Notes under the pieces: generated by a model | Databases searched by the model: none | Seen by the model: only the letters and a program-made list of their open reading frames with translations | Told to the model about the DNA's origin: nothing | Shown: positions 1 to 64,000 of the stretch, piece by piece | Layout: every line of letters starts with the position of its first letter | Position numbering within the stretch: the first letter of the stretch is position 1 | Position numbers and translations under genes: made by a program | Source: a bacterium | Lineage (GTDB): Bacteria; Patescibacteriota; Minisyncoccia; Phycocordibacterales; UBA918 | Direction of reading: 5' to 3' | Assembly: GCA_043719295.1 (NCBI GenBank) | Contig: JAYSUD010000001.1 | Location: forward strand, 97,700-161,699 | DNA length: 64,000 nt

Positions 1-172
1 AGCGCAAGTGGTAGCACAACCAAGTTCGTTTTTGTCAGACTATATGGTGTACTTGGTACTCTCAATCTCAACGGTAGCTATTGGACTTGTGCTTATATTG
101 CTCGGACTTCATTTAGACTCACGTCAACGAAAATTTGGAATACTTGAACCAAAACAAGACGTGCTTGTATGA
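1..172 (+). CDS. 3' end of an upstream membrane protein (partial; gene begins before the window)
   Basis: Open frame 2..172 with no stops and a hydrophobic stretch LVLSISTVAIGLVLILLGL; its TGA overlaps the ATG of the next gene (ATGA), suggesting translational coupling. Confidence 0.3.
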   Translation, partial: AQVVAQPSSFLSDYMVYLVLSISTVAIGLVLILLGLHLDSRQRKFGILEPKQDVLV

Positions 173-1518
173 TCTCGTTCTTATTTTCACAAATTGTCAA
201 AGGTGCCCTCTATATAAAACAGCATCCACAGCTGTTGTTCGTATTGATTCTCCTTATTGTCATGCCTTTGTTGTTTTTGTACACAGGTCAACAATTTCTT
301 GATGTAAGCAAGTCAAATCAAGACAGACTACAAAAAGACAAGGTTGGAATTATGCACGACACACTTGCTTCGTTGCTTAAAGCAACTTCGTTTGATTCAG
401 TCATAATTGATACAGAATTATCAAAAATTGTAACTCTTAATCCCGACATTGTTGACTACATTGTTGCCAAAAAGGAGAATGGAGTGATTGTGCCTTTTGT
501 CGCAAAGAACGAGAAAACACTTGGTGTCACACCAACTGATGTTGATCTCTATGTGAATTCTTCACTTCGTACTGATGAGTCAATTATTTTCGAATTCCTA
601 GAAAATGAAGCAAGAACGTGGTCTGCATATCGATATGTGCAAAGTGAGACTGGCGACTCATACTTTATTTATACAAAACTTTCGCTCTCGGCAACTGATA
701 CACTTTTTGCACAAAAAGAGCGTCAGGCGTACATGAGTTTACTCTTCGTGTATCTCTTTATTATCGCGCTTGCATATTGGCACATAAAACTTACCGACTA
801 TCGTTTTTTGTATGTACAAGCCAAACAAGCAATAGAAATGAAAGATCTGTTTACTAACATGATTGCACACGAACTTCGAGCGCCACTTACTGCAATACGT
901 GGGTATGCAAGTATCTTAGAACATAACAGTGTAAACGGAGCTCAAAAAGAACAGGCAAGTCGCATCGAACAATCTTCAGAACGACTTCTCCTTATTATCA
1001 ATGATCTACTTGATGTGGCTCGTATACAATCTGGAAAATTAACGGTAACTAAAGAACCTGTTGATGTAACACAAGTTATTGATGCTGTATTAGAAGAGTT
1101 AACAATATCTGCAGAAGAAAAACAAATAGTGTTGAAGCGAGAAGAGATACTTCATAATCCAGTTGTAATAAGTGACACTGCACGTTTGCATCAAGCTATG
1201 ACCAACTTAGTAAGTAATGCAATTAAGTACACCAAAGATGGCACAATCACAATTGGAATCGAAGAAAAACGAGCGTTTGTAGAAATACGGGTAAAAGATA
1301 CGGGTATGGGAATTTCATCGGATGATCAGAAAAAGTTATTCGCACCTTTTTTCAGAGTTGCACATGCTGACATTAGCTCGATTACCGGTACAGGCCTTGG
1401 CATGTGGATTACCAAGCAATTGATTGAACTTATGGGCGGTTCTATAGGTGTTGAATCAATTAAGAATGTTGGAACACAGATTGTGATTTTACTCCCTAAA
1501 GAACTAAAAGTGAGTTAA
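169..1518 (+). CDS. Membrane-anchored sensor histidine kinase (orphan; no cognate response regulator adjacent)
   Basis: N-terminal TM helix. HisKA H-box AHELRAPLTAIRGYASIL. HATPase_c G-boxes DTGMGI and GTGLGMWITKQLIELMGGSIGVES. Confidence 0.85.
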   Translation: MISFLFSQIVKGALYIKQHPQLLFVLILLIVMPLLFLYTGQQFLDVSKSNQDRLQKDKVGIMHDTLASLLKATSFDSVIIDTELSKIVTLNPDIVDYIVAKKENGVIVPFVAKNEKTLGVTPTDVDLYVNSSLRTDESIIFEFLENEARTWSAYRYVQSETGDSYFIYTKLSLSATDTLFAQKERQAYMSLLFVYLFIIALAYWHIKLTDYRFLYVQAKQAIEMKDLFTNMIAHELRAPLTAIRGYASILEHNSVNGAQKEQASRIEQSSERLLLIINDLLDVARIQSGKLTVTKEPVDVTQVIDAVLEELTISAEEKQIVLKREEILHNPVVISDTARLHQAMTNLVSNAIKYTKDGTITIGIEEKRAFVEIRVKDTGMGISSDDQKKLFAPFFRVAHADISSITGTGLGMWITKQLIELMGGSIGVESIKNVGTQIVILLPKELKVS

Positions 1519-1527
1519 GACGTACAC

Positions 1528-1710
1528 AAACGGCACACTTCTTCGTTGTACTGCGCAAAATACTCCTCAATGTACTATGCGTACACCTCGTCATATTTTA
1601 CTTGTTTCCTACTGAAACTGTTTAGGTTATCGCTCTTTTTCCAAAAGAGTAGGCAACCTCTTGCGAAGTGACATTAAGTCACTTCTCACGCCTCGAATTG
1701 CACTCGTTTG
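1528..1710. repeat. Copy A of the dispersed ~100-bp intergenic element (GGCACACTTCTTCGTTGTACTGCGCAAAATA...CCTCGAATTGCACTCGTTT), carrying an extra ~85-bp internal insertion
   Basis: Near-identical to the copies at 42381, 44101, 52282, 56822 and 57574. Lies between the histidine kinase stop and the uvrA start. Confidence 0.7.
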
Positions 1711-1844
1711 TGCACGTCTTATTGTAAGTTTTTTAAAATTGGTTTGTTTAAGAGAAATTAGGTATACTCTTCGTATACAACTTGTGCCCGCATGCACAAG
1801 CTATTTTAAGTGGTACAAAACATTACAATATTAAATCAATTATT

Positions 1845-4484
1845 ATGCCGGCAAAAAAAACAACAGTGAAATGGGAAGAGCCGGTTGGAGGACAAAAAAT
1901 CATTGTTCGTGGTGCACGTACACACAATCTTAAAAACATTGATGTGGAGATGCCGCGAGGAAAAATGATTGCAATCACCGGACCCTCAGGGAGCGGGAAG
2001 TCTTCGCTTGCATTTGATACTATTTTTGCTGAAGGACAACGTCGTTATGTTGAGTCACTTTCTCCATACGCACGACAGTTTCTCAATAAAATGCAAAAAC
2101 CTGATGTTGATGAGATCTCCGGCCTCTCTCCTGCAATTTCTATTGATCAAAAATCGGCAAGTCGGAACCCACGTTCAACGGTAGCAACAATTACCGAGAT
2201 TTATGACTACTTGCGTATTTTGTATGCACGTGTTGGGCAACCGTATTGCCTTGATGTTGATGTACAGATTCAAAAACTTTCACAAGATGAAATCCTCGGC
2301 ATTGTATTAAAATCAATTGAAGAAAAAGAAGTACAAAAAGCAACAAAAGAACAAACACAAAGTGTGATGGGTATTGAGCTTTCTAAAGGCAGAGTTTCCA
2401 TTTTCTCACCGGTAGTTGTAGGACGTAAAGGTGAGTACTATCAACTTCTCTATGACCTTTTAGCTAAAGGATACGAAACCGTTAAAATTGATGGAGAAAT
2501 AAAACAACTTCGAGAAAAAATTATTCTTACAAAAACAAAACGCCACGACATTGACGTGCTTGTAGATGAGATCTACGTAAGTGAATTTACCCAAGATCCT
2601 AAAAACTCACGAGAGCGACTTTCGGAAGCTGTTGAACTTGCGCTCGCACAGTCAAATGGGTTGGTAAAAATTAAAAGTCCCGACGGAGCAGAACGAACAC
2701 TTTCAGCGAAGTTCATCTGTCCTTCTGACGGATCATCATTTCCTGAGGTTGAACCACGTCTGTTCTCGTTTAACTCACCGTATGGTGCCTGTCCTGAATG
2801 TAATGGTTTAGGAGTTGTGGGGATTTTCCAAAGTGATGTGTGTACGGTGTGTAAAGGTGCTCGATTGCGTCCTGAAGCGTTGCGTGTCTACCTTGGAGGA
2901 GATGGAAAGAAAAACCTCGGAATGAATATTGTTGATTTTACAAACCTCACCGTTAAAGGTGCAACCGATTTCATTGCACAGCTACAGTTAAGTAAGCGAC
3001 AACACGACATTGCATGGCCTGCATTACGTGAAATTGTTGAACGTCTTGAGTTTATGAATAACGTCGGTATTGAGTACCTTACGTTAAATCGTCGTGCAAA
3101 CACCCTTTCAGGAGGTGAAGCACAGCGTATTCGTCTTGCGTCACAGCTTGGTTCGGGCCTTGTTGGAGCACTCTATGTACTTGATGAACCAACAATTGGG
3201 TTACATCAACGGGATAACGACAAACTCGTTAAAACACTCCGTGAACTTTGTGATCTTGGAAATACCATCATTATTGTTGAGCATGATGAAGACACTATCT
3301 ATGCGTCGGACTACCTTATTGATATCGGCCCTGGAGCAGGAACCCATGGAGGGGAAGTGGTGGTGTCGGGCTATTTAGAGCCACTGTTAACTGCTAAAAC
3401 AAATGTATCAGGCTCAATTACGCTTGACTACCTTCGAGGAGACAAAACAATTGCAATACCGGAACGACGTTCAAGTGAGAAAGGTTCAATTAAAATTAAA
3501 GGAGGAAAAGCATTCAACATTAAAAACTTAAATGTTGATATTCCGCTTGGACGTTTGATTACTGTAACCGGAGTTTCAGGAAGTGGTAAGTCAACCTTCA
3601 TGTACGAGATTCTTCATAAGAACCTCCAGTCACGACTTGAAAAAAAGTTTAGAACTCCACATACATACAACTGTACTTCCTTTAGTGGAAGCGAATACCT
3701 TGGGCGATCAATCCTCATTGATCAGTCACCAATTGGAAGAACTCCTCGCTCAAACCCCGCAACATACACGGGTGCGTTTTCACATATTCGTGACATGTTT
3801 GCAGCCTCAGGCGAAGCACGTGCCCGCGGGTGGAAGCCAGGACGATTTAGTTTCAACGTTAAAGGTGGTCGGTGTGAAGCGTGCCAAGGAAATGGTGAGA
3901 TAGCCGTTGAGATGCACTTCCTTCCAACGGTTTACGTGATGTGTGACATCTGCGATGGAAAGCGATTTACAAAAGAAACTCTAGAAGTAACCTACAAGGG
4001 TAAAAACATTTACGAGGTTTTAAACCTCACTATTGAAGAAGCAACGAAGTTCTTTAAAGATGTACCATCAATTCACGAACGTCTTGCGTCGTTGCTTGAT
4101 GTGGGACTCGGATACCTTGCTCTTGGACAAAGTGCAACCACGCTTTCAGGTGGAGAAGCACAGCGGGTTAAAATTGCCTCTGAACTGTATCGTCCGCATA
4201 CACAAAAAAGTATCTACCTCCTTGATGAGCCAACTATAGGTCTCCATTACGAAGACGTTAAAAAACTCATTGAAATTCTGCAACAACTCGTTGTTCGTGG
4301 GAATACCGTGATGGTTATTGAGCACAATCTCGACTTAATCAAGTCTTCTGACTACATTCTCGATATTGGCCCTGAAGGTGGTCTTGGAGGCGGTAATTTG
4401 GTCGCTAAAGGCACCCCTGAAGAGGTGGCACAAGTTGAAAAGTCCCATACAGGTCGGTATTTGAAGCGTGCATTAGAAAAGTAA
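1845..4484 (+). CDS. uvrA: Excinuclease ABC subunit A
   Basis: Two ABC ATPase modules: Walker [17 protein letters not shown] and GVSGSGKST; signature [12 protein letters not shown] and [12 protein letters not shown]. Zn-finger Cys pairs CPECNG...CTVC and CEAC...CDIC. True start is probably ATG 1845 (MPAKKTT); the listed ORF starts earlier at 1782. Confidence 0.95.
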
Positions 4485-4581
4485 GTGAAAGTGTTAATAG
4501 TGCATTTGTACATTCATCTTTCTGGTATACTTAATTTTTAAGAGGCAAAGTGCTTCGTAACCTTAAGCAAGGGAGTTCCTA

Positions 4582-4908
4582 ATGAACGTTCTTTCAACAA
4601 ATCGTGCTGATGCACTGTCGACAGCGTTTGGTGATGCAAAGAATAATCCACTTTCAGCAGTTTGTTGCATCAATCTCGATGTTACTTCAAGTCAAGAAGA
4701 GGTTACTTCAACCTTCACCAAAGTTTTTTTATCAAGATCAAAAAACAACCTGACTTTTGAGTGGTCCCAAAGAACACTCGCTGAAGGCATAAAGCTCTTT
4801 ATTAGGGAAAAGCAAATTCCAGATTTTGTCGCTCGGTTTATCGCCGGTGTCTCTATCGGGGAAATCGACCCAACGACAGTAGTTACCCAAACGAAGTCGC
4901 CGCCCTAA
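4582..4908 (+). CDS. Hypothetical protein
   Basis: 108-aa ORF between uvrA and uvrC, followed by a GC hairpin GTCGCCGCC...GGTGGCGAC. No recognisable motif. Confidence 0.35.
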   Translation: MNVLSTNRADALSTAFGDAKNNPLSAVCCINLDVTSSQEEVTSTFTKVFLSRSKNNLTFEWSQRTLAEGIKLFIREKQIPDFVARFIAGVSIGEIDPTTVVTQTKSPP

Positions 4909-4947
4909 CTAGGTGGCGACTGTTACGTTTGGTATAGTTGATAATCA

Positions 4948-6183
4948 ATGGAAAAAATAGCCCTGACAAAAAAGAAACTACCTGATTCGCCTGGCGTGTA
5001 TTTTTTCTTAGGGTCAAAAAAAGAAATTCTATACATAGGCAAAGCTACCTCACTTAAAAGTCGGTTACAGAGTTATTTTTCATCTGATATTGCAACAAAA
5101 CGTTCAAAGCTTATAGAACAAATGGTATCAGAAGCAAAATCAGTTGATGTAACAAAAACTGATTCGGTACTGGAGGCTCTTATCTTAGAGTGCAACCTCA
5201 TTCGAACGCACAAACCAAAGTACAACTCAATATCAAAAGACGATAAAAGTTATAACCACTTAGTAATAACCAATGAAGAATTTCCGCGGGTTCTTGTTGT
5301 TCGCGGAAAAGACCTCACGGCAAAATTCAACGAAGATGAAATTTTGTATCACTTTGGTCCGTTCACCAGTGGCACGTTGTTTAGAGAAGCACTTAACATC
5401 ATTCGGAAGTTATTTAAATTTTATGACACAAAAGTCCCTGTAGGAAAAGAAAAGTCTAAGATGGCACGAGGATTGATTGATTTTAATAAACAAATTGGAC
5501 TTTTTCCAACAGAAGATAATAAAAAACAATACAACCAAACTATTCGCTATGTTCGACTTTTTTTCCAAGGGAAGAAAAAACAAATTATTGCTGAACTGCA
5601 AAAAGAAATGATGTCGCTTGCAAAAAAGCAGTTATTTGAAGATGCGAACATCATAAAACGTAAAATATACGCGTTGCAACACATTCAAGATGTTGCACTT
5701 ATTAAAGATGAGTCTAAAAAATATACCGATGACCGAAGAGTACGTATTGAAGCGTACGACATTGCACACCTGGCTGGGGAAGACATGGTTGGTGTAATGA
5801 CAGTGGTTGAAGGTGGCGAAGCACGTTCTTTTGAATACAAAAAGTTTAAAATTAGAAGTCAAACAGGAAGCAATGACGTAGGAGCTCTTAAAGAAGTACT
5901 TACAAGAAGACTCGCGCACCCAGAGTGGACCCTGCCACAAATTATTGTTGTAGACGGAAGTACTGCACAGAAAAATGCAGCCGAACACGTGTTGCGAACA
6001 CACGATATTCTCATTCCTGTTGTTGCAGTTGTAAAAGATGAGCGCCATAAACCAATACGTGTCATTGCCTCAAAAAAACTCTTAGCTATGTATGAGAGTG
6101 ATATACTCTTGTGTAACGCAGAGTCACATAGATTTGCACTTGCATACCACCAAAAGAAACGAAATAAACGAGCCCTTTTGTAA
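4948..6183 (+). CDS. uvrC: Excinuclease ABC subunit C, short form (GIY-YIG plus RNase H-like endonuclease domain, no C-terminal (HhH)2)
   Basis: GIY-YIG motif GVYFFLGSKKEILYIGKATSLKSRLQSY. C-terminal UvrC endonuclease region RIEAYDIAHLAGEDMVGVMTV. Only 411 aa versus ~600 for a typical UvrC. Confidence 0.75.
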   Translation: MEKIALTKKKLPDSPGVYFFLGSKKEILYIGKATSLKSRLQSYFSSDIATKRSKLIEQMVSEAKSVDVTKTDSVLEALILECNLIRTHKPKYNSISKDDKSYNHLVITNEEFPRVLVVRGKDLTAKFNEDEILYHFGPFTSGTLFREALNIIRKLFKFYDTKVPVGKEKSKMARGLIDFNKQIGLFPTEDNKKQYNQTIRYVRLFFQGKKKQIIAELQKEMMSLAKKQLFEDANIIKRKIYALQHIQDVALIKDESKKYTDDRRVRIEAYDIAHLAGEDMVGVMTVVEGGEARSFEYKKFKIRSQTGSNDVGALKEVLTRRLAHPEWTLPQIIVVDGSTAQKNAAEHVLRTHDILIPVVAVVKDERHKPIRVIASKKLLAMYESDILLCNAESHRFALAYHQKKRNKRALL

Positions 6184-6325
6184 CAAAATTCGAATTGTGC
6201 TTGTTATAGCTAACGAGTATGAATCCCGTTAGAAGTTAATGGGATATCTCAAATCGAGGAAAAGAGTGTTTTTTTGTAGAGAGTGTAGAATGTAAGCATT
6301 AAATTATTAATTAACTTCTAACGGG

Positions 6326-7171
6326 ATGAAAATCGGATTTATCGGACAAGGTTGGATAGGGAAACATTACGCAGACGAATTTGAATCACGCATGTATACG
6401 GTTGTTCGCTATTCGCTTGAAGAACCATACGTACAAAATAAAGCACAAATTGCAGATTGTGAAGTGGTGTTTATTGCAGTTCCAACACCAACACATAATG
6501 GTGTTTTTGATGCATCTATTGTAAGTGATGCTTTAGCACTTGTTGGGGAGGGTCACACGGCTGTTATAAAATCAACTCTTATCCCAGGAACTACAGAAGC
6601 ATTACAAAAAAAATACCCTTCAATCTTCGTACTCCATAGTCCTGAGTTTCTCGTTGAAGCAACTGCAGCACATGATGCTGCAAAACCCCAACGTAACTTA
6701 GTAGGTATTCCAATTGATACTCCAGAATATCGAGAGAAGGCAGTTTCTATACTTCGTATTTTACCTGAAGCTCCGTATAAAAAAGTAATGTTGTCACGTG
6801 ATGCTGAGATGGTTAAGTACGCTGGTAACTGTTTTCTTTTTACAAAAGTACTCTACATGAACCTTTTGTATGACTTAGCACAAGCAAGTGGCTGTAACTG
6901 GCAGTCTCTACAAGAAGCACTTGTCCACGATCCACGTATTGGCACAAGTCATACACAACCAGCCCATGGTACAGGTCGCGGTGCAGGAGGTCATTGTCTT
7001 ATTAAAGATTTTGAAGCAATGCGGCTTCTCTATAAAGACGTGGTTGGCGATACCCAAGGCGATGACCTATTGCGTGCAATGGTAGAGACGAATAATGCAT
7101 TACTTAAAAACAGTAATAAAGATTTAGATTTACTTGAGGGAGTGTATGGAAAGGACCTCAACGTTGTGTAA
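6326..7171 (+). CDS. UDP-glucose/GDP-mannose dehydrogenase family protein, short form lacking the C-terminal sugar-nucleotide domain
   Basis: Rossmann start MKIGFIGQGWIGKHYA. Catalytic-Cys motif GAGGHCLIKD, matching GGxCFxKD of the UDPGDH family. Confidence 0.55.
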   Translation: MKIGFIGQGWIGKHYADEFESRMYTVVRYSLEEPYVQNKAQIADCEVVFIAVPTPTHNGVFDASIVSDALALVGEGHTAVIKSTLIPGTTEALQKKYPSIFVLHSPEFLVEATAAHDAAKPQRNLVGIPIDTPEYREKAVSILRILPEAPYKKVMLSRDAEMVKYAGNCFLFTKVLYMNLLYDLAQASGCNWQSLQEALVHDPRIGTSHTQPAHGTGRGAGGHCLIKDFEAMRLLYKDVVGDTQGDDLLRAMVETNNALLKNSNKDLDLLEGVYGKDLNVV

Positions 7172-7207
7172 ATTTTATTCATAAAAGCCCTGTGATAGAA
7201 TAATTGT

Positions 7208-8185
7208 ATGTTTGACGCTCCTCACAAAAACAGAATAGCAGTGTTACGAGGTGGCCCTTGTGTTGAGCATGATATCTCCATGAAAACAGGAGGTGGCGTT
7301 CTTGCAACGCTTATTGATACTCCTTTTGTTACCAAAGACATCATTATTACAAAAGGCGGTGAGTGGCTCGTGCATGGCTTTGTAAAAACACCAGAACAAG
7401 CACTTGTTGATATCGACATTGTATTTATCGCACTTCACGGAAGTTATGGCGAAGACGGTACGGTACAAAGAATTTTAGAGCGTCTTAACATGCCGTACAC
7501 GGGGAGTAATTCCTTTGCCTCATGTATTGCAATGAACAAAGTCCTTACTAAGGAATTTCTCAAAAAACAAAGTACAACCATAAAGATGGCACCACACATT
7601 AAGATTACTAAAGACGGTGTTGCTAACGTAACTCAACTTGCAACAAGTATCATGCAATTGTTTGGACCAGAGTACGTCATTAAACCCGTTTCAGGTGGTT
7701 CGTCTATTGGTACTGTCTTAGCTACCCAAGGAAGTTTGGTACGAAGCATTGTGTCTGCACTTGAAGAGAACGACGAAATAATTGTCGAACAAAGAATTAA
7801 TGGAAAAGAGGCAACCGTTGGAATCTTAGAAAACTTTAGATCACAACCGCACTATCAACTACCTGAAATTGAAATTGTACCTCCAGAAAACGCAGAGTTT
7901 TTCTCAGCAGACGTAAAATATACCGGAGAAACTCAAGAAATCTGTCCGGGTAGATTTTCAAGAGCAGAAAAAGATGAGTTACTCCAAATTGCTAAAGATG
8001 TACATATCATTCTAGGTCTTAAGCAATACTCTCGTTCCGACTTTATCGTAGCAGAAGACGGTATCTACTTCCTTGAGGTAAACACACTTCCGGGGTTAAC
8101 TTCACAATCACTATTTCCAAAATCAATGGAGGCTGTTGGAAGTAGCTATAATGAACTAGTAGTTCACTTGCTCACAACAGTTTAG
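7208..8185 (+). CDS. ddl: D-alanine--D-alanine ligase
   Basis: ATP-grasp family: IALHGSYGEDGTVQRILERLNMPYTGSN...EYVIKPVSGGSSIG...YFLEVNTLPGLT. Confidence 0.85.
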   Translation: MFDAPHKNRIAVLRGGPCVEHDISMKTGGGVLATLIDTPFVTKDIIITKGGEWLVHGFVKTPEQALVDIDIVFIALHGSYGEDGTVQRILERLNMPYTGSNSFASCIAMNKVLTKEFLKKQSTTIKMAPHIKITKDGVANVTQLATSIMQLFGPEYVIKPVSGGSSIGTVLATQGSLVRSIVSALEENDEIIVEQRINGKEATVGILENFRSQPHYQLPEIEIVPPENAEFFSADVKYTGETQEICPGRFSRAEKDELLQIAKDVHIILGLKQYSRSDFIVAEDGIYFLEVNTLPGLTSQSLFPKSMEAVGSSYNELVVHLLTTV

Positions 8186-8200
8186 TTCCTACCTATCAAT

Positions 8201-8497
8201 ATGAAAAAGAAAGTGACTCCACTAACAAAAAAAGAGATTCTTAAACTTAAAAAGTCGCTACCTTTGTGGACATTCAATAAAAAGGAAACAGAAATCTCGC
8301 GAACCTATACAACCAAAACACACATTGATGCTTTGGTGCTCATCGCTCGTATTACCGTTCATGCTCAAGTTTTAAATCATCATCCAGAAATTATTTTTTC
8401 ATACGCTAAACTTAAAATCACCCTCACCACGCACGATGTTAAAGGACTTTCTAAACTTGATCTAGAGCTAGCTACACAGATTGACTTACTTTTATAA
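8201..8497 (+). CDS. Pterin-4a-carbinolamine dehydratase (PCD/DCoH)
   Basis: Family signature [EDKH]-x-H-[HN]-P present as NHHPEIIF. Size ~98 aa. Confidence 0.7.
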   Translation: MKKKVTPLTKKEILKLKKSLPLWTFNKKETEISRTYTTKTHIDALVLIARITVHAQVLNHHPEIIFSYAKLKITLTTHDVKGLSKLDLELATQIDLLL

Positions 8498-8561
8498 GTT
8501 GTATCGAGTAAAGGGGATAATTAAATACTCACACAAACATCGAGTGCTATACTGTTTGTAT

Positions 8562-9197
8562 ATGGAAGGACATAGACATGAAAAAGTAGCAATCGTTATT
8601 TGTGCATACATTATTGGTTTTACCACCGCATTTATTGGCTTTGGGGTTAACTCACTTCAGAAGAAAGAAGTGCCCTATGTGCCCGTACAAGCAAACGCAA
8701 CAAAAGAAATTCAGAAAAACGTTGTCACGAGTATTAGTTTTGGAGATGATGGACTCTATGCAGTAACCCCTGCGGGCAATATCCTTCTCTCAGTTAACAA
8801 ATCAGCTCTTGAGGCAAGTGTTATTGGCGCAACAAGAAATTCGGGGTACTACTTTGCTATCGTTGATGCTGAAGCATCACGAGATGGTAAGTTTGTATAC
8901 TTCTGTGAACAGCTCATGGAAAATGACACAACCTGCGATCCATACGTCTACGACCTACAAGGTGATATTCTCCACAAAGTCTCACAAAATGGCGAAGCAA
9001 TAAGCTCAGATGTAAAAACACACGCTTCAGCATGGGACGAAAACGGCATGTTGTCCCTTAACGGAAACCAGAGTGTATCCAACGCAAAGCCATGGGAACT
9101 AGCTGTAGCTCAAAACGAAGTAATGGCAACTGAAGAAAACTCAGCAGAAGCACCAGATCAAGATCCCGTCCAATCAGAAGAAGTCCAAGTACAATAA
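8562..9197 (+). CDS. Hypothetical membrane-anchored protein
   Basis: Start taken at MEGHRHEK (second Met) to avoid overlap with the preceding gene. Single N-terminal TM VAIVICAYIIGFTTAFIGFGV; acidic Glu/Gln-rich tail. Confidence 0.45.
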   Translation: MEGHRHEKVAIVICAYIIGFTTAFIGFGVNSLQKKEVPYVPVQANATKEIQKNVVTSISFGDDGLYAVTPAGNILLSVNKSALEASVIGATRNSGYYFAIVDAEASRDGKFVYFCEQLMENDTTCDPYVYDLQGDILHKVSQNGEAISSDVKTHASAWDENGMLSLNGNQSVSNAKPWELAVAQNEVMATEENSAEAPDQDPVQSEEVQVQ

Positions 9198-9207
9198 GAG
9201 TTATTTG

Positions 9208-9236
9208 TTGACTTATTGGTCCCAAATACGTATTAT
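9208..9236 (+). promoter_or_regulatory. Sigma-70-type promoter for tRNA-Ala
   Basis: TTGACT, 17 nt, TATTAT. The -10 element ends ~45 nt upstream of the tRNA 5' end; a leader hairpin CTCACC...GGTGAG (9241..9275) lies between. Confidence 0.5.
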
Positions 9237-9281
9237 AGTGCTCACCTTGAATAACAAGTGTTATTAATAGGTGAGCAACAC

Positions 9282-9354
9282 GGGCCAATAGCTCATTTGG
9301 TAGAGCGCTTCACTTGCACTGAAGAGGCGGGGGGTTCGAATCCTCTTTGGTCCA
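9282..9354 (+). tRNA. tRNA-Ala (anticodon UGC)
   Basis: Manual cloverleaf fold. Acceptor GGGCCAA/TTGGTCC with the G3:U70 alanine identity pair. D-arm GCTC-ATTTGGTA-GAGC. Anticodon stem CTTCA/TGAAG with loop CTTGCAC. T-arm GGGGG-TTCGAAT-CCTCT (two G:U pairs). Discriminator A; CCA not encoded. Confidence 0.85.
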
Positions 9355-9421
9355 CAAACTGTAGGGCTCAAATGCGAATGCATTTGAGCCCTTTACAGTT
9401 TGCGACCAAAGAGGATTCGAA
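9335..9421. repeat. ~87-nt near-perfect palindrome whose left arm is the T-loop/acceptor 3' half of tRNA-Ala
   Basis: Left arm TTCGAATCCTCTTTGGTCCACAAACTGTAGGGCTCAAATGC; loop GAAT; right arm GCATTTGAGCCCTTTACAGTTTGCGACCAAAGAGGATTCGAA. About 38 bp of pairing with one small internal loop. Confidence 0.8.
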
Positions 9422-9564
9422 AGACGCAAGCCGGGGCCCCTCTGGGAGCGGCGGTAAAACAGTATCGGAATACTGTTTTACGGGTCGAGAGTACTTACTA
9501 GAATTGGAGCGAAGCGAACAATTATAGTTAAATAAAACTTTCTGGGAGATAGTTTTATCGTGAC

Positions 9565-9584
9565 CGATTCCTCTTTGGTCCACA
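9565..9584 (+). repeat. Direct repeat of the tRNA-Ala 3' end (candidate attR-like site)
   Basis: CGATTCCTCTTTGGTCCACA versus the tRNA 3' end CGAATCCTCTTTGGTCCACA (9337..9356): 19/20 identical, 228 bp apart. Region 9420..9730 is rich in GC hairpins (AAAACAGTAT-CGGA-ATACTGTTTT; GGGCTTC...GAAGCCC). Confidence 0.7.
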
Positions 9585-9805
9585 CCTTACTTCAAGTAAA
9601 AATATAAAACGATAGCCCTCAAAAGTGGGCTTCCTCAGAGGCCGAAGCCCTAATGCATTTATAATATTCTCAAGTAGATCGGAGTCAAGATATCGTACTG
9701 TGCTTAAATACCCAAAAACTCACCAATAACCGTGAAAAACTACAAAACTTCGTCTTTTTTCACGATTATCATTGACATAATCGTGAAAATTACTATAATA
9801 TTGAT

Positions 9806-10693
9806 ATGTCACGTATACCAAAAACGCATACTGCTATATTGTCGCTCCGTGAGCGGTTTTACAAAGCATTGCCTGGTAAAGAATCTTTACTCCAAATCAT
9901 TAATGAAATTGAAGTATCTGAGCATGTATACAACTCAAACGCCATAGAAAATAGTACGCTAACTTTAGAAGAAACTGAAAAAATTCTTCAGGAGATTGAT
10001 CTATCTCGATATGTGAGTGAAAGAGAATTATTTGAAGCAAAAAACTTAGCTCTGGTAATGAAGTATATAGAAAAGAAGGCTAAAGTGACTGATCCGTCAA
10101 AAGATGTGCTTCTCCTCCTTCATAAAATGTTGCTAGGTAATATTAAGGAAGATATTGCAGGTCGATTTCGGATGCCAACTGAATGGGTGAAAGTCGGAAA
10201 TTATATAGCTGCAAACCCAGCTGATGTCACAAAATTACTTGATTCGATGTTAATTTGCCTACAAACAAACAATCAGGAAAATATCATAAAACGAATTGCA
10301 GAACTTCATCTCACCTTTGAACACATTCACCCATTTTGCGACGGCAATGGTCGAATTGGACGAGTGCTCAACAACTTCATTTTGCTAAAAGAAGGGTATG
10401 TTCCAATTAATATCGCATTTGCTAATAGAGCTGATTATTATGCAGCGTTCAGAAAATTTGATGCTGATGGTGATGTAAGTCTGATGGAAGTAATTGTAGG
10501 TCGTGCATTAACAAACAGTTATCATAAACGACTTGCGTATCTTGAGGGTAAAAAAATTGTGACGTTAAATGAATTTGCAAAAAGCCACAAGCTCTCCATT
10601 TCGAATTTAATCAATAAAGCTCATCGCCAAACAGTTGAAGCTTTTATTGAAAAGGGTGTCTGGAAAATTGCTGATTCATACAAAGTAAAATAA
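9806..10693 (+). CDS. Fic family protein (AMPylation/adenylyltransferase domain)
   Basis: Canonical Fic motif HPFCDGNGRIGR (HxFx[DE]GNGRxxR). Confidence 0.85.
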   Translation: MSRIPKTHTAILSLRERFYKALPGKESLLQIINEIEVSEHVYNSNAIENSTLTLEETEKILQEIDLSRYVSERELFEAKNLALVMKYIEKKAKVTDPSKDVLLLLHKMLLGNIKEDIAGRFRMPTEWVKVGNYIAANPADVTKLLDSMLICLQTNNQENIIKRIAELHLTFEHIHPFCDGNGRIGRVLNNFILLKEGYVPINIAFANRADYYAAFRKFDADGDVSLMEVIVGRALTNSYHKRLAYLEGKKIVTLNEFAKSHKLSISNLINKAHRQTVEAFIEKGVWKIADSYKVK

Positions 10694-10722
10694 TCTTTAC
10701 CAACCTTGGTAGCTTCCATCAT

Positions 10723-11016
10723 ATGCCCCTCCAACAAACACTTATTTTCATCTTAATCCTCATAAACACTATCTCATTCTTTGTAGTAGCAAACGACAAA
10801 CGGAAGGCAATGCAGAGAGGTGACTCCGAACGCATCCCTGAAGGGCTAATCTTCTTCCTAGCTACTGCCTTCGGCAGTATTGGTGTATACGCCAGCATGC
10901 TCATATTCCGCCACAAAACCCGCAAATGGTACTTTCAGGTGGGTATTCCACTCCTAATTTTGCAAAATATAGCATTGCTGTATCTCATCAATGCTTATTT
11001 TGCATTGTATGTTTAG
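10723..11016 (+). CDS. DUF1294-like small membrane protein
   Basis: 97 aa, three TM segments. A paralogous C-terminal fragment lies at 12102..12266 (FGSIGVYASMLIFRHKTRKWYFQVGIPLLILQN). Confidence 0.55.
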   Translation: MPLQQTLIFILILINTISFFVVANDKRKAMQRGDSERIPEGLIFFLATAFGSIGVYASMLIFRHKTRKWYFQVGIPLLILQNIALLYLINAYFALYV

Positions 11017-11046
11017 TGATTATTTAACTGTAGTATACTGAGCATT

Positions 11047-12048
11047 ATGACTGATCATCCAAAAAACTCACAAATTGTAATTTACAAAACTCCTACTGGT
11101 GAGACTAAAATTGATGTCCGGTTTGATGGTGCTACTGTATGGCTCAGTCTTGAACAAATGGCTGAGTTATTCGGTAAAGCAAAATCAACTATAAACGAGC
11201 ATGTTCTCAATATTTTTACTGAAGGTGAGCTCAAAGAATCCTTAGTTTTACAGAAAATCGGAAATTCCGATTTTCTTGAAAAACCAACAAATTACTACAA
11301 TCTTGATGTCATTATTTCAGTTGGGTATAGGGTAAAGTCACTTCAAGGTACTAGATTTCGACAATGGGCGACAGAGAGACTTTCTGAGTATATTGTAAAA
11401 GGCTTTGTTATTGATAGTGAGCGATTAAAAAATCCAGATGTTCCCTTTGATTATTTCGAAGAATTAGAGCGAACAATTGCTGACATTCGTTCGAGTGAAA
11501 AGAGGTTTTATCGAAAGATAACTGATATTTATGCCACCAGCGTTGATTATGATCCAACTAATGACCATAGTCTACTTTTTTTTAAAACAGTACAAAATAA
11601 AGTTCACTTTGCTATAACTGGTAATACAGCTGCAGAAATCGTCGTCGACAGGATAGACGAGCAAAAACCAAATCTTGGTTTAACCTACACGAGAGGTGTA
11701 AAACCAACAAAAGAAGAAATTTCAATCGCAAAAAATTATTATTCGCAAGAAGAGTTGCTTCAACTCAATGCTTTAGTAGAACAATACTTAGTTTTCGCCA
11801 CAGAACAAGCTCGGCGACGGGTATCGATGACTATGCAGGATTGGATAGATAAATTACATGGTTTTCTGAATCTTAACGAACGGGACATTTTAACCGACGC
11901 TGGAAAAATCTCTCATGAAATGATGATTGAAATTACGAATGAAAAGTTTGATCATTATAAAACTAGACAATCAACTATAGATACTGAGTTTGATGATACA
12001 GTGCTTAAAGTACTAGAACAGATCGGTAAAGATGCTTCAAGTAAATAA
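11047..12048 (+). CDS. Virulence-protein RhuM family protein (COG3943/DinD-like)
   Basis: N-terminal RhuM signature: IVIYKTPTGETKIDVRFDGATVWLSLEQMAELFGK...NEHVLNIFTEGEL...NLDVIISVGYRVKSLQGTRFRQWATERL. Confidence 0.8.
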   Translation: MTDHPKNSQIVIYKTPTGETKIDVRFDGATVWLSLEQMAELFGKAKSTINEHVLNIFTEGELKESLVLQKIGNSDFLEKPTNYYNLDVIISVGYRVKSLQGTRFRQWATERLSEYIVKGFVIDSERLKNPDVPFDYFEELERTIADIRSSEKRFYRKITDIYATSVDYDPTNDHSLLFFKTVQNKVHFAITGNTAAEIVVDRIDEQKPNLGLTYTRGVKPTKEEISIAKNYYSQEELLQLNALVEQYLVFATEQARRRVSMTMQDWIDKLHGFLNLNERDILTDAGKISHEMMIEITNEKFDHYKTRQSTIDTEFDDTVLKVLEQIGKDASSK

Positions 12049-12101
12049 CAAGACAAACGCATATCTACATCCCCCAGCAGCCTAAAACGCACCTAGACAC
12101 A

Positions 12102-12266
12102 CCATTCTTCATGGCCGCCGCCTTCGGCGCCATAGGTGTCTACACCGCCATACTCTTCTTCCGCCACAAAACAAGAAAGTGGTACTTTCAAATAGGGATT
12201 CCGCTCCTTATTATCCAGAACTTAGCCGCCGCCTACACCACATGGCAATTTGTCTTTATAAATTGA
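12102..12266 (+). pseudogene. GC-rich fragment (C-terminal ~55 codons) of a second DUF1294 gene
   Basis: Translation PFFMAAAFGAIGVYTAILFFRHKTRKWYFQIGIPLLIIQNLAAAYTTWQFVFIN* aligns to the C-terminus of the 10723..11016 protein. No plausible N-terminus. Codons are strongly GC3-rich (gccgccgccttcggcgcc), unlike the AT-rich host. Confidence 0.6.
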
Positions 12267-12298
12267 GAAAACAGGGCTTAAGTGCTACTCTTTAAGTA

Positions 12299-14686
12299 AT
12301 GAATCTCTACGAAACGCTCCAGCTTGCCAAAAGTGAGGAAGATGTGAAAGATGCGTACATAAAAGCGCTTGGGCTTAAGACTTTTTCTAAAGGTCTTATT
12401 GATATTCAAACAAAAGAAATTTGGTTTGAAGCAAAAGATAAAAGCAACACTACTACATACAAGATGCTCACGCAGCTCTTGCACTATGTGAAGCAATGGA
12501 TGGAACACGGTGAAGAGATTCCGCCATTTTTGTGTGCGATTGATACCGAAAAAGCAGCAATCATGAAAACTGCAGACGCACTGCCACTGTTTGAACGGAA
12601 GGACATCAAGTGGGGAAAGTCTGCAAGTGACGTTACTCCTGAAGCGCTTGAGGCTGTCTCAACATTTATTGGTACACGTTTTGTCTCCTACCGCATCGCA
12701 ACCCACGAACAGGAGTTTATTGATGCAGTAAAAACAGCAATTAAAAACGGCGACATCATCCGTACTGAAATCAAACCAGCAAACATCAAGTCTGTTTTCG
12801 ACAAGTGGGTAGACATGATTGGAAAAGAGATTGGTGACGTTGCGCCAGAGAAGTACGCACTCCTTTTCTTTGCCGACATCATGCATGACGGCACAGTTTC
12901 AACACATAAAGACCTTCCTGCAGAACTCTTGTACAAAGACGGACAACCTGTGTTTCTTCTTGAGGGTAAACTCTATGAACTTGGGAACAAAGAAGGGTAC
13001 CGTCAGTTCTGGGCAATCTACCATAAACCACCACGAGAAGAGCACCGAAACGCAATGCTCGAACGACGTGACACACTCATTCCGTACGACGAACGGAGTT
13101 TTAAAGGTGCCTACTACACCCCACTTCACGTAGTGGATAAAGCGTACGACAAACTCACTGAAACGCTGGGTGACAATTGGCAAGATGAGTACATTGTGTG
13201 GGATATGTGTTGCGGAGTGGGGAACCTCGAAGTTAAACACTCAAACCACCGTAACCTTTACATGTCGACACTCGACCAAGCAGACATCGACGTAATGAAA
13301 GCAACAAAAACCTGCGCAGCTGCAGAACGTTTTCAATATGACTATTTAAATGATGATATTACTGACGATGGAAAGATTGACTACTCACTTACAAATAAAG
13401 TTCCTGCGGGACTTCGCAAAGCAATAGCCGATGGCAAGAAAATTCTAGTGCTCATAAACCCACCATATGCGGAAGCTGGTGAGGGTATTGGAGAAGGAAA
13501 TAAAGAAAAAGTTGCTAAGACAAAGTTCTCAGCTACTGCAATGGAAAACTGGGGGAAAGCAAGTAATGAATTATTTACGCAATTCGTAGCTCGCATTTCA
13601 CAAGAAATACCAACTGCAACTCTCGCAATGTTCAGTAAATTAAAATATGTTAATGCACCTAATTTTGAAAAATTTAGACAAGCATGGAATTCGGAATACT
13701 TAGATGGATTTATTGTCCATAGTAAAGCATTTGATGGTCTAAAAGGACTATTTCCAATTGGTTTCCTTATCTGGAAAACATATCCTGATTCAAAAGATAA
13801 ATTCGAAATAACTGAAGTTACAACTGATGTTTTAGATAAATATGCTTTACCAATTGGAGCAAAGAAATTCTATAATTTACCCAATGACGCTTTTTTAAAC
13901 AAGTGGTTAGATAGACCAAAACCAAACACTACAGAAGTAGTACCTTTAAAAAACACAGTGTCAGTATCAACTGCTCAAAACACTGTAACTCTTTCAAAAT
14001 GGTCAGATGGGGCAGTTGGGTATTTTTTCTGTGACAGCAATGACTTCCAAAATGCAGCACAGTCAACAGTATTACTTTCTTCTACATATTTTAAAGGGCA
14101 TGGCTTTTATATAACTGAAGATAACTTATGGCAGTCATCGATAATCTTTTCAGTGCGTCGCTTAATTAAACCAACTTGGCAAAACGATCGTGATCAATTC
14201 TTACAACCAACAGGTGAGCTCACTGACGAATTCAAAAATGATTGTCTTATATGGATACTATTTAATGGAAGTAACTTAACAGCAAGTGCAAATGACCTTG
14301 AATGGAACGACAAAAAGTGGTCAATTGTAAATCATTTTATTCCGTACACTGAAAGTGAAGTTGGAGCGCCAGGACGTTTTGAAAGTGACTTTATGGTGGG
14401 GTACATGAAAGACAAAGTGTTTTCAGAGAAAGCACAGGCGGTACTCGCAGATGGGAAGAAGCTTTGGAGTGCATACTTTGAACACACCGACCCACACACC
14501 GTCCGCGAAGAACTCAAGCTCAACCGCCCCGACGTCGGCTGGTACCAAATCCGCAACGCGCTGAAGCGCCGCAACGAAAGTGGCGACTACAACCCCATCT
14601 CATTCACCGAGTTTGAAACCACCTACAAACTCCTCACCGAAAAACTCCGTCCCCAAGTGTATAGTCTTGGTTTCCTAAAAGAATAA
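12299..14686 (+). CDS. Type IIG/IIL restriction-modification enzyme, MmeI-like (fused PD-(D/E)xK endonuclease, N6-adenine methyltransferase and target-recognition domain)
   Basis: N-terminal nuclease motif IDIQTKEIWFEAKDK (D...ExK). gamma-class N6-MTase motifs FKGAYYTPLHVVD (motif I/X region) and LINPPY (motif IV, NPPY). 795 aa, a single polypeptide with no separate S or R gene. Confidence 0.7.
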   Translation: MNLYETLQLAKSEEDVKDAYIKALGLKTFSKGLIDIQTKEIWFEAKDKSNTTTYKMLTQLLHYVKQWMEHGEEIPPFLCAIDTEKAAIMKTADALPLFERKDIKWGKSASDVTPEALEAVSTFIGTRFVSYRIATHEQEFIDAVKTAIKNGDIIRTEIKPANIKSVFDKWVDMIGKEIGDVAPEKYALLFFADIMHDGTVSTHKDLPAELLYKDGQPVFLLEGKLYELGNKEGYRQFWAIYHKPPREEHRNAMLERRDTLIPYDERSFKGAYYTPLHVVDKAYDKLTETLGDNWQDEYIVWDMCCGVGNLEVKHSNHRNLYMSTLDQADIDVMKATKTCAAAERFQYDYLNDDITDDGKIDYSLTNKVPAGLRKAIADGKKILVLINPPYAEAGEGIGEGNKEKVAKTKFSATAMENWGKASNELFTQFVARISQEIPTATLAMFSKLKYVNAPNFEKFRQAWNSEYLDGFIVHSKAFDGLKGLFPIGFLIWKTYPDSKDKFEITEVTTDVLDKYALPIGAKKFYNLPNDAFLNKWLDRPKPNTTEVVPLKNTVSVSTAQNTVTLSKWSDGAVGYFFCDSNDFQNAAQSTVLLSSTYFKGHGFYITEDNLWQSSIIFSVRRLIKPTWQNDRDQFLQPTGELTDEFKNDCLIWILFNGSNLTASANDLEWNDKKWSIVNHFIPYTESEVGAPGRFESDFMVGYMKDKVFSEKAQAVLADGKKLWSAYFEHTDPHTVREELKLNRPDVGWYQIRNALKRRNESGDYNPISFTEFETTYKLLTEKLRPQVYSLGFLKE

Positions 14687-14726
14687 CTTAGTTGACTGCA
14701 AAAATACTAGGCGTATATTATAGAAG

Positions 14727-15053
14727 ATGACAATCTCAAAAAATACACCTCTAAAAGGACAGTTTCGACATATTGTATTTAAAGACAAAGGTGTTTGGTA
14801 TGCAGTTGCACTTGAATTTAATATTGTCGAATCTAGTGATGATCCACGATTGGCGTACTTCAACCTACTACAAGCTGTTGACGGGTATATTGCTGCTATG
14901 CGGAAAATTAAGGGTGCTCGTAATTTCTCGCCCCTCAATCAGCCACCAGCGAAAGAGTACCAAGAGCTGTGGAATCAATTGAATTCTAATAAACCAGTAA
15001 AATCACCTTATCAAGTAAACTCTTTTGGAGTTTCTTCAACTACACATGCCTAA
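14727..15053 (+). CDS. hicB: HicB-like antitoxin (UPF0150/DUF1902 RNase H-like fold)
   Basis: 108 aa; VWYAVALEFNIVESSDDPRLAYFNLLQAVDGYIAA resembles the HicB N-domain. Overlaps the HicA gene immediately downstream. Confidence 0.45.
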   Translation: MTISKNTPLKGQFRHIVFKDKGVWYAVALEFNIVESSDDPRLAYFNLLQAVDGYIAAMRKIKGARNFSPLNQPPAKEYQELWNQLNSNKPVKSPYQVNSFGVSSTTHA

Positions 15054-15273
15054 GAAGTTGCATAATTGGAAGTTTAGAGAGGTTGAGCGTTTTTTAAAGA
15101 ATAATGACTTTGTACTCCATCACACAAATGGTAGTCATTACTATTACATTGGCAACAGTGAGCATCTTGTATGCGTTCCATATCACGGAAGTATTGCAAT
15201 TAAAACACGCACTATGAAAGGAGTAATCACACAATCAGGTATTTCACAAAATGATTGGCTAAAAGATACGTAA
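15046..15273 (+). CDS. hicA: HicA family mRNA interferase toxin
   Basis: MPKKLHNWKFREVERFLKNNDFVLHHTNGSHYYY: YcfA/HicA fold with the GSH motif. Start taken at MPKK; the listed ORF has an 8-codon upstream extension. Confidence 0.65.
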   Translation: MPKKLHNWKFREVERFLKNNDFVLHHTNGSHYYYIGNSEHLVCVPYHGSIAIKTRTMKGVITQSGISQNDWLKDT

Positions 15274-15405
15274 ACTGTACACTTTAAATATAGCTAATAA
15301 GGAAACTCGCAATGCATTTGTTGTAGGAATGTCAGAAGATGACGCAATTGCTCAGATTTCAATGAGTAAGTAGCTTATTTCTGTAAACTTACTGAACTTT
15401 GAAAT

Positions 15406-15446
15406 AATAAATCCCCTAAGTTTATGCTTCTAGGGGATTTATTTGT
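15406..15446. terminator. Bidirectional intrinsic terminator
   Basis: AAATAAATCCCCTAAG-loop-CTAGGGGATTTATTTG, a perfect stem flanked by A/T runs, between the hicA 3' end (+) and the small minus-strand gene. Confidence 0.6.
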
Positions 15447-15447
15447 T

Positions 15448-15570
15448 TTACTTCTTATCTCGTCTCTGTCGAAGAGCAGAAGCAGCTGCTGTTTTTGAGT
15501 TCTTACCAGTACTACCACTTTTCAGTACTTTTGAAGCAGCTTTACCGGCTTTCTTTGATGTTTTTGCCAT
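15448..15570 (-). CDS. Small basic 40-aa protein (unannotated short ORF)
   Basis: MAKTSKKAGKAASKVLKSGSTGKNSKTAAASALRQRRDKK; ATG 15568..15570, TAA 15448..15450. Terminator hairpin immediately 3'. Below the ORF-track size cut-off. Confidence 0.35.
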   Translation of the reverse strand: MAKTSKKAGKAASKVLKSGSTGKNSKTAAASALRQRRDKK

Positions 15571-15705
15571 TGTTTAAACACACGTTTACATCAGTCGACT
15601 TCCACCTTATGTGGCCTGATATTTTCATTATATCACACGCTGACAAGTTAACACTATACACAGTAAACTTGTAAAGATTCAAAAAAAGAGTAGTATACTG
15701 TTCTT

Positions 15706-16431
15706 ATGACTACTTGGATACAAAACAAACGTCAATCAGTAGGTTTATCTCAAACTGAAGTTGCAGAAAGTTTGGGTATTTCTCGACCGACGTATATAAA
15801 ACTTGAACGGGGGATTGCTGAACCTACAGAACACCAGAAGGCAATTCTTGCGAGTCTTTTTGATGTATCACGGGAGACTGTGACAAAAAAATCACTAGAG
15901 ACAGTGGGAGTTTCAAATGCAGTCTATGTAAAGGAAGTGCCTAAGGAGAACGTACAAAAGTTTGAGCAGGTATTACTCTATATAGTGAGTAAAGTGGGAA
16001 GTCGCCCAAATATTGGTCAGACTGCACTCTATAAACTGCTGTATTTTATTGATTTTGATTATTACGAAAAGTATCAGGAATATTTGATTGGCGCTGTGTA
16101 CATTAAAAACACTCATGGTCCAAGTCCTGTGTCGTTTGCTAAGATTGCGCGTAACCTAGAGACGTCGGGGAAACTTGTGTTGGTGCAGAGTAAATACTTT
16201 GGATTTGACCAGAAAAAGTATCTAGTAACCAGCGATACGGTAGTTTCTTATTTAAGTGCGCAGGAGCTTAAACATATTGACGATGAACTAGAACGACTTG
16301 CTTCAAAAAGCGCAAAGGAGCTTTCTGACCTATCACACATTGATACTCCATGGCGTGTTGCAAAGGAAAAGCAAGTTTTAAATTATCGTCATGCATTCTA
16401 TCGACCCGATGAAACTTCTGTAGTTGAATAA
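15706..16431 (+). CDS. XRE-family HTH / Panacea (DUF4065, SocA-like) domain antitoxin
   Basis: N-terminal HTH QSVGLSQTEVAESLGISRPTYIKLERG. C-terminal DUF4065-like core GQTALYKLLYFIDFDYYEKYQEYLIGAVYIKNTHGPSPVSF. Confidence 0.65.
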   Translation: MTTWIQNKRQSVGLSQTEVAESLGISRPTYIKLERGIAEPTEHQKAILASLFDVSRETVTKKSLETVGVSNAVYVKEVPKENVQKFEQVLLYIVSKVGSRPNIGQTALYKLLYFIDFDYYEKYQEYLIGAVYIKNTHGPSPVSFAKIARNLETSGKLVLVQSKYFGFDQKKYLVTSDTVVSYLSAQELKHIDDELERLASKSAKELSDLSHIDTPWRVAKEKQVLNYRHAFYRPDETSVVE

Positions 16432-16777
16432 ATTGTCTATGAGTATGTTTTCAGTGTTGCCAGAATTTGAGAAAGAATTAAAAAAGCTTTCAAAAAAATA
16501 TCCAACATTGCCTTCTGATATTGAAGACATTAAACCTATCCTTGAAGAGACTAAAACAGGAATTGGAAAAAATTTTACGATTATTGCAACTGCTAAAGAT
16601 GTTCAGATTGTAAAAGTGCGAATTTTGTGTGAATCACTCCGCTCAAGAACAGTGCGACTTATCTACGCGTACCATAAAAACAAAATTGAGTTTATGTATA
16701 TCGAGATATATTTTAAAGGTGATACAGAGAATGAAGATAAATCTAGAATTAAAGAATATTTAGAAGGACTCAGTTAG
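16424..16777 (+). CDS. RelE/ParE-superfamily-like toxin (putative partner of the Panacea antitoxin)
   Basis: Overlaps the upstream gene by 8 nt. FEKELKKLSKKYPTLPSDIEDI...RTVRLIYAYHKNKIEFMYIEIYFKGD resembles the RelE/StbE pattern F.K.LKKL...YRiIY...I.Il.Ig.R.D. Confidence 0.45.
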   Translation: MNKLSMSMFSVLPEFEKELKKLSKKYPTLPSDIEDIKPILEETKTGIGKNFTIIATAKDVQIVKVRILCESLRSRTVRLIYAYHKNKIEFMYIEIYFKGDTENEDKSRIKEYLEGLS

Positions 16778-16850
16778 AATGCAACAAATCAACTGCTAAA
16801 ATATAATATACAGGTCTAGTCTCTCTAAGTGTGAAGAAAATAACATAAAA

Positions 16851-17381
16851 CTATTTTTTCACCCCAACAAACTCGTTCAGCATTGCTAAGTATTGATCGG
16901 TGACTTTTTTAGGGATTTTAGGGTGAGTAAATGGTTTGATTACTCCTTTGTTCTTAATGATGGTGTCTACTTGATCAAAATAGAACCCCTGTGGTGTAGC
17001 GATAAATAATGCAGCGTTACGCCATGAACGTTCTATCTCTTTTGCTATTGCGTTCACTTTGCCGTTGGTACGAGTAGCCATGTACTTTATTTCTACAAGT
17101 GTCACATTGTGATTTTCTTCATTTACAATGGCATAGTCGGGAGCTTTACGAACAATCTCTATCATTGCCCGAGCGTCTGCACTTTGTTTCGCTTTTGCAA
17201 GTTGATGTACTACTTTTTCATACCCAAATTCTAGAACGGTATATCCTTTAGTGTTGTGAATCATTTGTTCAAATATAATTTCTGCAATTTTCCCCTTAAT
17301 AAGCTCGTGTGTAAATTTTATGTTGTTCATATACGGTAAGTATACTCCCGACTTCAGACTGGTAATGATACGAATCCCCAC
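16851..17381 (-). CDS. Hypothetical small PD-(D/E)xK nuclease-like protein
   Basis: Ordered motifs E(F)GYE ... APDYAIV ... LVEIKY (PD-x12-ExK). Divergently arranged from the RhuM-Doc gene. An alternative start MNNIKF at 17330 is possible. Confidence 0.4.
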   Translation of the reverse strand: MGIRIITSLKSGVYLPYMNNIKFTHELIKGKIAEIIFEQMIHNTKGYTVLEFGYEKVVHQLAKAKQSADARAMIEIVRKAPDYAIVNEENHNVTLVEIKYMATRTNGKVNAIAKEIERSWRNAALFIATPQGFYFDQVDTIIKNKGVIKPFTHPKIPKKVTDQYLAMLNEFVGVKK

Positions 17382-17406
17382 GTCCTTATCGTGCTACCAT
17401 TAACTC

Positions 17407-18414
17407 ATGATAAAAAAATCTACCAAAACCGAATTGGTTATTTTTAAGGGAAGTAAGGGGCAGGTTAAGCTTCGAGGAGATTTTCATAATGATACGTTGT
17501 GGGCGACACAAGCCGAGATTGCTGAATTATTCGATGTGGATGTTCGAACAATAAATGAGCACCTCAAGAATATCTACCGTACTGAAGAACTGTCAAAAAA
17601 AGCAACTATCCGGAATTTCCGGATAGTTAAAACAGAAGGAAATCGAAACGTCGAGCGTGATGTTTTTCACTATAATTTGGATGCAATAATTTCAACTGGA
17701 TATCGTGTAAATAGCAAAAAAGCTACTCAATTCCGCCAATGGGCAACAAATGTTGTAAAGTTACATATTACTGATGGCTTCACCATCAACAAAAGCCGTA
17801 TCGCCACCAACTATGAGGACTTTATGAAGGCAGTTACCCTTGTAAAGAATCTTGCTCCAAAGAGGAGTAATGTCGATACAGAATCGGTTCTTGAACTTGT
17901 ACAGCTTTTTGCTGACACGTGGTTCTCCCTTGATGCGTATGATAAAGAAGCGCTTGCTCCGGGAAAGGTTAATAAAAAGAAAGTTAAACTGACTTCTGTA
18001 GAATTCTTGGAAAATGTGACTGTACTCAAAGGCGAGCTCATACGAAAAGGAGAAGCTACAGAAAACTTTGCTTTAGAACGCAATCGTGAAGCAGTTGAGG
18101 GTATTATCGGTAACGTGATGCAGAGCTTTGGTGGGAAAGAAGTGTACCCGACAATAGAAGAGAAAGCGGCACACTTGATGTACTTTATCATCAAGAATCA
18201 TCCGTTTGTTGATGGTAACAAACGTACGGGTGCCTATGCATTAGTCTGGTTCTTGCAAAAGATGAAAGTGCTTGATATACATCGTCTATCGCCAACTGCA
18301 CTTACGGCACTCACACTCCTTGTAGCGGAAAGTAATCCAAAAGACAAAGAAAAAGTGGTAGCACTTGTGGTCTTACTGATAGCAGGACCAATACAGAAAA
18401 ATCGGAAGAAGTAA
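17407..18414 (+). CDS. RhuM N-terminal domain fused to a C-terminal Doc/Fic toxin domain
   Basis: N-terminal LWATQAEIAELFDVDVRTINEHLKNIYRTEEL...NLDAIISTGYRVNSKKATQFRQWATN aligns to the RhuM at 11047. C-terminal HPFVDGNKRTG matches the Doc motif HxFx(D/N)GNKR. Confidence 0.75.
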   Translation: MIKKSTKTELVIFKGSKGQVKLRGDFHNDTLWATQAEIAELFDVDVRTINEHLKNIYRTEELSKKATIRNFRIVKTEGNRNVERDVFHYNLDAIISTGYRVNSKKATQFRQWATNVVKLHITDGFTINKSRIATNYEDFMKAVTLVKNLAPKRSNVDTESVLELVQLFADTWFSLDAYDKEALAPGKVNKKKVKLTSVEFLENVTVLKGELIRKGEATENFALERNREAVEGIIGNVMQSFGGKEVYPTIEEKAAHLMYFIIKNHPFVDGNKRTGAYALVWFLQKMKVLDIHRLSPTALTALTLLVAESNPKDKEKVVALVVLLIAGPIQKNRKK

Positions 18415-18415
18415 C

Positions 18416-19027
18416 ATGTTCCCAAAAAGCTCAAATGAATACAAACTACTTTCTAAACTCAATACACCTCAAAAGGTGCAGACTTTCTTGGAATCTATTC
18501 CCTTTAACCATGAGGAAAATGGGATGACGTGCAGGTCGGGGTATCTCGCTTTAAAAGAGAATAAGGCACACTGTATCGAAGGAGCGTTTATTGGAGCTTT
18601 TGCATTACACTTGCAAGGCAGAGATGCAACACTTGTGAGTTTAAAAGTGAAGAAACCTGATGATGATCACGTTATTGTACTTTTTAAAGAAAACGGTTTC
18701 TACGGAGCGTTAAGCAAAACAAACCACCCCGTGCTTCGCTATCGCGATCCTGTGTACAAAACAGTTCGTGAACTCGTTATGTCGTACTTTCATGAGTATT
18801 TTTTATATACAAATGGAAAGAAAACACTTCAAGGCTACACTAAGCCCATTAACTTAAAGCGCTATGGCACAAAATGGATAACAGGAGAAGAAGATGTGTG
18901 GGAGATTGGAAACGATATTTATAATCTACCAATAATCACCATCGTTCCTGACGCAAACAAACACCTCCTTCGTAACGCAACTCAATTTGAACGTACTTCA
19001 CTTGATGTGCAAGAGTGGAAGCAATAA
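18416..19027 (+). CDS. Hypothetical protein co-transcribed with the RhuM-Doc gene (Cys/His/Asp, papain-like or transglutaminase-like?)
   Basis: ATG 2 nt after the Doc gene stop. Conserved-looking order GMTCRSGYLAL ... DDDHVIVLF ... D, compatible with a Cys-His-Asp triad. Fold is unassigned. Confidence 0.4.
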   Translation: MFPKSSNEYKLLSKLNTPQKVQTFLESIPFNHEENGMTCRSGYLALKENKAHCIEGAFIGAFALHLQGRDATLVSLKVKKPDDDHVIVLFKENGFYGALSKTNHPVLRYRDPVYKTVRELVMSYFHEYFLYTNGKKTLQGYTKPINLKRYGTKWITGEEDVWEIGNDIYNLPIITIVPDANKHLLRNATQFERTSLDVQEWKQ

Positions 19028-19154
19028 AGCAAGGTAGTATCTTTTAAATTTCATTTTCAGTATCTGGTTTAAGTTCAGAAAATCAGTTTTATTATACTTG
19101 TGTCAAAATTGTATCAATGCTTTAATTCCTGTTGGTTCAAAACAGGGGACTCCA

Positions 19155-19622
19155 ATGTTTGAGACATTCATCGACTTCTCGGTAAACGGTAGAGACTATA
19201 GTGATTGGGTCTTGTTGGTTAATCGCCTTGCTATCGGGTTGTTCTGTGCAATTTCGTGTTTTCACAAGCTCTTTGTCAAAGAAAGACAAGAACAACTTGT
19301 GCAAACACTTATCGCGTGCAAGATACCTTTTGTGAGTTTTTGCAGATGGTTTGTGCCACTGGTTGAGTTCTTTGGTGGTTTAGCTGTAATTTCTGGTGTT
19401 CTCGCACCACTTGCAGCACTTGGACTACTGATAATTTTCTTGGTCGCTTTGTATACTGAAGGACCCAAGAGAATTAAGGAGTTCAAACCCATCAACGCTG
19501 CTGACTACTTGGATGATGTTCTCTATTTGTCTGAAACAACGTACGTGGTGATGGCATTGTTCGTTATGTTCATTGGTACGGGGAAGTACACCTTTATGTG
19601 GGTTGTTATACTCCTTTTCTAA
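19155..19622 (+). CDS. DoxX family membrane protein
   Basis: Four TM helices, with DoxX-like segments LLVNRLAIGLFCAISCFHKLF and LVEFFGGLAVISGVLAPLAALGLLIIFLVALY. Start taken at MFETF. Confidence 0.55.
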   Translation: MFETFIDFSVNGRDYSDWVLLVNRLAIGLFCAISCFHKLFVKERQEQLVQTLIACKIPFVSFCRWFVPLVEFFGGLAVISGVLAPLAALGLLIIFLVALYTEGPKRIKEFKPINAADYLDDVLYLSETTYVVMALFVMFIGTGKYTFMWVVILLF

Positions 19623-19651
19623 CCAGTTTTGTTATTTATAGGTAGTGATGT

Positions 19652-19682
19652 GTGCTCCTGCAATTTGGCAGGAGCATTTTTG
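19652..19682 (+). terminator. Intrinsic terminator
   Basis: TGCTCCTGC-AATTTG-GCAGGAGCA followed by TTTTT. Confidence 0.6.
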
Positions 19683-19770
19683 ATATTTAATGTATAGATA
19701 TACACAGATCTCAACTTTATGTGTTATCAAAAAGTACATTTGTACTTGTTTGTACGTGATACCATTAAGT

Positions 19771-20331
19771 ATGGTAAAAAAAGCTACTACACAAAAGAGT
19801 GTTTTAAAAGAATTAAACGGGCAATTGAAGACGTTGCAAACTGCTCTTGTTACTGCAAATAAACTCGAAGGGAAAGATGACTACTTGCAGGTTTCTGTTA
19901 AAAAGAACCAAGCTCGTTTTGAACGGATTAAGAAGAAAGGTGTTGAGGACAAAGCAGTGGGGAAGTTTTTTATACAAATTGATGTCACCTCAAAGGCAGA
20001 GACTATTTTCATCCCAACATCAATTGCGTCAGGTAAAAAACCAACGGGTTTTATCTACCAAATTGAAGGAACCGCAAAGGGAGCTATTTCCAACGCAAGC
20101 GTAAGTTGTAGGGGCGAAGATGTGACACAGGTTACCGTTGGCACGTTAATTTATTCTAAAATACCGAAAGGGAAGACTGCGTCTTTTAAAATTCAAGTAG
20201 AAATAAGTGGAAATTTTGCTAAAACATACAAAATTATCATCAACAGAATCAACTATAAACTTGCAGTAAACGACGCCCGCTACAAGCAATACCTCAAAGA
20301 GATTGCTTCTGACAGTGTTACGTTTTCTTAG
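19771..20331 (+). CDS. Hypothetical secreted protein
   Basis: Start at MVKKATTQKS; no recognisable motif. Confidence 0.35.
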   Translation: MVKKATTQKSVLKELNGQLKTLQTALVTANKLEGKDDYLQVSVKKNQARFERIKKKGVEDKAVGKFFIQIDVTSKAETIFIPTSIASGKKPTGFIYQIEGTAKGAISNASVSCRGEDVTQVTVGTLIYSKIPKGKTASFKIQVEISGNFAKTYKIIINRINYKLAVNDARYKQYLKEIASDSVTFS

Positions 20332-20496
20332 TCTATAGAAGCATATCTAAGTTTATTGTAATGAAATATTGTTTCAGTCGGCTTAATAGTGTCGAGACAG
20401 GAGTAACGCAAATATAGAAGTCATATAGACTTTTGGAGCGCTATTAACTCAACAAATCTCAAGCTATTCAGAAATTAACTAACTAATACAAATATC

Positions 20497-20760
20497 ATGA
20501 CAAACACAATCAACTCATCAAAAGTTATCCTTGTAGCATTTATTTTCGGAGCTTTGATGCTTGTGTCAGTACCAAGCTTCGCTTCTGCTGCTTCATACGC
20601 ATATGTTGCATCAACAGGTGAAGTTAAGTCAGTAACTGCAGATGACTGGATGACAGCAATTGCAACTGCAATTGGTATTCACATCAACAGTGGAGTATTC
20701 TTGCTTAAATCAGCAGCAGACTTTGCAGTTGTTGGAGAAGACATCAACGTTTCAAAGTAA
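20497..20760 (+). CDS. Small secreted protein with signal peptide
   Basis: KVILVAFIFGALMLVSVPSFASA followed by an AxA cleavage site; 87 aa. Confidence 0.4.
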   Translation: MTNTINSSKVILVAFIFGALMLVSVPSFASAASYAYVASTGEVKSVTADDWMTAIATAIGIHINSGVFLLKSAADFAVVGEDINVSK

Positions 20761-20776
20761 TCACTGCACTACATAC

Positions 20777-20808
20777 AAAAGAAGGTGCAGTCTGCACCTT
20801 CTTTTGTT
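20777..20808 (+). terminator. Intrinsic terminator
   Basis: AAAAGAAGGTGCAG-T-CTGCACCTTCTTTTGTTGT. Confidence 0.65.
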
Positions 20809-20855
20809 GTCATAAAACATGATTAAACTAAAGAACTAATGTACTATCAAAATAT

Positions 20856-21941
20856 ATGAAAAAAAATTCTCTATCACCATTTTATCTGACGCTTGCGATG
20901 TTTGTATCTCTTTCACTATATCCATCTGTTTCATTTGGAGCTACACAAAAACCCACTTGCCAACTCACCGTTCTAACATCTCGAGGTGAAACGACAATTG
21001 ACGGAACAGAAAAAGTGCTCCTAAAAAAGAACGAAGAAATTAAAATATCTTGGGAAAGTTCAAACGCTAAAAAAGCATTTACCGACAATATACAAAAAAT
21101 CGATCTTGACGGATCTGCCACCTCTTCACCATCAAAAGATCAGACATTCACTTACTTATTTGAAAATGGTACTAAAAAAGTAACATGTGAAGTTGATGTT
21201 GTTGTTGTGCAAGGCACGATTTCAAGTCCACTTACTTTTACTGAGTCAGCAAAACCGAAAATTACGGGTACTGCTAAGGGCCTTAAAACAGTACAAGTGA
21301 ACGTTATCAAGAAAGACGGGACAAAGCCGGTTTTTGTCAAAAAGAATGTGAAGGTTACTAATGGTAAATGGAGTGTGACTCTTTCAAATAAGCTTAAGAA
21401 AGGTGAGTACACTGTTACTTTGTTAGGGTCACAAATTTTACTCTTAAATACAATCAGTACAAGTACACTCCGTATTGGAACACAAGTACAAAAGAAAGGC
21501 ACTACCTTTGTAGCTGAACTTGTGCCGCTTTTGGTTGGAGGGCAAGCTGAACGTAACGCTACAATGCCGGTTATGTACCTGCAAGTAATAAACATTGGTA
21601 AAACGGAAGGGACAATTAAAAGTTTTGAAGTAAAACAAAATGGGTCAGCACAAGCTGACACGGTAGTTGGTCTTACTATTAACAATGAGTTAATGACAAC
21701 AGGTTCAATCAAAGCAGAGAAAGGGAAGTCTGTGTTTAAAAACAATATTGCATCAATTCCTGTTTCTGTAACAATCAAGCCTCAGCAAATGCAACTGTTT
21801 ACACTCAAAGCTATAGTGGGCACAACGCCACTTACTCAAATTGGAAAGCAATTAAAGCTTGATATGGTTTCAATTACAACTGATGGCACTATGCAAAGCA
21901 CATTCCCTGTACGGGGCACTACGTGGACATTGGTAAATTAA
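20856..21941 (+). CDS. Secreted beta-rich (Ig-like repeat) surface protein
   Basis: Signal peptide LTLAMFVSLSLYPSVSFGA. Repeated TxTVTL/KVTxxV beta-strand patterns. Confidence 0.45.
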   Translation: MKKNSLSPFYLTLAMFVSLSLYPSVSFGATQKPTCQLTVLTSRGETTIDGTEKVLLKKNEEIKISWESSNAKKAFTDNIQKIDLDGSATSSPSKDQTFTYLFENGTKKVTCEVDVVVVQGTISSPLTFTESAKPKITGTAKGLKTVQVNVIKKDGTKPVFVKKNVKVTNGKWSVTLSNKLKKGEYTVTLLGSQILLLNTISTSTLRIGTQVQKKGTTFVAELVPLLVGGQAERNATMPVMYLQVINIGKTEGTIKSFEVKQNGSAQADTVVGLTINNELMTTGSIKAEKGKSVFKNNIASIPVSVTIKPQQMQLFTLKAIVGTTPLTQIGKQLKLDMVSITTDGTMQSTFPVRGTTWTLVN

Positions 21942-22007
21942 AGCTACATACACATACAACAAAAGAAAACCACCATTTGATGGTTTTCTTTTGATATAAA
22001 AATTACA

Positions 22008-22421
22008 CTACCGTGCAGCAAGTTTTTGTCGTACTTGCTCAACCACATTACTGATACTTAAGTTAGACTTGAGCACGTAAAACGTATAGATGTCTTTTGA
22101 AATGGTTGCGAGCATTTTTTCGTCATCGCTTCCTACGTTGGTAAGCAAAATAACAGGTACTGTTTCTGCCCAAAAATCGACAGTCCGTAATTCTTGAAGC
22201 ATTTGTAGGCCATCTTTTTTGGGCATTACTTTATCAAGGAGAATGATGTGTGGACGTACTTCTAAGGCCTGTTTTAGACCTTCAGTACCATCTTTAGCTT
22301 CAAACACAGTAAATCCTTCACGATTGAATTTATCGCATAGCGCGTGGCGAATTGAGGTTTCATCCTCAACAATTAGTATGGTTTTTACTATTGGTACCCC
22401 TACAGTCATACTGTTATACAC
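22008..22421 (-). CDS. Single-domain response regulator (REC only)
   Basis: ILIVEDETSIRHALCDKF...HIILLDKVMPKKDG...: phospho-acceptor Asp and conserved Lys context present; no output domain. Confidence 0.75.
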   Translation of the reverse strand: MYNSMTVGVPIVKTILIVEDETSIRHALCDKFNREGFTVFEAKDGTEGLKQALEVRPHIILLDKVMPKKDGLQMLQELRTVDFWAETVPVILLTNVGSDDEKMLATISKDIYTFYVLKSNLSISNVVEQVRQKLAAR

Positions 22422-22881
22422 TAAGTACTACTTTGAGATCATCAATTATGTCTGCCAACTTGTGTTCTGCTTTAAGATAGTATTTTGTTACGCCGAGTTC
22501 AGTATAGGTTTTAATAAGTTCTGTATCAGCAGAATTTGATACAACTAGAATTGGTAACGATGACCATCTACCACCGTTTGCTTTAAACTTTACAACGAAA
22601 TCTATACCGTCTTCTCTTCCAATAAGGTTATGATCAAGCCATATTGCATCAACATTCTCTAATGTTTCTAAATAGGCAAGTTCTGCTTCAATGTCATTTT
22701 TTGTAAGTGCTTGATTTTTGCTTAAAATTTGAGAAAATTCTGTTGAAAAAGCTCGCGCTACGCTTGTAGATACTACAACCGTAAAAAACGAAAGTTCAAG
22801 TTTTGTCTTGATTACTTCTAACAATGCTGCATCATCTTCAATAACTAGTATCGTTTTATTCTTTTTAATATTTTGATTCAT
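22414..22881 (-). CDS. Single-domain response regulator (REC only), second copy
   Basis: ILVIEDDAALLEVIKTKL...AIWLDHNL...: receiver fold. Overlaps the downstream REC gene by 8 nt. Confidence 0.65.
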   Translation of the reverse strand: MNQNIKKNKTILVIEDDAALLEVIKTKLELSFFTVVVSTSVARAFSTEFSQILSKNQALTKNDIEAELAYLETLENVDAIWLDHNLIGREDGIDFVVKFKANGGRWSSLPILVVSNSADTELIKTYTELGVTKYYLKAEHKLADIIDDLKVVLSV

Positions 22882-22911
22882 AGAGTAATTTTTGCTAATA
22901 GAGGATCACAT

Positions 22912-24222
22912 TTAGGACATTACTATGGGTAGCTCAACATAGAACGTGGTTCCAATATTTTCTTTAGAGGTAAACCAGACCGTGCCCCCTGAGTTATCGA
23001 CAATTGCTTTGACGAGATAGAGTCCAAGTCCTGTGCCTTCTGTATCTTTTTCTCGTACATTGTCTGCTCTAAAGAGCTTATTGAATATTTGTGGTTGTTG
23101 ATCTTCTGGTATGCCGTACCCAGTGTCAGTAAGTGTGAGAAGTAACTTTGACATGTCACTTGATACTCCAAGTTTTAGGTCGATACTGCCGTTACTGTCG
23201 GTGTATTTGATGGCGTTAGACAACAGGTTTTCAACAACCATACGCATAAGGTTTGGATCGGCTTGTATAAAAGGTATTTTGGTATCAGGTGTGTATGAAA
23301 ATAATATATCTTTTTTATCGATTTCAGGTCGTTGTTCATTAGCTACATTTTGAACTAAAAGAGCAATGTCTGTTTTTTCTGTCTCCACAGTAAAGGTTCC
23401 CAAGCTCATACGCGATACGTTCAAAAGCGCATTAACGAGAGTTATCATGCGCTGGTTGCCTTTGTACACTTCTTTTAGGTATTTTTCTTGGGCTTGGTTT
23501 ATTTCTCCGACATCCCCTGATAGAAGCATTTCGGTATACCAATTGATTGCAGACAAGGGAGTCCGTAGTTGATGCGAAGCAAGAGAGACAAATTCTGTTT
23601 TAGCTTTATCAATATCTTTCTCTTTTGAAATATCGTGGAATGTCTTAACAAGGCCAACAACGTTACCGTTTAAACGAATAGGGGTAAAGATTGCTCTTGT
23701 AGGGAAAGTAGATTTATTTTTCCTTATGGTATACAAAGTGTTATCAACTCCAGAAGAAAAGCTTTTACCATCAAGTACATAGTTGAGAACCTCATCAGTG
23801 CTAGAAGTTTTACCTTTAGTTTCAGTATCTATAGGAAGAACCTCGGAAATTTTCTTTTGCAGTACTTCACTGGATACCCAGCCAGTGAGGCTTTCAAATG
23901 CATCATTCACATAGGTGATTTTACCTTTAACATCAGTTACCACCAAACCATCACCAATACTACTTAAAATAGCATGATTAAGCGCATTTTGCTGTTGGGT
24001 TTCTTTAAGTGTAGCAGCAATTTGTTCTTCACTTTCTTTCAATTTTGCAACAGTAGCTTCAAGTTCTTGGTTACTGAGCTCTAAATCTTTAAGTACATTT
24101 AAGACTGCCTTTCGAGATTGTGCTACATCTTTTGCATCATATTTAAAATCCTCACGAATATTTAAAATCGCAGTTTGGATATCTTCATTTGAAATATTTT
24201 TCTGTGGATCAACTTTTTTCAT
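22912..24222 (-). CDS. PAS-domain sensor histidine kinase
   Basis: PAS ILSSIGDGLVVTDVKGKITYVNDAFESLTGW. H-box LASHQLRTPLSAINWYTEMLL. G-boxes DTGYGIPE and GTGLGLYLVKAIVDNSGGTVW. Confidence 0.85.
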   Translation of the reverse strand: MKKVDPQKNISNEDIQTAILNIREDFKYDAKDVAQSRKAVLNVLKDLELSNQELEATVAKLKESEEQIAATLKETQQQNALNHAILSSIGDGLVVTDVKGKITYVNDAFESLTGWVSSEVLQKKISEVLPIDTETKGKTSSTDEVLNYVLDGKSFSSGVDNTLYTIRKNKSTFPTRAIFTPIRLNGNVVGLVKTFHDISKEKDIDKAKTEFVSLASHQLRTPLSAINWYTEMLLSGDVGEINQAQEKYLKEVYKGNQRMITLVNALLNVSRMSLGTFTVETEKTDIALLVQNVANEQRPEIDKKDILFSYTPDTKIPFIQADPNLMRMVVENLLSNAIKYTDSNGSIDLKLGVSSDMSKLLLTLTDTGYGIPEDQQPQIFNKLFRADNVREKDTEGTGLGLYLVKAIVDNSGGTVWFTSKENIGTTFYVELPIVMS

Positions 24223-24259
24223 AACAACTGAAGATTTTAGAGTTATAGAGATATGCTAC

Positions 24260-24853
24260 TTAAGAAGTAGGATTCTTTAGTAATTCTATTTCTTTCTTTA
24301 ATTCTATCATCTTTAGCTCTCTTCCAACCATAATCTTATTAAGTGCTTCAAGATCTTTGATTCGATCTGCAATTTCAAGAGTACGCTCTTCTACTTTTAG
24401 TTCAAGTCCATTAGTATACTCAGCAAGCTTTTGTTCTAGTTGTTTTCGTACTGTTATATCTTCCATGGCGAGAACAATCATGTGTGTACTATCAATATCA
24501 ATTTCACGGGCGTTAAGTAAAATAGTCTTTTGGCCTATTGTTTGAAAGGTATGGGTCACTTCGTAATCTTTGACTACGTTATTTTGAGGCAAAATCTCTT
24601 CAAGAAGGCTTTTTAAAATTGGAATATCCCACTGGCCATTGCCAAGCTCATAGAGGAGTACTTTCTCTGTTTGTAGTGGTTCAACTTGAAAATTTTCGTA
24701 AAAGGTAGGATTTGCCTGTACTACACGAAGATCAGAATCTAGAATAAGAAAAGACTCACGAGCTACTTCAACCAATGTTTTCATGTAGTGCAATGCGAGT
24801 TCTTTTGAGCCCTCTTGAGTAGATTTTACAGTGTTATTAGATAATTTTGTCAT
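24260..24853 (-). CDS. PAS domain / coiled-coil protein (sensor module without a kinase domain)
   Basis: PAS core ESFLILDSDLRVVQANPTFYENF...; C-terminal heptad-rich region EQKLAEYTNGLELKVEERTLEIADRIKDLEALNK. Confidence 0.55.
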   Translation of the reverse strand: MTKLSNNTVKSTQEGSKELALHYMKTLVEVARESFLILDSDLRVVQANPTFYENFQVEPLQTEKVLLYELGNGQWDIPILKSLLEEILPQNNVVKDYEVTHTFQTIGQKTILLNAREIDIDSTHMIVLAMEDITVRKQLEQKLAEYTNGLELKVEERTLEIADRIKDLEALNKIMVGRELKMIELKKEIELLKNPTS

Positions 24854-25043
24854 TAGATTGCTTTTTTATAGTATATGTCCCTCTTACTCAATAGAACAAT
24901 TGGACTATTGCTACGAGTAAGCCGTATTACTATAAAAGATATTACATAAACGTCCTAACCTGCACATACTTGTTTGAAATCAAGGTTGTTATTTAAAAGC
25001 CACCTGTCAAAGTGGCTTTTAAATGATTTCTCATCCTACATGG

Positions 25044-25283
25044 CTATTGTGCTTCAACTGAGCCTGAGGTTTGGTTAGTATTCTGTGCAGGCTCATTTAT
25101 TTTTGGTACCGTTACATTGATTTCAGTTGTGTTTTCCTTCGGCGCTTCTTGCGACCTTAGTTGTGGTAATCCATAGAACATAAAGAGTGCTGCAAGTAAG
25201 ATAAATACGAGAATGCTGAGAATAACACCAAGTGCACTACCATCACTTCCTTCCCTTTGTGGCGTATTAATTATTGTAGTCAT
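25044..25283 (-). CDS. Small membrane protein
   Basis: One TM ALGVILSILVFILLAALFMFY; 79 aa. Confidence 0.3.
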   Translation of the reverse strand: MTTIINTPQREGSDGSALGVILSILVFILLAALFMFYGLPQLRSQEAPKENTTEINVTVPKINEPAQNTNQTSGSVEAQ

Positions 25284-25293
25284 ATTGTTAAAA

Positions 25294-25545
25294 TTATGAA
25301 CGCTGTACCATTCGTACTAGAGCTATAAGTACTACTGCTCCTACGATTGCAACAACGAAACTATAGATATTAAAACCAGTTACTCCAGTACTTCCAACAA
25401 CACTCATTAGCCATCCCCCTAATACTGCACCGACAATTCCTACTACAATATTCATTCCAATTCCTTGTTGTGCGTCAGTATTCATAATCATTGATGCAAT
25501 CCAGCCTGCAATACCTCCAAAGATGATCCAAAGTACTATACCCAT
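25294..25545 (-). CDS. GlsB/YeaQ/YmgE (transglycosylase-associated) family membrane protein
   Basis: MGIVLWIIFGGIAGWIASMIM...GIVGAVLGGWL: typical glycine-zipper family pattern. Confidence 0.7.
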   Translation of the reverse strand: MGIVLWIIFGGIAGWIASMIMNTDAQQGIGMNIVVGIVGAVLGGWLMSVVGSTGVTGFNIYSFVVAIVGAVVLIALVRMVQRS

Positions 25546-25565
25546 ATATTTATATATTATTGTAA

Positions 25566-25922
25566 TTAATTTTCTTGATTTTGTAGTTCACTTGCTGCTT
25601 CAGGTGTTGATACTGTCTTACTCATAAGAAATATTCTTATGATTCCTAATGCGACAATGTAGTACACCAACATTGCAAGCAGTGTAGTCCATTCAAAAAC
25701 ACTCCCACTAACTCTGACGACACTAAACACATTGAGAAACGGTGAAGCTAAGAAGTAACTTATTGTGTAAATAAATGATGAAAATCCTGCTTCGGGGTTT
25801 GCTCCAAGTAGTTTAAGGACAAATCTGAAGAGTAATAGTGTTTCTATTATTCCTAAGATGTACCAAACCACCTGTGTGCCTTTGTATAACGACTTTGTTG
25901 TTGGTGAATTGTATGAGTCCAT
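25566..25922 (-). CDS. YggT-like membrane protein
   Basis: WYILGIIETLLLFRFVLKLLGANP...FIYTISYFLASPFL pattern. Confidence 0.45.
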   Translation of the reverse strand: MDSYNSPTTKSLYKGTQVVWYILGIIETLLLFRFVLKLLGANPEAGFSSFIYTISYFLASPFLNVFSVVRVSGSVFEWTTLLAMLVYYIVALGIIRIFLMSKTVSTPEAASELQNQEN

Positions 25923-26122
25923 ATATTTTGTATTACTAAACTGCTTACATATTAAGCCGACTATCTTTTAAAAATATTACACTCAAACGTATTGGTATAT
26001 GTGATATACTTATTCAATTGAAAGATACTCAAATTGAAGGCAATGCTCAGTACACCTGAGATTGTGAAGACCATACAGATTGTAGTATACGGTCGATACA
26101 TTGTTAGTAGGTTGTAATAAGA

Positions 26123-26671
26123 ATGCTAAGAACACGGCTTGGTAATGAAATGAAGTTAGACAAAAAGGCACAGGAAGATGCTTTTGCTAAAGCCCACAGT
26201 GAATTTCACAAAGGGTTACATTCGTATGCTTCTTTTAAAGTCAGTAGTCCAAGCTTAAGTGAAGACTTGGTTCAAGATACGTTTATTAAAACGTGGGGGT
26301 ATCTTGTAAAAGGAGGTGAGATAACACGAATGAAAGCGTTTTTATATCACGTGTTAAACGGTTTAATTATTGATGAGTATCGTAAAAAGAAAGCAACCTC
26401 GCTTGATGTGCTCTTAGAAAAAGGTTTTGAGCCAGCATCTGACACTTCAAAACAACTTGAAAATCTGTTTGATGGTGAAGTTGCTATAGTTTTAATAAAG
26501 AAGTTACCAAAAACATACCAAAGAGTTATACATATGCGGTATGTAGAAGATTTATCACTTGAAGAGATGGCGGAGATTACAGGGAAAACTAAAAACACCA
26601 TGGCAGTTCATGCACACCGTGGTATGGAAAAACTGCGAGAGTTATATAATCAACAACACGGACTGAAGTAA
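26123..26671 (+). CDS. ECF-type RNA polymerase sigma-70 factor
   Basis: Region 2 LVQDTFIKTWGYL. Region 4 HTH LSLEEMAEITGKTKNTMAVHAHRGMEKLRE. Confidence 0.8.
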   Translation: MLRTRLGNEMKLDKKAQEDAFAKAHSEFHKGLHSYASFKVSSPSLSEDLVQDTFIKTWGYLVKGGEITRMKAFLYHVLNGLIIDEYRKKKATSLDVLLEKGFEPASDTSKQLENLFDGEVAIVLIKKLPKTYQRVIHMRYVEDLSLEEMAEITGKTKNTMAVHAHRGMEKLRELYNQQHGLK

Positions 26672-26673
26672 AC

Positions 26674-28023
26674 TCATTCAGCTCTAATAAGAGAAAGAAG
26701 TAAGTCTCTTTTTTCCTCCATTAAACTTTCTGTGTTTGCTTCAAGGTTGAGTCGCATTACGGGGTCGTTTGCAGATGGCCGAATGTTACACCACCATGTT
26801 TCATATGAAAGTGTGAGGCCGTCAGTTTTGTCAACAATGGCATCAGGGAACGTTTCGATAATTGTGTTGAATATATCTTCTTTTTCTTTTGTGACAGTGC
26901 TATTTACCTCACCAGACTGATAATATTTTTTAACGTCCGCAACAAGTTGAGATAATGGCTTCTTTTCAGCAATTAAAAGTTCCATTATTAAAAATGCAGG
27001 TAGTGCACCACCTTCAGAGAAGAATGTGTCTTTGAAGAAGAAGTGACCTGAGAGCTCTACACCTAACACAGCATCATGCTTTCGCATACTTGTTTTTATA
27101 TAGGTGTGGCCAACTTTTTCTCGAATCGCTGTACCGCCGAGTTTTTCGATTTCTTCAATAAGTGCACGAGATGAACGAATATCACAAATGACAGTGCTGT
27201 TTGGATATTTTTGTAATACTTGTTTAACCAAAAGTGCACCGATCATGTCTGATGCAATAGGAGCTCCGTTTTCATCAACAAATCCTACTCTGTCAGCATC
27301 TCCATCAAAGGCTATGCCTAAGCTTGCACTTTTTTTGACTACTTCAGCTCCCAAACTTGTAAGTGTGTCATGTTTCATTGGGTTCGCCTCATGATTGGGA
27401 GCCGTGTGGTCGTACGTATCGAAAATGGTATGGACTGTAATATCGGGTTCAAAAGCTTTGAATGTATCAATTTCGAGAATCCCAATCATGTTTGCGGGAT
27501 CAATAACAATTGAAAGATTAGAGCCTGAAAGATCATGATTTTTCTTAAACTTTGCTATCCAATCAGGCAAGAGTGCATGTGTGGTGATATTTCCGTGTGT
27601 AGTTTCCTCCGAAAACGTGTGCGTACCGACAATTTCTTTTATCTTTTGTAATAAGTCTCCAGTAACTGGTTTTGCGTCTTCAATAGAGATTTTTAACCCG
27701 TTGTACTCTGATGGCATGTGTGATGCAGTAATCATTACCGTTGCGTCAACGTCAGTAGTACCACAGATGAAATACGTCATCGGGGTAGTACAAAGCCCAA
27801 GATCAACAACTTCTGCACCCATTTCTGTCACCCCTCGTGACAAAGCTTCAAAAAGCACATCAGCTGAGGGTCGAATATCGCGTCCAATAGCTACCTTCTT
27901 AAGGTTGAAGTGCAATACGGTAGCTTTACCTATTTTGTATACCTCTTCGGCGGTGATTTCTTCTCCAAATTTCCCTCGAATGTCAAAATCGCGGTATATT
28001 GTCTTTAAATGTTCGTATATCAT
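26674..28023 (-). CDS. Phosphoglucomutase/phosphomannomutase (alpha-D-phosphohexomutase superfamily)
   Basis: Active-site loop TASHMPSEYNG (TASHNP). Metal loop FDGDADR. Sugar loop GVELSGHFF (GEMSGH-type). Confidence 0.85.
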   Translation of the reverse strand: MIYEHLKTIYRDFDIRGKFGEEITAEEVYKIGKATVLHFNLKKVAIGRDIRPSADVLFEALSRGVTEMGAEVVDLGLCTTPMTYFICGTTDVDATVMITASHMPSEYNGLKISIEDAKPVTGDLLQKIKEIVGTHTFSEETTHGNITTHALLPDWIAKFKKNHDLSGSNLSIVIDPANMIGILEIDTFKAFEPDITVHTIFDTYDHTAPNHEANPMKHDTLTSLGAEVVKKSASLGIAFDGDADRVGFVDENGAPIASDMIGALLVKQVLQKYPNSTVICDIRSSRALIEEIEKLGGTAIREKVGHTYIKTSMRKHDAVLGVELSGHFFFKDTFFSEGGALPAFLIMELLIAEKKPLSQLVADVKKYYQSGEVNSTVTKEKEDIFNTIIETFPDAIVDKTDGLTLSYETWWCNIRPSANDPVMRLNLEANTESLMEEKRDLLLSLIRAE

Positions 28024-28268
28024 CTCTCTATAGTACTACATGAGCTTCGGGTGCAACAAATCCACAGAAGATTGCGATTATATAGGGTTTTGTGGTATCA
28101 TACCGGCGCAAATAGATGTCGGTTTAGTCTATGTTTGCGAGGATACAGTAATGAGACAATTTTAGACAATAGAGACTTTACAGTGCATATGCATTATAAA
28201 TCTTCATTTGTCTCGAATTGCTCCTTGTATTTGTAGACGAAAAGCTACATTGAGCATTTGCATACATT

Positions 28269-29156
28269 ATGCTTACTTTTGTTCAAACAGCACACGCTGC
28301 AAGCGAAAATGGAATTTCAATTCACCTCGCCCCTGAGGTCATTGGAACACTTTTTGGTATCCCGATAACAAGCACACTCATGACGGTATGGCTTACCATG
28401 GCGATTTTGATATGTGTCGCACTCTTAATTCATTTCAGATTAAGCCCTGTCCCAAATAAACTACAGAGTATTTTTGAAACTATAATTGGTGGAGTGTTTA
28501 ACTACATGGCTGATGTTCTTGAAAGTAAAGCACTTGCAAAACGTTTCTTCCCATTGGTGATGACTATTTTCATTTTTGTACTCAGTATGAACTGGGTAGG
28601 ACTCTTGCCAGGGATCGATTCTATTGGGTTCTATGGAGAATCAGAATCGCATGAGAAAGTAGAAGGTGCATCCGAATTACACAGTGAAACTTCGTCTAAG
28701 TCAGACGTCAAAGAAACTACAATGATTGGACAAGAGGAGTCTGCAGTGGTTGTGAGCAAATTTATACCTTTTTTCCATCCACCTGCAACTGACTTAAACA
28801 TCACAATTGGGTTTGCAATTGTTGCGTTTGTTTCAATTGAACTTGCGGGAGTGTTTATGCTTGGGTTGTTCAAGTACGGGGGTAAGTTTATAAACTTTAA
28901 GTCTCCATTAGCCTTTGTTATTGGGCTTATTGAGCTTTTAAGTGAACTTGCAAGACTCATTTCGTTTTCATTCCGTCTTTTTGGAAACATTTTTGCGGGG
29001 AAAACACTTATCTTAGTGATTATGTTCTTGACGACTCCATACATTGTTCCCGTACCACTTATAGCGTATGAGTTCTTTGTTGGGTTCATCCAGGCCTTCA
29101 TTTTTGCTATTTTGACGTTATACTTCATTAAGTTAGCCATCGAAGAGCCACACTAG
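28269..29156 (+). CDS. atpB: F-type ATP synthase F0 subunit a
   Basis: Signature LISFSFRLFGNIFAGKTLIL (essential Arg of subunit a). Carries an unusual ~60-aa acidic insertion (ESESHEKVEGASELHSETSSKSDVKETT). Confidence 0.85.
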   Translation: MLTFVQTAHAASENGISIHLAPEVIGTLFGIPITSTLMTVWLTMAILICVALLIHFRLSPVPNKLQSIFETIIGGVFNYMADVLESKALAKRFFPLVMTIFIFVLSMNWVGLLPGIDSIGFYGESESHEKVEGASELHSETSSKSDVKETTMIGQEESAVVVSKFIPFFHPPATDLNITIGFAIVAFVSIELAGVFMLGLFKYGGKFINFKSPLAFVIGLIELLSELARLISFSFRLFGNIFAGKTLILVIMFLTTPYIVPVPLIAYEFFVGFIQAFIFAILTLYFIKLAIEEPH

Positions 29157-29186
29157 TCAGTAGATAATCACGAGTTTCGTAAATAA

Positions 29187-29516
<330 letters not shown>

Positions 29517-29537
29517 GGAATCCCAATATCGCCCAAT

Positions 29538-29625
29538 CTACTTCGTTGTACTGCAGCAAATTTTTACTCACCATACAGAGGTATGGCTCGTCAAAATTTC
29601 TTTGTACGCCTCGTATCTCGGGCAA
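29538..29625. repeat. Degenerate copy G of the dispersed intergenic element
   Basis: CTTCGTTGTACTGCAGCAAATTTTTACTCA...GTACGCCTCGTATCTCGGG lies between atpE and atpF. Confidence 0.5.
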
Positions 29626-29693
29626 TCTTGAAATTTCTTATATGCTTCGCATATAAAATTAAAGAACTAATAGCTGTAAGCTAAAAACTAACA

Positions 29694-30134
29694 ATGGAAC
29701 AACTTATTCACGCATTCGGAATTGATGGAAAACTCATCATAATCCAGATCATAAACTTTGCAGTGCTTGCCGGCCTGTTGACGTATTTTCTCTATACGCC
29801 ACTCCTCCGAATCTTAAACGAACGAGAAGAAAAGATTAAGCAAGGTATCACTGATGCTGAAGATGCAGCAAAAGCAAATGCTGATGCTCAAAAAGAAAAG
29901 CAAGCAATCTTAACTGAAGCTCAAAAAGATGCGCAAGCTATCGATGCGCGCGCACAAGCATTCGGAAAAGAAAAAGAAACAGAGATGATCGCTGTAGCAC
30001 AAGCTAAAGCACAAGAAGTACTTGCTGATGCAGAAGTAAAAAGTGTGTTACTTAAAGAAAAGGCTTTGAAAGATAGTGAAGCAGAGATCGCTAAAGTTGC
30101 TGTCTTAGCAGCACAAAAAGTACTTCAGGGGTAA
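29694..30134 (+). CDS. atpF: F-type ATP synthase F0 subunit b
   Basis: N-terminal TM helix, then a long Ala/Lys/Glu-rich helix typical of subunit b. Confidence 0.7.
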   Translation: MEQLIHAFGIDGKLIIIQIINFAVLAGLLTYFLYTPLLRILNEREEKIKQGITDAEDAAKANADAQKEKQAILTEAQKDAQAIDARAQAFGKEKETEMIAVAQAKAQEVLADAEVKSVLLKEKALKDSEAEIAKVAVLAAQKVLQG

Positions 30135-30153
30135 CGTAAGCAATAACAACAGT

Positions 30154-30540
30154 ATGAAACAACACTATGTAGATGCGGTAACAGAATTACTCTTAAACGG
30201 GAGTGATGTTTCATTTGTGCTTAAAGGCTTAGAGGCAACACTCAAAGCAAAAGGATATATCTCGTTACATGCACAGATACTAAAAGGAGTTCAAAAGAAA
30301 CTTGAAGCCTCAAGTATACAAGCGCTTTCACACGTTGTTGTTACAAAAGAAAGTGACATGAAGCACTTTCATGCACAAATTGAAGCTTCACTTAAAGCGT
30401 TAGGAGGCAAGGTTGACACTTCAAACGTAACTATCGACACGACGTTAATTGGTGGATACATTGCTTCACACCAAGGTAAAAGTATCGATGCTTCATACAA
30501 GAACAAACTCGTATCACTCTATCGCGCAATCACCACATAA
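30154..30540 (+). CDS. atpH: F-type ATP synthase subunit delta (short form)
   Basis: C-terminal OSCP-like IDTTLIGGYIASHQGKSIDASYKNKL; operon position between b and alpha. Confidence 0.55.
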   Translation: MKQHYVDAVTELLLNGSDVSFVLKGLEATLKAKGYISLHAQILKGVQKKLEASSIQALSHVVVTKESDMKHFHAQIEASLKALGGKVDTSNVTIDTTLIGGYIASHQGKSIDASYKNKLVSLYRAITT

Positions 30541-30576
30541 TTATCAAACAGTTTACTAAACTAATCACCAAAAACT

Positions 30577-32145
30577 ATGAGCACTGCAATTATTGAAAAA
30601 ATTAAAAAGGAGATTGAAAATCTTGATGGAGCATCACAAACAGCAACAGAAGTTGGAGTTGTGTCTGCTGTTGGAGATGGAATTGCTGAAATTCAAGGTT
30701 TATCTTCTGCACAGATGATGGAGATGGTTATCTTCGATAGTGCACAAGGGAAGACACTTGAAGAGACTCTGCAAAGCAGTGATGCTTTGTTTGGTCTTGT
30801 ATTGAACCTTGAAGAAGACATGGTGAAGGTGGTTGTGCTTGGTGAGCAAAGTTTGGTAAAAGAAGGGATGCGGGTAACGCGTACAGGAAAGTTGCTTTCA
30901 ATCCCCGTTGGAGAGGCTATTGTGGGGCGAGTGGTAAACGCGCTTGGTGAAATGATTGATGGTAAAGGTGCAATCAAAACTGACAAAGATATGCCTATTG
31001 AGCGCGTTGCATACGGAGTGATGGAGCGATCTGCGGTTAATGAACCTATTCACACAGGCATTAAGGCTATTGACTCAATGATCCCAATTGGCCGTGGACA
31101 ACGAGAACTCATCATTGGGGATAGAGGTACAGGCAAGACAACTATTGCAATTGACACTATCATCAACCAGAAGTTTGAACCAAAAGAAAAACGTCCAATT
31201 TGTATTTACGTTGCAATCGGCCAGAAACGGTCAAAGACTGCAAGTATTATGGCGAAGTTAGAAGAACAAGGTGCAATGGAATACACTACAATTCTAGCCA
31301 CGTCCGCATCAGAAGCTTCACCAATGCTTTTCTTGGCACCATTTGCAGGAATGGCTATTGGAGAATACTTTATGGAGCAAGGTAAAGATGTACTCATCAT
31401 TCTTGATGACTTAAGTAAGCACGCGAACGCATACCGACAGATGTCGCTTCTACTCCGTCGACCACCAGGACGAGAGGCGTATCCAGGAGACATTTTCTAT
31501 CTTCACTCACGACTTCTAGAGAGATCTGCAAAACTTTCAAAAGAACTTGGTGGAGGATCAATTACCGCACTTCCAATTATTGAAACGCAAGAAGGTGACG
31601 TTTCAGCGTACATTCCTACAAACGTGATTTCTATTACTGACGGACAGATTTTCCTTGAGGGGGACTTGTTTAACAAAGGAATCCGTCCTGCACTTAACGT
31701 TGGTATCTCGGTATCGCGGGTTGGTTCTTCTGCACAAACAAAAGCAATGAAGAAAGTTGCTGGTAAGATTCGTCTTGAGCTTGCACAGTTCCGTGAACTT
31801 GAAGCGTTCATGCAGTTTGCGTCTGATTTGGACGATGACACAAAAGCGCGTATTGAATCAGGACGTAAGTATGTTGAACTTCTTAAGCAGAAGCAAAACA
31901 ACCCAATGCCATTTTACAAACAAGTAGTTTCAATCTACGCTGCTAACAACGGAATGTTTAATGCGGCACCGGTAGAAAATACTCAGAAAATTGAAGATGC
32001 ATTCTTGTCGTTTATTGAACGAGAACACGGAACTATGCTTAAGACCATTGAATCGGGTCGTGAGTTTACGGATCCTATCTTGGAAGAACTTAACAAAGCA
32101 ATAGAAAACTTTAAAGAATCACACACAAATTTATTCACTGTCTAA
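30577..32145 (+). CDS. atpA: F-type ATP synthase subunit alpha
   Basis: P-loop [18 protein letters not shown]; conserved [22 protein letters not shown]. Confidence 0.95.
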
Positions 32146-32256
32146 TGCAATTATTTGAATTAAGTTTTGAATTAATGGTGATGCTTCATAAAGACATTAA
32201 GAATAGTCTTTATAAAGAAAAATTCAGAATAATCGCTACGCTCATTTCTTCATTTT

Positions 32257-33159
32257 ATGGCACTCAAGCAAATTAAAAACAAAATAATCGCAACCCACAA
32301 AACGGGAAAAGTTACCAAGGCGATGGAGGCTGTTTCTGCGGTAAAGATGCGTAAGAGTCAGCAAAAAGCCTTCGTTGGACGTCCGTACGTACACTCTGCA
32401 ATGCGTATACTTTCTCGCCTCTCTGAGTCAAACGAAGGACTTTCACATCCATTCGCACAAAAAAAAGAAGTTGGTAAAGACTTACTGGTGATTGTAACAA
32501 GTGACAAGGGTCTTGCGGGAAGTGTAAACAGTGCTGTTTTGAAAAAAGCAGAAGCATTATTTTCTAAAGAAAATCAAATCGATACAATTTGTATTGGAAG
32601 AAAGGCAACAGAATTTGCTGCACGACAAAAGAAAGAAGTTCTTGCATCATTTGTTAACGTCAGTGACGATGTGTCACTTAGAGATGTGAACAAAATGGCA
32701 TCACTTATTATGGAAACCTTTACCACTTCGTCGTACAGTCATGTGTATGTTTTGTATCAAAACTTTATTTCAACTTTTGAACAAGAGCCAACACAACGAC
32801 AGATTCTTCCACTTGATCCTGCTGAAATCGGGTTCATTATGGAAGGGATTAAACCAAAAGAAGGAAAATGGAGTGATGATAAAGTGACTGCTGATTCAAA
32901 AATTATCTACACCATCGAGCCATCAACTGAAGAGGTTCTCAATACACTTATTCCCCAATTAGTGCAGATTATGTTGTACCATGCCCTTATTGAAAGTAAG
33001 GCATGTGAACATTCGGCTCGTATGGTTGCCATGAAGAATGCAACTGACAACTCAAAAGAGCTAGCAAAGTCACTAACCTTAAAGTTCAACAAAGCCCGAC
33101 AGGCGGCGATTACAGCTGAGGTAGCTGAAATAACCGGCGGAATGGAAGCAATGAAGTAA
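32257..33159 (+). CDS. atpG: F-type ATP synthase subunit gamma
   Basis: IKNKIIATHKTGKVTKAMEAVSAVKMRK N-terminal helix and C-terminal QAAITAEVAEITGG helix. Confidence 0.85.
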   Translation: MALKQIKNKIIATHKTGKVTKAMEAVSAVKMRKSQQKAFVGRPYVHSAMRILSRLSESNEGLSHPFAQKKEVGKDLLVIVTSDKGLAGSVNSAVLKKAEALFSKENQIDTICIGRKATEFAARQKKEVLASFVNVSDDVSLRDVNKMASLIMETFTTSSYSHVYVLYQNFISTFEQEPTQRQILPLDPAEIGFIMEGIKPKEGKWSDDKVTADSKIIYTIEPSTEEVLNTLIPQLVQIMLYHALIESKACEHSARMVAMKNATDNSKELAKSLTLKFNKARQAAITAEVAEITGGMEAMK

Positions 33160-33161
33160 AT

Positions 33162-33479
33162 ATGAAAAAAACTCTTAAAACAATAGTATTAGTTCTGAAC
33201 TCACTACTTATTGTTTTTTGCGTTTCTAGAGCAACTGATTCTATTAGATACTGGGGTACTGGAGGTGAAGATGTTGTTGGTGGTACATTCTATCAAATGA
33301 TAATTGTGTTATTAATATGGTTTTTACCAGCAACTATACTTGCATTCTATACATATAAATTTATTAGATCAGATTTAAGTAATAAAATGTACTTAAAATT
33401 TTTTGCTGTGCTGACACCACTATTTATCGTACTTTTTTTATCCATAAAATTTATGTTTTCTATGTCGGATACCTTTTAG
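33162..33479 (+). CDS. Small polytopic membrane protein inserted in the atp operon
   Basis: 105 aa, 3 TM. Very AT-rich codon usage compared with the flanking atp genes. Confidence 0.4.
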   Translation: MKKTLKTIVLVLNSLLIVFCVSRATDSIRYWGTGGEDVVGGTFYQMIIVLLIWFLPATILAFYTYKFIRSDLSNKMYLKFFAVLTPLFIVLFLSIKFMFSMSDTF

Positions 33480-33480
33480 T

Positions 33481-33535
33481 AGTACTTTTAAGTAATAAGT
33501 TTCTAAAGGAAATTTATTACTCAGTGGTACTGAGT
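33481..33535. repeat. REP-like double-hairpin repeat (copy 1)
   Basis: AGTACTTTTAAGTAATAAGTTTCTAAAGGAAATTTATTACTCAGTGGTACTGAGT: hairpins GTAATAAGTTT/AAATTTATTAC and ACTCAGT-GGT-ACTGAGT. Confidence 0.7.
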
Positions 33536-33542
33536 AAAATAC

Positions 33543-33890
33543 ATGGAATCGAAAATTAAATTTAAAAATGTGGACTATAACAAGACTTCTCAAAGTTTTT
33601 TAAATAATCCTATTTTGACATATCATTTTATTGCTCTTTCAGTAGCAAATTTAATTATATTTTTCTTGCTTTTCACTAGTATACTTGGATTAGTTATATT
33701 TTTCTTGTCAGGTATATTTTTAACCGTACTAGCACTGTCGTTATTGATTACAGTTGTAAGTTTGTCATTAATTTATTGTCAAAGAAAAAAATATATTCTT
33801 GGTTATATAACTTCAGGATCAATAATGGTTTTAGTTAATATATACATACTAATATTAATAATTAGGACTATTATCGAGTTATTTAAATAA
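33543..33890 (+). CDS. Small polytopic membrane protein inserted in the atp operon (second)
   Basis: 115 aa, 3 TM; flanked on both sides by the 55-bp REP-like repeat. Confidence 0.4.
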   Translation: MESKIKFKNVDYNKTSQSFLNNPILTYHFIALSVANLIIFFLLFTSILGLVIFFLSGIFLTVLALSLLITVVSLSLIYCQRKKYILGYITSGSIMVLVNIYILILIIRTIIELFK

Positions 33891-33897
33891 TGCATGT

Positions 33898-33955
33898 AGT
33901 ACTTAGTAATAAGTTCCTAAAGGGAATTTATTACTCAGTGGTACTGAGTTTCAAA
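33898..33955. repeat. REP-like double-hairpin repeat (copy 2)
   Basis: AGTACTTAGTAATAAGTTCCTAAAGGGAATTTATTACTCAGTGGTACTGAGTTTCAAAC; ~90% identical to copy 1. Confidence 0.7.
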
Positions 33956-33997
33956 CAAAAAATTATTAACGACTATTTACTAACAGCTAATTACTAA

Positions 33998-35371
<1,374 letters not shown>

Positions 35372-35377
35372 TTGTTT

Positions 35378-35587
35378 ATGGTTACGCGTAAAAAGGCTGT
35401 AGTGTGTCTATTTAGCATTAGTATTATATATCTCATTGTGTTGGTGTTAAGTAACTACAGTGGATGTGGCTTTTGTTTTTCTGGAAACTGCACATGTAAA
35501 TGTTACGGTATTGATGTTGAATCAGGCTTTCTTGGATTCCAAAGTGGATGTATAGGACCTAGTGAAAGTATTGAACAGAAAATCTAA
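35378..35587 (+). CDS. Small TM plus Cys-rich protein inserted between atpD and atpC
   Basis: MVTRKKAVVCLFSISIIYLIVLVLSNYSGCGFCFSGNCTCKCYGID...: 9 Cys in 69 aa. The listed ORF uses an upstream TTG. Confidence 0.3.
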   Translation: MVTRKKAVVCLFSISIIYLIVLVLSNYSGCGFCFSGNCTCKCYGIDVESGFLGFQSGCIGPSESIEQKI

Positions 35588-35611
35588 TAGTTCTCACTCA
35601 TTAATAAATTT

Positions 35612-35857
35612 ATGACAAAACAACTCAAACTAACAATCTCACGCGTATACGGACCTATTTTTGATGGGGAAGTTATTTCTGTAACTGTCCCCGGAATTGC
35701 AGGCGAAATGACTATTCTTGCAAACCACAGTGCTCTCATCTCTCCGCTTAAAAATGGACTAATTACTATTAGAAAAGAAGGTTCAGAGATTGAAGAGGTA
35801 GAAATAGAATCAGGTACGCTCGAAATCAGTCAAAACCACGCAACAATTCTAATTTAG
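35612..35857 (+). CDS. atpC: F-type ATP synthase subunit epsilon (beta-sandwich domain only)
   Basis: LTISRVYGPIFDGEVISVTVPGIAGEMTILANHSALISPLKNGLITIRK. Confidence 0.75.
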   Translation: MTKQLKLTISRVYGPIFDGEVISVTVPGIAGEMTILANHSALISPLKNGLITIRKEGSEIEEVEIESGTLEISQNHATILI

Positions 35858-35899
35858 TGATTGATTTTTTGAAACAAAGTATGTTGCTCTTTTTACACA

Positions 35900-36559
35900 G
35901 TTTGAAACTCAGTCCGAGGTCGGACCTCGTACTGAGTTCGTCAATCAAACGATAATCTTAGTTCCTTAATGATCTCAACAATTTCTGACATGTCATTATA
36001 GGTCATGTTATCCGAGGTCCAACCTCGGATTATGTCTGATTCTTGGTTTAATTTACTTCTATACAATTTTGAATCTGAGATATTGTGTATTTGAAAGTTA
36101 TTTGTAACATAAGAAACGACTTGTCTTAGGTCTTGGTCACTTGGAATGTATTTTGATTTAAATTTACCCTGGAATAACACTCCTGAGCGTTTGTACTTTT
36201 TATTGAAATACATTGTATAACCAACTCCGACGCGTTTCATGAAATATGAAATGCCATTTTCGACTAATTCTTTTAAAACTAAATGATAATGATTTGGTAA
36301 TATGCAATATGAAACTATCTCGACAACTTTCTCGTCGCTCATATCAGCTGGATATAGATGAAGCTTCCCTCGTATTATCTTTGAATTGTATGCTCTAAGT
36401 GAGCTTAAAAAATAACTGTAGTCTTGAGGGTCGTTGAAAATAACCCTCTTCTCAGTACCTCTGTTGTAGCAGTGATAGTACTCATCAATTTCAAACGCAT
36501 GGTTTCTGCTTGCCATATAGTAAATATACAATAAGTCCGAGGTCGGATCTCGGACTTAT
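35900..36559. mobile_element. RAYT-REP unit: IS200/IS605-like HuH Y1 transposase gene flanked by REP-like palindromes
   Basis: 3' flank GTTTGAAACTCAGT-CCGAGGTCGGACCTCG-TACTGAGTT (35900..35938). 5' flank ATAAGTCCGAG-GTCGGAT-CTCGGACTTAT (36531..36559). A third CCGAGGTCCAACCTCGG hairpin lies inside the coding region at 36006..36030. Confidence 0.7.
35941..36516 (-). CDS. REP-associated tyrosine transposase (RAYT; IS200-like TnpA, HuH Y1 family)
   Basis: HuH motif ILPNHYHLVL. YTMYFNKKYKRSGVLFQGKFKSKYIPSDQDLRQVVSYVTNN aligns with TnpA_REP-type YVRYINRKYGRTGHLWEGRYKS...Y-I-NP. Start taken at ATG 36514; the listed ORF starts at a TTG. Confidence 0.7.
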   Translation of the reverse strand: MASRNHAFEIDEYYHCYNRGTEKRVIFNDPQDYSYFLSSLRAYNSKIIRGKLHLYPADMSDEKVVEIVSYCILPNHYHLVLKELVENGISYFMKRVGVGYTMYFNKKYKRSGVLFQGKFKSKYIPSDQDLRQVVSYVTNNFQIHNISDSKLYRSKLNQESDIIRGWTSDNMTYNDMSEIVEIIKELRLSFD

Positions 36560-36617
36560 CAACTGTCTTTTGTATGAAAGGATGCGCTAAATTGCAACTA
36601 GCAGGTAAACTGTTTGT

Positions 36618-37127
36618 ATGGAAATGATTTTTGTTTTGGTTTCGGTGTTGCAATCAGTTGCAATATCATTAGGGGTTGGGTGTTCAACAGTTGCTATTGT
36701 TAATTTTTTTGTAGCAATAAGTGACGGCAAGATTGATGAACAGGAGCGTAAGATGATGGGGGTTGTATATATACTTCTTCGTGTCGCGATGGTTTTGATT
36801 TTAACAACTACTTTTTTAATAACGTTCTTAATGTTCAGTTCAGTAAGTAGTCAGTATCTAAGTCCTTTTGTTTACGGCACTTGGACACTCATTGGTGTAC
36901 TTTTCTTTAATGCTGTTTTGATGACAAAAAGAATTATGCCATCAAACATTGGACCTGCACTTCAAGCAGCTACTTGGTACACACTTGGAGTTTTGACAGC
37001 CCTTGTACCACTTGGTCTATCACGTTTTTCGTACTTTGAATTCCTCCTTGGTTATGCTGCTGCTATTGCGCTCGGATTAACTATAGTAAACGGGATGATG
37101 GGGCACTTAAAGCACCGAAAGAAATAA
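36618..37127 (+). CDS. Polytopic membrane protein (5 TM), hypothetical
   Basis: Hydrophobic segments throughout; no motif. Confidence 0.45.
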   Translation: MEMIFVLVSVLQSVAISLGVGCSTVAIVNFFVAISDGKIDEQERKMMGVVYILLRVAMVLILTTTFLITFLMFSSVSSQYLSPFVYGTWTLIGVLFFNAVLMTKRIMPSNIGPALQAATWYTLGVLTALVPLGLSRFSYFEFLLGYAAAIALGLTIVNGMMGHLKHRKK

Positions 37128-37152
37128 CAGAAGCAGAAAGTGGTGAGCACAA

Positions 37153-37181
37153 AAAAAGAAGACATACGTCTTCTTTTTTTT
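37153..37181. terminator. Bidirectional intrinsic terminator between convergent genes
   Basis: AAAGAAGAC-ATAC-GTCTTCTTT flanked by an A7 run and a T8 run. Confidence 0.65.
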
Positions 37182-37218
37182 GATTCGCCAATACATTACG
37201 TATTGTTTAAAGGTTTAC

Positions 37219-40200
37219 CTAGTTCCAACTGAGCGTTCGAAACCAAGACAAAATTCTTTTAACAAACCTTGAAATACTAAATCCTACATACGTTCCTGCT
37301 CTTTTTTCAATGAGTTTCTTTTCATTTCGGTAGTAGAGCGTTGGTACGAGTACTAGCGTCAGAATCATAGCGAACGTAAGTCCAAACATGATTGCAAACG
37401 CAAGAGGACTCCAAAAGTCCGAGATACGTGAGAGAGGAATCATACCAATCACTGTTGTGATGGTTGTTAACATAATCGGACGGAACCGTGATACTGAGGC
37501 ATCGGCAACCTGATCAATTAAAGACTCATCTTCTGACCTAATGCCTTTATGTGTAATCATAGAATCCATAAGGATAATATTATGATTGATGATAACTCCA
37601 GCTAACGCAATTACTCCAAGAAGTGAGGTAAAGGAAAGAGCGAGTCCAGTAACTGAAAGTCCGAAGAATACTCCAATAAGAGAATAGGGAACTACCAAGA
37701 GTAAGTAGAGCGAGTATCGTACAGAGTTAAACGAGAGAACCAATATAGCAAGCATGAGAAGTAATCCAACAATAAGCGCGATAAACATTTCGGTAAACGA
37801 TTGATTAACGTTCTCAGCTTCACCTCCGTAACTGACTTCAACGCCCACAGGTGCTTGTAGTTCACCAACACGCTCCTTGAACTTAGCTACAACGTCGCCT
37901 GCGACTACACCTTCAACCGTAAAGGCTGAAACAGTTACTTGGCGAATTTTGTCTTCATGATTTATTGCAGCGTTTGCAGAAGCAAGTGTCTCATTTGTAA
38001 TGCTGCTTAACGGCACGCTAGTACCATTAATTGAAGTAACGGTGAGGTTACGAAGTGTATCAAGCGTGATTTTAGGAGTAGCTGAAATATCAAGCGTGTT
38101 TTTATCAACTCCTAAACGGACAACAACATCAATATCTTCACCACTTTGGTTAATAGTTGTAGCCTCTACCCCAAACACTGCACTCCGGAGCACACCTCCT
38201 ACAGCACTTGGCGGGACTCCAAGCGTACTTGCCTTAGCCTTATCAATAGTAAGTACAAACTCGGTTGCATTACTTTTACTGCTTGCTTCAATATCACGTG
38301 TTCCTTCAATCTCGTTTAACAGTTTTTCAGCTCTATCTGAAACCAAAAGCAAATCAGCTAAACTATCTCCACTTAGTTTTATAAACACAGGAGCTCCTGT
38401 TGGAGGTCCATTTTGTTGTTCTGTGATTTTGACGACACCTCCTTTAATTTCACTAAACTCTGTTCGTAACTCTGAAGCTAAATCAATACTTGATTGTGAA
38501 CGTTCTGGTTTGAGATCAACTGTTATGTTGGCAAACTTTCCTCCGGCTGCAGTACTTCCAGTAAACGCTGAACCTGATCCTGCGGTAGTAGTAAATGATT
38601 CAATATAGTCTTTGTCGTACAGAATTTCTTCAACTTCACGAACTACTAAATCGGTCTCTGCTACCGGTGTTCCTTGTGCAGTTTCAATTTCGATATAAAT
38701 TGCATCTACGTTTTCAGGCGGGAAGAAGATAACTTTAAGCAAACCAGTAGCAGGAAGTACAAACGCTAAAATAAGTCCGGCAAACAAACTATAAAGGAGC
38801 ACTCGTTGCTTAGTTTTACTTTCAAGAAATTGTACTAATTTTGTTCGATACCATAATTGTGCCTTTTGTGTATACACCTCCTGCATTTCTTCAAATTTGT
38901 TTGAGTGGCCGTTTGTTGTGAGGTAGATTGCAATAAGTGGAACCATTCCGAGTGCAACAAAAACTGACGCAAGTAACACAAAGATAATGGTAAATGGAAT
39001 TGAAGAAATAAATTCACCAGTTACTCCTGAAAGAAAAAATAGCGGAGCAAATACTGCAACAGTCGTCATTGTTCCTGCAATCAAAGGCCATGCGTATTCA
39101 CGGATTGATTTTTCAGCAGCTTCAACTGCATTACCTGATTTCCGTAAACGAGTGTGGATTGCTTCTGTTACTACAATCCCCGAGTCTACCAAGATTCCAA
39201 CAGATAGGATCAGTGCGAACAACGATATAAAGTTTATGGTATTGCCTGACACATAGAGTCCAATGAATGCGATAACAAATGAAAGTGGAATAGAAAGTGC
39301 AGCTACAAGAGACTCACGCCATCCGATGGTAAGCAAAAGTACCAAAACAACTAGAAATACTGTTTCTAAACCAGCAGTAACGAGCTCTGATAAGTCTTTG
39401 CGAACTTGAACACCTTGATCGAAAACAATGAGCACTTGTGACTCACTAAGTAATGCATCAGGTTTTTTTAGTTCATCTAGTTTAGCATGTACAAGGTCAG
39501 TAACATCAGTTACGTCTCCTCCAGCTTTTTTAAATATTGAGACGGTCATTGATGACTCTGAAGGTATCCCATCAACAGATACTCGAGAAATTGTTGATTC
39601 TCTTGCTACACCGTCAGTAACAGACGCAAGATCACGAATGTATACCACCTGACCATTGTTTGATTTTAGGGGTACGTTTTCAATATCTTCTACAGTATTT
39701 ATTGTTCCTTCAAAACGCACAGAGTACTCAATTCCATCAGTTGCAACAGTTCCAACAGGAACGGTGAGATTTGCTTGGCTTAAAGCCGTAATCACGTCAT
39801 TAATCCCAATAGAAAAGCTCGATAGTGATTCCTCGCGAACTAGAACTTGGATTTGGCGTGCACGCGTTCCGGAAATAATCACTTCAGATACGCCAGGTAT
39901 AGAAGCCATTTCATCTTTAATTTGTTCTCCAAGTGCAGTAAATGCTGTAGGTGAGACGTTAGAGGAAATTGCAATAATGTTTATTGGTTGCTTAGAGAAA
40001 TCAACTGCAGAGACTATTGGGTCACTTGCATCTGAAGGAAGTTTGCTTTTTGCACTATCAACCGCATCTTTGAGTTTTTGAATTGACTCATCAATATCAG
40101 CATTTGCAGTAAACTCAACGGTAATTGTAGACACATCATCAACAGACGTTGAGGTAAGATTCTCGATGTTTTCCACATTTGCAACAGCATCTTCAATTTT

Positions 40201-40398
40201 GTTTGTTATGAGCTCCTCGATATCAGAAGCCCCAGCTCCAGGATAAATAGTTCGTACGACTCCAACTGGTACTATAACTTCAGGGAATGACTCTTTAGGA
40301 ATAATTAACACCGCATAAGTACCCAAGCCTATAAGGGTGAGCATGAGTAAAACACTGAATTCCCGCTTATGGAGAAAAAATAGCCAAAGTGAATGCAT
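37219..40398 (-). CDS. RND-superfamily efflux transporter permease (AcrB/HAE1-like)
   Basis: 1059 aa, 12 TM with two large periplasmic loops. Family stretches such as SIPLSFVIAFIGLY and TTITTVIGMIPLS. Confidence 0.85.
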   Translation of the reverse strand: MHSLWLFFLHKREFSVLLMLTLIGLGTYAVLIIPKESFPEVIVPVGVVRTIYPGAGASDIEELITNKIEDAVANVENIENLTSTSVDDVSTITVEFTANADIDESIQKLKDAVDSAKSKLPSDASDPIVSAVDFSKQPINIIAISSNVSPTAFTALGEQIKDEMASIPGVSEVIISGTRARQIQVLVREESLSSFSIGINDVITALSQANLTVPVGTVATDGIEYSVRFEGTINTVEDIENVPLKSNNGQVVYIRDLASVTDGVARESTISRVSVDGIPSESSMTVSIFKKAGGDVTDVTDLVHAKLDELKKPDALLSESQVLIVFDQGVQVRKDLSELVTAGLETVFLVVLVLLLTIGWRESLVAALSIPLSFVIAFIGLYVSGNTINFISLFALILSVGILVDSGIVVTEAIHTRLRKSGNAVEAAEKSIREYAWPLIAGTMTTVAVFAPLFFLSGVTGEFISSIPFTIIFVLLASVFVALGMVPLIAIYLTTNGHSNKFEEMQEVYTQKAQLWYRTKLVQFLESKTKQRVLLYSLFAGLILAFVLPATGLLKVIFFPPENVDAIYIEIETAQGTPVAETDLVVREVEEILYDKDYIESFTTTAGSGSAFTGSTAAGGKFANITVDLKPERSQSSIDLASELRTEFSEIKGGVVKITEQQNGPPTGAPVFIKLSGDSLADLLLVSDRAEKLLNEIEGTRDIEASSKSNATEFVLTIDKAKASTLGVPPSAVGGVLRSAVFGVEATTINQSGEDIDVVVRLGVDKNTLDISATPKITLDTLRNLTVTSINGTSVPLSSITNETLASANAAINHEDKIRQVTVSAFTVEGVVAGDVVAKFKERVGELQAPVGVEVSYGGEAENVNQSFTEMFIALIVGLLLMLAILVLSFNSVRYSLYLLLVVPYSLIGVFFGLSVTGLALSFTSLLGVIALAGVIINHNIILMDSMITHKGIRSEDESLIDQVADASVSRFRPIMLTTITTVIGMIPLSRISDFWSPLAFAIMFGLTFAMILTLVLVPTLYYRNEKKLIEKRAGTYVGFSISRFVKRILSWFRTLSWN

Positions 40399-40399
40399 A

Positions 40400-41956
40400 T
40401 TATTTTATTTCAACTGTTACTTCAGTACCTTCCTTAAGTCCACGTCCGTCTTGAACAATCATTGTGTCACCAGTTATACCTTCTGTTACAACAACAACGT
40501 CTCCCTTGATATTTCCGAGGGTAACAGGATTCGCTTTAAGGATGTTTGTTTGTGAATCAACAGTAAATACAATTGGTCCACTTCCAGTCATTTTTATTGC
40601 TGACAACGGGATGTTAATTTCTGTTTGTACTGAAGGGTCCTTTGCTTTTGTGACAAAAGTAATGGAGACAGTTGAACCATTTTGAAGCGCAAGATTTTCA
40701 TCAACACTGATTTTTACAGCCACCTTTCCGGTTGTTGGATCAATTGATCCACCAATTGCTGCAACAGTTCCTGTTGCGACTTTATTAACACTCACTTCAT
40801 CTCCAACTTCAATTAACACACTTTCTTCTTGACTAATTGATGTAGAAACTTCAAGACCACCGTTATTATTTGCAATAATAGCAGCAGCGGTTGAAGGTTG
40901 AGCATATTCTCCAGCTTTTAAGTACAAAGCATTAACCACCCCCGAGATAGGAGTTCGAACAAGTGTTTTTTCATAATTTGCTTGTGCACCTCGAAGTGAT
41001 CCAAGTGCGATTTTTACTTGTGCTGAAGATGCAGAAGGCATAACAGAAGAACCTGCAATTTGTGCCTGTTCCAATCCTTTAGCAGCTCCATCAATTGCAA
41101 TTGAAGCCCTTTCAATTTGCTGTAACGCACCATTAAGAGCAACACGCACCCCTTGTAACTGTGCTTGTAAAGCTTTTTTTTCTACTTCAGTAAATGACTC
41201 GTTTGTATCTTGATTTATAACAAGTGTATTAAGTGTGTCTACTAATGAAACAACTCTAAGTACATCTGTTCGTGCATCTTTTAACTCTTTTGAGATTTGA
41301 TCTTTAGAAACTGTATTCTTCTTTTCTGCCCATCTTTGTATAACGTTCTCAAGTGCAGTACGTTCTGCATTTAATGTTGTTGCCTGACCACCACCATCTA
41401 ACTTAAACCCCGTTGCAACTCCATTTGAAATAGTAAACAAATCATCAATATCATTGTGGAGGACACTATCAACAGTTATATATGTGTTTTGAAATGTAGT
41501 GATTCCACTTGTTTGTGCTGAGGAAAGAGAAGTTAACGCACCTTCAACACTTACACCACTTGCTTGTGCTCCCGCGAGTGCAGCTTCGTACGCTCCTTGT
41601 GCTTGAAGTAACTGTGCACTCTCTGAAGCACCCTCAAGACGAGCAATGATAGATCCAGCTCGTACAGTTGCACCAAGTTCAGTATTTACCGCAACGATTC
41701 GTCCACCTGATTCTGTCTGTAACTTAGCTTCTGTAACTGCAAGAAGTGTTCCAACTGCAGTAAATGAACTACCTCCATTCTGACTTGAAGCACTTGAAAC
41801 AATAACGCTCGGAATTTTAACTGCAGTTTCTACATCTTCTTTTTTAGAAGATCCAGAAAAAAAGACTAAGTATAGAGCTAAAGCTACTAATACGAAGAAA
41901 ATCGCTCGAACAACGGTCTTTCCATACCACATGTATAATTTGTCTACAATTTTCAT
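40400..41956 (-). CDS. Efflux periplasmic adaptor (membrane-fusion, HlyD-like) protein, long coiled-coil form
   Basis: N-terminal TM; extended Ala/Gln-rich coiled-coil; C-terminal beta-barrel (GDVVVVTEGITGDTMIV). Stop overlaps the RND gene start. Confidence 0.7.
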   Translation of the reverse strand: MKIVDKLYMWYGKTVVRAIFFVLVALALYLVFFSGSSKKEDVETAVKIPSVIVSSASSQNGGSSFTAVGTLLAVTEAKLQTESGGRIVAVNTELGATVRAGSIIARLEGASESAQLLQAQGAYEAALAGAQASGVSVEGALTSLSSAQTSGITTFQNTYITVDSVLHNDIDDLFTISNGVATGFKLDGGGQATTLNAERTALENVIQRWAEKKNTVSKDQISKELKDARTDVLRVVSLVDTLNTLVINQDTNESFTEVEKKALQAQLQGVRVALNGALQQIERASIAIDGAAKGLEQAQIAGSSVMPSASSAQVKIALGSLRGAQANYEKTLVRTPISGVVNALYLKAGEYAQPSTAAAIIANNNGGLEVSTSISQEESVLIEVGDEVSVNKVATGTVAAIGGSIDPTTGKVAVKISVDENLALQNGSTVSITFVTKAKDPSVQTEINIPLSAIKMTGSGPIVFTVDSQTNILKANPVTLGNIKGDVVVVTEGITGDTMIVQDGRGLKEGTEVTVEIK

Positions 41957-42057
41957 AATATTATAATTTAGTTCGATACAATACCACGAATTAACAAGAT
42001 TGTCTATATCATTCTGCTGTGAATCACCAACTTTGAGTATGATACTATTGTCGTTAT

Positions 42058-42372
42058 ATGTTTGGAAAAATAAAAAATTACGCAGTTAAAAAGTTACTTG
42101 ATTCACAGCTTAAGAACGTACCCGCTGATCAAAAAGAGCTCATTATGGCCTTGGTTGAAAAAGACCCAGCGATGTTCGAGAAAATTGCTAAAGAATTGCA
42201 AGAGGAGATGAAAAATAACGGTAATAACCAGATGCAAGCTGCAATGAAGGTGCTTCCACGATACCAAAAAGAAATTATGGCGGTGATGCCACAAGAGATG
42301 AAAGAAAAGATGATGAAACAGCAGATGGGGACACAGGGACAGTTTAACCCCAACGGCACAATCCGAAGGTAA
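42058..42372 (+). CDS. Hypothetical Met/Lys/Gln-rich small protein
   Basis: 104 aa; no motif. Confidence 0.35.
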   Translation: MFGKIKNYAVKKLLDSQLKNVPADQKELIMALVEKDPAMFEKIAKELQEEMKNNGNNQMQAAMKVLPRYQKEIMAVMPQEMKEKMMKQQMGTQGQFNPNGTIRR

Positions 42373-42380
42373 AACTTACA

Positions 42381-42483
42381 GAAACGGCACACTTCTTCGT
42401 TGTACTGCACAAAATATTCCTCACTGTACTATGCGTACACCTCGTCATATTCTACTTGTACGCCTCGAATTGCACTCGTTTCT
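42381..42483. repeat. Copy B of the dispersed ~100-bp intergenic element
   Basis: GAAACGGCACACTTCTTCGTTGTACTGCACAAAATATTCCTCACTGTACTATGCGTACACCTCGTCATATTCTACTTGTACGCCTCGAATTGCACTCGTTTC. Confidence 0.75.
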
Positions 42484-42577
42484 AAAAGTTCTACAGTAAT
42501 TCATAAAAATAGAAACCTTCGAATGATATCAACAGAACAAGCGAGCCTTAGGCTCGCTTGTTCTGTATAATCTATCC

Positions 42578-43156
42578 ATGCCTAAAAAAATAGTTATTCT
42601 CCTTGGGAATCCTGACACAGAGACATTTACTGGAGCAATCGCTGACGCGTACCAAAAGGGTGCCGAAGACGCAGGTCACGAAGTGGTTCGATACAACATT
42701 GGAGACATGAAGTTCGATCCAATTCTACATAAAGGATACAAAGTTATTCAGCCACTTGAACCAGACTTGCTTTCATTACAAGAAACAATTAACTGGGCAG
42801 ATCATATTGTTATCGTGTACCCAAACTGGTGGTGTACGATGCCCGCAATCTTAAAAGGTTTGTTTGATCGTATGTGGATTCCCGGGTTCGCATTTAACTT
42901 CGATAAAGTAACCCATAAGTGTATTAAACGTCTAAAAGGTAAAACGGGACGTACTATTGTTGTAGCAGGAACAAATAGTCCATTTAAAACATGGTGGTTA
43001 TATGGTGACTACACAAATGAAATACAACACGGAATCCTTGGTTTTGCTGGAATAAACGCAAATGTCTGTACATTTGGCCCTTCTGAAAAGGTATCAGACG
43101 CCAAAAAGGCAAGTTGGCTCAAGACGGTTGGGAAACTTGGCAAGAGTGCGAATTAG
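42578..43156 (+). CDS. Flavodoxin-like fold NAD(P)H-dependent oxidoreductase (NQO/KefG-like)
   Basis: MPKKIVILLGNPDTETFTGAIADAY...ADHIVIVYPNWWCTMPAILKGLFDRMW. Confidence 0.7.
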   Translation: MPKKIVILLGNPDTETFTGAIADAYQKGAEDAGHEVVRYNIGDMKFDPILHKGYKVIQPLEPDLLSLQETINWADHIVIVYPNWWCTMPAILKGLFDRMWIPGFAFNFDKVTHKCIKRLKGKTGRTIVVAGTNSPFKTWWLYGDYTNEIQHGILGFAGINANVCTFGPSEKVSDAKKASWLKTVGKLGKSAN

Positions 43157-43191
43157 TAGACAAAGTTGTACGCTCTTCTAAAACGTGAAGA

Positions 43192-44085
43192 GTGAGTGTA
43201 CACTTAACTATCATGAATACGCAAACAATCAAAATAGTGTTTATCACGCTCATTGTTGTATTTTGTGTTATTTTCACCGTAACAGTGTATTGGTTTATAT
43301 TTTCAACACTAGTTTCAGAACAAGAAGATGAAGCAGGTCTTTTTGCTTCAAACTACACAAACTATGTAAATGCTGATTGTAATATTGCTGTTATACCGAT
43401 TCTTGGAGATATCATTCCGTATAGAGGAGCTGATATGGATGGTACAACCTATATTGAAAACATGCCCCCTTCAGTTAATATGGAGGATACACTCACCGCA
43501 ATAGAAATCGCTGAATCTGATCCCAACATACAAGGGATTATGCTCCGCATTGATTCAACAGGTGGAACTCCTGTAAGTTCTGAGATGATTGCAAGAGCAT
43601 TGAAGAAAAGTACACTTCCTGTCGCATCATTTATTACTGAAACGGGAGTATCGGGTGCCTACCTTATTGCAACAGGAGCTGATACCATCATTGCCTCACC
43701 ATTTTCTGACATTGGGTCTATTGGAGTGAGCATGTCGTATCTTGATAACTCAGCACAGAATAAAGATGCCGGCTTAGAATTTGTTTCTTTAGCATCAGGT
43801 AAGTTCAAAGACTCAGGAATTGGAGACAAGCCATTAAGTATCGAAGAACGCGCACTATTCGAGAGAGATTTAGCTATGTATCATGACGAATTTGTGTCAC
43901 AAGTGGCTTCAAATCGAAACCTTCCAGTTGAAGCTGTTGCAAAGCTTGCAGATGGTTCAACACAACCTGGAAAGCTAGCACTTGAAATTAAACTTATTGA
44001 TAGTCTCGGAGATATTGAAACCGTGCGAGATTGGTTTGCTCAAACTACTGGGGTAGAATCAGAGGATGTCGTTTTCTGTCAGTAA
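43192..44085 (+). CDS. sppA: Signal peptide peptidase SppA (S49 family, 36K type)
   Basis: N-terminal TM; S49 core LPVASFITETGVSGAYLIATGADTIIASPFSDIGSIGV with catalytic Ser/Lys context. Confidence 0.8.
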   Translation: MSVHLTIMNTQTIKIVFITLIVVFCVIFTVTVYWFIFSTLVSEQEDEAGLFASNYTNYVNADCNIAVIPILGDIIPYRGADMDGTTYIENMPPSVNMEDTLTAIEIAESDPNIQGIMLRIDSTGGTPVSSEMIARALKKSTLPVASFITETGVSGAYLIATGADTIIASPFSDIGSIGVSMSYLDNSAQNKDAGLEFVSLASGKFKDSGIGDKPLSIEERALFERDLAMYHDEFVSQVASNRNLPVEAVAKLADGSTQPGKLALEIKLIDSLGDIETVRDWFAQTTGVESEDVVFCQ

Positions 44086-44100
44086 CATTAGGACTTGCAT

Positions 44101-44200
44101 AAACGGCACACTTCTTCGTTGTACTGCGCAAAATATTCCTCAACGTACAAAAAGTACGTCTCGCCATATTTTACTTGTCCGCCTCGAATTGCACTCATTT
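44101..44200. repeat. Copy C of the dispersed intergenic element
   Basis: AAACGGCACACTTCTTCGTTGTACTGCGCAAAATATTCCTCAACGTAC...CCGCCTCGAATTGCACTCATTT. Confidence 0.75.
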
Positions 44201-44231
44201 ATGTAAGTCCTAGTGAATATATTTAAGCTTT

Positions 44232-44747
44232 ATGAAATCAATTTTAATATTATTTTGTATCCTAGTGCTACTCGCAGGGTTCTTTGCCACTTTTTGGTAT
44301 GTTCAAAATTCAAAGATCAAATCTGAAGTCGAAACAAAACCAATTGAAATAGGTACGGAAGTAAAAACTCCTGAAATACCTCTAGATATCGCAAACCATA
44401 TCAAAGAAAAAAATGACAAAATTGTTCTTGAAAGTCCACTTCCACTTTCAAAAATTACATCACCAGTAACAATCAAAGGAAAAGCAAGAGGATTTTGGTT
44501 TTTTGAAGCCTCGTTTCCAATTTATATTGTAAATTGGGACGGTCTTATCATTGGTGAAGGTATCGCTACAGCAGATGGTGAGTGGATGACTACAGACTTT
44601 GTACCTTTTACTGCATCCATTAACTTCAATCTAGACAAAAACACATACAGTAATAAAGGAGCTTTAATTCTTAAAAAGGACAACCCGTCAGGCCTACCCG
44701 AAAACGACGACGCCCTAGAAATTCCTGTAGTCTTAGAGGTGAATTAA
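44232..44747 (+). CDS. Membrane-anchored Gmad2-like immunoglobulin-like domain protein
   Basis: N-terminal TM; ITSPVTIKGKARGFWFFEASFPIYIVNWDGLIIGEGIATADGEWMTTDFVPFTASINF resembles the Gmad2/GerMN-associated Ig-like pattern. Confidence 0.5.
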   Translation: MKSILILFCILVLLAGFFATFWYVQNSKIKSEVETKPIEIGTEVKTPEIPLDIANHIKEKNDKIVLESPLPLSKITSPVTIKGKARGFWFFEASFPIYIVNWDGLIIGEGIATADGEWMTTDFVPFTASINFNLDKNTYSNKGALILKKDNPSGLPENDDALEIPVVLEVN

Positions 44748-44785
44748 TTTCATAAATCGCTGTTTATCTGGTAAGCTAGCGTTCT

Positions 44786-45883
44786 ATGAGTTTATCTGTT
44801 GGAATTGTTGGGTTACCAAACGTTGGAAAATCGACGTTATTTAATGCACTTACTAAAAGTTCTGTACCAATGGAAAACTACCCATTTTGCACTATTGATC
44901 CCTCAGTTGGAGTAGTTGCAGTACCCGATGGACGCCTTGAATCACTTGCAAAGGTATCAAATACAGCGAAAATCATCCCTGCGGTTGTAGAGTTTGTTGA
45001 TATTGCGGGACTTGTTAAAGGTGCGTCAAGTGGAGAAGGTCTTGGAAACAAGTTCCTTTCAAATATCCGAGAAACTAACATGATTGCTGAAGTAATCCGA
45101 ATCTTTGATGATGAAGATATTCATCATGTGCAAGGCGCGGTTGACCCATTAAGTGACATTGAGGTTATCAACCTCGAGCTTATAATGGCCGACATTGAGA
45201 CGGTAACAAAACGACTTGGTAACGTTGGAAGAGACTCAAAGAAAGGAGACAAAGAAGCGCTCGCCGAAGAAGAACTACTTGAAGTTTTATTGCCACACCT
45301 TGAACTTGGAAAACTGGCAAACTCGTTTGCCTTTACTGATGTACAAAAGAAAATTGTCAAAAACTTGCACCTCCTTACCATGAAGCCATTTTTATATGTG
45401 TGTAACAAAAAGCATGGCGCATATAACTTTGATGAAAACAATGATGACCGATGGACTGAACTACTTGAATTCTTTGAAGTCAACAATGCAGAATACGTAC
45501 TTGTTGATGCAGGAGTAGAACACGACCTCAAAGACTTAGAGGAAGATGAGAAAAATGAATTCAGACGAGAATACGGGACACAAGACTCTGGTATCGCCTC
45601 ACTCGTGCGGGCTTGTTATAATCGCCTTGGTTTGATGTCATACTTTACAACCGGTGAAAAAGAAACACGAGCATGGACAGTGCCTATTGGAAGTACCGGA
45701 CCTGTTGCTGCAGGAGCTATTCATACTGACTTTGAAAAAAAATACATTCGAGCGCAAGTGGTGACGTTTGAAGACTTGGTAACAACAGGTTCGTTTGTTA
45801 AGGCTAAAGAAGCAGGGAAACTTCGAACAGAAGGTAAAGATTATATCGTTAAAGATGGCGATGTGATTGAGTTTTTGATATAA
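44786..45883 (+). CDS. ychF: Ribosome-binding ATPase YchF (Obg-family GTPase)
   Basis: G1 GIVGLPNVGKSTLFNALT; G-domain, coiled-coil insert and C-terminal TGS domain (VKDGDVIEFL). Confidence 0.95.
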   Translation: MSLSVGIVGLPNVGKSTLFNALTKSSVPMENYPFCTIDPSVGVVAVPDGRLESLAKVSNTAKIIPAVVEFVDIAGLVKGASSGEGLGNKFLSNIRETNMIAEVIRIFDDEDIHHVQGAVDPLSDIEVINLELIMADIETVTKRLGNVGRDSKKGDKEALAEEELLEVLLPHLELGKLANSFAFTDVQKKIVKNLHLLTMKPFLYVCNKKHGAYNFDENNDDRWTELLEFFEVNNAEYVLVDAGVEHDLKDLEEDEKNEFRREYGTQDSGIASLVRACYNRLGLMSYFTTGEKETRAWTVPIGSTGPVAAGAIHTDFEKKYIRAQVVTFEDLVTTGSFVKAKEAGKLRTEGKDYIVKDGDVIEFLI

Positions 45884-45920
45884 TCACTACAAATAACTTG
45901 TTCCTGAAGGGAGAATTGCT

Positions 45921-46052
45921 ATGCTGAAGAGGTTTTTAGGCTTTGTTGCACTTATGATATACGCTACGATATTGCTTTCGGAGCTATATCCAAAAAAGAG
46001 CGTCGAGACTTTCTTCTACCTCTTTCCTGGTTTGAGCGAAATGAATAACTAA
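45921..46052 (+). CDS. 43-aa hydrophobic peptide (paralog 1)
   Basis: MLKRFLGFVALMIYATILLSELYPKKSVETFFYLFPGLSEMNN; SD GAAGGGAGAA 8 nt upstream. Confidence 0.4.
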   Translation: MLKRFLGFVALMIYATILLSELYPKKSVETFFYLFPGLSEMNN

Positions 46053-46072
46053 ATTCTGCAAAGGAGAATGCT

Positions 46073-46204
46073 ATGTGGGTCAAAGTATTTACACTGCTAA
46101 TGTTTATACTGCTTATTGTATCGGTATCTATAGTTTTTTATACTGAAGAAAGTGTTGCTATTTTCTTCTATCTGCTTTCTGGGTTATCAGGAATCAAAGG
46201 ATGA
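46073..46204 (+). CDS. 43-aa hydrophobic peptide (paralog 2)
   Basis: MWVKVFTLLMFILLIVSVSIVFYTEESVAIFFYLLSGLSGIKG; SD AAAGGAGAA. Shares the motif (S/E)xxxFFYL(F/L)(P/S)GLS with paralog 1. Confidence 0.4.
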   Translation: MWVKVFTLLMFILLIVSVSIVFYTEESVAIFFYLLSGLSGIKG

Positions 46205-46212
46205 TGTGCAAC

Positions 46213-46248
46213 GAAAAAGGGCGGAAGCATATTTGCAATCGCCCTTTG
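46213..46248. terminator. Bidirectional intrinsic terminator
   Basis: AAAAAGGGCG-GAAGCATATTTGCAAT-CGCCCTTTGC between convergent genes. Confidence 0.55.
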
Positions 46249-46257
46249 CTATTTAGA

Positions 46258-46536
46258 TCAACTTTGTTGTGTTGGAGGATTTGCCCGCTGTACTGGACTT
46301 ACTACGTGAGGAACCCAAGTACCTTCAATTTCTCCATGTACCTTTTCATATTCTGCTACCTCGTAGGTAAGGTATTGTAAAAGCCGTTTTGTATGTTGCG
46401 GTGTGAGAGAGAAAATGTGCGCTTGGCTTCCAGAACTCAATCCGATTGCAAAATACTCAGGAGATTGGCCGATTTTTATGCTTTCACAGAAGAGTTTTGG
46501 TGCTTTTTGTAAGTCGTCTTGTTTCATAGATTGCAA
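46258..46536 (-). CDS. DUF3467-like small protein
   Basis: YFAIGLSSGSQAHIFSLTPQHTKRLLQYLTYEVAEYEKVHGEI matches a family pattern remembered for DUF3467 (..SPxEFxxDF......A....R......AKRLL..L...I..YE..FGEI). Confidence 0.45.
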   Translation of the reverse strand: MQSMKQDDLQKAPKLFCESIKIGQSPEYFAIGLSSGSQAHIFSLTPQHTKRLLQYLTYEVAEYEKVHGEIEGTWVPHVVSPVQRANPPTQQS

Positions 46537-46571
46537 CTATAAGGTTTAGTAGTAGTGTTATAGTTATATAT

Positions 46572-47240
46572 ATGATAACAAAAATTGCAATTGTATGTGC
46601 TGTTTTAGCGGTCGGGGCGTTTATCTATTTGACAGGGTATATTGATCTTGGAAATAGAGCAGATCAAAACTCGGTAGAAAAAATTACTGAAGGTGCTTTT
46701 GCACCAAATGGTGAAAATAGTATGCGTGGCTCTGGTTCGTTTAAAAACGTACTGGGCCTTAAGAAAAATGTTGTGTGTGATGTATCGTATATCCAAGAAG
46801 GTGCACCGTCTCCCATTAGTGGCAAGGTGTATACAAACGGAGAAAAGATGCGAGCAAACTTCATGATGAATATGGAAGGAACAGCAACAGAGACAAACGT
46901 AATCAATGATGGCAAAGAAATGTACATTTGGGGTAAAGGGGCTTCAGGTGACATGGCAATGAAATTTACTATTGATGAATCAACAAATTCAAAAACAGAA
47001 CAGGGGCAATTTGATATGAACACTGATGTTGATTATTCATGTCAAAACTGGAATGTTGATGCATCCGTTTTTATCCCACCAAGTAATTTAAACTTTATGG
47101 ATACAAGCTCAATGATGAAACAAGGTGCAAATGGACAACCAAGTGCACCCGATATGAAAGCGATGCAATGTTCGATGTGTGACCAGGTTGATGGTGGAGA
47201 TGCTAAAGTGGAATGTAGAGCAACATTCGCTTGTATCTAA
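46572..47240 (+). CDS. Secreted Cys-containing hypothetical protein
   Basis: N-terminal TM/signal IAIVCAVLAVGAFIYL; 8 Cys including a CSMCDQ...C cluster. Confidence 0.4.
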   Translation: MITKIAIVCAVLAVGAFIYLTGYIDLGNRADQNSVEKITEGAFAPNGENSMRGSGSFKNVLGLKKNVVCDVSYIQEGAPSPISGKVYTNGEKMRANFMMNMEGTATETNVINDGKEMYIWGKGASGDMAMKFTIDESTNSKTEQGQFDMNTDVDYSCQNWNVDASVFIPPSNLNFMDTSSMMKQGANGQPSAPDMKAMQCSMCDQVDGGDAKVECRATFACI

Positions 47241-48202
47241 ATGAAAATCTATATAAACAACAATCATTAATTAAATTGTGTAATAATAAATATATGAATA
47301 ACACTGCAAAAAACTTCGCAATACAACTCGGATCACTCATTTGTCTCTATGTATCACTAACCGCAATAATATGGCTTGCGTTTGGCGTCATTAACGCAAT
47401 GTATCCCGACCTGAGCTTTGGATATTATCAATATGAAAGTGCACAACAGGGAATTAGAATCGGTATCGCACTCTTAATTGTATTCTTCCCCGTATACATT
47501 CTCTTAACGCGACTTGTTAATACCGTCAGACGCAAAGAAACAGGTACGTACATGTCACTAACAAAGTGGCTTACCTACCTATCGCTCATTGTCGCTGGGC
47601 TCTTTTTGCTTGGCGACCTTGTAACGGTCATTCTTACGTACCTCAACGGAGAAGTAACTATGCGCTTCATACTCAAAGCACTTACTATCTTTGTCGTTAT
47701 AGGAGCAGCATTCTACTATTACATTCAAGACGCAAAAGAATACTGGAACACACATGAAAAAGAATCAAAAATCTACGGTGGCGCTGTTTCGCTTGTAGCA
47801 CTTTGTCTTTTGGTACTTGGATTTATGTACAGTGATACACCAGATAAGGTACGACAAATGCGCATTGATGAAGAACAGGTTATGAACTTAAATGATATTC
47901 AATATCGTGTAGAAGACCACTATCGGATTAACAAATCATTACCAACAGAGATTGATGGACTATTCATTGGAACAGAAGCACCAAAAGCACAAGAAGGACG
48001 AAAAGCGTATGCCTACAAAACAGTTGATGAAGACACGTTTGAACTTTGTGCATCATTCGCGTACCCGTCACAAAATGGAACAACTGCTGTAGAGCCAATA
48101 CAAAGTGAAGCAATGATGAAAAATCCATACAACAATTGGGATCATGGAGTTGGAGAAACCTGCTTTGAAAGGACAGTAGTTAAAGAACCACAAATACAAT
48201 AA
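47231..48202 (+). CDS. Polytopic membrane protein, hypothetical
   Basis: 4 TM in the N-terminal half; C-terminal soluble domain. Possible true start at MNNTAKN (47294). Confidence 0.4.
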   Translation: MYLNENLYKQQSLIKLCNNKYMNNTAKNFAIQLGSLICLYVSLTAIIWLAFGVINAMYPDLSFGYYQYESAQQGIRIGIALLIVFFPVYILLTRLVNTVRRKETGTYMSLTKWLTYLSLIVAGLFLLGDLVTVILTYLNGEVTMRFILKALTIFVVIGAAFYYYIQDAKEYWNTHEKESKIYGGAVSLVALCLLVLGFMYSDTPDKVRQMRIDEEQVMNLNDIQYRVEDHYRINKSLPTEIDGLFIGTEAPKAQEGRKAYAYKTVDEDTFELCASFAYPSQNGTTAVEPIQSEAMMKNPYNNWDHGVGETCFERTVVKEPQIQ

Positions 48203-48220
48203 GAACTAAGTATCAGATCT

Positions 48221-48246
48221 AAAAGCTCTCTTAACGAGAGCTTTTT
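48221..48246 (+). terminator. Intrinsic terminator
   Basis: AAAAGCTCTC-TTAAC-GAGAGCTTTTT. Confidence 0.65.
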
Positions 48247-48324
48247 AAGTGCCCAGCACTTTACAGTCACCAAAAATACAGCATACTATCTTCTATCGTT
48301 TATAAATTTGAAGCCAGATTAGTC

Positions 48325-51135
48325 ATGCATAAAAAATTTGATAATAAGGAGATTGAAGCTCGATGGCAGGAGATCTGGAAAGAAAGTGGTATCTATGATG
48401 TGGGAGAACGCGATACCAAAAAAGAGAAGGAATATATCCTTGTTGAGTGGCCATACCCCTCTGGTAACCTCCATATTGGTCACTGGCATGCGTTTGCAGT
48501 GCCTGACATCTATGCGCGCTTCCGCCGCATGAACGGGGTGCAAGTACTCTATCCAATGGGTTTTGACGCATTTGGGCTTCCTGCTGAGAACGCTGCAATC
48601 AAAAGAAATACAAGTCCAAAAGAATGGACAGAAGGCAATATTGTGTTTATGCGCAACCAGCTTAACAGTATGGGTGCCTCATTCTCGTGGGACAAAACAA
48701 CAAGTTCAACAGACCCAAGTTACTACAAATGGACACAGTGGATGTTTACCGAATTCTTTAAGAAAGATATTGCCTACCGTGGTAAGGGAATTGTAAATTG
48801 GTGCCCTGGATGCAATACCGTTATCGCAAATGAGCAGGTTCTTGCCGATGGAACCTGCGAACGTTCAGGAGACATGATTGAGAAGAAAGAAATGCCTCAG
48901 TGGATGTTACGGATTACGCAATATGCAGACAGACTTATTGATGACCTTGATGGACTCAATTGGCCAGAGCAAATTAAAGACGCACAACGAAACTGGATAG
49001 GGCGGTCACAAGGTGCAGAACTAACCTTTAAAATTTCAACAGGAGACGAAGTAACAGTCTTCACAACAAGACCCGACACACTCTATGGAGCTACCTACCT
49101 TGTCCTTGCCCCGGAACACCCCCTCATAGAAAAGGTATGGGGTGGGACCTCGAACAATGAAGAGATTGGAGTCTATGTGCATGCTTCAAAACAAAAGGCG
49201 GAGCAAGATAGACTTGATGCAACCAAAGAGAAGACAGGGGTGAAACTTGAGGGGATTACTGCGATTAACCCAGCATCAGGGGAAGAAATCCCGGTCTATA
49301 TTGCAGACTACGTACTTGGAGGATATGGAACAGGAGCAATTATGGCAGTACCAGCGCACGACGAACGAGATTTTGCATTTGCTACAAAGTTTGGACTACC
49401 GATAACACAAGTTGTACGTAAGGTATTTGGAACACCACTTTCGAATCCTGTGACAAGAAAAGCAGTAGGTTCGATAGTACATAATCCAAAAACAAATTTA
49501 TATTTAATTCAGCATAGTCACGAATTTAAAAATCATTCTTTCATATTCGGAGGTCTTGAAGCAAACGAAACGTATGAAGAAGCGGCAATTCGTGAGACAA
49601 AAGAAGAGACCGGATACGACACGAAGTTCGTTAAGTTTATAACTCAAGAAACCGAAGCACATTTTTATCACCCTGGAAAAAATGAAAATAGGACACTCAC
49701 TAGTCGACGAGTACTCTTAGAACTTGTTTCTGATGCTTCGTCTACTGTTGGTGTAGAAGAACTTAAAAAACAAGAACCGGTTTGGTTGACCTATGATGAA
49801 ATTTGTAAAAAATTCACTATAGAAGAAGATCTGTACGCAATTGCACAACTTCGTGAATCAAAACTATACACAGGAGTAGGAACACTCTATAACTCAGGAG
49901 AATTTGATGGGATGGATTCAGAAGAAGCTAAAGAAAAAATTGTTGCTAAGGTTGGAGGGAAGATGACTAATACGTATCGACTTCGTGACTGGTCTATTGG
50001 ACGTCAGCGATACTGGGGCGTACCAATTCCAATTGTGTATGACCCGCAAGGTGTTGCACATCCTGTCCCAAAAGAACACTTACCTTGGTTGTTGCCTGAG
50101 GATGTTGATTTTAGACCTACAGGTGTTGCTCCTCTTACAAAAAGTGAAGAGCTCAAAAAGAGAACAGTAGAAATCTTTGGAGAAGGATGGACACCTGAAG
50201 TTGAAACTATGGATACGTTTGTAGATTCCTCATGGTACTTTTTGCGCTACTTAGACAACCAAAACAATGGTGAACTTTCCTCGTCTATGAAACAAAAAGA
50301 ATGGATGCCTGTTGACATCTACTTTGGAGGCGCTGAACACACAACAATGCACCTTCTCTATTCACGTTTCTGGCAGAAAGCGCTATTTGACCTCGGTTTA
50401 GTTCAAGATAGCGAACCATACAAGAAGCGCATCAATCGTGGGCTCATCTTGGGCCCTGACGGTAACAAGATGAGTAAGAGTAAAGGGAACGTTATTGATC
50501 CTGATGATCACGTTAAAACAGTGGGTGCTGATTGTGTAAAAATGTACCTCTCGTTTATGGGGCCATACGGAGAGACAGCAAACTATCCATGGGATATGGG
50601 AGGTATTGTTGGTGTCCGCCGATTCCTCGAGCGTGTATACGGACTTGATACGCATATCACAGAATCTGAGAGTGAAGAAGTAACGCGTCAACTCCACAAA
50701 ACTATCTCGAAGTTAGAGAACGATGTCCCACTCTATAAATTCAACACCGCGATAAGTGCGATGATGATTTATATTAATCTTGTTGAAAAAGACGGATTAA
50801 CACTTGAATCGTATCTAGTATTCTTGCGTCTACTTGCGCCATTTGCTCCACACCTTACAGAAGAACTGTGGGCCATTCAAGGTAAAATAACTTCAATTCA
50901 TCTTGAATCGTATCCAAAATCAAATCCACTTTATGTTGTAGATACAAAGGTGACTATTGCTGTCCAAGTTAATGGAAAAATGCGTGGAAGTATTGTTGTG
51001 CAAAAAGATGCAGATGAATCTTTTATCTTGAATAGAGCTACAGAAACAGAAACGATAGCAAAATACCTCACAAACGGAGTTACGCGACACATTTACGTCC
51101 CAAACAAAATTATCAACATTATGACTAACGTATAA
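48325..51135 (+). CDS. leuS: Leucyl-tRNA synthetase with an inserted Nudix hydrolase domain
   Basis: HIGH: YPSGNLHIGHWHAF. Editing-domain markers TTRPDTLYGATYLVLAPEHP and GTGAIMAVPAHDERDFAFATKFGLPI. KMSKS: KMSKSKGN. Residues ~365-515 hold the Nudix box GGLEANETYEEAAIRETKEETGY. Confidence 0.9.
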   Translation: MHKKFDNKEIEARWQEIWKESGIYDVGERDTKKEKEYILVEWPYPSGNLHIGHWHAFAVPDIYARFRRMNGVQVLYPMGFDAFGLPAENAAIKRNTSPKEWTEGNIVFMRNQLNSMGASFSWDKTTSSTDPSYYKWTQWMFTEFFKKDIAYRGKGIVNWCPGCNTVIANEQVLADGTCERSGDMIEKKEMPQWMLRITQYADRLIDDLDGLNWPEQIKDAQRNWIGRSQGAELTFKISTGDEVTVFTTRPDTLYGATYLVLAPEHPLIEKVWGGTSNNEEIGVYVHASKQKAEQDRLDATKEKTGVKLEGITAINPASGEEIPVYIADYVLGGYGTGAIMAVPAHDERDFAFATKFGLPITQVVRKVFGTPLSNPVTRKAVGSIVHNPKTNLYLIQHSHEFKNHSFIFGGLEANETYEEAAIRETKEETGYDTKFVKFITQETEAHFYHPGKNENRTLTSRRVLLELVSDASSTVGVEELKKQEPVWLTYDEICKKFTIEEDLYAIAQLRESKLYTGVGTLYNSGEFDGMDSEEAKEKIVAKVGGKMTNTYRLRDWSIGRQRYWGVPIPIVYDPQGVAHPVPKEHLPWLLPEDVDFRPTGVAPLTKSEELKKRTVEIFGEGWTPEVETMDTFVDSSWYFLRYLDNQNNGELSSSMKQKEWMPVDIYFGGAEHTTMHLLYSRFWQKALFDLGLVQDSEPYKKRINRGLILGPDGNKMSKSKGNVIDPDDHVKTVGADCVKMYLSFMGPYGETANYPWDMGGIVGVRRFLERVYGLDTHITESESEEVTRQLHKTISKLENDVPLYKFNTAISAMMIYINLVEKDGLTLESYLVFLRLLAPFAPHLTEELWAIQGKITSIHLESYPKSNPLYVVDTKVTIAVQVNGKMRGSIVVQKDADESFILNRATETETIAKYLTNGVTRHIYVPNKIINIMTNV

Positions 51136-51241
51136 CACAAATATGACTATTGACGATTGTCAATAGTCGTGATAAAATCACGAGTAACAAGAAGGGTGGT
51201 ACAGAAGATATGAAGACAGTATTAACATTTTTTACTCAAAC

Positions 51242-52267
51242 ATGATTTCGTTTAAACCAAAACAGGTAACAAAAAAACTCCTCGGAGCCCTTCCACCACG
51301 AGCTAAAGATGTGCTCGAAAAGCGCTACGGCATCGGAACTGAAGGAGAAAGTAGTACGCTTGAGTCCATTGGACAAACGTACGGTATTACTCGTGAGCGA
51401 GTACGGCAAATTGAAAACTACGGTATTACATCAATCCAGAAATCAGCTGAATACAAAGAATTTGAGGCAATTTTTGTAGAACTCCAAGAAATCATAACGA
51501 GCTTAGGCGGTGGACTTATTGCTGAACACGTACTCCTTGAAGAGATAACCAGTGACATAACACTTCGAAATCACATCTATTTTCTCCTTGTAGTTGGTAT
51601 TCCATTCTTCAGAAGTAAAGAAAATACTACGTACGAACATCGATGGTATACCGAGAAGAAAATTGCTGACATTGTCGAAAAGGCACTGACAAAACTCTAC
51701 AGCAATCTCAATCGAGAAGACTTGATTACCGAAGAAGAAATGATTAAACGATTCCGTGACGAACTTATTGAAATTACTGATAAACACGACGAAGTAATAC
51801 TCAAACGTTGGCTACAAATCTCAAAAGACATCAGTGCAAACCCACTTGGTGAATGGGGACAGTCATCAAGTCCAAACGTTAAGGTTAAGGGAATTCGCGA
51901 TTACGCATATTTGGTAGTAAAACGTCACGGATCTCCAATGCACTTTAAAGAAGTGGCAGAAGCAATTCAAGAACTCTTTGACAAAAAAGCGCATACTGCA
52001 ACCTGTCACAATGAACTCATTAAAGATGACCGATTTGTATTGGTAGGACGCGGACTCTATGCACTTACTGAATGGGGATACTCAGCGGGAGTTGTAAAAG
52101 ACGTACTTCGAGATATCCTTGAAGAACATGGTCCACTTTCAAAAGAAGAAATTATCGACAAGGTACGCAAAGAGCGGTACGTAAAAGACAATACCATTGT
52201 AGTAAACCTCCAAGATACAGTTTTGTTCAAAAAACTTTCTAATGGGATGTATTCAATCGCAGAATAA
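51242..52267 (+). CDS. Sigma-70 region-4-like HTH protein with C-terminal HARE-HTH (RNAP delta-like) domain
   Basis: N-terminal LPPRAKDVLEKRYGIGTEGESSTLESIGQTYGITRERVRQIENYG (sigma region 4.2-like). C-terminal MHFKEVAEAIQELF...DDRFVLVGRGLYALTEWGY (HARE-HTH). Confidence 0.55.
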   Translation: MISFKPKQVTKKLLGALPPRAKDVLEKRYGIGTEGESSTLESIGQTYGITRERVRQIENYGITSIQKSAEYKEFEAIFVELQEIITSLGGGLIAEHVLLEEITSDITLRNHIYFLLVVGIPFFRSKENTTYEHRWYTEKKIADIVEKALTKLYSNLNREDLITEEEMIKRFRDELIEITDKHDEVILKRWLQISKDISANPLGEWGQSSSPNVKVKGIRDYAYLVVKRHGSPMHFKEVAEAIQELFDKKAHTATCHNELIKDDRFVLVGRGLYALTEWGYSAGVVKDVLRDILEEHGPLSKEEIIDKVRKERYVKDNTIVVNLQDTVLFKKLSNGMYSIAE

Positions 52268-52281
52268 AGTAGAACTTACGC

Positions 52282-52382
52282 AAATGGCACACTCCTTCGT
52301 TATGCTTCGCAAAATACTCCTCAACGTACTAAATGTACGCCTCGTCGTTTTTTGTTTGCACGCCTCGAATTGCACTCATTTC
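52282..52382. repeat. Copy D of the dispersed intergenic element
   Basis: AAATGGCACACTCCTTCGTTATGCTTCGCAAAATACTCCTCAACGTACTAAATGTACGCCTCGTCG...CACGCCTCGAATTGCACTCATTTCC. Confidence 0.7.
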
Positions 52383-52451
52383 CATAAGTCCTAATAAATA
52401 ATTTTTATATACATAAACGGGGTATTTTGAAAACAAAATACCCCGTTTGTA

Positions 52452-53819
52452 ATGTACAATAGAATACACATGGCACACGATAAAAAAGGGATTCCTATAA
52501 TCGGAGGAATGATAGGCTTTCTTGATACTGAGGATATTAACTATGCAATACCTGCACTGGTCATAGGACTTTTTATTGTTGTAGTTGTACTTAGCTTCAT
52601 CGGGGTCTCACAGTCAAAGATGATTACCTTCATCTTTATTTTATCTCCTTTGTGGTTACCATATTTAACCTTTCACTTGTTCTTTGAAAAATGGCTTGAA
52701 ATGGTAGGAAAAAAATTCAGACTTAAAAGCGGGCGTACAATATTTGAAATAAAACTTCCACCTGAAGTATTTAAGTCACCTGAAGCAATGGAGTTTGTGT
52801 TTACTCAGATTTGGAATCAAGCAAGTCCTGATAACTTGTGGGAAACCTATATTGACGGCAAACGTCCGCCAAACTATACCTTTGAACTAGTATCACGAGG
52901 AGGTGATGTACATTTTTACGCGACCATTCCAAACAAATTCACCGGTGGGTTTGTAGACAACATGTATGCCCAGTATCCAGGGGTTGAAGTCATTAAACAG
53001 GAAGTAGACTACACGGCAGAAGTCCCAAGTGACTTTGGTGATTTTAAAGAGTGGTCAGCTATTTGTTTCCATTTCAATAAAAAAAATGACGAAGAACTTC
53101 CGATTAAAACATACATCGACTTTGGAATGGACAAATTGCCAAAAGAGGAACAGAAAGTTGACCCCATGACACCTATGCTTGAAATGCTTGGTGCTATAGA
53201 TCCACATCGACAGATTTGGATTCAGTTTATTGTTCGTGGACACAGAAAACGCAATTTTAAGAACGGACAATTACATGCAGAAGGAACCTGGGAAAAACGA
53301 ATCCAAGCAAAAATTGATAAACTAATGGGAAGAGATAAAGACAAGAAAGCTGAAATTGAGTTTGAGGGAATGGTAAAACTAACAACTGGTGAACGTGACC
53401 TTGTTGACTCAATGGAACGACAAGCAGGGAAAGCGCCATTTGAGTTTGCATGTCGACTGTTTTATCTCTCAAAGAAACCAGGAGATTATGATGGGGGATT
53501 GTACAGTAAGTTTATTCGTAACTTTGCAGCAACCGAAAATCGTATTGGAAATGGCCTTGGAGTAAACTGGCGAACAGACTTTAACTATAACTGGTTTTCA
53601 GATCCTTTTGCTAAAATTCGACCAAAGCTCAAAAAAGAAGAATTACACCTTTATAAAACTCGTCAGTGGTTTAAACATTTTAAAGTAATGTCTGCTGAAG
53701 AGATGGCAACAATCTTTCACTTACCTGGTACTGTTGCGTTTACCCCAACTTTAAATCGTGTTCCATCAACACGAGGTGAGGCGCCGAATAATTTACCAAC
53801 AGGCAATCTACCAACCTAA
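52452..53819 (+). CDS. Large hypothetical membrane protein (2 N-terminal TM plus ~380-aa soluble domain)
   Basis: No motif recognised; immediately precedes mltG. Confidence 0.4.
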   Translation: MYNRIHMAHDKKGIPIIGGMIGFLDTEDINYAIPALVIGLFIVVVVLSFIGVSQSKMITFIFILSPLWLPYLTFHLFFEKWLEMVGKKFRLKSGRTIFEIKLPPEVFKSPEAMEFVFTQIWNQASPDNLWETYIDGKRPPNYTFELVSRGGDVHFYATIPNKFTGGFVDNMYAQYPGVEVIKQEVDYTAEVPSDFGDFKEWSAICFHFNKKNDEELPIKTYIDFGMDKLPKEEQKVDPMTPMLEMLGAIDPHRQIWIQFIVRGHRKRNFKNGQLHAEGTWEKRIQAKIDKLMGRDKDKKAEIEFEGMVKLTTGERDLVDSMERQAGKAPFEFACRLFYLSKKPGDYDGGLYSKFIRNFAATENRIGNGLGVNWRTDFNYNWFSDPFAKIRPKLKKEELHLYKTRQWFKHFKVMSAEEMATIFHLPGTVAFTPTLNRVPSTRGEAPNNLPTGNLPT

Positions 53820-53821
53820 AC

Positions 53822-54823
53822 ATGGAATTTGATCTAACAGAAAGAAATTACAAAAGTATGAATAAGAGCAAATCAATTTTACTCTTTATTATAATTTCGC
53901 TCATAATTCTCTTTGGTATAGGTGGATTTTCATTTTTCCAAACCACTCCACCTGACTATGCTCTAGAACAAGACGGAGTTACACTGCAAATTGATAAGGG
54001 GATGTCGGTTCAGGCAATTGCAAATCGTGCCGAGGAAGTAGGCTTAGTTCGTTCTTCATTTTTTCTCTATGCACTTCTAACCTATTCGTACGACCCAACT
54101 TCAATTTATGCGGGAATCTATCACTTTGAAGAACCAAAAAATGTATTTGAGGTTGCAAAGAAACTTGCTTCAAACGATATTGATGCTTCGTTACAGAGAA
54201 TTACGTTACCTGAAGGAATTACAAGAAAAGCTATTGCAGAAATTGCACAATCAAAAATTAAAGATTTTGACACTATACTTTTCCTGCAACTATCAAAAAA
54301 CAATGAGGGGTACTTATTCCCTGACACTTATTTTGTATCAATTGATTCAACTGCAGAGCAATTTGTAACCGTACTTATGGATACATTTTCTTTAAAAGTA
54401 GCTCCTTATAAAGAAAAAATTGCACAGTCACAATTTTCTGAATATGAAGTACTCATATTGGCTTCTATTTTAGAACGAGAAGCAAATGACGAAGTTTCTA
54501 TGAAAATGGTCTCAGGAATCCTTCAAAATCGACTCAAAATCGGCATGGCACTTCAAACCGATGCATCTATTGAGTATGTTCTTAATAAAACGTTACAGGA
54601 ACTGAAACCAGAAGATTTAAAAATTGATACACCCTACAATACGTACTTGTATCGCGGATTACCTCCAACACCAATTGGGAACCCTGGACTTCAGGCTATT
54701 GAAGCAGTCCTTGAACCGACACCGTCAAAATACATGTTTTACATTACAGGGGACGATGGCCAATTTTATTACGCAGAGACATTTGAAGCACACAAGAGGA
54801 ACATCTCAAAGCACCTCAAATAG
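53822..54823 (+). CDS. mltG: Endolytic murein transglycosylase MltG (YceG-like)
   Basis: N-terminal TM; YceG core LILASILEREANDEVSMKMVSGILQNRLKIGMALQTDASIEYV...YNTYLYRGLPPTPIGNPG. Confidence 0.8.
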   Translation: MEFDLTERNYKSMNKSKSILLFIIISLIILFGIGGFSFFQTTPPDYALEQDGVTLQIDKGMSVQAIANRAEEVGLVRSSFFLYALLTYSYDPTSIYAGIYHFEEPKNVFEVAKKLASNDIDASLQRITLPEGITRKAIAEIAQSKIKDFDTILFLQLSKNNEGYLFPDTYFVSIDSTAEQFVTVLMDTFSLKVAPYKEKIAQSQFSEYEVLILASILEREANDEVSMKMVSGILQNRLKIGMALQTDASIEYVLNKTLQELKPEDLKIDTPYNTYLYRGLPPTPIGNPGLQAIEAVLEPTPSKYMFYITGDDGQFYYAETFEAHKRNISKHLK

Positions 54824-54900
54824 TACGATATATCGTACTATTTGAGGTGCTTCTGTAAATTTTGCACACAAAGACTCTGTGTGATAGCGTACGTACACAA

Positions 54901-55974
54901 ATGACTACACAAACTACAAAAACTGTGTTTGTTGGACTCTCAGGAGGAGTTGACTCTTCAGTGTGTGCGTTACGTCTTATTAAGCAAGGATATAATGTTG
55001 TCGGAGTTTTTATTAAAGTCTGGCATCCTGATTTTTTAGAATGTAATTGGGAGCAAGAGCGACTTGATGCAATGCGTGTTGCTGCAAAACTCCGCATTCC
55101 ATTTCTTACCTGTGATGCAGAAAAAGCGTATAAGGATGACGTGGCAGATTATTTTATTGGTGAATATAAAATGGGTCGCACACCAAACCCCGATGTTATG
55201 TGTAACAAATACGTAAAGTTCGGTGCATTTTTAGATTTTGCAAAATCTCATAATGCAGACTTTGTTGCAACAGGACACTATGCAATACGAAATGAAAATG
55301 AAGGCTCTTATACGCTCCACAGAGGGGTTGATGGCACAAAAGATCAGTCGTATTTTTTATGGACACTAACGCAAGCACAACTGAAGTACATACTGCTACC
55401 TGTAGGTGATTCAGAAAAGACAATCATTCGAAAAGAAGCAGAGGATGCTGACCTTATAACTGCAGAAAAAAAAGATAGTCAAGGTATCTGTTTTTTAGGT
55501 GCCGTAGATATACCAGAATTTCTTTCGCACTATATTGAACTCAAGGAGGGTGCCGTTCTAAATGAGGAAGGTGTCACTATTGGTACACACAAAGGTGCGC
55601 TCGTATACACAAATGGACAACGACAAGGTTTTACCATTACAACATCAAATCCGGTTCGAAAGCCGTATTACGTGTGTGACAGAAACATTGAAGAGAATAC
55701 GATTACTGTTACAACCAATAAGATTGTTACAGAAATAAAAAGCCTCATTACACTAACTGAATTAAACTACATTGCCTTCGAACCTAAAGTTGGAAACATG
55801 CTTTCAATACAAACTCGGTATCGTCAAAAACCGTCGCTCTGTGAAATTGTTTCTATAGACGAAAAATCGCTTACACTTACGTATACGGAGGTAGGTGAAA
55901 CAGTAAGCTACGGTCAGTCATGTGTATTATATGATGATGAAGTCTGCTGTGGGGGTGGTATTATTACGGAATGA
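54901..55974 (+). CDS. mnmA: tRNA-specific 2-thiouridylase MnmA
   Basis: PP-loop VFVGLSGGVDSSV; catalytic Cys regions NPDVMCNKYVKFG and GICFLG. Start taken at MTTQTTK; the listed ORF starts 13 codons upstream. Confidence 0.9.
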   Translation: MTTQTTKTVFVGLSGGVDSSVCALRLIKQGYNVVGVFIKVWHPDFLECNWEQERLDAMRVAAKLRIPFLTCDAEKAYKDDVADYFIGEYKMGRTPNPDVMCNKYVKFGAFLDFAKSHNADFVATGHYAIRNENEGSYTLHRGVDGTKDQSYFLWTLTQAQLKYILLPVGDSEKTIIRKEAEDADLITAEKKDSQGICFLGAVDIPEFLSHYIELKEGAVLNEEGVTIGTHKGALVYTNGQRQGFTITTSNPVRKPYYVCDRNIEENTITVTTNKIVTEIKSLITLTELNYIAFEPKVGNMLSIQTRYRQKPSLCEIVSIDEKSLTLTYTEVGETVSYGQSCVLYDDEVCCGGGIITE

Positions 55975-56813
55975 GTTTTTCTGTAGCGAAAGCAGACGGT
56001 AACTTCGAGCCATTTAATGCTCAAAAGTTACGGCAGTCTTTACAACAATCTGGCGCAACCTCTGCTGAAATTAGCGCGATTGTAGCTGAAATTGAATCAA
56101 TAATGTATGACGGTATTCATACCCAAGAAATATACAAGTATGCATTTGAACTCCTCCAAAAAAGTGAAGTGACCGTTGCTGCACGATACTCCTTACGAAG
56201 AGCACTTTTTAATCTCGGCCCAACTGGTTTTCCGTTCGAAGACTTTTTAGCTCGATTGTTTGCCTATGAAGGCTACATAACAAAGACGCGTGTATTGTTA
56301 CAGGGTAATTGTGTTGAACATGAACTTGATGTTGCTGCATATAAAAGTGACCATAGTTTTGTTTGCGAAGCGAAATTTCACTCACATCCAGGGATGAAGT
56401 CTGATCTCCAAGTTGCACTCTATTGTCACTCGCGCCTTCTTGATCTTAAGGATACTAAAATCTGTAACGAGGACATTTGCGGTATAAAGGAACTTATGAT
56501 TGTGACTAATACAAAATTTACCACTTCAGCAGAAAAGTATGGTGTTTGTAGCGGACTCACCCTTCTCAGTTGGGATTTTCCTAAAAAGAATAACCTCCAT
56601 GACCGTATTCAAAAATCAGGAATGTATCCCGTTACCGTTTTGCAAACATTGAGTGTTTCTCAAAAAAGAGCATTGATTGAACGCGGGATTGTCGTTTGTG
56701 CTGATTTGTTAGTAAAGCCCGAGTTATTGCGACATGCCCACATCTCACAAACACGAATGCAGTTGGTTCTTGAAGAGGCAAAGAAGCTCAGTCAAACAAC
56801 AGTAGGTCAATAG
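55971..56813 (+). CDS. ATP-cone domain fused to a restriction-endonuclease-like (PD-(D/E)xK, Mrr-like) domain
   Basis: N-terminal ATP-cone pattern FSVAKADGNFEPFNAQKLRQSLQQSGAT. C-terminal EHELDVAAYKSDHSFVCEAKFH (E..D....x10..CEAK). ATG overlaps the mnmA stop (ATGA). Confidence 0.55.
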   Translation: MSFSVAKADGNFEPFNAQKLRQSLQQSGATSAEISAIVAEIESIMYDGIHTQEIYKYAFELLQKSEVTVAARYSLRRALFNLGPTGFPFEDFLARLFAYEGYITKTRVLLQGNCVEHELDVAAYKSDHSFVCEAKFHSHPGMKSDLQVALYCHSRLLDLKDTKICNEDICGIKELMIVTNTKFTTSAEKYGVCSGLTLLSWDFPKKNNLHDRIQKSGMYPVTVLQTLSVSQKRALIERGIVVCADLLVKPELLRHAHISQTRMQLVLEEAKKLSQTTVGQ

Positions 56814-56821
56814 GAACCTCA

Positions 56822-56923
56822 AAAGACGGCGCACTTCTTCGTTGTGCTACGTGAAATATTACTCAATGTACTATACGTACACCTCGCCATATTTTACTTG
56901 CACGTCTCGAATTGCAATCGTTT
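56822..56923. repeat. Copy E of the dispersed intergenic element
   Basis: AGACGGCGCACTTCTTCGTTGTGCTACGTGAAATATTACTCAATGTACTATACGTACACCTCGCCATATTTTACTTGCACGTCTCGAATTGCAATCGTTTT. Confidence 0.7.
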
Positions 56924-57022
56924 TTGAGATTCCTACAAAACTAGACTAGGTTTTGTCAAGACTTTTCTTATTTTTAGCTATGATATAATTGGCGTATATA
57001 AGCATTATCACAGAATTATTGT

Positions 57023-57559
57023 ATGTCAGAACAAGAGAAGCAAGAAAGCCAGAAGACTGTAGTTGCATTTGCTGCAGGACTTCTTATTGGAGGATTGCTC
57101 GTATGGATTTTTGGAGGTTCACCTAAGACAGAGGAGGTTGCACAAGAAAAAACAGATACAACAACTACAGAAGAAGTAACTACAACAACAGGTGAAGAAG
57201 TCAAGCCGGAAGAAGTAAAAACTGATGCAAAACCAGTCCTCGTTACTGGAGAAGGAAAGATTGAAGTTGATGAAGTTAAAGCAGGTAAGGAAGTAAAACT
57301 TTCAAGTGCAACATTCCCAACTGATGAAGGATGGATTGGAGTACGTGATTACGCAAACGGACAACCTGCAGGATTACTTGGAGTTGCGCGATACAGTAAA
57401 GAACAAGGGCTTGTTCCAGAATCAGTTGTATTACAACGTTCAACAGTTGCAGGTAACTCTTACGCTATTGTTTTCTATAGTGAAAGTGGAGACCGTGTGT
57501 TCAGTTTAGCTGATGATAAGCAGATTGAGGGGGCTTTTGCAACATTTACCGCAAAATAG
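57023..57559 (+). CDS. Membrane-anchored Thr/Glu-rich hypothetical protein
   Basis: N-terminal TM VVAFAAGLLIGGLLVWIFGG; low-complexity TTTTEEVTTTTGEEVKPEEVK linker; C-terminal beta domain. Confidence 0.4.
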   Translation: MSEQEKQESQKTVVAFAAGLLIGGLLVWIFGGSPKTEEVAQEKTDTTTTEEVTTTTGEEVKPEEVKTDAKPVLVTGEGKIEVDEVKAGKEVKLSSATFPTDEGWIGVRDYANGQPAGLLGVARYSKEQGLVPESVVLQRSTVAGNSYAIVFYSESGDRVFSLADDKQIEGAFATFTAK

Positions 57560-57573
57560 TTTTTAGCCTCCAC

Positions 57574-57673
57574 AAGCGGCACACTTCTTCATTGTCCTGC
57601 AGAAAATATTTCTCATCGTACTTCATGTACGACTCGTCACATTTTCTTTGTACAATTCGAATTGCACTCGCTT
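57574..57673. repeat. Copy F of the dispersed intergenic element
   Basis: AAGCGGCACACTTCTTCATTGTCCTGCAGAAAATATTTCTCATCGTACTTCATGTACGACTCGTCACATTTTCTTTGTACAATTCGAATTGCACTCGCTTC. Confidence 0.7.
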
Positions 57674-57753
57674 CTGAAGCCTAAAACAGATCAAAAATCA
57701 TAGAAAAAAGCGCGATTTTCGGGCTTTTTTCTATGATGGTATACTAAGTACCT

Positions 57754-58533
57754 ATGTCAACGTACGTAAAAAAATATAATCCAAACCGGTCATCAGAATG
57801 GAACTATGGCGGAGCAAAGTGGAAACTATCTCGTTCAAAAATTGATTTTTTTATTGAGTGTCCTCGTTGCTTTTATATTGACAACAAACTTGGAACAAAA
57901 CGACCTGGAATGCCATCGTTTAACTTAAACATTGCAGTTGATGAGTTATTTAAAAAAGAATTCGATACGTATCGTGAAAAAGGTGAATCACATCCAATCA
58001 TGAAAGAGTATAAAGTTGATGCAGTGCCTTTTGTACACAAAGAACTTAACGTATGGCGTGACCCCTTTGAAGGAATACAATTTGTACATAAATCTACAGG
58101 ATTAACCGTCTCAGGTGGAATTGATGATGTATGGCAAAACAAAGATGAATCATTGATTGTTGTTGACTACAAAGCAACTTCTAAAGACGGAAAAATTGAA
58201 ACACTTGCCGATTCTTCATGGGAAGATCAGTACAAACGACAAATTGGTGTGTATCAGTGGCTCTTTACTCAAAATGGATTTAACGTCCAGAAAACAGGGT
58301 TTTTTGTCTATGCCAACGCACTTAAAAGTGGAGAGGCCTTTAACGACACATTAACCTTTGATACCACACTTGTTCCGTGCGAAGGTGATCAAAGCTGGAT
58401 AGAACCAACGTTAGAAAAAATTAAAGTCTGCCTTGAGAACGATACCTACCCAGAATCAGGTCCAAATTGTGAGTACTGTCCGTATCGAGAAGCCTGCGGT
58501 AAAAAACTACAGGCAATTCACAAGAAATCATAA
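57754..58533 (+). CDS. PD-(D/E)xK nuclease with Cas4/AddB-type Fe-S Cys cluster (DUF83/Cas4-like), not CRISPR-associated here
   Basis: N-terminal CPRC; nuclease motif IDDVWQNKDESLIVVDYKATSK (D...DYK); C-terminal CLEND...CEYCPYREAC. Confidence 0.6.
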   Translation: MSTYVKKYNPNRSSEWNYGGAKWKLSRSKIDFFIECPRCFYIDNKLGTKRPGMPSFNLNIAVDELFKKEFDTYREKGESHPIMKEYKVDAVPFVHKELNVWRDPFEGIQFVHKSTGLTVSGGIDDVWQNKDESLIVVDYKATSKDGKIETLADSSWEDQYKRQIGVYQWLFTQNGFNVQKTGFFVYANALKSGEAFNDTLTFDTTLVPCEGDQSWIEPTLEKIKVCLENDTYPESGPNCEYCPYREACGKKLQAIHKKS

Positions 58534-58537
58534 ATGT

Positions 58538-58798
58538 ATGACTGAATTTACCGAACTCGTTCGTGATGTAGTCCGAAATATCCCAAAGGGTAGTGTTATG
58601 ACGTATAAGGAGGTTGCCAAAAAAGCAGGTAATGAAAAAGCTTCACGAGCTGTAGCAAACGTTATGGCAGCAAACTATGACCTTGAAGTGCCTTGCCACC
58701 GTGTTATTCGGGCCGACGGTACTTTAGGAGGCTATAATCGTGGTGGAATTGAAAAAAAGCGTGAACTATTAACTGAAGAAGGTGTACAATTATCATAA
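58538..58798 (+). CDS. MGMT-family DNA-binding domain protein (O6-alkylguanine-DNA alkyltransferase C-domain only)
   Basis: Active-site motif PCHRVI with the Cys acceptor; HTH MTYKEVAKKAGNEKASRAVANV. ~86 aa. The listed ORF 58433.. is an upstream extension overlapping the previous gene. Confidence 0.6.
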   Translation: MTEFTELVRDVVRNIPKGSVMTYKEVAKKAGNEKASRAVANVMAANYDLEVPCHRVIRADGTLGGYNRGGIEKKRELLTEEGVQLS

Positions 58799-58799
58799 T

Positions 58800-59309
58800 A
58801 TGCAAAACTCTGATAACCAAAGGAAATTAGATGCTTCACGGCAACTACAAGATTTACATCAACAGAATCGTCGTACGTTAGATAATCACTTGCAACAGCT
58901 GACACAGAAACAGTATCAAGTAAGTACGAACGCACAATCAAAAATGCAACAAGTTTCAACACTTGAAGCACAAGCTTTAAATACATATAAAAAAGCTCAA
59001 GAAACATTTAAGCAGGCAGAGCAACAAATGCAAAGATCACAAGAAAACTATACAAGCGCACAAATGCGTGCACAAAAAGTACGTCTGGACATTGAAAAAA
59101 ACGCAACAAGTGAACAAGTAAAAATAATCAACGAAATTAAAGCGAAGGAACGAGAAATCGCGGTCACTCAAGCGAAAGCTGAAACTGAGACGAGAAACGT
59201 TGAAGAGTATACAAAACGTGTTCAAGATGATACGCGAAAAGAAATGGACCTCATGAGAAAGAACGCGGCTAATGTAAATAGTAGACCAGAAATGCGTAGA
59301 AGAGCATAA
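58800..59309 (+). CDS. Gln-rich coiled-coil hypothetical protein
   Basis: Continuous heptad/Q-rich sequence (QQLQDLHQQNRRTLDNHLQQLTQKQYQ...). Confidence 0.35.
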   Translation: MQNSDNQRKLDASRQLQDLHQQNRRTLDNHLQQLTQKQYQVSTNAQSKMQQVSTLEAQALNTYKKAQETFKQAEQQMQRSQENYTSAQMRAQKVRLDIEKNATSEQVKIINEIKAKEREIAVTQAKAETETRNVEEYTKRVQDDTRKEMDLMRKNAANVNSRPEMRRRA

Positions 59310-59333
59310 TGTTTAATAAGTAATCCATCACAT

Positions 59334-59936
59334 ATGTATTCCTACCGCATTGAACAAGCACTTCGCGCTGCGACAATTCTTCACAAAGACCAAGTTCGTA
59401 AGGGATCAATAGCAATTCCTTATGTAAGTCATCTTGTTGCAGTCTCATTCATTGCGCTTGACTATACGGACAATGAAGATGTTATTATTGCATGCCTTCT
59501 TCACGACACACTTGAAGACACTGACTACACAAAAGCTGAGCTTGAAGATGATTTTGGAGGGGTCGTTCGCGAGATAGTCGAAGCAGTCTCAGAACCACAA
59601 ACCGAAGAATTCAAAAAATTACCTTGGCGAGAACAAAAGCTACACTATGTTAAAAACCTTAAAGGAGCTCAAGAAGAAGCTTTGATTGTTTCGGCTGCAG
59701 ATAAGATACACAACATGCGAACGGTCATAGAAGAGTATTATGATGATCATTCACGATTTGTTGCGGACTTTAAAGGAAGTTTAGAAGACAGACTCTTTGC
59801 ATACGAAGAGATAAGTACTGTTTTAAACAAAAAACTGCACAATGGAATTATTGAAGAATTTAATATAGTATTTGGAGAATATAAAAATTTTATTTCAGAT
59901 GTCAAAAAATCTAAAGAAGAACAAGAACGTTTCTAA
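59334..59936 (+). CDS. HD-domain phosphohydrolase ((p)ppGpp hydrolase SpoT/Mesh1-like small HD protein)
   Basis: SHLVAVSFIA...ACLLHDTLEDTDYT: HD motif with the RelA/SpoT-type EDT signature. Confidence 0.65.
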   Translation: MYSYRIEQALRAATILHKDQVRKGSIAIPYVSHLVAVSFIALDYTDNEDVIIACLLHDTLEDTDYTKAELEDDFGGVVREIVEAVSEPQTEEFKKLPWREQKLHYVKNLKGAQEEALIVSAADKIHNMRTVIEEYYDDHSRFVADFKGSLEDRLFAYEEISTVLNKKLHNGIIEEFNIVFGEYKNFISDVKKSKEEQERF

Positions 59937-61218
59937 AACCAAAGAGTACACCTTTGTAAAGAAGTATAAAACAATTTCAGAATACAGACTTAAAAATGGT
60001 CTTACGCTGTTGTATATGGAAGTCAAAGGAACCGGAGTTGTAACAAGCAACATCGTATACAAAGTCGGAGCACGTGATGAAAGAGCTGGCGAAACAGGTT
60101 TAGCACACATGCTTGAACATATGCTTTTTAAACCAACAGAGGCGGATCTTAAAATGAAAATCGATTCAGGAGCAATGCAATTTGAACGCGAGACTGGATG
60201 TATTTTGAATGCAAATACTTGGAAAGATCGAACAACTTATTTTTTTAGTTACCCAAAATCTCATTTTAAACGTGCGCTCATCATCGAAGCAGAACGTATG
60301 CATGGGGTTGTTATAAGTGACAAAGAATTTCTTCCTGAACGTAACAATGTGCTGTCAGAGTTTGATATGTACTTTGGTGATCCATATTTTGCATTGAGTG
60401 TTGAAATGGTTTGTTGTACCTACCACAATCATCCATACGGTCACGAAACAATTGGTTTTAGAGAAGACATAGAGCGGTACACCACACCAATGCTTAAATC
60501 ATTTTATAATCGTTTCTATGACCCTAAAAATGCTACCCTTACGGTTGTAGGAGACATAGACGAACAAACGTGTCTTGAAGAAGTAACAAAAGCCTTTGGT
60601 GTACTTACTTCAAATTCTGAAATTATTAGAAATATACCTGCTTGTGAACCAAAACAAGAAGGGTTGCGTCGTATCACTATTGAGCGTGAATCTTCTACGA
60701 ACATCGTTGCATTTGGAGTTAAACATGGTGGGTTTCCAGCTAAAGAATGGACACAAACACAATTACTTGCATCAATTTTGACCGAAGGCCCTGACAGTAT
60801 TTTATACACAAAGCTCATTGATAAAGGTTTAGCATCAAAAGTAGAAATGAGTGTTGAGCCAACACAAGAAGAAAATGTTGGCATTCTCTACGTTACTCTT
60901 ACAAAAAAAGCTACACATTCACAAATTGAAAAAATTGTGTTTGATGTTGTACTTTCTCTCACTTCAAAAGATATAGCGCTTCTGTACAAAAAAGTTCAAC
61001 AAAAGATACTTACTTCAGAAATACTTGGACGCGAAAGTTCACTTGCTATCACGCGAGAGCTTACTGAATATGTCGGAGCAGGAGCATGGGAGGAATATTT
61101 TACTACTGAAGCAACGTTAAAAAGCATTACCGCAAAAGACATTATACAAACGGCACAAAAGATATTCGCTCAAAAACAAATGATTATTGGGCACTTTGTT
61201 GGCAAAATAGCTAAATAA
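59899..61218 (+). CDS. M16 family zinc metallopeptidase (pitrilysin-like, catalytic subunit)
   Basis: Inverted zinc motif HMLEHMLFK (HxxEH); downstream Glu region. Start uncertain: ATG 59899 overlaps the previous gene by 38 nt. Confidence 0.75.
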   Translation: MSKNLKKNKNVSKTKEYTFVKKYKTISEYRLKNGLTLLYMEVKGTGVVTSNIVYKVGARDERAGETGLAHMLEHMLFKPTEADLKMKIDSGAMQFERETGCILNANTWKDRTTYFFSYPKSHFKRALIIEAERMHGVVISDKEFLPERNNVLSEFDMYFGDPYFALSVEMVCCTYHNHPYGHETIGFREDIERYTTPMLKSFYNRFYDPKNATLTVVGDIDEQTCLEEVTKAFGVLTSNSEIIRNIPACEPKQEGLRRITIERESSTNIVAFGVKHGGFPAKEWTQTQLLASILTEGPDSILYTKLIDKGLASKVEMSVEPTQEENVGILYVTLTKKATHSQIEKIVFDVVLSLTSKDIALLYKKVQQKILTSEILGRESSLAITRELTEYVGAGAWEEYFTTEATLKSITAKDIIQTAQKIFAQKQMIIGHFVGKIAK

Positions 61219-61222
61219 TACT

Positions 61223-62533
61223 ATGGATTTCAAAGAATATTTAAACGCTGATACTAACAGTATAAGTATCACTCGAAATAATGAGCGAACTTTTTCTGTC
61301 TTAGTCTCAATGCCATACTCAAGAAGTAACCATGATGTGAAATGCGAGGCAATTTCGTATGTATATACTCACGCACTTCTTTCTGGATGTGGTACGTACA
61401 CACGTACACAGTTTCTTGACGCTGTAAGCTTAATTGGGGCAAGCATCAACGTCACTGCAAGCGATGGTATGGTTACCATTTCTTTTTCTTCACTTGATAC
61501 ACATCAGATGAAGCTACAGGCTTTGGTAAAGACAATGATTGGTTCACCTACATTTACATCAACCGAAATCAAGCGTATTAAAGAGTTAGTTACAAACGAA
61601 CTTATAGAATCAAAAGAAGATGCAAAAATGCGTTCACTTGAAGCACTTGAAAATGTACTCTACACACAGAATGATAGCCGATATACCTTTAATACTGATG
61701 TGTTGATCAAAGAGATTGAAAATGTAGAGAAAAAGAGTCTTCAAGAGTTTCATATAAATGTTCTAAACTCAAAATGGATATCTACATTTATCTCTGATAC
61801 TAAGTACAAACAAAAAATACAAAATTTCATAAATACATTGCAAAAACTATCTTCAAGGGAGAACAGTATGGGCAGTAATTTTCCAATGAATATTGAAGCA
61901 CGTATACTTACAAAAAAAGTTGTAGAACTTGTTTCTATTCCAAGTAAACAGAATATAGAAATTAATATCGGGAATTCACTACCATTAACTCAAGATGATA
62001 AAAATTATTATGCTTTTGTATTTGGCCTCAATGTGCTTGGAAAATGGGGAGGTTTTGCAGGACGTCTAATGAGCACTGTACGGGAAAAAGAAGGCCTCAC
62101 ATACGGTATTTATGCAAAGACAGAAACGACATCTCGAAAACGTAGTGGGTATTGGCGCATTATGACTTTTTTTGCGCCAGATAAAGTACTCCAAGGTATT
62201 GCTTCAACGCTTCGTGAGATTGAACTCATTAGAACCAAAGGTATTACGCAATCTGAATTTGATCGTTTTAAAACTATTCTAGAAACTGGAGAGGCCATGC
62301 GCGGAGATTCACTCCAAAGCACGTTACGCTACCATCACGGCCTACAATTAGCTGGATTTGACCTTGAAGGAATTACTGTACGAAGGACTAAATTCAGTAC
62401 CCTTACCAGAATTGAGATAAACCAAGCACTCAAAAAGTATCTTGATACCTCAAAGCTTGTGATTTCGTGCGCTGGACCGACTGCTTCAAAAACAAAAGAA
62501 CTCATGAAACTTCAACTTCATAAAAGTACATAG
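61223..62533 (+). CDS. M16 family peptidase, second (non-catalytic/beta-like) subunit
   Basis: M16 fold pattern (GMVTISFSSLDTH, LNVLGKWGGFAGRLMSTVREKEGLTYGIY) but no HxxEH motif; adjacent to the catalytic M16 gene. Confidence 0.65.
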   Translation: MDFKEYLNADTNSISITRNNERTFSVLVSMPYSRSNHDVKCEAISYVYTHALLSGCGTYTRTQFLDAVSLIGASINVTASDGMVTISFSSLDTHQMKLQALVKTMIGSPTFTSTEIKRIKELVTNELIESKEDAKMRSLEALENVLYTQNDSRYTFNTDVLIKEIENVEKKSLQEFHINVLNSKWISTFISDTKYKQKIQNFINTLQKLSSRENSMGSNFPMNIEARILTKKVVELVSIPSKQNIEINIGNSLPLTQDDKNYYAFVFGLNVLGKWGGFAGRLMSTVREKEGLTYGIYAKTETTSRKRSGYWRIMTFFAPDKVLQGIASTLREIELIRTKGITQSEFDRFKTILETGEAMRGDSLQSTLRYHHGLQLAGFDLEGITVRRTKFSTLTRIEINQALKKYLDTSKLVISCAGPTASKTKELMKLQLHKST

Positions 62534-62588
62534 AAACACAAAGACCTTTAATAAATCTGAGTATTTGGTATAGTCTTCATACAAATAT

Positions 62589-64000
62589 ATGACTGGAAAT
62601 GAAATTAGAGCTAAATACCTCAAGTTTATGGAGGATAGGGGACATGCTATTGTTCCTTCCTCTGGATTAGTACCTGAAAACGACCCAACAACACTTTTCA
62701 CAGGAAGTGGTATGCAACCAATGGTGCCGTACCTCCTTGGAGAAAAGCACCCAAAGGGAACACGTATTGCAGACAGTCAAAAGTCATTTCGTGCTGACGA
62801 TATTGAGGAAGTGGGCGACAATCGTCATACAACGTTTTTTGAAATGCTTGGAAACTGGTCTTTTGGTGACTATTTCAAAAAAGAACAAATAGAATGGATG
62901 TTTGAATTTCTCACGGTTGAAATAGGCCTTGATCCAAACAAACTCTACATTTCTGCGTTTGGAGGTGATATTGCTAACAATCTACCCAAAGATGAAGAAG
63001 CACCAAAAATTTGGCAAGAACTTTTTAAAGTTGTGCGAATTGATGCACATATTGCGTACATGGGAAGTGAGGCAGATGGATATAAGCGAGGAATGAAAGA
63101 CGGTGAACGAATCTTTTATTTTGAAGCGAAGAAAAATTGGTGGAGTAGAGCTGGCGTGCCACAAAACATGCCTGTAGGTGAACCGGGAGGGCCGGATTCT
63201 GAGATGTTTTATGATTTTGGAACACCCCACGATACAAAGTACGGAGAACACTGTCATCCAAATTGTGACTGTGGTCGTTTTCTTGAAATTGGAAATAACG
63301 TATTCATGCAATACGTGAAAACAGGCGACAATGAATATACTGAACTTGCAAGTAAGAATATTGACTTTGGTGGAGGACTAGAACGTATTGTTGCAGCGTA
63401 CAATAATAACCCAGACGTTTTCAAAACGGACTTACTTTGGAATGTAGTTCTCCAAATACAAGATATCTCAGGTAAAAAGTATGAAGACAACCTCGTTGCA
63501 TTTCGTGTTATAACCGATCACATACGAGGTGCAGTATTCATGATTGGTGATGGAATCTTTCCTTCAAATACTGACCAAGGATATTTCACACGAAGACTTT
63601 TGCGAAGAGCTGTACGGTATGCCGACGTTCTTGGTATCAAGGAAGGTGAATTAAAAAGTCTAGCGTTAAGTGTTATCGCGACCTACAAAGATCACTACAT
63701 AAACTTAGAGGAGAAGAAGCAAAGTATAATCGATACTATTGCACAAGAAGAAACTCAGTTTAGAAAGACCCTTGAACACGGTTTGAAGCAATTTAACAAA
63801 GTTTCACTTAAAATATTTGCTACAACACATATTGACGAAGAAACAGGAAAGAAAGTATTTAATAAAGAAACAGATGTAGAACGATACATGGCTGGGAAAA
63901 GTGCATTTGAACTTTTCACGACGTATGGATTTCCTATCGAGTTAACACAAGAAATTGCTCAGGAGCGTGGACTTGAGGTTGATATGACTGGTTTCCATAA
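62589..64000 (+). CDS. alaS: Alanyl-tRNA synthetase (N-terminal ~470 aa; continues beyond the window)
   Basis: MTGNEIRAKYLKFMEDRGHAIVPSSGLVPENDPTTLFTGSGMQPMVPY...FEMLGNWSFGDYFKKEQIEW: class II AlaRS catalytic core. No stop before 64000. Confidence 0.9.
   Translation, partial: MTGNEIRAKYLKFMEDRGHAIVPSSGLVPENDPTTLFTGSGMQPMVPYLLGEKHPKGTRIADSQKSFRADDIEEVGDNRHTTFFEMLGNWSFGDYFKKEQIEWMFEFLTVEIGLDPNKLYISAFGGDIANNLPKDEEAPKIWQELFKVVRIDAHIAYMGSEADGYKRGMKDGERIFYFEAKKNWWSRAGVPQNMPVGEPGGPDSEMFYDFGTPHDTKYGEHCHPNCDCGRFLEIGNNVFMQYVKTGDNEYTELASKNIDFGGGLERIVAAYNNNPDVFKTDLLWNVVLQIQDISGKKYEDNLVAFRVITDHIRGAVFMIGDGIFPSNTDQGYFTRRLLRRAVRYADVLGIKEGELKSLALSVIATYKDHYINLEEKKQSIIDTIAQEETQFRKTLEHGLKQFNKVSLKIFATTHIDEETGKKVFNKETDVERYMAGKSAFELFTTYGFPIELTQEIAQERGLEVDMTGFH

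Follow-up and report, generated by a model that had tools for sequence, protein, structure and literature searches.

A mosaic restriction-modification gene and a truncated DUF1294 copy in a variable defence island downstream of tRNA-Ala

Introduction

The window considered here, a stretch of 64,000 nucleotides of bacterial DNA, carries next to a tRNA-Ala gene a variable island in which the gene for a 795-residue restriction-modification (RM) protein is a mosaic at the protein level: both of its arms match a CPR clade, and its middle matches a Bacteroidota-type allele. Just upstream of this gene lies the remnant of a second DUF1294 gene, which begins exactly where a RhuM gene stops. The observed composition, island status, synteny, protein-level mosaicism and pseudogene anatomy are probably best read as a stack of old recombination scars in a variable defence island downstream of tRNA-Ala, on a chromosome that synteny with Parcubacteria-labelled contigs and one named homologue suggest to be Parcubacteria-like (CPR). 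How much of such a history can be told from base composition? An initial annotation of this DNA had pointed to recombination and to a RhuM gene lying between two DUF1294 copies, and was right in both; its junction sites, its contrast of host-like with donor-like DNA and the flanking GC-rich segment in which it set the RM gene have to be given up.

An Island Beside tRNA-Ala

The conserved left anchor of the island is a tRNA-Ala(UGC) gene at 9282-9355 on the forward strand (ARAGORN; Rfam tRNA, 64.7 bits). Beyond it, ~10.2 kb of defence and toxin-antitoxin genes (~9590-19755; Fic, RhuM, RhuM-Fic, HicA and Xre-SocA) are absent from a syntenic relative, L083. The latter matches the window up to 9358, with 84% nucleotide identity at the tRNA and 80-82% in UvrA/UvrC, and resumes at 19764, with just ~1.4 kb of unrelated DNA between the equivalents of these two positions. 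The same tRNA-Ala follows UvrA-UvrC-UDPGdh-Ddl in L083, L173, L174 and L176, and the order UvrA-UvrC-UDPGdh-Ddl-tRNA-Ala-DUF1294 is found in L173-L177, which are Parcubacteria-type contigs; in these relatives DUF1294 natively comes right after tRNA-Ala. Another contig, L179, ends directly after Ddl. In L082 a type I RM operon lies 72 nt past the DUF1294 gene, so that there, too, an RM system sits downstream of DUF1294. The early division into host-like and donor-like DNA therefore breaks down, since the whole block is an island that L083 does not have, and DUF1294 is native next to tRNA-Ala.

Composition is given below as GC3 (third-codon-position GC) and C3 (C at third positions); host genes have a GC3 of 0.30, a C/(C+T) of 0.32 and a G/(G+A) of 0.29. 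Host-like codon composition is found in the Fic/DOC-family gene at 9806-10693 (forward strand; PF02661, E=1.7e-18; PADLOC PDC-S04/SoFic), with C/(C+T)=0.27. Immediately downstream of the RM gene, a 108-aa ORF with no family match is paired with a HicA toxin gene (14727-15273, forward strand; Pfam HicA, E=2e-10), and the pair is AT3-rich (C/(C+T)=0.25). From its position upstream of HicA, which it overlaps, the 108-aa ORF may be HicB-like, and a comparable ORF-HicA pair follows the RM homologue in L075.

No integrase is present among the island ORFs. The 3'-end of the tRNA is repeated at 9565-9584, 228 nt downstream, with an inverted copy at 9404-9421; no direct repeat of it was found near 19750, and the repeat thus does not mark both ends. 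In E. coli, prophage e14 leaves a displaced icd 3' end. The present locus resembles tRNA-adjacent islands (e.g., e14/icd) in its variable content, its place at a tRNA gene and its absence from a relative, but unlike the integrative islands of this kind it has neither an integrase nor flanking direct repeats at its ends.

Two Copies of DUF1294

The intact DUF1294 gene (copy a, 97 aa; 10723-11016, forward strand) covers the whole domain, i.e., profile positions 1-55 of 55 in PF06961 (E=7e-18, 65 bits). Its GC (0.42), GC3 (0.50) and C3 (0.35) all exceed the host baseline, and its C/(C+T) is 0.60, so it is not the AT-rich gene it had been taken for. It is followed by the RhuM-family gene (11047-12048, forward strand; PF13310, E=9e-97; PADLOC PDC-S05, E=4e-123), which is AT3-rich (C/(C+T)=0.23) and ends with a stop codon at 12046-12048. 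DUF1294 homology starts again at 12049, the base after this stop, at about codon 22, and the second copy (copy b, 12049-12266, forward strand) is therefore without about its first 21 codons. Direct reading, a three-way DNA alignment with L082 and copy a, and a partial Pfam match show an in-frame TAG at 12094-12096, then a 4-nt deletion that shifts the frame, and finally a 3' part (12099-12266) that is still open and C3-rich. With a match to PF06961 limited to positions 28-55 of 55 (E=1.4e-7, 32.1 bits for a cut-off of 25), copy b falls short of the whole 55-position domain and is a pseudogene fragment of a family member. A GC-rich DUF1294 remnant had been recognized from the start; it is however more than the C-terminal ~55 residues then described, as it begins at 12049, in another frame and with a TAG on the way.

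The two copies share a repeat of 122 nt with 75% identity, and copy b is 73% identical in amino acids to residues 44-87 of copy a; over the 44 aligned codons its GC3 is 0.70 and its C3 0.57. As in remnant-bearing islands, an intact and a truncated, diverged copy of one small gene bracket a cargo, here RhuM; unlike the e14/icd case, the two DUF1294 copies are only 73-75% identical. The scar would have formed when DNA reaching precisely to the RhuM stop became fused to codon ~22 of another, diverged DUF1294 gene, leaving this 5'-truncated copy directly upstream of the RM gene, with the frameshift arising later. Inserted DNA may have regenerated a DUF1294 target, or two islands may have been joined by deletion. 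The RM start codon lies 32 nt past the stop of copy b. The idea that DUF1294 travels with the RM gene was rejected, tblastn having found none adjoining the other fetched loci of RM homologues.

A Single-chain RM Protein

The 795-aa gene (12299-14686, forward strand) encodes a putative single-polypeptide RM enzyme with a type IIL-like fold. The product is a member of a large, highly conserved and unannotated family present across many phyla. It has no Pfam family at E<=0.01 and its 164-aa N-terminus has no Pfam match, while weak MTase_II/Alw26I matches, and nothing stronger, cover aa 265-392. The fold is like that of the type IIL enzymes DrdV and MmeI, with ~10-12% identity in structural alignments. 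The chain is shorter than DrdV, 795 aa as against 1012-1016 residues in the DrdV chains, and MmeI has a length of about 919 aa. When all PDB chains, including MmeI (5hr4) and DrdV (7lo5), were searched with phmmer and a profile hmmsearch, no RM match was obtained at E<=1. The MmeI family is defined by whole-length similarity to MmeI with a BLAST expectation below 1e-20 (Morgan et al., 2009; PMC2731913), a similarity that the 795-aa protein does not have. The likeness to MmeI is one of fold, and finds no counterpart in sequence similarity.

Like the type IIL enzymes MmeI and DrdV, the protein unites in one polypeptide a candidate N-terminal PD-ExK-like motif, a gamma-class N6-adenine methyltransferase domain with motif I and NPPY, a variable region (the putative TRD) following on the same chain, and a helical C-terminal domain. 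The N-terminal PD-(D/E)xK residues of MmeI are D70, E80, and K82 (PMC2731913); here D35-X8-E44-A-K46 is invariant across 48 homologues, and E44 lies on a beta strand of the predicted structure. As in type IIL enzymes, there is no separate methyltransferase gene and no conserved neighbour, the flanking genes being different in the window, L166, L167, and L170. A conserved downstream partner gene was considered and rejected, the 191-aa and 174-aa downstream ORFs not being common to the loci. The MmeI family is strongly conserved overall yet has a variable recognition region, and its specificity evolves rapidly (PMC2731913); the first two of these traits are shared by the family described here. 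The MmeI family is further characterized by cutting ~20 nt from its site and by protection through methylation of a single strand.

A Mosaic Gene

The nearest relatives of the RM gene change along its length. The 5' arm (12299-13297) is of clade A, the CPR type: it is 88-100% identical in amino acids to P0002, P0007, P0013, and P0018, for a family median of 65-80%, and its best nucleotide matches (0.77-0.86) are from Kaiserbacteria (L001), Saccharibacteria (L063), and Parcubacteria (L005). In L075 the shared part is limited to 12299-13308. The middle (13298-14386), which carries NPPY and the putative TRD, is of clade B, with 75-95% amino acid identity to P0011, P0020, P0022, and P0030 vs. 30-70% to clade A, and it is closest to a Ginsengibacter/Bacteroidota allele. 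Its nucleotide identity is 0.72-0.86 to L170 vs. 0.48-0.77 to L166/L167, and at synonymous codons L170 stays the closer match until about aa 700. The 3' tract (14387-14638), part of the conserved helical C-terminal domain, is again clade-A-like in amino acid identity (0.85-0.93).

With four reference-protein pairs, the maximum chi-square method gave two breakpoints, at aa ~345-394 and ~605-628, with values of 87-111 and none of 100 permutations as extreme. Agreement with clade A extends to a fraction of about 0.9 of the sites in the N-terminal part, 0.1-0.18 in the middle and 0.7 in the C-terminal part; sites backing alternative relatives are clustered and separated by breakpoints, as in a recombinant gene. 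The early suggestion that the RM gene had been rebuilt by recombination is in this respect borne out. The junctions are however internal to the gene (~13298, ~14387, and ~14638) and not where they had been drawn, 12048/12049 being a separate event, and the AT-rich middle looks host-like in composition yet is phylogenetically discordant with the rest of the gene. The second protein breakpoint precedes the GC3 change point at 14387 by ~200-280 nt, and the block between the two is too conserved to place the junction more finely.

Separate similarity searches of the pieces had been expected to name the donor lineages. Over 80 species-representative genomes, 80 metagenome loci and the closest database proteins (genome contigs with the full protein, metagenome contigs with the C-terminal 96 aa, and the contigs of P0002, P0007, and P0011), the best nucleotide identity in any segment was 0.82-0.86; nothing was above 86%, and the search turned up no near-identical donor. 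With synonymous sites this close to saturation, either the events are old or their donors were missed by the sampling, and the data give them no direction. Furthermore, the N-terminal arm and the 3' tract are both clade-A-like and yet differ in GC3 (0.47 and 0.70), which does not fit a single “backbone” source: three sources or more, or else some additional process, must be assumed.

In the history that we favour, the N-terminal arm and the C-terminal domain would come from a CPR-type clade of the RM family, and the central ~1.1 kb, which spans the NPPY motif and the variable region, from another clade, of Bacteroidota type. The exchange may have used two strongly conserved blocks (aa ~260-360 and ~620-700) in which diverged alleles can recombine homologously. 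It would amount to a swap of the recognition module, and should change the DNA sequence recognized. The order and direction of the events, the donors and the change in specificity are what we infer from these patterns. They recall mosaic genes in general, and the TRD swapping and domain shuffling of Type I HsdS and of Type IIG/IIL/IIB enzymes, in which a recognition module is replaced via conserved flanking blocks and segments differ in nearest relatives and base composition; TRD-based diversification has been described in Type I systems (PMC5399793). Contrary to known cases, the partners here span phyla (CPR arms and a Bacteroidota-like middle), all segments are old and no donor can be named because synonymous sites are near saturation, and an extra short C3-only tract matches no domain boundary.

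Third-position Composition

The uneven GC that first drew attention to the gene is confirmed by quantitative GC3, which is far from uniform: a change-point fit gives 0.47 (12299-13297), 0.23 (13298-14386), 0.70 (14387-14638), and 0.27 (14639-14683), and passing from one to three segments raises the log-likelihood by 36. In the first 1 kb GC is 0.44 and GC3 0.47, and every host ORF is lower (maximum 0.38), so that the description of the rest of the gene as AT-rich holds for ~13298-14386 and fails for its first 1 kb. The GC-rich 3' end is real, and no other coding stretch of the window is as extreme in composition: its top 60-codon window has a GC3 of 0.75 and a C3 of 0.65, whereas 1159 such windows in the other long ORFs have a mean GC3 of 0.303 (sd 0.074, maximum 0.517) and a mean C3 of 0.158 (maximum 0.333). 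C3 jumps at 14474, and AT3-rich codons resume at 14639, ahead of the stop codon. The tract is therefore not the edge of a flanking GC-rich segment, as had been proposed, but an in-frame internal ~250 nt of the gene's own conserved C-terminal domain.

Both patches, the DUF1294 remnant and the 3' tract, are high in C (0.31-0.39) and low in G (0.16-0.18). Against 0.32 in host genes, C/(C+T) reaches 0.88 in the tract and 0.77 in the remnant, while G/(G+A) is just 0.42 and 0.35 vs. 0.29. What was called GC-richness is thus mainly a choice of C for T at third positions, and not a general GC enrichment.

In the family as a whole (44 homologues from low-GC hosts and 22 from high-GC hosts), GC3 is on average higher in the N- and C-terminal arms than in the middle, a regional landscape that is not tied to residue conservation. 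Since the low GC3 of the middle is family-wide, the step from 0.47 to 0.23 is not in itself evidence of a local splice; it would rather travel with the modules, the arms being richer in GC3 than the middle whatever the host. The sharp 3' step, in contrast, is specific to the gene of the window. From aa 631-700 to aa 725-781 GC3 rises by 0.48, for a mean of -0.015 in 154 homologues (sd 0.082, maximum 0.18), and the tract lies above all 44 homologues from low-GC hosts (z=2.8-4.4). The homologous tract has a C/(C+T) of 0.78 in L001 and 0.75 in L005, with a G/(G+A) of 0.25 and 0.19; by a rough count check, C ends 37 of the 42 pyrimidine-ending codons here and 29 of 37 in L001, and the tract is not significantly more C-biased than that of L001. 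These nearest relatives have the same C-only style in the same place. The tract is probably an extra, lineage-specific discontinuity, most simply either a short conversion tract or a retained remnant, with an unsampled CPR-type allele of strong NNC codon preference as its source.

Alternative Explanations

Could the steps in GC3 come from the assembly itself? A contig path switching between co-occurring alleles in conserved stretches, whether as an assembly or as a strain chimera, would make them artefacts, and the Logan assembly of the same run does break inside the RM gene, at 12832 and 14536, a possible sign of strain variation. Its contig L081 is 100% identical to the window over 9501-12832, and L172 is identical over 14536-15568; between them, and covered by neither, falls 12833-14535, including both internal junctions and the 5' edge of the 3' tract. 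The RM family is abundant, its conserved blocks could share k-mers, and both homologue contigs (e.g., P0007) and the syntenic relative L084 come from sample ERZ27315211. We nevertheless regard a chimera as unlikely. The unitig ends coincide with none of the change points (13298, 14387, 14474, and 14638), neither the reading frame nor any invariant residue is disrupted at the junctions, L081 links the 5' arm to RhuM, DUF1294, and Fic, and L172 links the C3-rich tract from 14536 on to the AT-rich downstream genes; moreover, the sampled alleles differ by 14% or more at the nucleotide level, which makes shared long k-mers unlikely. The model of the initial annotation, in which the DUF1294 remnant and the GC-rich 3' end edge one higher-GC acquired segment into which an AT-rich RM gene was inserted, can call on the C-only style common to both pieces and on the 32 nt that separate the remnant's stop from the RM start. 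It is nonetheless unlikely: the 3' tract is in frame and, with 85-93% amino acid identity to clade A, is the family's own C-terminal domain, AT3-rich codons return before the stop, the 5' kb of the RM gene is elevated in GC3 too, and none of the other fetched RM-homologue loci showed a DUF1294 gene beside it. The strong form is thus rejected, the tract belonging to the RM gene, while a weaker form that overlaps with our preferred history survives, with a joint arrival of copy b and a clade-A RM gene and a later replacement of the middle.

It is just as unlikely that no lineage-specific recombination took place and that the gene entered the island with a compositional landscape intrinsic to its family. 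The GC3-rich arms seen in hosts of any GC, the C3-rich tract at the same place in L001 and L005, and a C bias not significantly above that of L001 all agree with such an inheritance, but the size of the 3' step, beyond that of any of the 154 homologues, does not, nor does a tract that exceeds all 44 low-GC-host homologues; in addition, the A/B/A switch of protein clades is significant and specific to the allele of the window. Local selection on the nucleic acid, for a Rho-loading (rut-like) stretch at the gene's end and past RhuM, a structured RNA, an antisense gene or accurate translation, is very improbable, even though both patches are C-rich and G-poor and an 80-aa antisense ORF is open at 14332-14574. 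A structured RNA was rejected with folding z-scores of 0.05 and -0.40 and no Rfam family match, and the antisense ORF because its frame is kept in just 5 of 65 homologues and is interrupted in both L001 and L005. Within each region, conserved and variable columns have an equal C/(C+T), which excludes selection for translational accuracy, and no excess of promoters or terminators was found.

Implications

A mosaic RM gene and an island scar are the ordinary way for such islands to evolve, and the finding leaves the current understanding of RM-gene and island evolution unchanged. It does show that base composition, taken by itself, puts the labels “host” and “foreign” on the wrong DNA at this locus, where the AT-rich, host-looking middle is the discordant module and the GC-richer remnant is of a natively placed gene family. 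It also draws attention to a conserved anchor, tRNA-Ala then DUF1294, with variable defence genes next to it in CPR-type genomes (the window and L082), and to a very large, conserved, and wholly unannotated family with a DrdV/MmeI-like fold, whose swapped recognition modules would be good material for specificity engineering or methylome prediction.

One further process, which we hold to be a long shot, is GC-biased gene conversion, or another recombination-linked bias, acting in CPR bacteria too on those blocks of a mobile defence gene that are conserved and hence recombine. The reading starts from the GC3-rich and specifically C-rich arms of the family and from a non-recombining recognition module that is AT3-rich in every host, and the ~250-nt C3-only tract could be a fresh example of the same process. 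If true, composition would here report the recombination rate, and not donor ancestry.

The 795-aa Protein and its Family

In the island beside tRNA-Ala, three items are to be told apart: a module swap within an RM gene, a short C3-rich tract in the same gene, and a separate scar at the junction between RhuM and DUF1294. This kind of evolution is well known, while the gene family itself is new and unannotated. The 795-aa product matches more than 5392 database proteins, with full-length identities of 58–81% across the CPR, Bacteroidota, Campylobacterota, Alpha-, Beta- and Gammaproteobacteria, Spirochaetes, and Planctomycetota, and very strong purifying selection acts on the family. It is found in at least eight phyla, and all of its members are annotated as “hypothetical.” The protein has no Pfam family, and neither its sequence alone nor a profile of 48 members finds a sequence match in the PDB. 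Its fold is DrdV/MmeI-like.

Three motifs are invariant in the family: D35-X8-E44-A-K46, DMCCGVGNLE (302–311), and NPPY (387–390). No conserved neighboring or partner gene accompanies the gene across the loci compared, and on the basis of the motifs and of this isolation the protein is predicted to work like a single-chain type IIL/IIG RM enzyme. The label “MmeI-like” given in the initial annotation holds for the architecture. However, the MmeI family is defined by a sequence criterion (PMC2731913) which places the 795-aa protein outside it, so the label does not extend to family membership.

A Mosaic RM Gene

The 795-aa gene is a mosaic of two allele groups: clade A, made up of the CPR alleles P0002, P0007 (Kaiserbacteria MAG), P0013, and P0006 (Saccharibacteria MAG), and clade B, made up of P0011 (Ginsengibacter), P0020, P0022, and P0030. 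Over residues 1–260 identity to clade A is 88–100% (family median 65–80%) and clade B is not closest; over residues ~380–620 clade A falls to 30–70% and clade B reaches 75–95%; over residues 721–795 the values are 85–93% for clade A and 68–80% for clade B. Maximum chi-square tests with two breakpoints, applied to four pairs of references, put the switches at aa 345–394 and 605–628, with 0/100 permutations as extreme. Recombination had rightly been proposed for this region, and these A/B/A switches at the protein level correspond to a swap of the putative recognition module within a type IIL-like RM gene. The comparison locus L075 has only 12299–13308 in common with the window. The first switch falls together with a GC3 change at 13298, and the second lies 200–280 nt upstream of another at 14387. 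The intervening block (aa 621–700) is too conserved to be resolved at the protein level, and until about aa 700 its synonymous codons agree slightly better with the clade-B reference. No sampled sequence exceeds 0.82–0.86 nt identity in any segment, and even proteins that are 96% identical match at only about half of their synonymous codons; either the exchanges are old or sampling has missed the donors.

Third-Position Composition

The mean GC of the window is 38.7%, and in 60-codon windows the long host ORFs have a GC3 of 0.303 ± 0.074 (maximum 0.517) and a C3 of 0.158 ± 0.057 (maximum 0.333), with the 3′ part of the 795-aa ORF peaking at GC3 0.75 and C3 0.65. A likelihood change-point fit splits this ORF into four parts, 12299–13297 (GC3 0.47), 13298–14386 (0.23), 14387–14638 (0.70), and 14639–14683 (0.27), and the jump in C3 is at 14474. 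The compositional observation in the initial annotation is largely correct, but its details on the AT-rich parts are not: since GC3 in the first kb of the ORF is higher than in every host ORF (maximum 0.38), “otherwise AT-rich” describes the middle of the RM gene only. Its junctions must also be moved to the change points at 13298, 14387, and 14638, inside the RM gene, and its assignment of host and donor DNA, like its picture of an insertion into a GC-rich segment, needs revision.

Among 79 homologues, GC3 is generally higher in the two terminal parts than in the middle, both in low-GC hosts (about 0.37, 0.22, and 0.34 for the N-terminal, middle, and C-terminal parts) and in high-GC hosts (about 0.70, 0.50, and 0.68). 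In their codon alignment (loci L001–L080), the variable middle that is AT3-rich relative to both arms covers aa ~390–620. Third-position bias in the family is regional. Because it is both regional and family-wide, the step from 0.47 to 0.23 is a property of the modules and no evidence for a splice in this genome; the landscape itself may be due to separate module pools or to recombination-linked bias.

The 3′ GC3 step (aa 631–700 vs. aa 725–781) is +0.48 in this gene and averages −0.015 in 154 homologues (sd 0.082, maximum 0.18), and the tract at 14387–14638 stands above 44/44 homologues of low-GC hosts (z up to 4.4). The enrichment consists of third-position C chosen over T, with C/(C+T) at 0.88 in the tract vs. 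0.32 in host genes and a small shift in G/(G+A) (0.42 vs. 0.29). At the same position the nearest relatives, L001 and L005, have C/(C+T) of 0.78 and 0.75 and G/(G+A) of 0.25 and 0.19, and this common C-only style points to a CPR-type source with an NNC preference rather than to a generally GC-rich donor.

ALTERNATIVES

As causes of the C-rich tract, an antisense ORF and a structured RNA or known RNA family were rejected, as was accuracy selection, C/(C+T) being equal at invariant and variable codons within each region of the 795-aa family. A rut-like role of the C-rich, G-poor stretches is a candidate reading of low probability. Chimeric assembly within 12833–14535 would fit the Logan contigs, which stop at 12832 and resume at 14536, but these ends differ from the compositional change points, and the Logan contig L172, starting at 14536, carries the rest of the tract together with the AT-rich genes that follow it, which leaves such an artifact improbable.

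The RhuM/DUF1294 Junction

The DUF1294 remnant reported initially is real, being matched by Pfam and 73% identical in amino acids to the intact copy (10723–11016). It is C3-rich (C/(C+T) 0.77). The intact copy is not AT-rich as had been stated, since its GC3 (0.50) and C/(C+T) (0.60) are above the host baseline. In an alignment with the intact copy and the DUF1294 gene of contig L082, the closest full-length relative, homology of the remnant starts at 12049, the very next base past the RhuM stop codon (12046–12048), with CAAGACAAACGC (QDKR) at about codon 22 of DUF1294. This starting frame ends at a TAG (12094–12096), after which a 4-nt deletion shifts the remnant into the frame noticed at first; 12049–12266 is thus a 5′-truncated, frameshifted DUF1294 pseudogene. 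The junction is not the peculiarity of one assembler, since window 9501–12832 recurs at 100% identity in an independent Logan contig from run SRR23617205.

The Island at the tRNA-Ala Locus

The order UvrA-UvrC-UDPGdh-Ddl-tRNA-Ala is common to the window and to the related contig L083 (80–82% nt identity for UvrA and UvrC), where the homologue of window 19764 lies at most 1.4 kb past the tRNA; window ~9590–19755 is therefore a ~10-kb island. Among its genes are Fic, the intact DUF1294 copy, RhuM, the DUF1294 pseudogene, the 795-aa RM gene, a 108-aa ORF with HicA after it, Xre-SocA, and a fusion of RhuM and Fic, but no integrase. In more distant syntenic contigs (one labeled Parcubacteria), the order runs UvrA-UvrC-UDPGdh-Ddl-tRNA-Ala-DUF1294, so DUF1294 appears to be a native anchor gene of the locus.

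In L082 a type I RM operon begins 72 nt past DUF1294, and this second, independent contig thus also carries an RM system just downstream of that gene. In this stretch (L082 6001–12276) the operon is complete, with HsdM, DUF3800, HsdS, and HsdR. None of the other RM-homologue loci retrieved showed DUF1294 beside its counterpart of the 795-aa gene. In L174–L178 (5400–6450), Parcubacteria-type contigs sharing the UvrA to tRNA-Ala-DUF1294 synteny, an rve-family transposase/integrase gene lies ~500 nt downstream of DUF1294; its presence there is consistent with an insertion hotspot.

The 3′ end of tRNA-Ala (9337–9356) has a 19/20 direct repeat at 9565–9584, which may be the relic of an old attachment site; the repeat copy (9559–9588) also occurs in L083. 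A perfect 18-nt inverted copy at 9404–9421 forms a long hairpin that yields spurious miRNA matches in Rfam.

Three related genes of the island are a Fic gene (9806–10693), a full RhuM gene (11047–12048), and a RhuM N-terminal part fused to a Fic/DOC domain (17407–18414; PADLOC PDC-S23), and RhuM genes adjoin the RM homologue in loci L018, L020, and L037. Xre-SocA (Panacea antitoxin-like) and the next, 117-aa ORF (15706–16777) are a conserved pair, found at 54–72% aa identity beside RM homologues in a Saccharibacteria and a Nomurabacteria contig (L027 3992–5060 and L055 10427–11483), which suggests a toxin-antitoxin module that occurs together with RM genes of this family in CPR islands.

Follow-up and report, generated by a model that had tools for sequence, protein, structure and literature searches.

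Phage P1 Doc is a Fic-fold kinase of EF-Tu that acts within the Phd-Doc type II toxin-antitoxin system, and human VASH1 and VASH2 are tubulin detyrosinating carboxypeptidases that belong to the transglutaminase-like cysteine proteases. BifA of Streptococcus equi subsp. zooepidemicus has been studied as a virulence factor acting on host cells (PMC6529018). For the cysteine protease CPR-C4, activity of the Icelandic enzyme was measured on BODIPY-casein; the same work found that CPR-C4 and the vasohibins have an identical unusual triad, that the CPR-C4 pocket is positively charged, that its tri-aspartate Zn site (D83, D92, D182) is not a family requirement, and that CPR-C4 is unrelated to its neighbour genes (Cornish et al., J Biol Chem 2022, PMC9108980).

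We analyzed a stretch of 64,000 nucleotides (hereafter the window) in which genes for a small nuclease-fold protein, a RhuM-Doc fusion and a CPR-C4-family protease lie side by side. A preliminary description had proposed that these genes form a three-gene unit. We instead consider it likely that they are three functionally independent stand-alone genes juxtaposed at the right edge of an island, and not one system.

Layout of the locus and gene starts

The three open reading frames were confirmed at 16851..17381 (minus strand, 176 aa), 17407..18414 (plus strand, 335 aa) and 18416..19027 (plus strand, 203 aa), and the peptides previously read from them (APDYAIV, LVEIKY, GMTCRSGYLAL and DDDHVIVLF) are all present in the sequence. 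The island spans 9282..16777 on the plus strand, to the left of the three genes, which sit at its right edge. The features are:

9282-9355, plus strand: tRNA-Ala, the island start
9806-10693, plus strand: Fic
10723-11016, plus strand: DUF1294
11047-12048, plus strand: solo RhuM
12111-12266, plus strand: DUF1294 fragment
12299-14686, plus strand: 795-aa NPPY methyltransferase-like protein
14727-15273, plus strand: HicB-like/HicA
15706-16777, plus strand: HTH-Panacea antitoxin and its 117-aa partner
16851..17330, minus strand: nuclease-fold gene, 159 aa, stand-alone PD-(D/E)xK fold of an unnamed family
17331..17406, no strand: divergent intergenic spacer between the nuclease gene and RhuM-Doc, 76 bp
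17407..18414, plus strand: RhuM-Doc fusion gene, 335 aa (Pfam, TIGR01550, PADLOC PDC-S23)
18416..19027, plus strand: CPR-C4-family cysteine protease gene, 203 aa, vasohibin/transglutaminase-like (phmmer against PDB)
19098..19622, plus strand: DoxX-family membrane protein gene (Pfam DoxX 4e-10)

Genes to the left of the tRNA-Ala are housekeeping genes (UvrA, UvrC, Ddl and others). The island, linked to the tRNA-Ala and about 9 kb long, is crowded with genes of toxin-antitoxin and defence type, and its host is a Kaiserbacteria-like CPR bacterium. In the locus L105, DUF1294 and the nuclease flank other cargo (MazG, SLFN-helicase-S24, AAA_21) than in the window. The resulting map, a by-product of the analysis, thus shows a CPR toxin/defence island next to tRNA-Ala with cargo swapped between relatives.

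The nuclease gene most likely starts at ATG 17330 and encodes 159 aa, because its homologues, of which at least 120 were listed, are mostly 156-161 aa long and begin with MNNIKF or its equivalent, and because the N-terminal extension of the 176-aa frame is not conserved in the relative locus L091; on the same observations we rejected GTG 17381 as the start. A divergent intergenic region of 25 bp, as originally described, is obtained only with that GTG, and with the ATG the spacer measures 76 bp. Promoter-like sites within it (10, against 8.5±3.1 expected) were not above chance.

On the opposite side, the ATG of the 203-aa frame does lie right behind the Doc stop, with a single base between TAA 18412-18414 and ATG 18416. 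We observed no terminator-like hairpin between the three plus-strand genes (RhuM-Doc, CPR-C4 and DoxX), the first good one on this strand being at 19652-19677. Given the 1-nt junction and the lack of a terminator before 19652, RhuM-Doc, CPR-C4 and DoxX probably share one transcript in the window genome, with DoxX probably as its final gene. No DoxX was found anywhere in the 80 CPR-C4 loci surveyed below, and a DoxX gene beside CPR-C4 is not a conserved arrangement.

A RhuM-Doc fusion of known architecture

The 335-aa protein consists of an N-terminal RhuM domain (residues ~1-135) and a C-terminal Doc-type Fic domain (residues ~200-320), with Pfam matches to Virulence_RhuM (5e-23) and Fic (3e-13) and a TIGR01550 DOC_P1 score of 43.6 bits (cutoff 38.65). 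The Doc-type motif HPFVDGNKR at 18199-18225 matches HxFx(D/N)(A/G)NKR and is kept in all 13 RhuM-Doc relatives. Full-length similarity was found to PADLOC PDC-S23 (PDLC04965, 1.2e-106, residues 7-326 on model positions 4-324 of 327), and PGAP labels homologues on plasmids 'virulence protein RhuM/Fic/DOC family protein'. The joining of RhuM and Doc in one polypeptide is an architecture already known (PADLOC candidate PDC-S23; PGAP RhuM/Fic/DOC family); the two-domain arrangement is identical in PDC-S23 and BifA, and RhuM-Doc shares with RhuM/Fic/DOC proteins elsewhere a location on islands and plasmids. The host-cell role of BifA is irrelevant to a CPR episymbiont such as the window organism. 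PDC-S23 is a candidate system, and our literature search found no published work mentioning it; for RhuM-Doc, the search yielded nothing beyond BifA and the observation that RhuM is enriched close to RM and inversion loci.

Like phage P1 Doc, RhuM-Doc has the active-site motif HxFxDGNKR and a TIGR01550 match above cutoff; unlike phage P1 Doc, it has no Phd gene, and its Doc domain sits behind the ~135-aa RhuM domain and a linker. The position upstream of RhuM-Doc holds no Phd-type antitoxin gene, only the 76-bp spacer, beyond which lies the divergent gene for the nuclease. Nor did the 13 relatives reveal a conserved small partner gene, the gene that follows in the same orientation, where there is one, being RNase H-like or a DinB-like polymerase. 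On plasmids, the relatives stand alone among transposases. We infer that RhuM-Doc is a toxin or candidate-defence protein complete in one polypeptide, in which the Doc domain, by analogy with phage P1 Doc, would phosphorylate EF-Tu and stop translation, and the N-terminal RhuM domain would serve as an in-cis regulator or sensor of Doc.

A CPR-C4-family cysteine protease

A phmmer search aligned residues 6-202 of the 203-aa protein with the CPR-C4 structures (PDB 7OB6, 7OB7 and 7PJO) at E 9.6e-47. The earlier suggestion of a transglutaminase-like protein was thus well placed, as CPR-C4 is a vasohibin/transglutaminase-like protease whose structure has been solved and whose activity has been assayed (PMC9108980). 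The proposed Cys/His/acidic triad survives only in its His, H85 in DDDHVIV. The suggested nucleophile, C39 in GMTCRSG, is ~90% conserved in the subfamily but aligns to a Trp in the crystallised enzyme, and we rejected it in favor of the invariant C53 (KAHCIEG); in place of an acidic third member, CPR-C4 uses the backbone carbonyl of Leu115 (PMC9108980), which corresponds to L107 here. C53, H85 and L107 map to C61, H93 and L115 of CPR-C4 and are invariant in 36 homologues. The predicted triad lies at:

18572-18574, plus strand: C53
18668-18670, plus strand: H85
18734-18736, plus strand: L107, backbone carbonyl

Of the Zn-site residues, D83 of CPR-C4 aligns to S75 and D92 to D84, with the third position in a gapped region. 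The 203-aa protein resembles CPR-C4 in size, in triad positions and in having a gene that stands alone without conserved neighbours; it differs in that the window gene abuts a RhuM-Doc gene and in that the source organism is not known as thermophilic. Its vasohibin signal is weak and centered on the His-Leu region (Pfam Vasohibin E 0.05; PDB VASH1 E ~0.1), and the similarity to VASH1/2 is only remote, the CPR-C4-type protein lacking an SVBP-type partner or a tubulin substrate. More than 3100 homologue clusters were found. The 203-aa gene is an orthologue-grade member of this family, which is widespread in CPR, and has a predicted Cys53-His85-Leu107 carbonyl triad.

An uncatalogued PD-(D/E)xK family

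The PD-(D/E)xK-like reading of the small minus-strand protein was upheld, in that the fold holds and the catalytic-type residues are intact. Counting from ATG 17330, E17, P64-D65 and E80-x-K82 are invariant in an alignment of 37 homologues extending down to 35% identity, and the motif is far above chance expectation. These residues are encoded at:

17280-17282, minus strand: E17
17136-17141, minus strand: P64-D65
17091-17093, minus strand: E80
17085-17087, minus strand: K82

The alpha-beta-beta-beta-alpha-beta core of the superfamily is present, and the motif positions agree with the predicted secondary structure (E in helix 1, D at the start of strand 2, (D/E)xK in strand 3). In structure the protein comes closest to junction resolvases of the Hjc type and to a homing endonuclease; identity to archaeal Hjc/Hje Holliday junction resolvases and to I-Ssp6803I is 14-17%, and unlike these the 159-aa protein has two additional helices between strands 1 and 2, a C-terminal extension and an additional invariant G-Y-E motif. 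None of the 37 family members matched Pfam Hjc (PF01870) at E<=1, and the family resembles Hjc at the fold level only, without sequence membership in PF01870. Pfam, NCBIfam, PHROGs and PADLOC returned nothing above threshold for the small nuclease, and queries against PDB sequences, by single sequence or by profile, returned only noise (thermosome, SdeA). We rejected a viral origin because no relative was found among IMG/VR viral contigs. The family consists almost exclusively of solo proteins of ~155-165 aa, and its neighbours differ in every lineage sampled. Its fold and intact active-site residues point to a metal-dependent PD-(D/E)xK endonuclease that would cut DNA on its own, probably structure- or site-specifically. 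This unnamed, uncatalogued but well-defined family is the sole new item at the locus, and with it two formerly "hypothetical" genes are now precisely identified, one to the CPR-C4 protease family and one to a PD-(D/E)xK family.

Co-occurrence across diverse loci

We surveyed 80 diverse species-level CPR-C4 loci over ±8 kb and observed RhuM-Doc adjacent to CPR-C4 in none and the nuclease within ±8 kb in none. A Fic/Doc motif scan of these loci gave one match in 1.09 Mb, 3.1 kb from CPR-C4, and the largest neighbour cluster covered 7 of 72 loci. CPR-C4 is without any conserved neighbour, and this independent survey of 80 species-level loci confirms the lack of a conserved genomic partner; the biological role of CPR-C4 is therefore not readable from gene context. 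The reciprocal searches agreed: CPR-C4 occurred at 0/13 RhuM-Doc metagenome loci, where the downstream genes vary by locus, and neither RhuM-Doc nor CPR-C4 lay near the nuclease in seven other lineages of the nuclease family. The nuclease is missing from ten other RhuM-Doc loci, among them L093, whose synteny equals that of L091.

Absence of co-occurrence elsewhere was a finding that the preliminary description itself had named as counting against its unit, and with 0/80, 0/13 and 0/7 in these tests a three-gene unit of nuclease, RhuM-Doc and peptidase is not supported. Such an abortive-infection-like system, with RhuM-Doc as sensor or toxin, would account for the adjacency of the genes inside a defence/toxin-antitoxin island, and each of them has chemistry that would suit an effector or a sensor; we nevertheless regard it as extremely improbable, as none of the pairwise associations holds up across diverse loci and all three genes were seen together at no sampled locus besides the window, L111 being cut inside RhuM-Doc with its upstream side out of view. 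The result is mostly a clean negative, and a tempting "new three-component Abi system" is struck from the list.

Close relatives and two-gene explanations

Close-relative sampling is thin, as most contigs are short, and within it each pairing turns up again in a single close relative and nowhere else (L111 for RhuM-Doc/CPR-C4, L091/L092 for nuclease/RhuM-Doc) at ~72-85% amino-acid identity. The nucleotide homology is contiguous, and each pairing is therefore one inherited arrangement rather than an independent co-occurrence. These recurrences are compatible with lineage-specific functional coupling or with a two-gene cassette. In a coupled RhuM-Doc/CPR-C4 module, a translationally coupled protease would process the toxin by splitting RhuM from Doc, or neutralise it, in the manner of a protease-controlled toxin or a third toxin-antitoxin component. 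The stop-C-ATG junction is indeed identical in L111 (78-80% amino-acid identity) although the gene 3' of CPR-C4 differs there; the missing terminator and the missing Phd-like gene fit as well, and in L112 CPR-C4 is directly followed by a different Fic gene. However, the 76.8% nucleotide identity of window and L111 runs contiguously across the junction and indicates one ancestral event, the pairing is absent from the diverse CPR-C4 and metagenome loci above, and no RhuM-Doc accompanies the CPR-C4 relatives of L112 (76% identity) and L113 (72% identity). Plasmid RhuM-Doc is solitary, and within CPR the CPR-C4 family far exceeds RhuM-Doc in size and in breadth of distribution. Tight junctions, moreover, are ordinary in these genomes, as 6 of 45 CPR-C4 loci have a gap of <=4 bp to the upstream same-strand gene. 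We hold such a module to be very unlikely. CPR-C4 as a trans antitoxin of Doc was rejected, the two families occurring almost always apart.

The nuclease and RhuM-Doc could alternatively form a mobile divergent two-gene cassette, a toxin with a nuclease effector or a homing-type nuclease, inserted as a block. The pair is found in two flanking contexts, between tox117 and CPR-C4 in the window and between p213 and an RNase H-like gene in L091/L092, and both genes are jointly missing from L112, which keeps the window's flanks (Panacea toxin-antitoxin to CPR-C4) with DUF1294 in their place. Against this stand the seven nuclease lineages and ten RhuM-Doc loci in which either gene occurs without the other, and the spacer, which is 76 bp in the window but 308 bp with a DUF1294 fragment in L091, suggests rearrangement rather than a fixed cassette. 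We saw no flanking repeats or recombinase, and the nuclease family has no member among the IMG/VR viral contigs, leaving the cassette very unlikely. Under our favored reading of three independent genes, the probable co-transcription of RhuM-Doc, CPR-C4 and DoxX would reflect how genes were packed and inserted where recombination is frequent, and no mechanism in common.

A further, unlikely reading ties the 159-aa nuclease to variable defence/toxin-antitoxin islands of Kaiserbacteria-like CPR genomes, for example as an anchor or a promoter of recombination at their borders, and separately treats the RhuM-Doc-CPR-C4 junction shared with L111 as a lineage-specific toxin-protease coupling; if true, that coupling would be the first physiological handle on the CPR-C4 protease.

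Three neighbouring genes do not form a conserved unit

The preliminary description proposed that a nuclease, a RhuM-Doc protein and a putative peptidase form a three-gene unit resembling abortive-infection systems, to be checked by co-occurrence across genomes. The genes concerned are:

16851..17381, minus strand, nuclease gene as its longest ORF (176 aa, start GTG 17381)
17407..18414, plus strand, RhuM-Doc gene (335 aa)
18416..19027, plus strand, protease gene (203 aa)

These coordinates and lengths agree with that description, every peptide motif it cited is found in the ORFs, and the ATG of the third gene does lie right after the Doc stop, separated from the TAA (18412-18414) by a single base.

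The CPR-C4 test set comprised 80 loci from different GTDB species, with flanks of up to 8 kb on each side as contigs permitted. Searching these loci by tblastn recovered neither an adjacent RhuM-Doc gene nor a nuclease-family member, and yielded one RhuM gene at a distance of 3.7 kb and one Doc-like gene at ~3 kb. Scanning all six frames for the Fic/Doc motif gave a single match in 1.09 Mb and none within 2.5 kb of CPR-C4, and when the three nearest ORFs per side were clustered no neighbour family occurred in more than 7 of 72 CPR-C4 loci. CPR-C4 was absent from all 13 metagenomic RhuM-Doc loci (40-77% identity), in which the gene after RhuM-Doc encoded an RNase H-like protein or a DinB-like polymerase, or was a convergent or unrelated ORF. 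In seven further lineages, the nuclease-family loci contained neither RhuM-Doc nor CPR-C4; neighbours there included NrtR with a HATPase/Dcm/type I RM block, a Zeta toxin with AAA_21/SLFN-helicase-S24/MazG, HTH-Ymh-HsdR, transposase/resolvase, or housekeeping genes. With partners absent in each reciprocal test, the three proposed components are not conserved as a unit.

Closer inspection of related loci revealed partial versions of the arrangement. In locus L111, RhuM-Doc (78% identity) is joined through TAG-C-ATG to CPR-C4 (80%), the 1-nt junction also seen in the window, and the gene 3' of CPR-C4 differs. The two sequences share 76.8% nucleotide identity contiguously over this junction, which is therefore a single inherited arrangement. 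In L091 and L092, two loci of one organism, the nuclease (85%) and RhuM-Doc (72%) diverge across a 308-bp spacer with a DUF1294 remnant, and an RNase H-like gene instead of CPR-C4 lies downstream of RhuM-Doc. Locus L112 has the window's flanks, namely a Panacea antitoxin (90%), its 117-aa partner (81%) and CPR-C4 (76%), with a DUF1294 gene at the position of the nuclease and RhuM-Doc and a canonical Fic gene 3' of CPR-C4. In locus L113, CPR-C4 (72%) follows a Band_7 gene and adjoins the ribosomal protein operon.

A lineage-specific coupling among these genes would be in keeping with the junction shared with L111 and keeps a small residual probability; 6 of 45 CPR-C4 loci have a gap of at most 4 bp to the co-directional gene upstream, so tight junctions are normal in these compact genomes. 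Collectively, DUF1294, the nuclease, RhuM-Doc, CPR-C4 and p213 (a gene flanking the nuclease/RhuM-Doc pair in L091 and L092) are shuffled among close relatives within a recombination-prone region, and their adjacency is not evidence of functional linkage. We assign a low combined probability to two readings: a specific association of the nuclease family with island borders, and genuine coupling behind the RhuM-Doc/CPR-C4 junction of this clade.

A new nuclease family beside two known kinds of protein

The nuclease represents a new small family inside a very well-known fold, and the other two genes are of already-known kinds. Its homologues form 126 clusters at 90% identity; among the 120 listed, most are 156-161 aa, and they start at MNNIKF or equivalent. 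Because of these lengths and starts, and since the N-terminal extension from GTG 17381 is not conserved in L091, the GTG start is disfavoured and translation likely begins at ATG 17330, giving a protein of 159 aa and widening the divergent spacer, previously put at 25 bp, to 76 bp. The motifs noted earlier (E...PD...ExK) proved conserved: all 37 sequences compared, down to 35% identity, share E17, Q22, G36-Y37-E38, P64-D65, E80-x-K82 and W103. In a confident AlphaFold2 model (pLDDT 88.3, pTM 0.83), D65 immediately precedes strand 2 and E80 and K82 lie on strand 3. Its structural relatives are archaeal Hjc (1gef; listed value 9.6), the homing endonuclease I-Ssp6803I (9.0), Hje (8.6), the R2 restriction-like endonuclease domain (8.6) and Cas4-like SSO0001 (8.4), followed by a long tail of restriction enzymes. 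Together, residues, model and relatives bear out the original PD-(D/E)xK call.

The family is unnamed: no curated family searched reached threshold, and the recurrent sub-threshold matches (TnsA_N, VRR_NUC, UPF0102) belong to the same clan. When 1.84 billion representatives were searched exhaustively with a profile, 804 proteins passed E<=1e-3 and 78 passed E<=1e-30; nearly all are stand-alone proteins of about 155-165 aa, and no member was found in IMG/VR. The 159-aa protein carries the residues of, and would act as, a Mg-dependent endonuclease, an activity that we infer together with its substrate. Between organisms, the nuclease keeps 78-89% identity even where neighbouring genes show only 46-77% or are unshared (L001-L010, L105, L109, L110). 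In an uncontrolled count, clearly in 6 of 9 sampled lineages and arguably in 2 more, it lies within ~3 kb of RM, TA, Abi-like or transposase/recombinase genes.

RhuM-Doc is a known single-polypeptide architecture, with an N-terminal RhuM segment and a C-terminal Fic/Doc domain (Pfam) that matches TIGR01550 (DOC_P1) above cutoff and carries the Doc-type active-site loop HPFVDGNKR. The Doc protein of phage P1 acts as an EF-Tu kinase. The window's RhuM-Doc matches the PADLOC candidate single-gene system PDC-S23 end to end (E 1e-106), and the HPFxDGNKR motif is kept in 13/13 metagenomic relatives. Full-length homologues on plasmids of Legionella, Vibrio, Pseudomonas, Shewanella and Aeromonas, labelled "virulence protein RhuM/Fic/DOC family protein" by PGAP, are solitary among transposases and hypothetical genes. 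RhuM-Doc is most likely a self-contained toxin or candidate defence protein, in which the Doc domain would halt translation by phosphorylating EF-Tu and the RhuM domain would restrain or trigger it in cis; we infer this mechanism from the motif and the absence of any conserved partner. BifA of S. equi zooepidemicus (PMC6529018) is the sole studied protein of this architecture found in the literature, in which RhuM-family genes are also described as enriched near RM and inversion loci.

By sequence search, the 203-aa protein is a member of the known CPR-C4 protease family, matching CPR-C4 (7OB6/7OB7/7PJO) at E ~1e-46 over residues 6-202, with human vasohibin-1 and -2 as weak secondary PDB matches and a sub-threshold Pfam Vasohibin match. 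CPR-C4, a strongly conserved protein of the CPR, has a transglutaminase-like/vasohibin-like fold and a non-canonical Cys61-His93-Leu115(carbonyl) triad, and its protease activity was measured on labelled casein (Cornish et al., PMC9108980). Alignment transfers this triad to C53 (KAHCIEG), H85 (DDDHVIV) and L107 (HPVLRY), all invariant across 36 homologues of 55-81% identity. The preliminary description therefore had the right His and the wrong Cys: its C39 is ruled out, being Trp in the crystallised enzyme and only ~90% conserved, and the third member is the L107 backbone carbonyl rather than an acidic side chain. At the tri-aspartate Zn site of CPR-C4, the 203-aa protein has S75 in place of D83 and D84 in place of D92; the site is no family requirement (PMC9108980). 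The protein would be a cysteine protease using C53/H85/L107, with activity known at family level (PMC9108980), and its substrate is probably acidic. Many of the MAG records holding CPR-C4 homologues (L011-L090) bear the names Saccharibacteria, Bdellovibrionales, Chthoniobacter, Nanoarchaeota, Woesearchaeota or Methanosarcinales in their titles; the family reaches beyond Paceibacteria, or else labels and bins are unreliable.

The genes lie at the end of a tRNA-linked island

To the left, housekeeping genes extend to 8497 (UvrA, UvrC, a UDP-glucose dehydrogenase fragment, Ddl, pterin dehydratase). Beyond them follow:

9282-9355, tRNA-Ala(TGC) gene, dividing housekeeping genes from the toxin/defence stack
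9806-10693, canonical Fic (AMPylase-type), motif HPFCDGNGR, N-terminal SNAIENS inhibitory-helix-like motif; DUF1294 next
11047-12048, solo RhuM gene, bracketed by a DUF1294-derived 122-nt direct repeat
12299-14686, NPPY methyltransferase-like protein, 795 aa, motif LINPPYAEAG
14727-15273, HicB-like/HicA pair, a family-less 108-aa ORF overlapping the start of an 82-aa HicA (Pfam 2e-10)
15706-16777, HTH_3, SocA/Panacea antitoxin (241 aa) and overlapping 117-aa partner
after the 117-aa partner, nuclease, RhuM-Doc, CPR-C4 and DoxX, in order

The ~9-kb stack at 9282-18414 (Fic, RhuM, MTase-like, HicAB, Panacea TA, nuclease, RhuM-Doc) is a classic tRNA-linked island, and no shift in GC content sets it apart from its surroundings. 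In locus L105, DUF1294 and the nuclease enclose wholly different cargo (MazG-like, SLFN-helicase-S24, AAA_21), and the stretch between these two genes therefore behaves as a variable defence/TA hotspot. The first convincing plus-strand terminator lies at 19652-19677, and RhuM-Doc, CPR-C4 and DoxX are likely co-transcribed in this genome; the co-transcription with CPR-C4 and DoxX would be a by-product of insertion beside a resident gene.

Both repeat copies around the solo RhuM (10852-10973 and 12105-12226, 75% identity) derive from the 3' part of DUF1294, the second being a 51-aa DUF1294 fragment ORF (12111-12266), and the arrangement resembles an insertion scar or a duplication at this gene. 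Elsewhere, DUF1294 or its fragments also adjoin RhuM-Doc in L091, L093 and L096, and CPR-C4 in L112. The 795-aa protein matches no Pfam family and only weakly resembles type II/Alw26I-family adenine methyltransferases (E ~4e-4 to 6e-4); it could be a methyltransferase not yet characterised, either stand-alone or type IIG-like. The 108-aa ORF is a probable divergent HicB-type antitoxin. The 117-aa partner is family-less besides a weak phrog_5869 match, and since the pair is kept in L112 (19-881; 90% and 81%), it is likely an uncharacterised toxin of a Panacea-type TA module. The canonical Fic, at 290-295 aa, recurs in the corresponding islands of related genomes, adjoining CPR-C4 in L112 (2358-3230) and near RhuM-Doc in L099 (2122-2994).

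Follow-up and report, generated by a model that had tools for sequence, protein, structure and literature searches.

RAYT/REP systems are the textbook example of a transposase that has been domesticated and coexists with a repeat population of its own. To our knowledge, their characterisation has been confined almost entirely to Proteobacteria, Cyanobacteria, and Bacteroidetes. IS200 is an insertion sequence of approximately 0.7 kb with one Y1 gene and subterminal hairpins, of which the left-end hairpin is terminator-like. In E. coli TnpA_REP, the active site comprises H59/H61, Y115, N119, and H123 (Messing et al., PMC3479197). The TnpA_Y1 proteins have been divided into 12 subclasses (Quentin et al. 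2018, PMC6006769). In-frame REPs within tnpAREP were reported as unique to subclass 2.4, where they lie between HuH and Y, and this subclass is further marked by WQ and YIxNNP motifs and by long or "double-foot" GT[AG]G REPs (PMC6006769). Low repeat counts (12-14) were recorded for RAYT groups 1 and 4, with 14 for group 4 (Bertels et al. 2017, PMC5581495), so a low-copy association between such a gene and its repeats has precedent.

We examined a Y1/HUH (RAYT-like, TnpA_Y1) gene located at 35941..36516 on the minus strand of the window, by which we mean the whole 64-kb stretch of DNA that was analysed; the gene lies where the ATP synthase operon ends. The gene encodes 191 aa plus a stop codon. 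Its ATG at 36516 matches the start used in homologs, whose N-termini read MA[SN]R..., and an alternative in-frame TTG start at 36531, also on the minus strand, lies within the upstream hairpin and would give 196 aa. The explanation that we consider probable is that this is the single-copy, vertically inherited gene of a RAYT-like Y1/HUH ssDNA endonuclease of a CPR (Paceibacteria-like) bacterium, accompanied by three cognate hairpins in a REPtron-like unit.

Cognate hairpins at the gene and at fixed stations in relatives

The first-pass annotation had described palindromes bracketing the gene and a third copy within its coding sequence, and all three were found where it had placed them, with zero such sites expected by chance. 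The upstream hairpin, U, occupies 36531..36559 (core 36535-36555, GTCCGAGGTCGGATCTCGGAC; dG approximately -10.5, z approximately -6.3), and in its full stem ATAAGTCCGAG joins CTCGGACTTAT through 11 perfect pairs and one G.T pair at the stem top. Between this core, which ends approximately 18 nt short of the ATG, and the gene lies the A/T-rich, -10-like segment TGTATATTTACTAT (36517-36530). The in-frame hairpin, I2, lies at 36010..36030 (ATCCGAGGTCCAACCTCGGAT) and encodes I-R-G-W-T-S-D, residues 163-169. The post-stop hairpin, D, spans 35905..35938 with a core at 35912-35932 (GTCCGAGGTCGGACCTCGTAC) that contains one C.T mismatch. It begins 8 nt past the Y1 stop, in the 83 nt that separate this stop from the convergent stop of atpC, and forms a 14-bp stem with one mismatch (dG -12.6/-14.6). 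These copies make up a 23-nt repeat family with exactly three members in the 64 kb (35911-33, 36009-31, and 36534-56). The 15-nt core CGAGGTYSRAYCTCG occurs at only three sites in 64 kb, where shuffled sequences lead one to expect 0.01, and a search with the 21-mer allowing up to 3 mismatches returned the same three sites (0 expected). All three fold as single-strand hairpins on either strand, with dG of -9.2 to -14.6 kcal/mol and z of -4.3 to -6.5, and 0/200 shuffles matched the stability of U, I2, or D.

It was also confirmed that the outer arms AACTCAGT...ACTGAGTT extend hairpin D around the copy at 35912 (outer-arm motif ACTCAGT-N-ACTGAGTTTCAAAC). The proposed inversion of this outer hairpin relative to the atp-operon repeats likewise holds, as GTTTGAAACTCAGT at 35900-13 matches 33943-56 perfectly in inverted orientation, and the latter lies at the 3' end of the second 54-nt repeat. 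The associated suggestion that the palindrome was inserted into the loop of the outer hairpin is unlikely as stated, because the post-stop position of the D copy is ancestral in the family. The segment from I2 to D folds as two local hairpins rather than as one long REPIN hairpin, and an Rfam scan of 33000-37500 returned no family. The hairpin feet read AAGT(C/T/A)CGAGG here and mostly (C)ACTTGG... in the wider family; a conserved GT[AG]G tetranucleotide 5' of the foot was not found.

We then assessed ten close relatives with 50-66% identity to the query (L001, L002, L004, L031-L033, and L113-L116), most of which possess the same three-hairpin layout, with U approximately 35-55 nt upstream of the ATG, I2, and D. 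The I2 station (approximately codons 163-169) bears the locus's own hairpin in eight of them (L001, L002, L004, L031, L033, L113, L114, and L116), whereas in L032 the copy there has decayed and L115 has lost it. In L002, L004, L032, and L033 the C-terminal codons are supplied by the D hairpin (e.g., S-S-R-K-D-L-E-L), with the stop codon directly after it in L002, L004, and L032. We found that the hairpin sequence co-varies with the gene across these relatives and differs from locus to locus. The stem is GTTCGAGG/CCTCGAAC in L001, L002, L004, and L113, GTCCGAGG/CCTCGGAC in the window and L116, and GTACGAG/CTCGTAC in L031 and L032. At one stem position the compensatory changes T:A, C:G, and A:T were observed, in concert across the copies within each genome. 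An alignment of 21 hairpins had 89.5% of its cells paired and three pair types at pair 5-21, and its covariation score was reached by 0/500 shuffles. The loops are genome-specific as well, being TCTAA, TCTAA, and an inverted TTAGA in L001, and TCTTT, TCTTT, and AAAGA in L002. In L114 all three copies are GAGATTTCGACTC, and the internal peptide V-R-G-L-x-S has become V-R-D-F-D-S-N; because this peptide changes with the hairpin, the peptide of the internal copy is a read-out of the DNA structure and not the reverse.

A further 80 metagenomic loci, relatives at 37-58% identity, were pooled with the earlier loci to give 92 Y1 genes. In 59 of the 92, a perfectly paired hairpin peculiar to the locus was detected two or more times at the gene, which is a conservative figure since the detector accepts only perfect stems of at least 7 bp and misses the window itself, whose copies carry mismatches. 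The stem sequences are unrelated between loci (CTTGGAGG, CAGCGGT, GATAGGGG, TGTGGGGA, and others). Their positions are fixed and fall at four stations. Station U accounts for 58 copies (median -37.5 from the ATG) and was seen in every hairpin-positive related locus (58/58); I1 for 28 copies (median +182); I2 for 24 copies (median +456); and D for 55 copies (median +5 nt from the stop). The combinations recorded were U+I1+D in 16 loci, U+I2+D in 15, U+D in 12, and U+I1+I2+D in 5. Loop orientation among copies was heterogeneous across loci and followed no single rule when REPIN-like inverted pairs were checked, and a count of G.T against A.C mismatches, made to see which strand folds, placed the G.T wobbles on the sense strand in 4 cases and on the antisense strand in 8, too few to favour either.

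Station U is associated with a promoter signature. In 26/58 loci an extended -10 element (TGnTAnnnT) is present in the 16 nt on the 3' side of U, compared with 1/127 of the other copies, and in the related loci the box ends 0-14 nt from the aligned start. An extended -10 so near the start implies that the mRNAs are leaderless or nearly so and that U, over the -35/spacer, is untranscribed. A consensus promoter scan upstream of the window Y1 gene gave no canonical sigma-70 site, the segment there reading TGTATATTTACTAT|ATG, and it is the family-wide extended -10 that points to a promoter next to U in the window. Hairpin U would then occupy the -35/spacer of a promoter for a leaderless mRNA and, because of that position, act as a DNA-level site. 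By analogy with known systems, U is probably used for autoregulation and/or for blocking read-in transcription, and D probably doubles as a 3' end structure that the convergent transcripts of atpC and Y1 share.

These distributions bear on whether the hairpins are instead ordinary transcription or RNA elements (terminators, mRNA stabilisers, or the operator of another regulator) unrelated to Y1 catalysis. Such a role would suit the placement of D between two convergent stops, the terminator-like score of U, and a solo copy in L012 that precedes an A-run and then a T-run, and REPs in general are reported to influence mRNA stability and termination (PMC3733652). However, the same sequence stands before a -10 box, where it would not be transcribed from its own promoter, as well as within a coding sequence and after a stop; D copies usually lack a T-tract; and in-frame copies occur within unrelated genes. 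Each Y1 ortholog or paralog also has a hairpin of its own that changes together with it, which would not be the case for a generic terminator. We regard hairpins of purely transcriptional or RNA function as unlikely.

Inheritance of the gene and dispersal of the hairpin

The order of a 170-190-aa membrane protein gene, Y1, and atpC, with Y1 convergent on atpC, was found in the window and in L001, L113, L114, L115, and L116. Across these six genomes the atpC-linked Y1 proteins share 54-66% identity; between the window and L001, Y1 is 64% identical and its neighbours are 65-87% identical. This fixed position beside atpC in six diverged genomes indicates vertical inheritance rather than an active insertion sequence. 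In the lineage of L002 and L004 the gene lies between uvrB and tgt (Y1 67%, neighbours 41-76%), and the tgt-uvrB junction is empty in the genome of the window. The two sites imply at least one relocation, or differential loss of paralogs, deep in the tree. The window itself contains one Y1 copy. A tblastn match of the C-terminal part at 49363-49446 (E 0.43) was judged to be noise, falling inside a 936-aa ORF without a hairpin. Some contigs (L045, L047, L077, and L085) carry two or three paralogs, whose match to the query is only 33-46%. From one paralog to the next on such a contig the hairpin differs, or none was detected.

Part of this evidence would suit an active IS200-like insertion sequence, in which the approximately 650-bp unit from U to D would be the transposon and U and D its subterminal ends. 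The unit resembles IS200 down to the terminator-like score of U, the gene occupies another junction in a second lineage where the present genome has none, and a few contigs carry more than one paralog. Against mobility of this kind stand the single copy in the window, the shared position in six genomes whose flanking genes have diverged as much as Y1 itself, and the distance between same-contig paralogs, each with a different hairpin. The catalytic helix is also Y---N---H as in TnpA_REP and not the Y---Q of IS200/IS605, and no NCBIfam IS200/IS605 model matched the protein at E<=1. Taken together, an active insertion sequence is very unlikely, and the vertically inherited gene with cognate hairpins is the reading that we carry forward.

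We further assessed how far the hairpin has spread from the gene. The abundant dispersed repeat population that is a hallmark of REP/RAYT systems is absent or weak here. No copy of the palindrome was found away from the gene in approximately 72 kb of this genome (the 64 kb plus 5.6 kb of L111 and 2.3 kb of L112), even at 2 mismatches. The status of a dispersed REP is therefore unsupported for this palindrome, which within that approximately 72 kb is unique to this locus, an outcome that the first-pass annotation had itself named as refuting. In relatives, 7 distal copies (>1 kb from the gene) were recorded in 362 kb. A contig scan with GTCCGAGGTCGGAYCTCG covered genomes other than that of the window, and approximately 16 of its 24 loci were chance matches in high-GC genomes. 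In Parcubacteria LiPW_41 the same 21-nt palindrome was found both within a Y1 gene of 34% identity and after it, and solo palindrome copies occur on the same contig and on another (L028 and L029). A Saccharibacteria MAG carries tandem in-frame copies in a P-type ATPase ORF and in a cysteine desulfurase (L022). In the desulfurase, three tandem hairpins form a 29-residue insertion by comparison with homologs of solved structure, with query residues 111-139 standing against 2 residues in 9wep. The solo copy in L012 is the one with an A-run and then a T-run after it. The distal, solo, and in-frame copies in relatives indicate a hairpin that is mobile at low frequency and is not a high-copy REP.

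Active site and predicted fold of the Y1/HUH protein

The minus-strand ORF carries the HuH motif ILPNHYHLVL, as first noted, together with YTMYFNKKYKRSGVLFQGKFKSKY / GVLFQGKFKSKY. The HUH codons CAT TAT CAT (H76-Y77-H78) were read at 36283..36291 and the catalytic-helix codons at 36085..36111, both on the minus strand, with Y136 at 36109-11, N140 at 36097-99, and H144 at 36085-87. Pfam Y1_Tnp (PF01797) matched residues 48-140 with 34.2 bits, above its gathering score of 23. A word-indexed search returned 512 homologs at E<=1e-3, mostly of 190-200 aa, relative to which the window ORF is full-length; the named homologs are Candidatus Paceibacteria, and the JGI label is a generic "RayT". In an exhaustive profile search, 1069 clusters formed at 50% identity reached E<=1e-30, and the number rose to 13,241 with E<=1e-10. 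The curated RAYT equivalog NF047646 REP_Tyr_transpos (NCBIfam) scored 34.8 bits, far under its cutoff of 80. The original RAYT assignment thus stands as far as a RAYT-like Y1/HUH branch goes, through Pfam and 4ER8 (E. coli TnpA_REP), and does not extend to the equivalog, given the NF047646 score and the lack of a GT[AG]G foot.

In an alignment of 27 sequences, residues H76, H78, G112, L114, F115, Q116, G117, F119, K120, Y136, N140, and H144 are invariant. Residue 141 is variable and is not Pro, and the Y---N---H helix is otherwise present. A single-sequence search with the Y1 protein gave no match among PDB sequences, and the family profile gave 4ER8 as its sole match there (E 0.059). The profile alignment (hhalign) pairs PNHYH with PEHMH, LFQGKF with IWQPRF, and AYVxxN with DYIYIN, so that H76/H78 align to H59/H61 of TnpA_REP and Y136 to Y115. 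The spacing of Y136/N140/H144 is +4/+8, equal to that of Y115/N119/H123. An AlphaFold2 model of the protein had a pLDDT of 82.9 and a pTM of 0.82. Its top Foldseek match in the PDB was 4er8_A (E 7.8e-6, TM 0.50/0.56), followed by the TnpA proteins of IS608, IS200, and ISDra2. Residues of approximately 45-64, the linker before the HUH strand, form a low-confidence loop (block pLDDT 55), and I1 of the related loci falls in this variable linker. Alignment and model thus demonstrate a complete TnpA_REP-type active site with a matching predicted fold.

The catalytic tyrosine can be placed from this alignment at the invariant Y136, one helix beyond the GKFKS segment in which a Tyr-to-Phe change had been suspected. 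That suspicion was a mis-assignment, because Phe is the family norm at F119, the E. coli residue is also Phe (QPRF), and Y136 is intact on the next helix. A decayed, catalytically dead relic with fossil palindromes, for which one could cite the Phe of GKFKS where some Y1 relatives have Tyr, the stem mismatch of D, and the G.T wobble of U, is hardly credible and is refuted at the level of the alignment, in which F119, Y136, and all metal ligands are invariant in a full-length ORF with a confident AF2 model.

By analogy with TnpA_REP and the IS200/IS605 TnpA proteins, the enzyme would bind the stem-loops when the DNA is single-stranded. It would then cleave and rejoin beside them via a 5'-phosphotyrosine on Y136, as TnpA_REP and the IS608/IS200/IS605 TnpA proteins suggest. 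Cleavage and rejoining of this kind would explain why the copies evolve in concert and why new ones arise from time to time, with the nuclease activity homogenising existing copies and now and then seeding others, at low copy number. The peptide translated from the internal copy may be a tolerated passenger, by the same kind of analogy, because it lies outside the catalytic core.

Comparison with known systems

In itself, the window locus is an ordinary-looking domesticated Y1 gene, and it offers a compact RAYT-like version in genome-reduced CPR bacteria in which the repeat population would have shrunk almost to the gene itself, with a hairpin that overlaps the putative promoter and is translated as protein. 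The CPR Y1 clade is plausibly a new subclass, and the family-wide architecture, in which hairpins occupy the promoter, the reading frame, and the stop, is apparently undescribed. CPR genomes and Parcubacteria receive no mention in Quentin et al. 2018 (PMC6006769), and a literature search for RAYT/TnpAREP with CPR taxa, of incomplete coverage and thus leaving novelty unproven, found no description of the clade or of a RAYT-CPR link. A fuller proposal, which we advance tentatively and hold to be somewhat doubtful, is that the CPR proteins constitute a TnpA_Y1 subclass of their own, so far undescribed (>1000 clusters, E<=1e-30), with the substrate hairpin at up to four stations (promoter, codons ~57-65, codons ~150-170, and stop), copies evolving in concert, and peptides dictated by the DNA. 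If this were true, the nuclease would be able to sense or regulate its own gene through such a self-contained unit, and in-frame hairpins in housekeeping genes would be one source of unexplained CPR protein insertions. The family could serve as a natural test bed for the co-evolution of a Y1 nuclease with its hairpin, for U as an autoregulatory site, and for in-frame insertions in host proteins. For annotation, it was noted that "RayT" labels on CPR genes rest on fold and not on a demonstrated REP population, and that Phe in LFQGxFK is normal for the family.

Among the described groups, IS200/IS605 TnpA shares with this locus its Pfam family, its fold, the approximately 0.7-kb unit, subterminal hairpins, and an upstream hairpin that possibly blocks read-in, whereas its Y---Q motif, near-identical multi-copy state, and horizontal mobility were all unseen here. 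Subclass 2.1 (Bertels group 1; "TIRYT"-like) resembles the window protein in its NH[YF]H and FQ motif variants. However, its proteins have a greater median length (238 aa), end in an HTH/DnaA-like tail at the C-terminus, and carry Y[IV]HLNP, and no hairpins are associated with them. Subclass 2.4 (Bertels RAYT group 4; Cyanobacteria/Bacteroidetes) is similar in its frame-preserving hairpin within the gene, its NHxH motif, and its median length of 194 aa. It differs in that the copies here lie before HuH (I1, approximately +182) or after the Y helix (I2, approximately +456), and in that the window protein has FQ and YVTNNF as its motifs and its hairpins lack GT[AG]G.

The E. coli TnpA_REP/RAYT REPtron (4ER8; TnpA_Y1 subclass 2.2) is compared last. 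The window protein is only approximately 14% identical to TnpA_REP and falls far below the equivalog cutoff, with FQ in place of WQ/WE, no Pro after Y---N, and no GTAG foot. Its hairpins are short, near-perfect stems of 8-14 bp with loops of approximately 5 nt, and they are low-copy or locus-restricted where those of E. coli number in the hundreds of copies; copies here also lie inside a coding sequence and at the putative promoter. The likenesses concern the HUH motif and the single Tyr on the next helix with Asn (+4) and His (+8), the best fold match, the Phe at the questioned position, and a single-copy vertical gene flanked by cognate stem-loops, some of them inverted. From these motif and hairpin comparisons, we file the locus as a member of the Y1_Tnp superfamily that would work like a RAYT/REPtron, rather than as a canonical RAYT equivalog.

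Hairpin sequence and Y1 relatedness

We found that the 21-nt palindrome GTCCGAGGTCGGACCTCGGAC of the window's RAYT-like Y1 gene is present in identical form in Parcubacteria LiPW_41 (VMEM01; L010, L028 and L029), where it carries AATTG/CAATT extensions and is positioned at +170 within the Y1 gene and just 3' of it. Solo copies of the palindrome were also found elsewhere in the LiPW_41 genome. The Y1 protein of LiPW_41 is only 34% identical to that of the window, whereas closer relatives of the window use the palindrome GTTCGAGG, and therefore relatedness between the proteins is not simply mirrored by the hairpin sequence. Four contigs (L045, L047, L077 and L085) each have two or three Y1 paralogs that lie within 20 kb and are only distantly related to one another; where hairpins were detected, each co-resident paralog had a different one, as with TGTCAAGG versus CTTGGTAC in L045.

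A paired 54-nt element in the atp operon and the outer arms of hairpin D

Two small membrane-protein ORFs of 105 aa (33162-33479) and 115 aa (33543-33890) are placed between atpG and atpD in the window; in relatives such as L114, atpG and atpD are contiguous and the two ORFs are missing. Directly 3' of each ORF is a 54-nt element forming a long hairpin (33482-33535, RNA dG -20.5; 33896-33949, RNA dG -23.9; z about -5 for both). The two copies in the window are 89% identical and differ by a compensatory change, TTTC/GAAA versus TTCC/GGAA; no Rfam family matched either of them.

Hairpin D follows the Y1 stop codon (35905..35938), between the convergent atpC and Y1 stops. In gene orientation, its outer arms and flank (35900-35938) read ACTCAGT...ACTGAGTTTCAAAC. 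The second 54-nt element has ACTCAGT-GGT-ACTGAGTTTCAAAC at its 3' end (33932-33956), making 7+14 nt identical between the two sites, which are inverted relative to each other in the genome. The match suggests that the 54-nt element contains a D hairpin whose core was deleted, or that D gained these arms. The outer arms of hairpin D differ in syntenic relatives.

Variable gene junctions

In the window, atpD and atpC are separated by 240 nt, a space filled by a Cys-rich ORF of 71 aa (…CGFCFSGNCTCKCYG…; 35372-35587); at this place, relatives have a 42-aa ORF (L001), a 215-aa ORF (L113) or nothing. The tgt-uvrB junction of the window's genome (L111 1-510, which lies upstream of the window by about 5 kb) is empty of Y1; a short ORF and a GC-rich hairpin resembling a terminator are all that it contains. 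An orthologous Y1 gene occupies this junction in another lineage (L002 and L004).

In-frame hairpins in genes of a Saccharibacteria MAG

Hairpins were also encountered within coding sequences of one Saccharibacteria MAG. On contig CAYJVW010000003.1 (L026 5650-5695), two neighbouring in-frame hairpins encode ...DSEVKPRSPRSDLGS... within an 877-aa P-type ATPase ORF, and the 8 kb covered at this locus contained no Y1 gene. On CAYJVW010000044.1 (L022 377-463), the palindrome core shared with the window's Y1 gene (CCGAGGTYSRACCTCGG) is repeated three times in tandem and encodes an in-frame 29-residue insertion (TTCPRFDLGHRGRTSDSFGYRGPTSDSLY) in a cysteine desulfurase, at a position where solved homologs have 2 residues.
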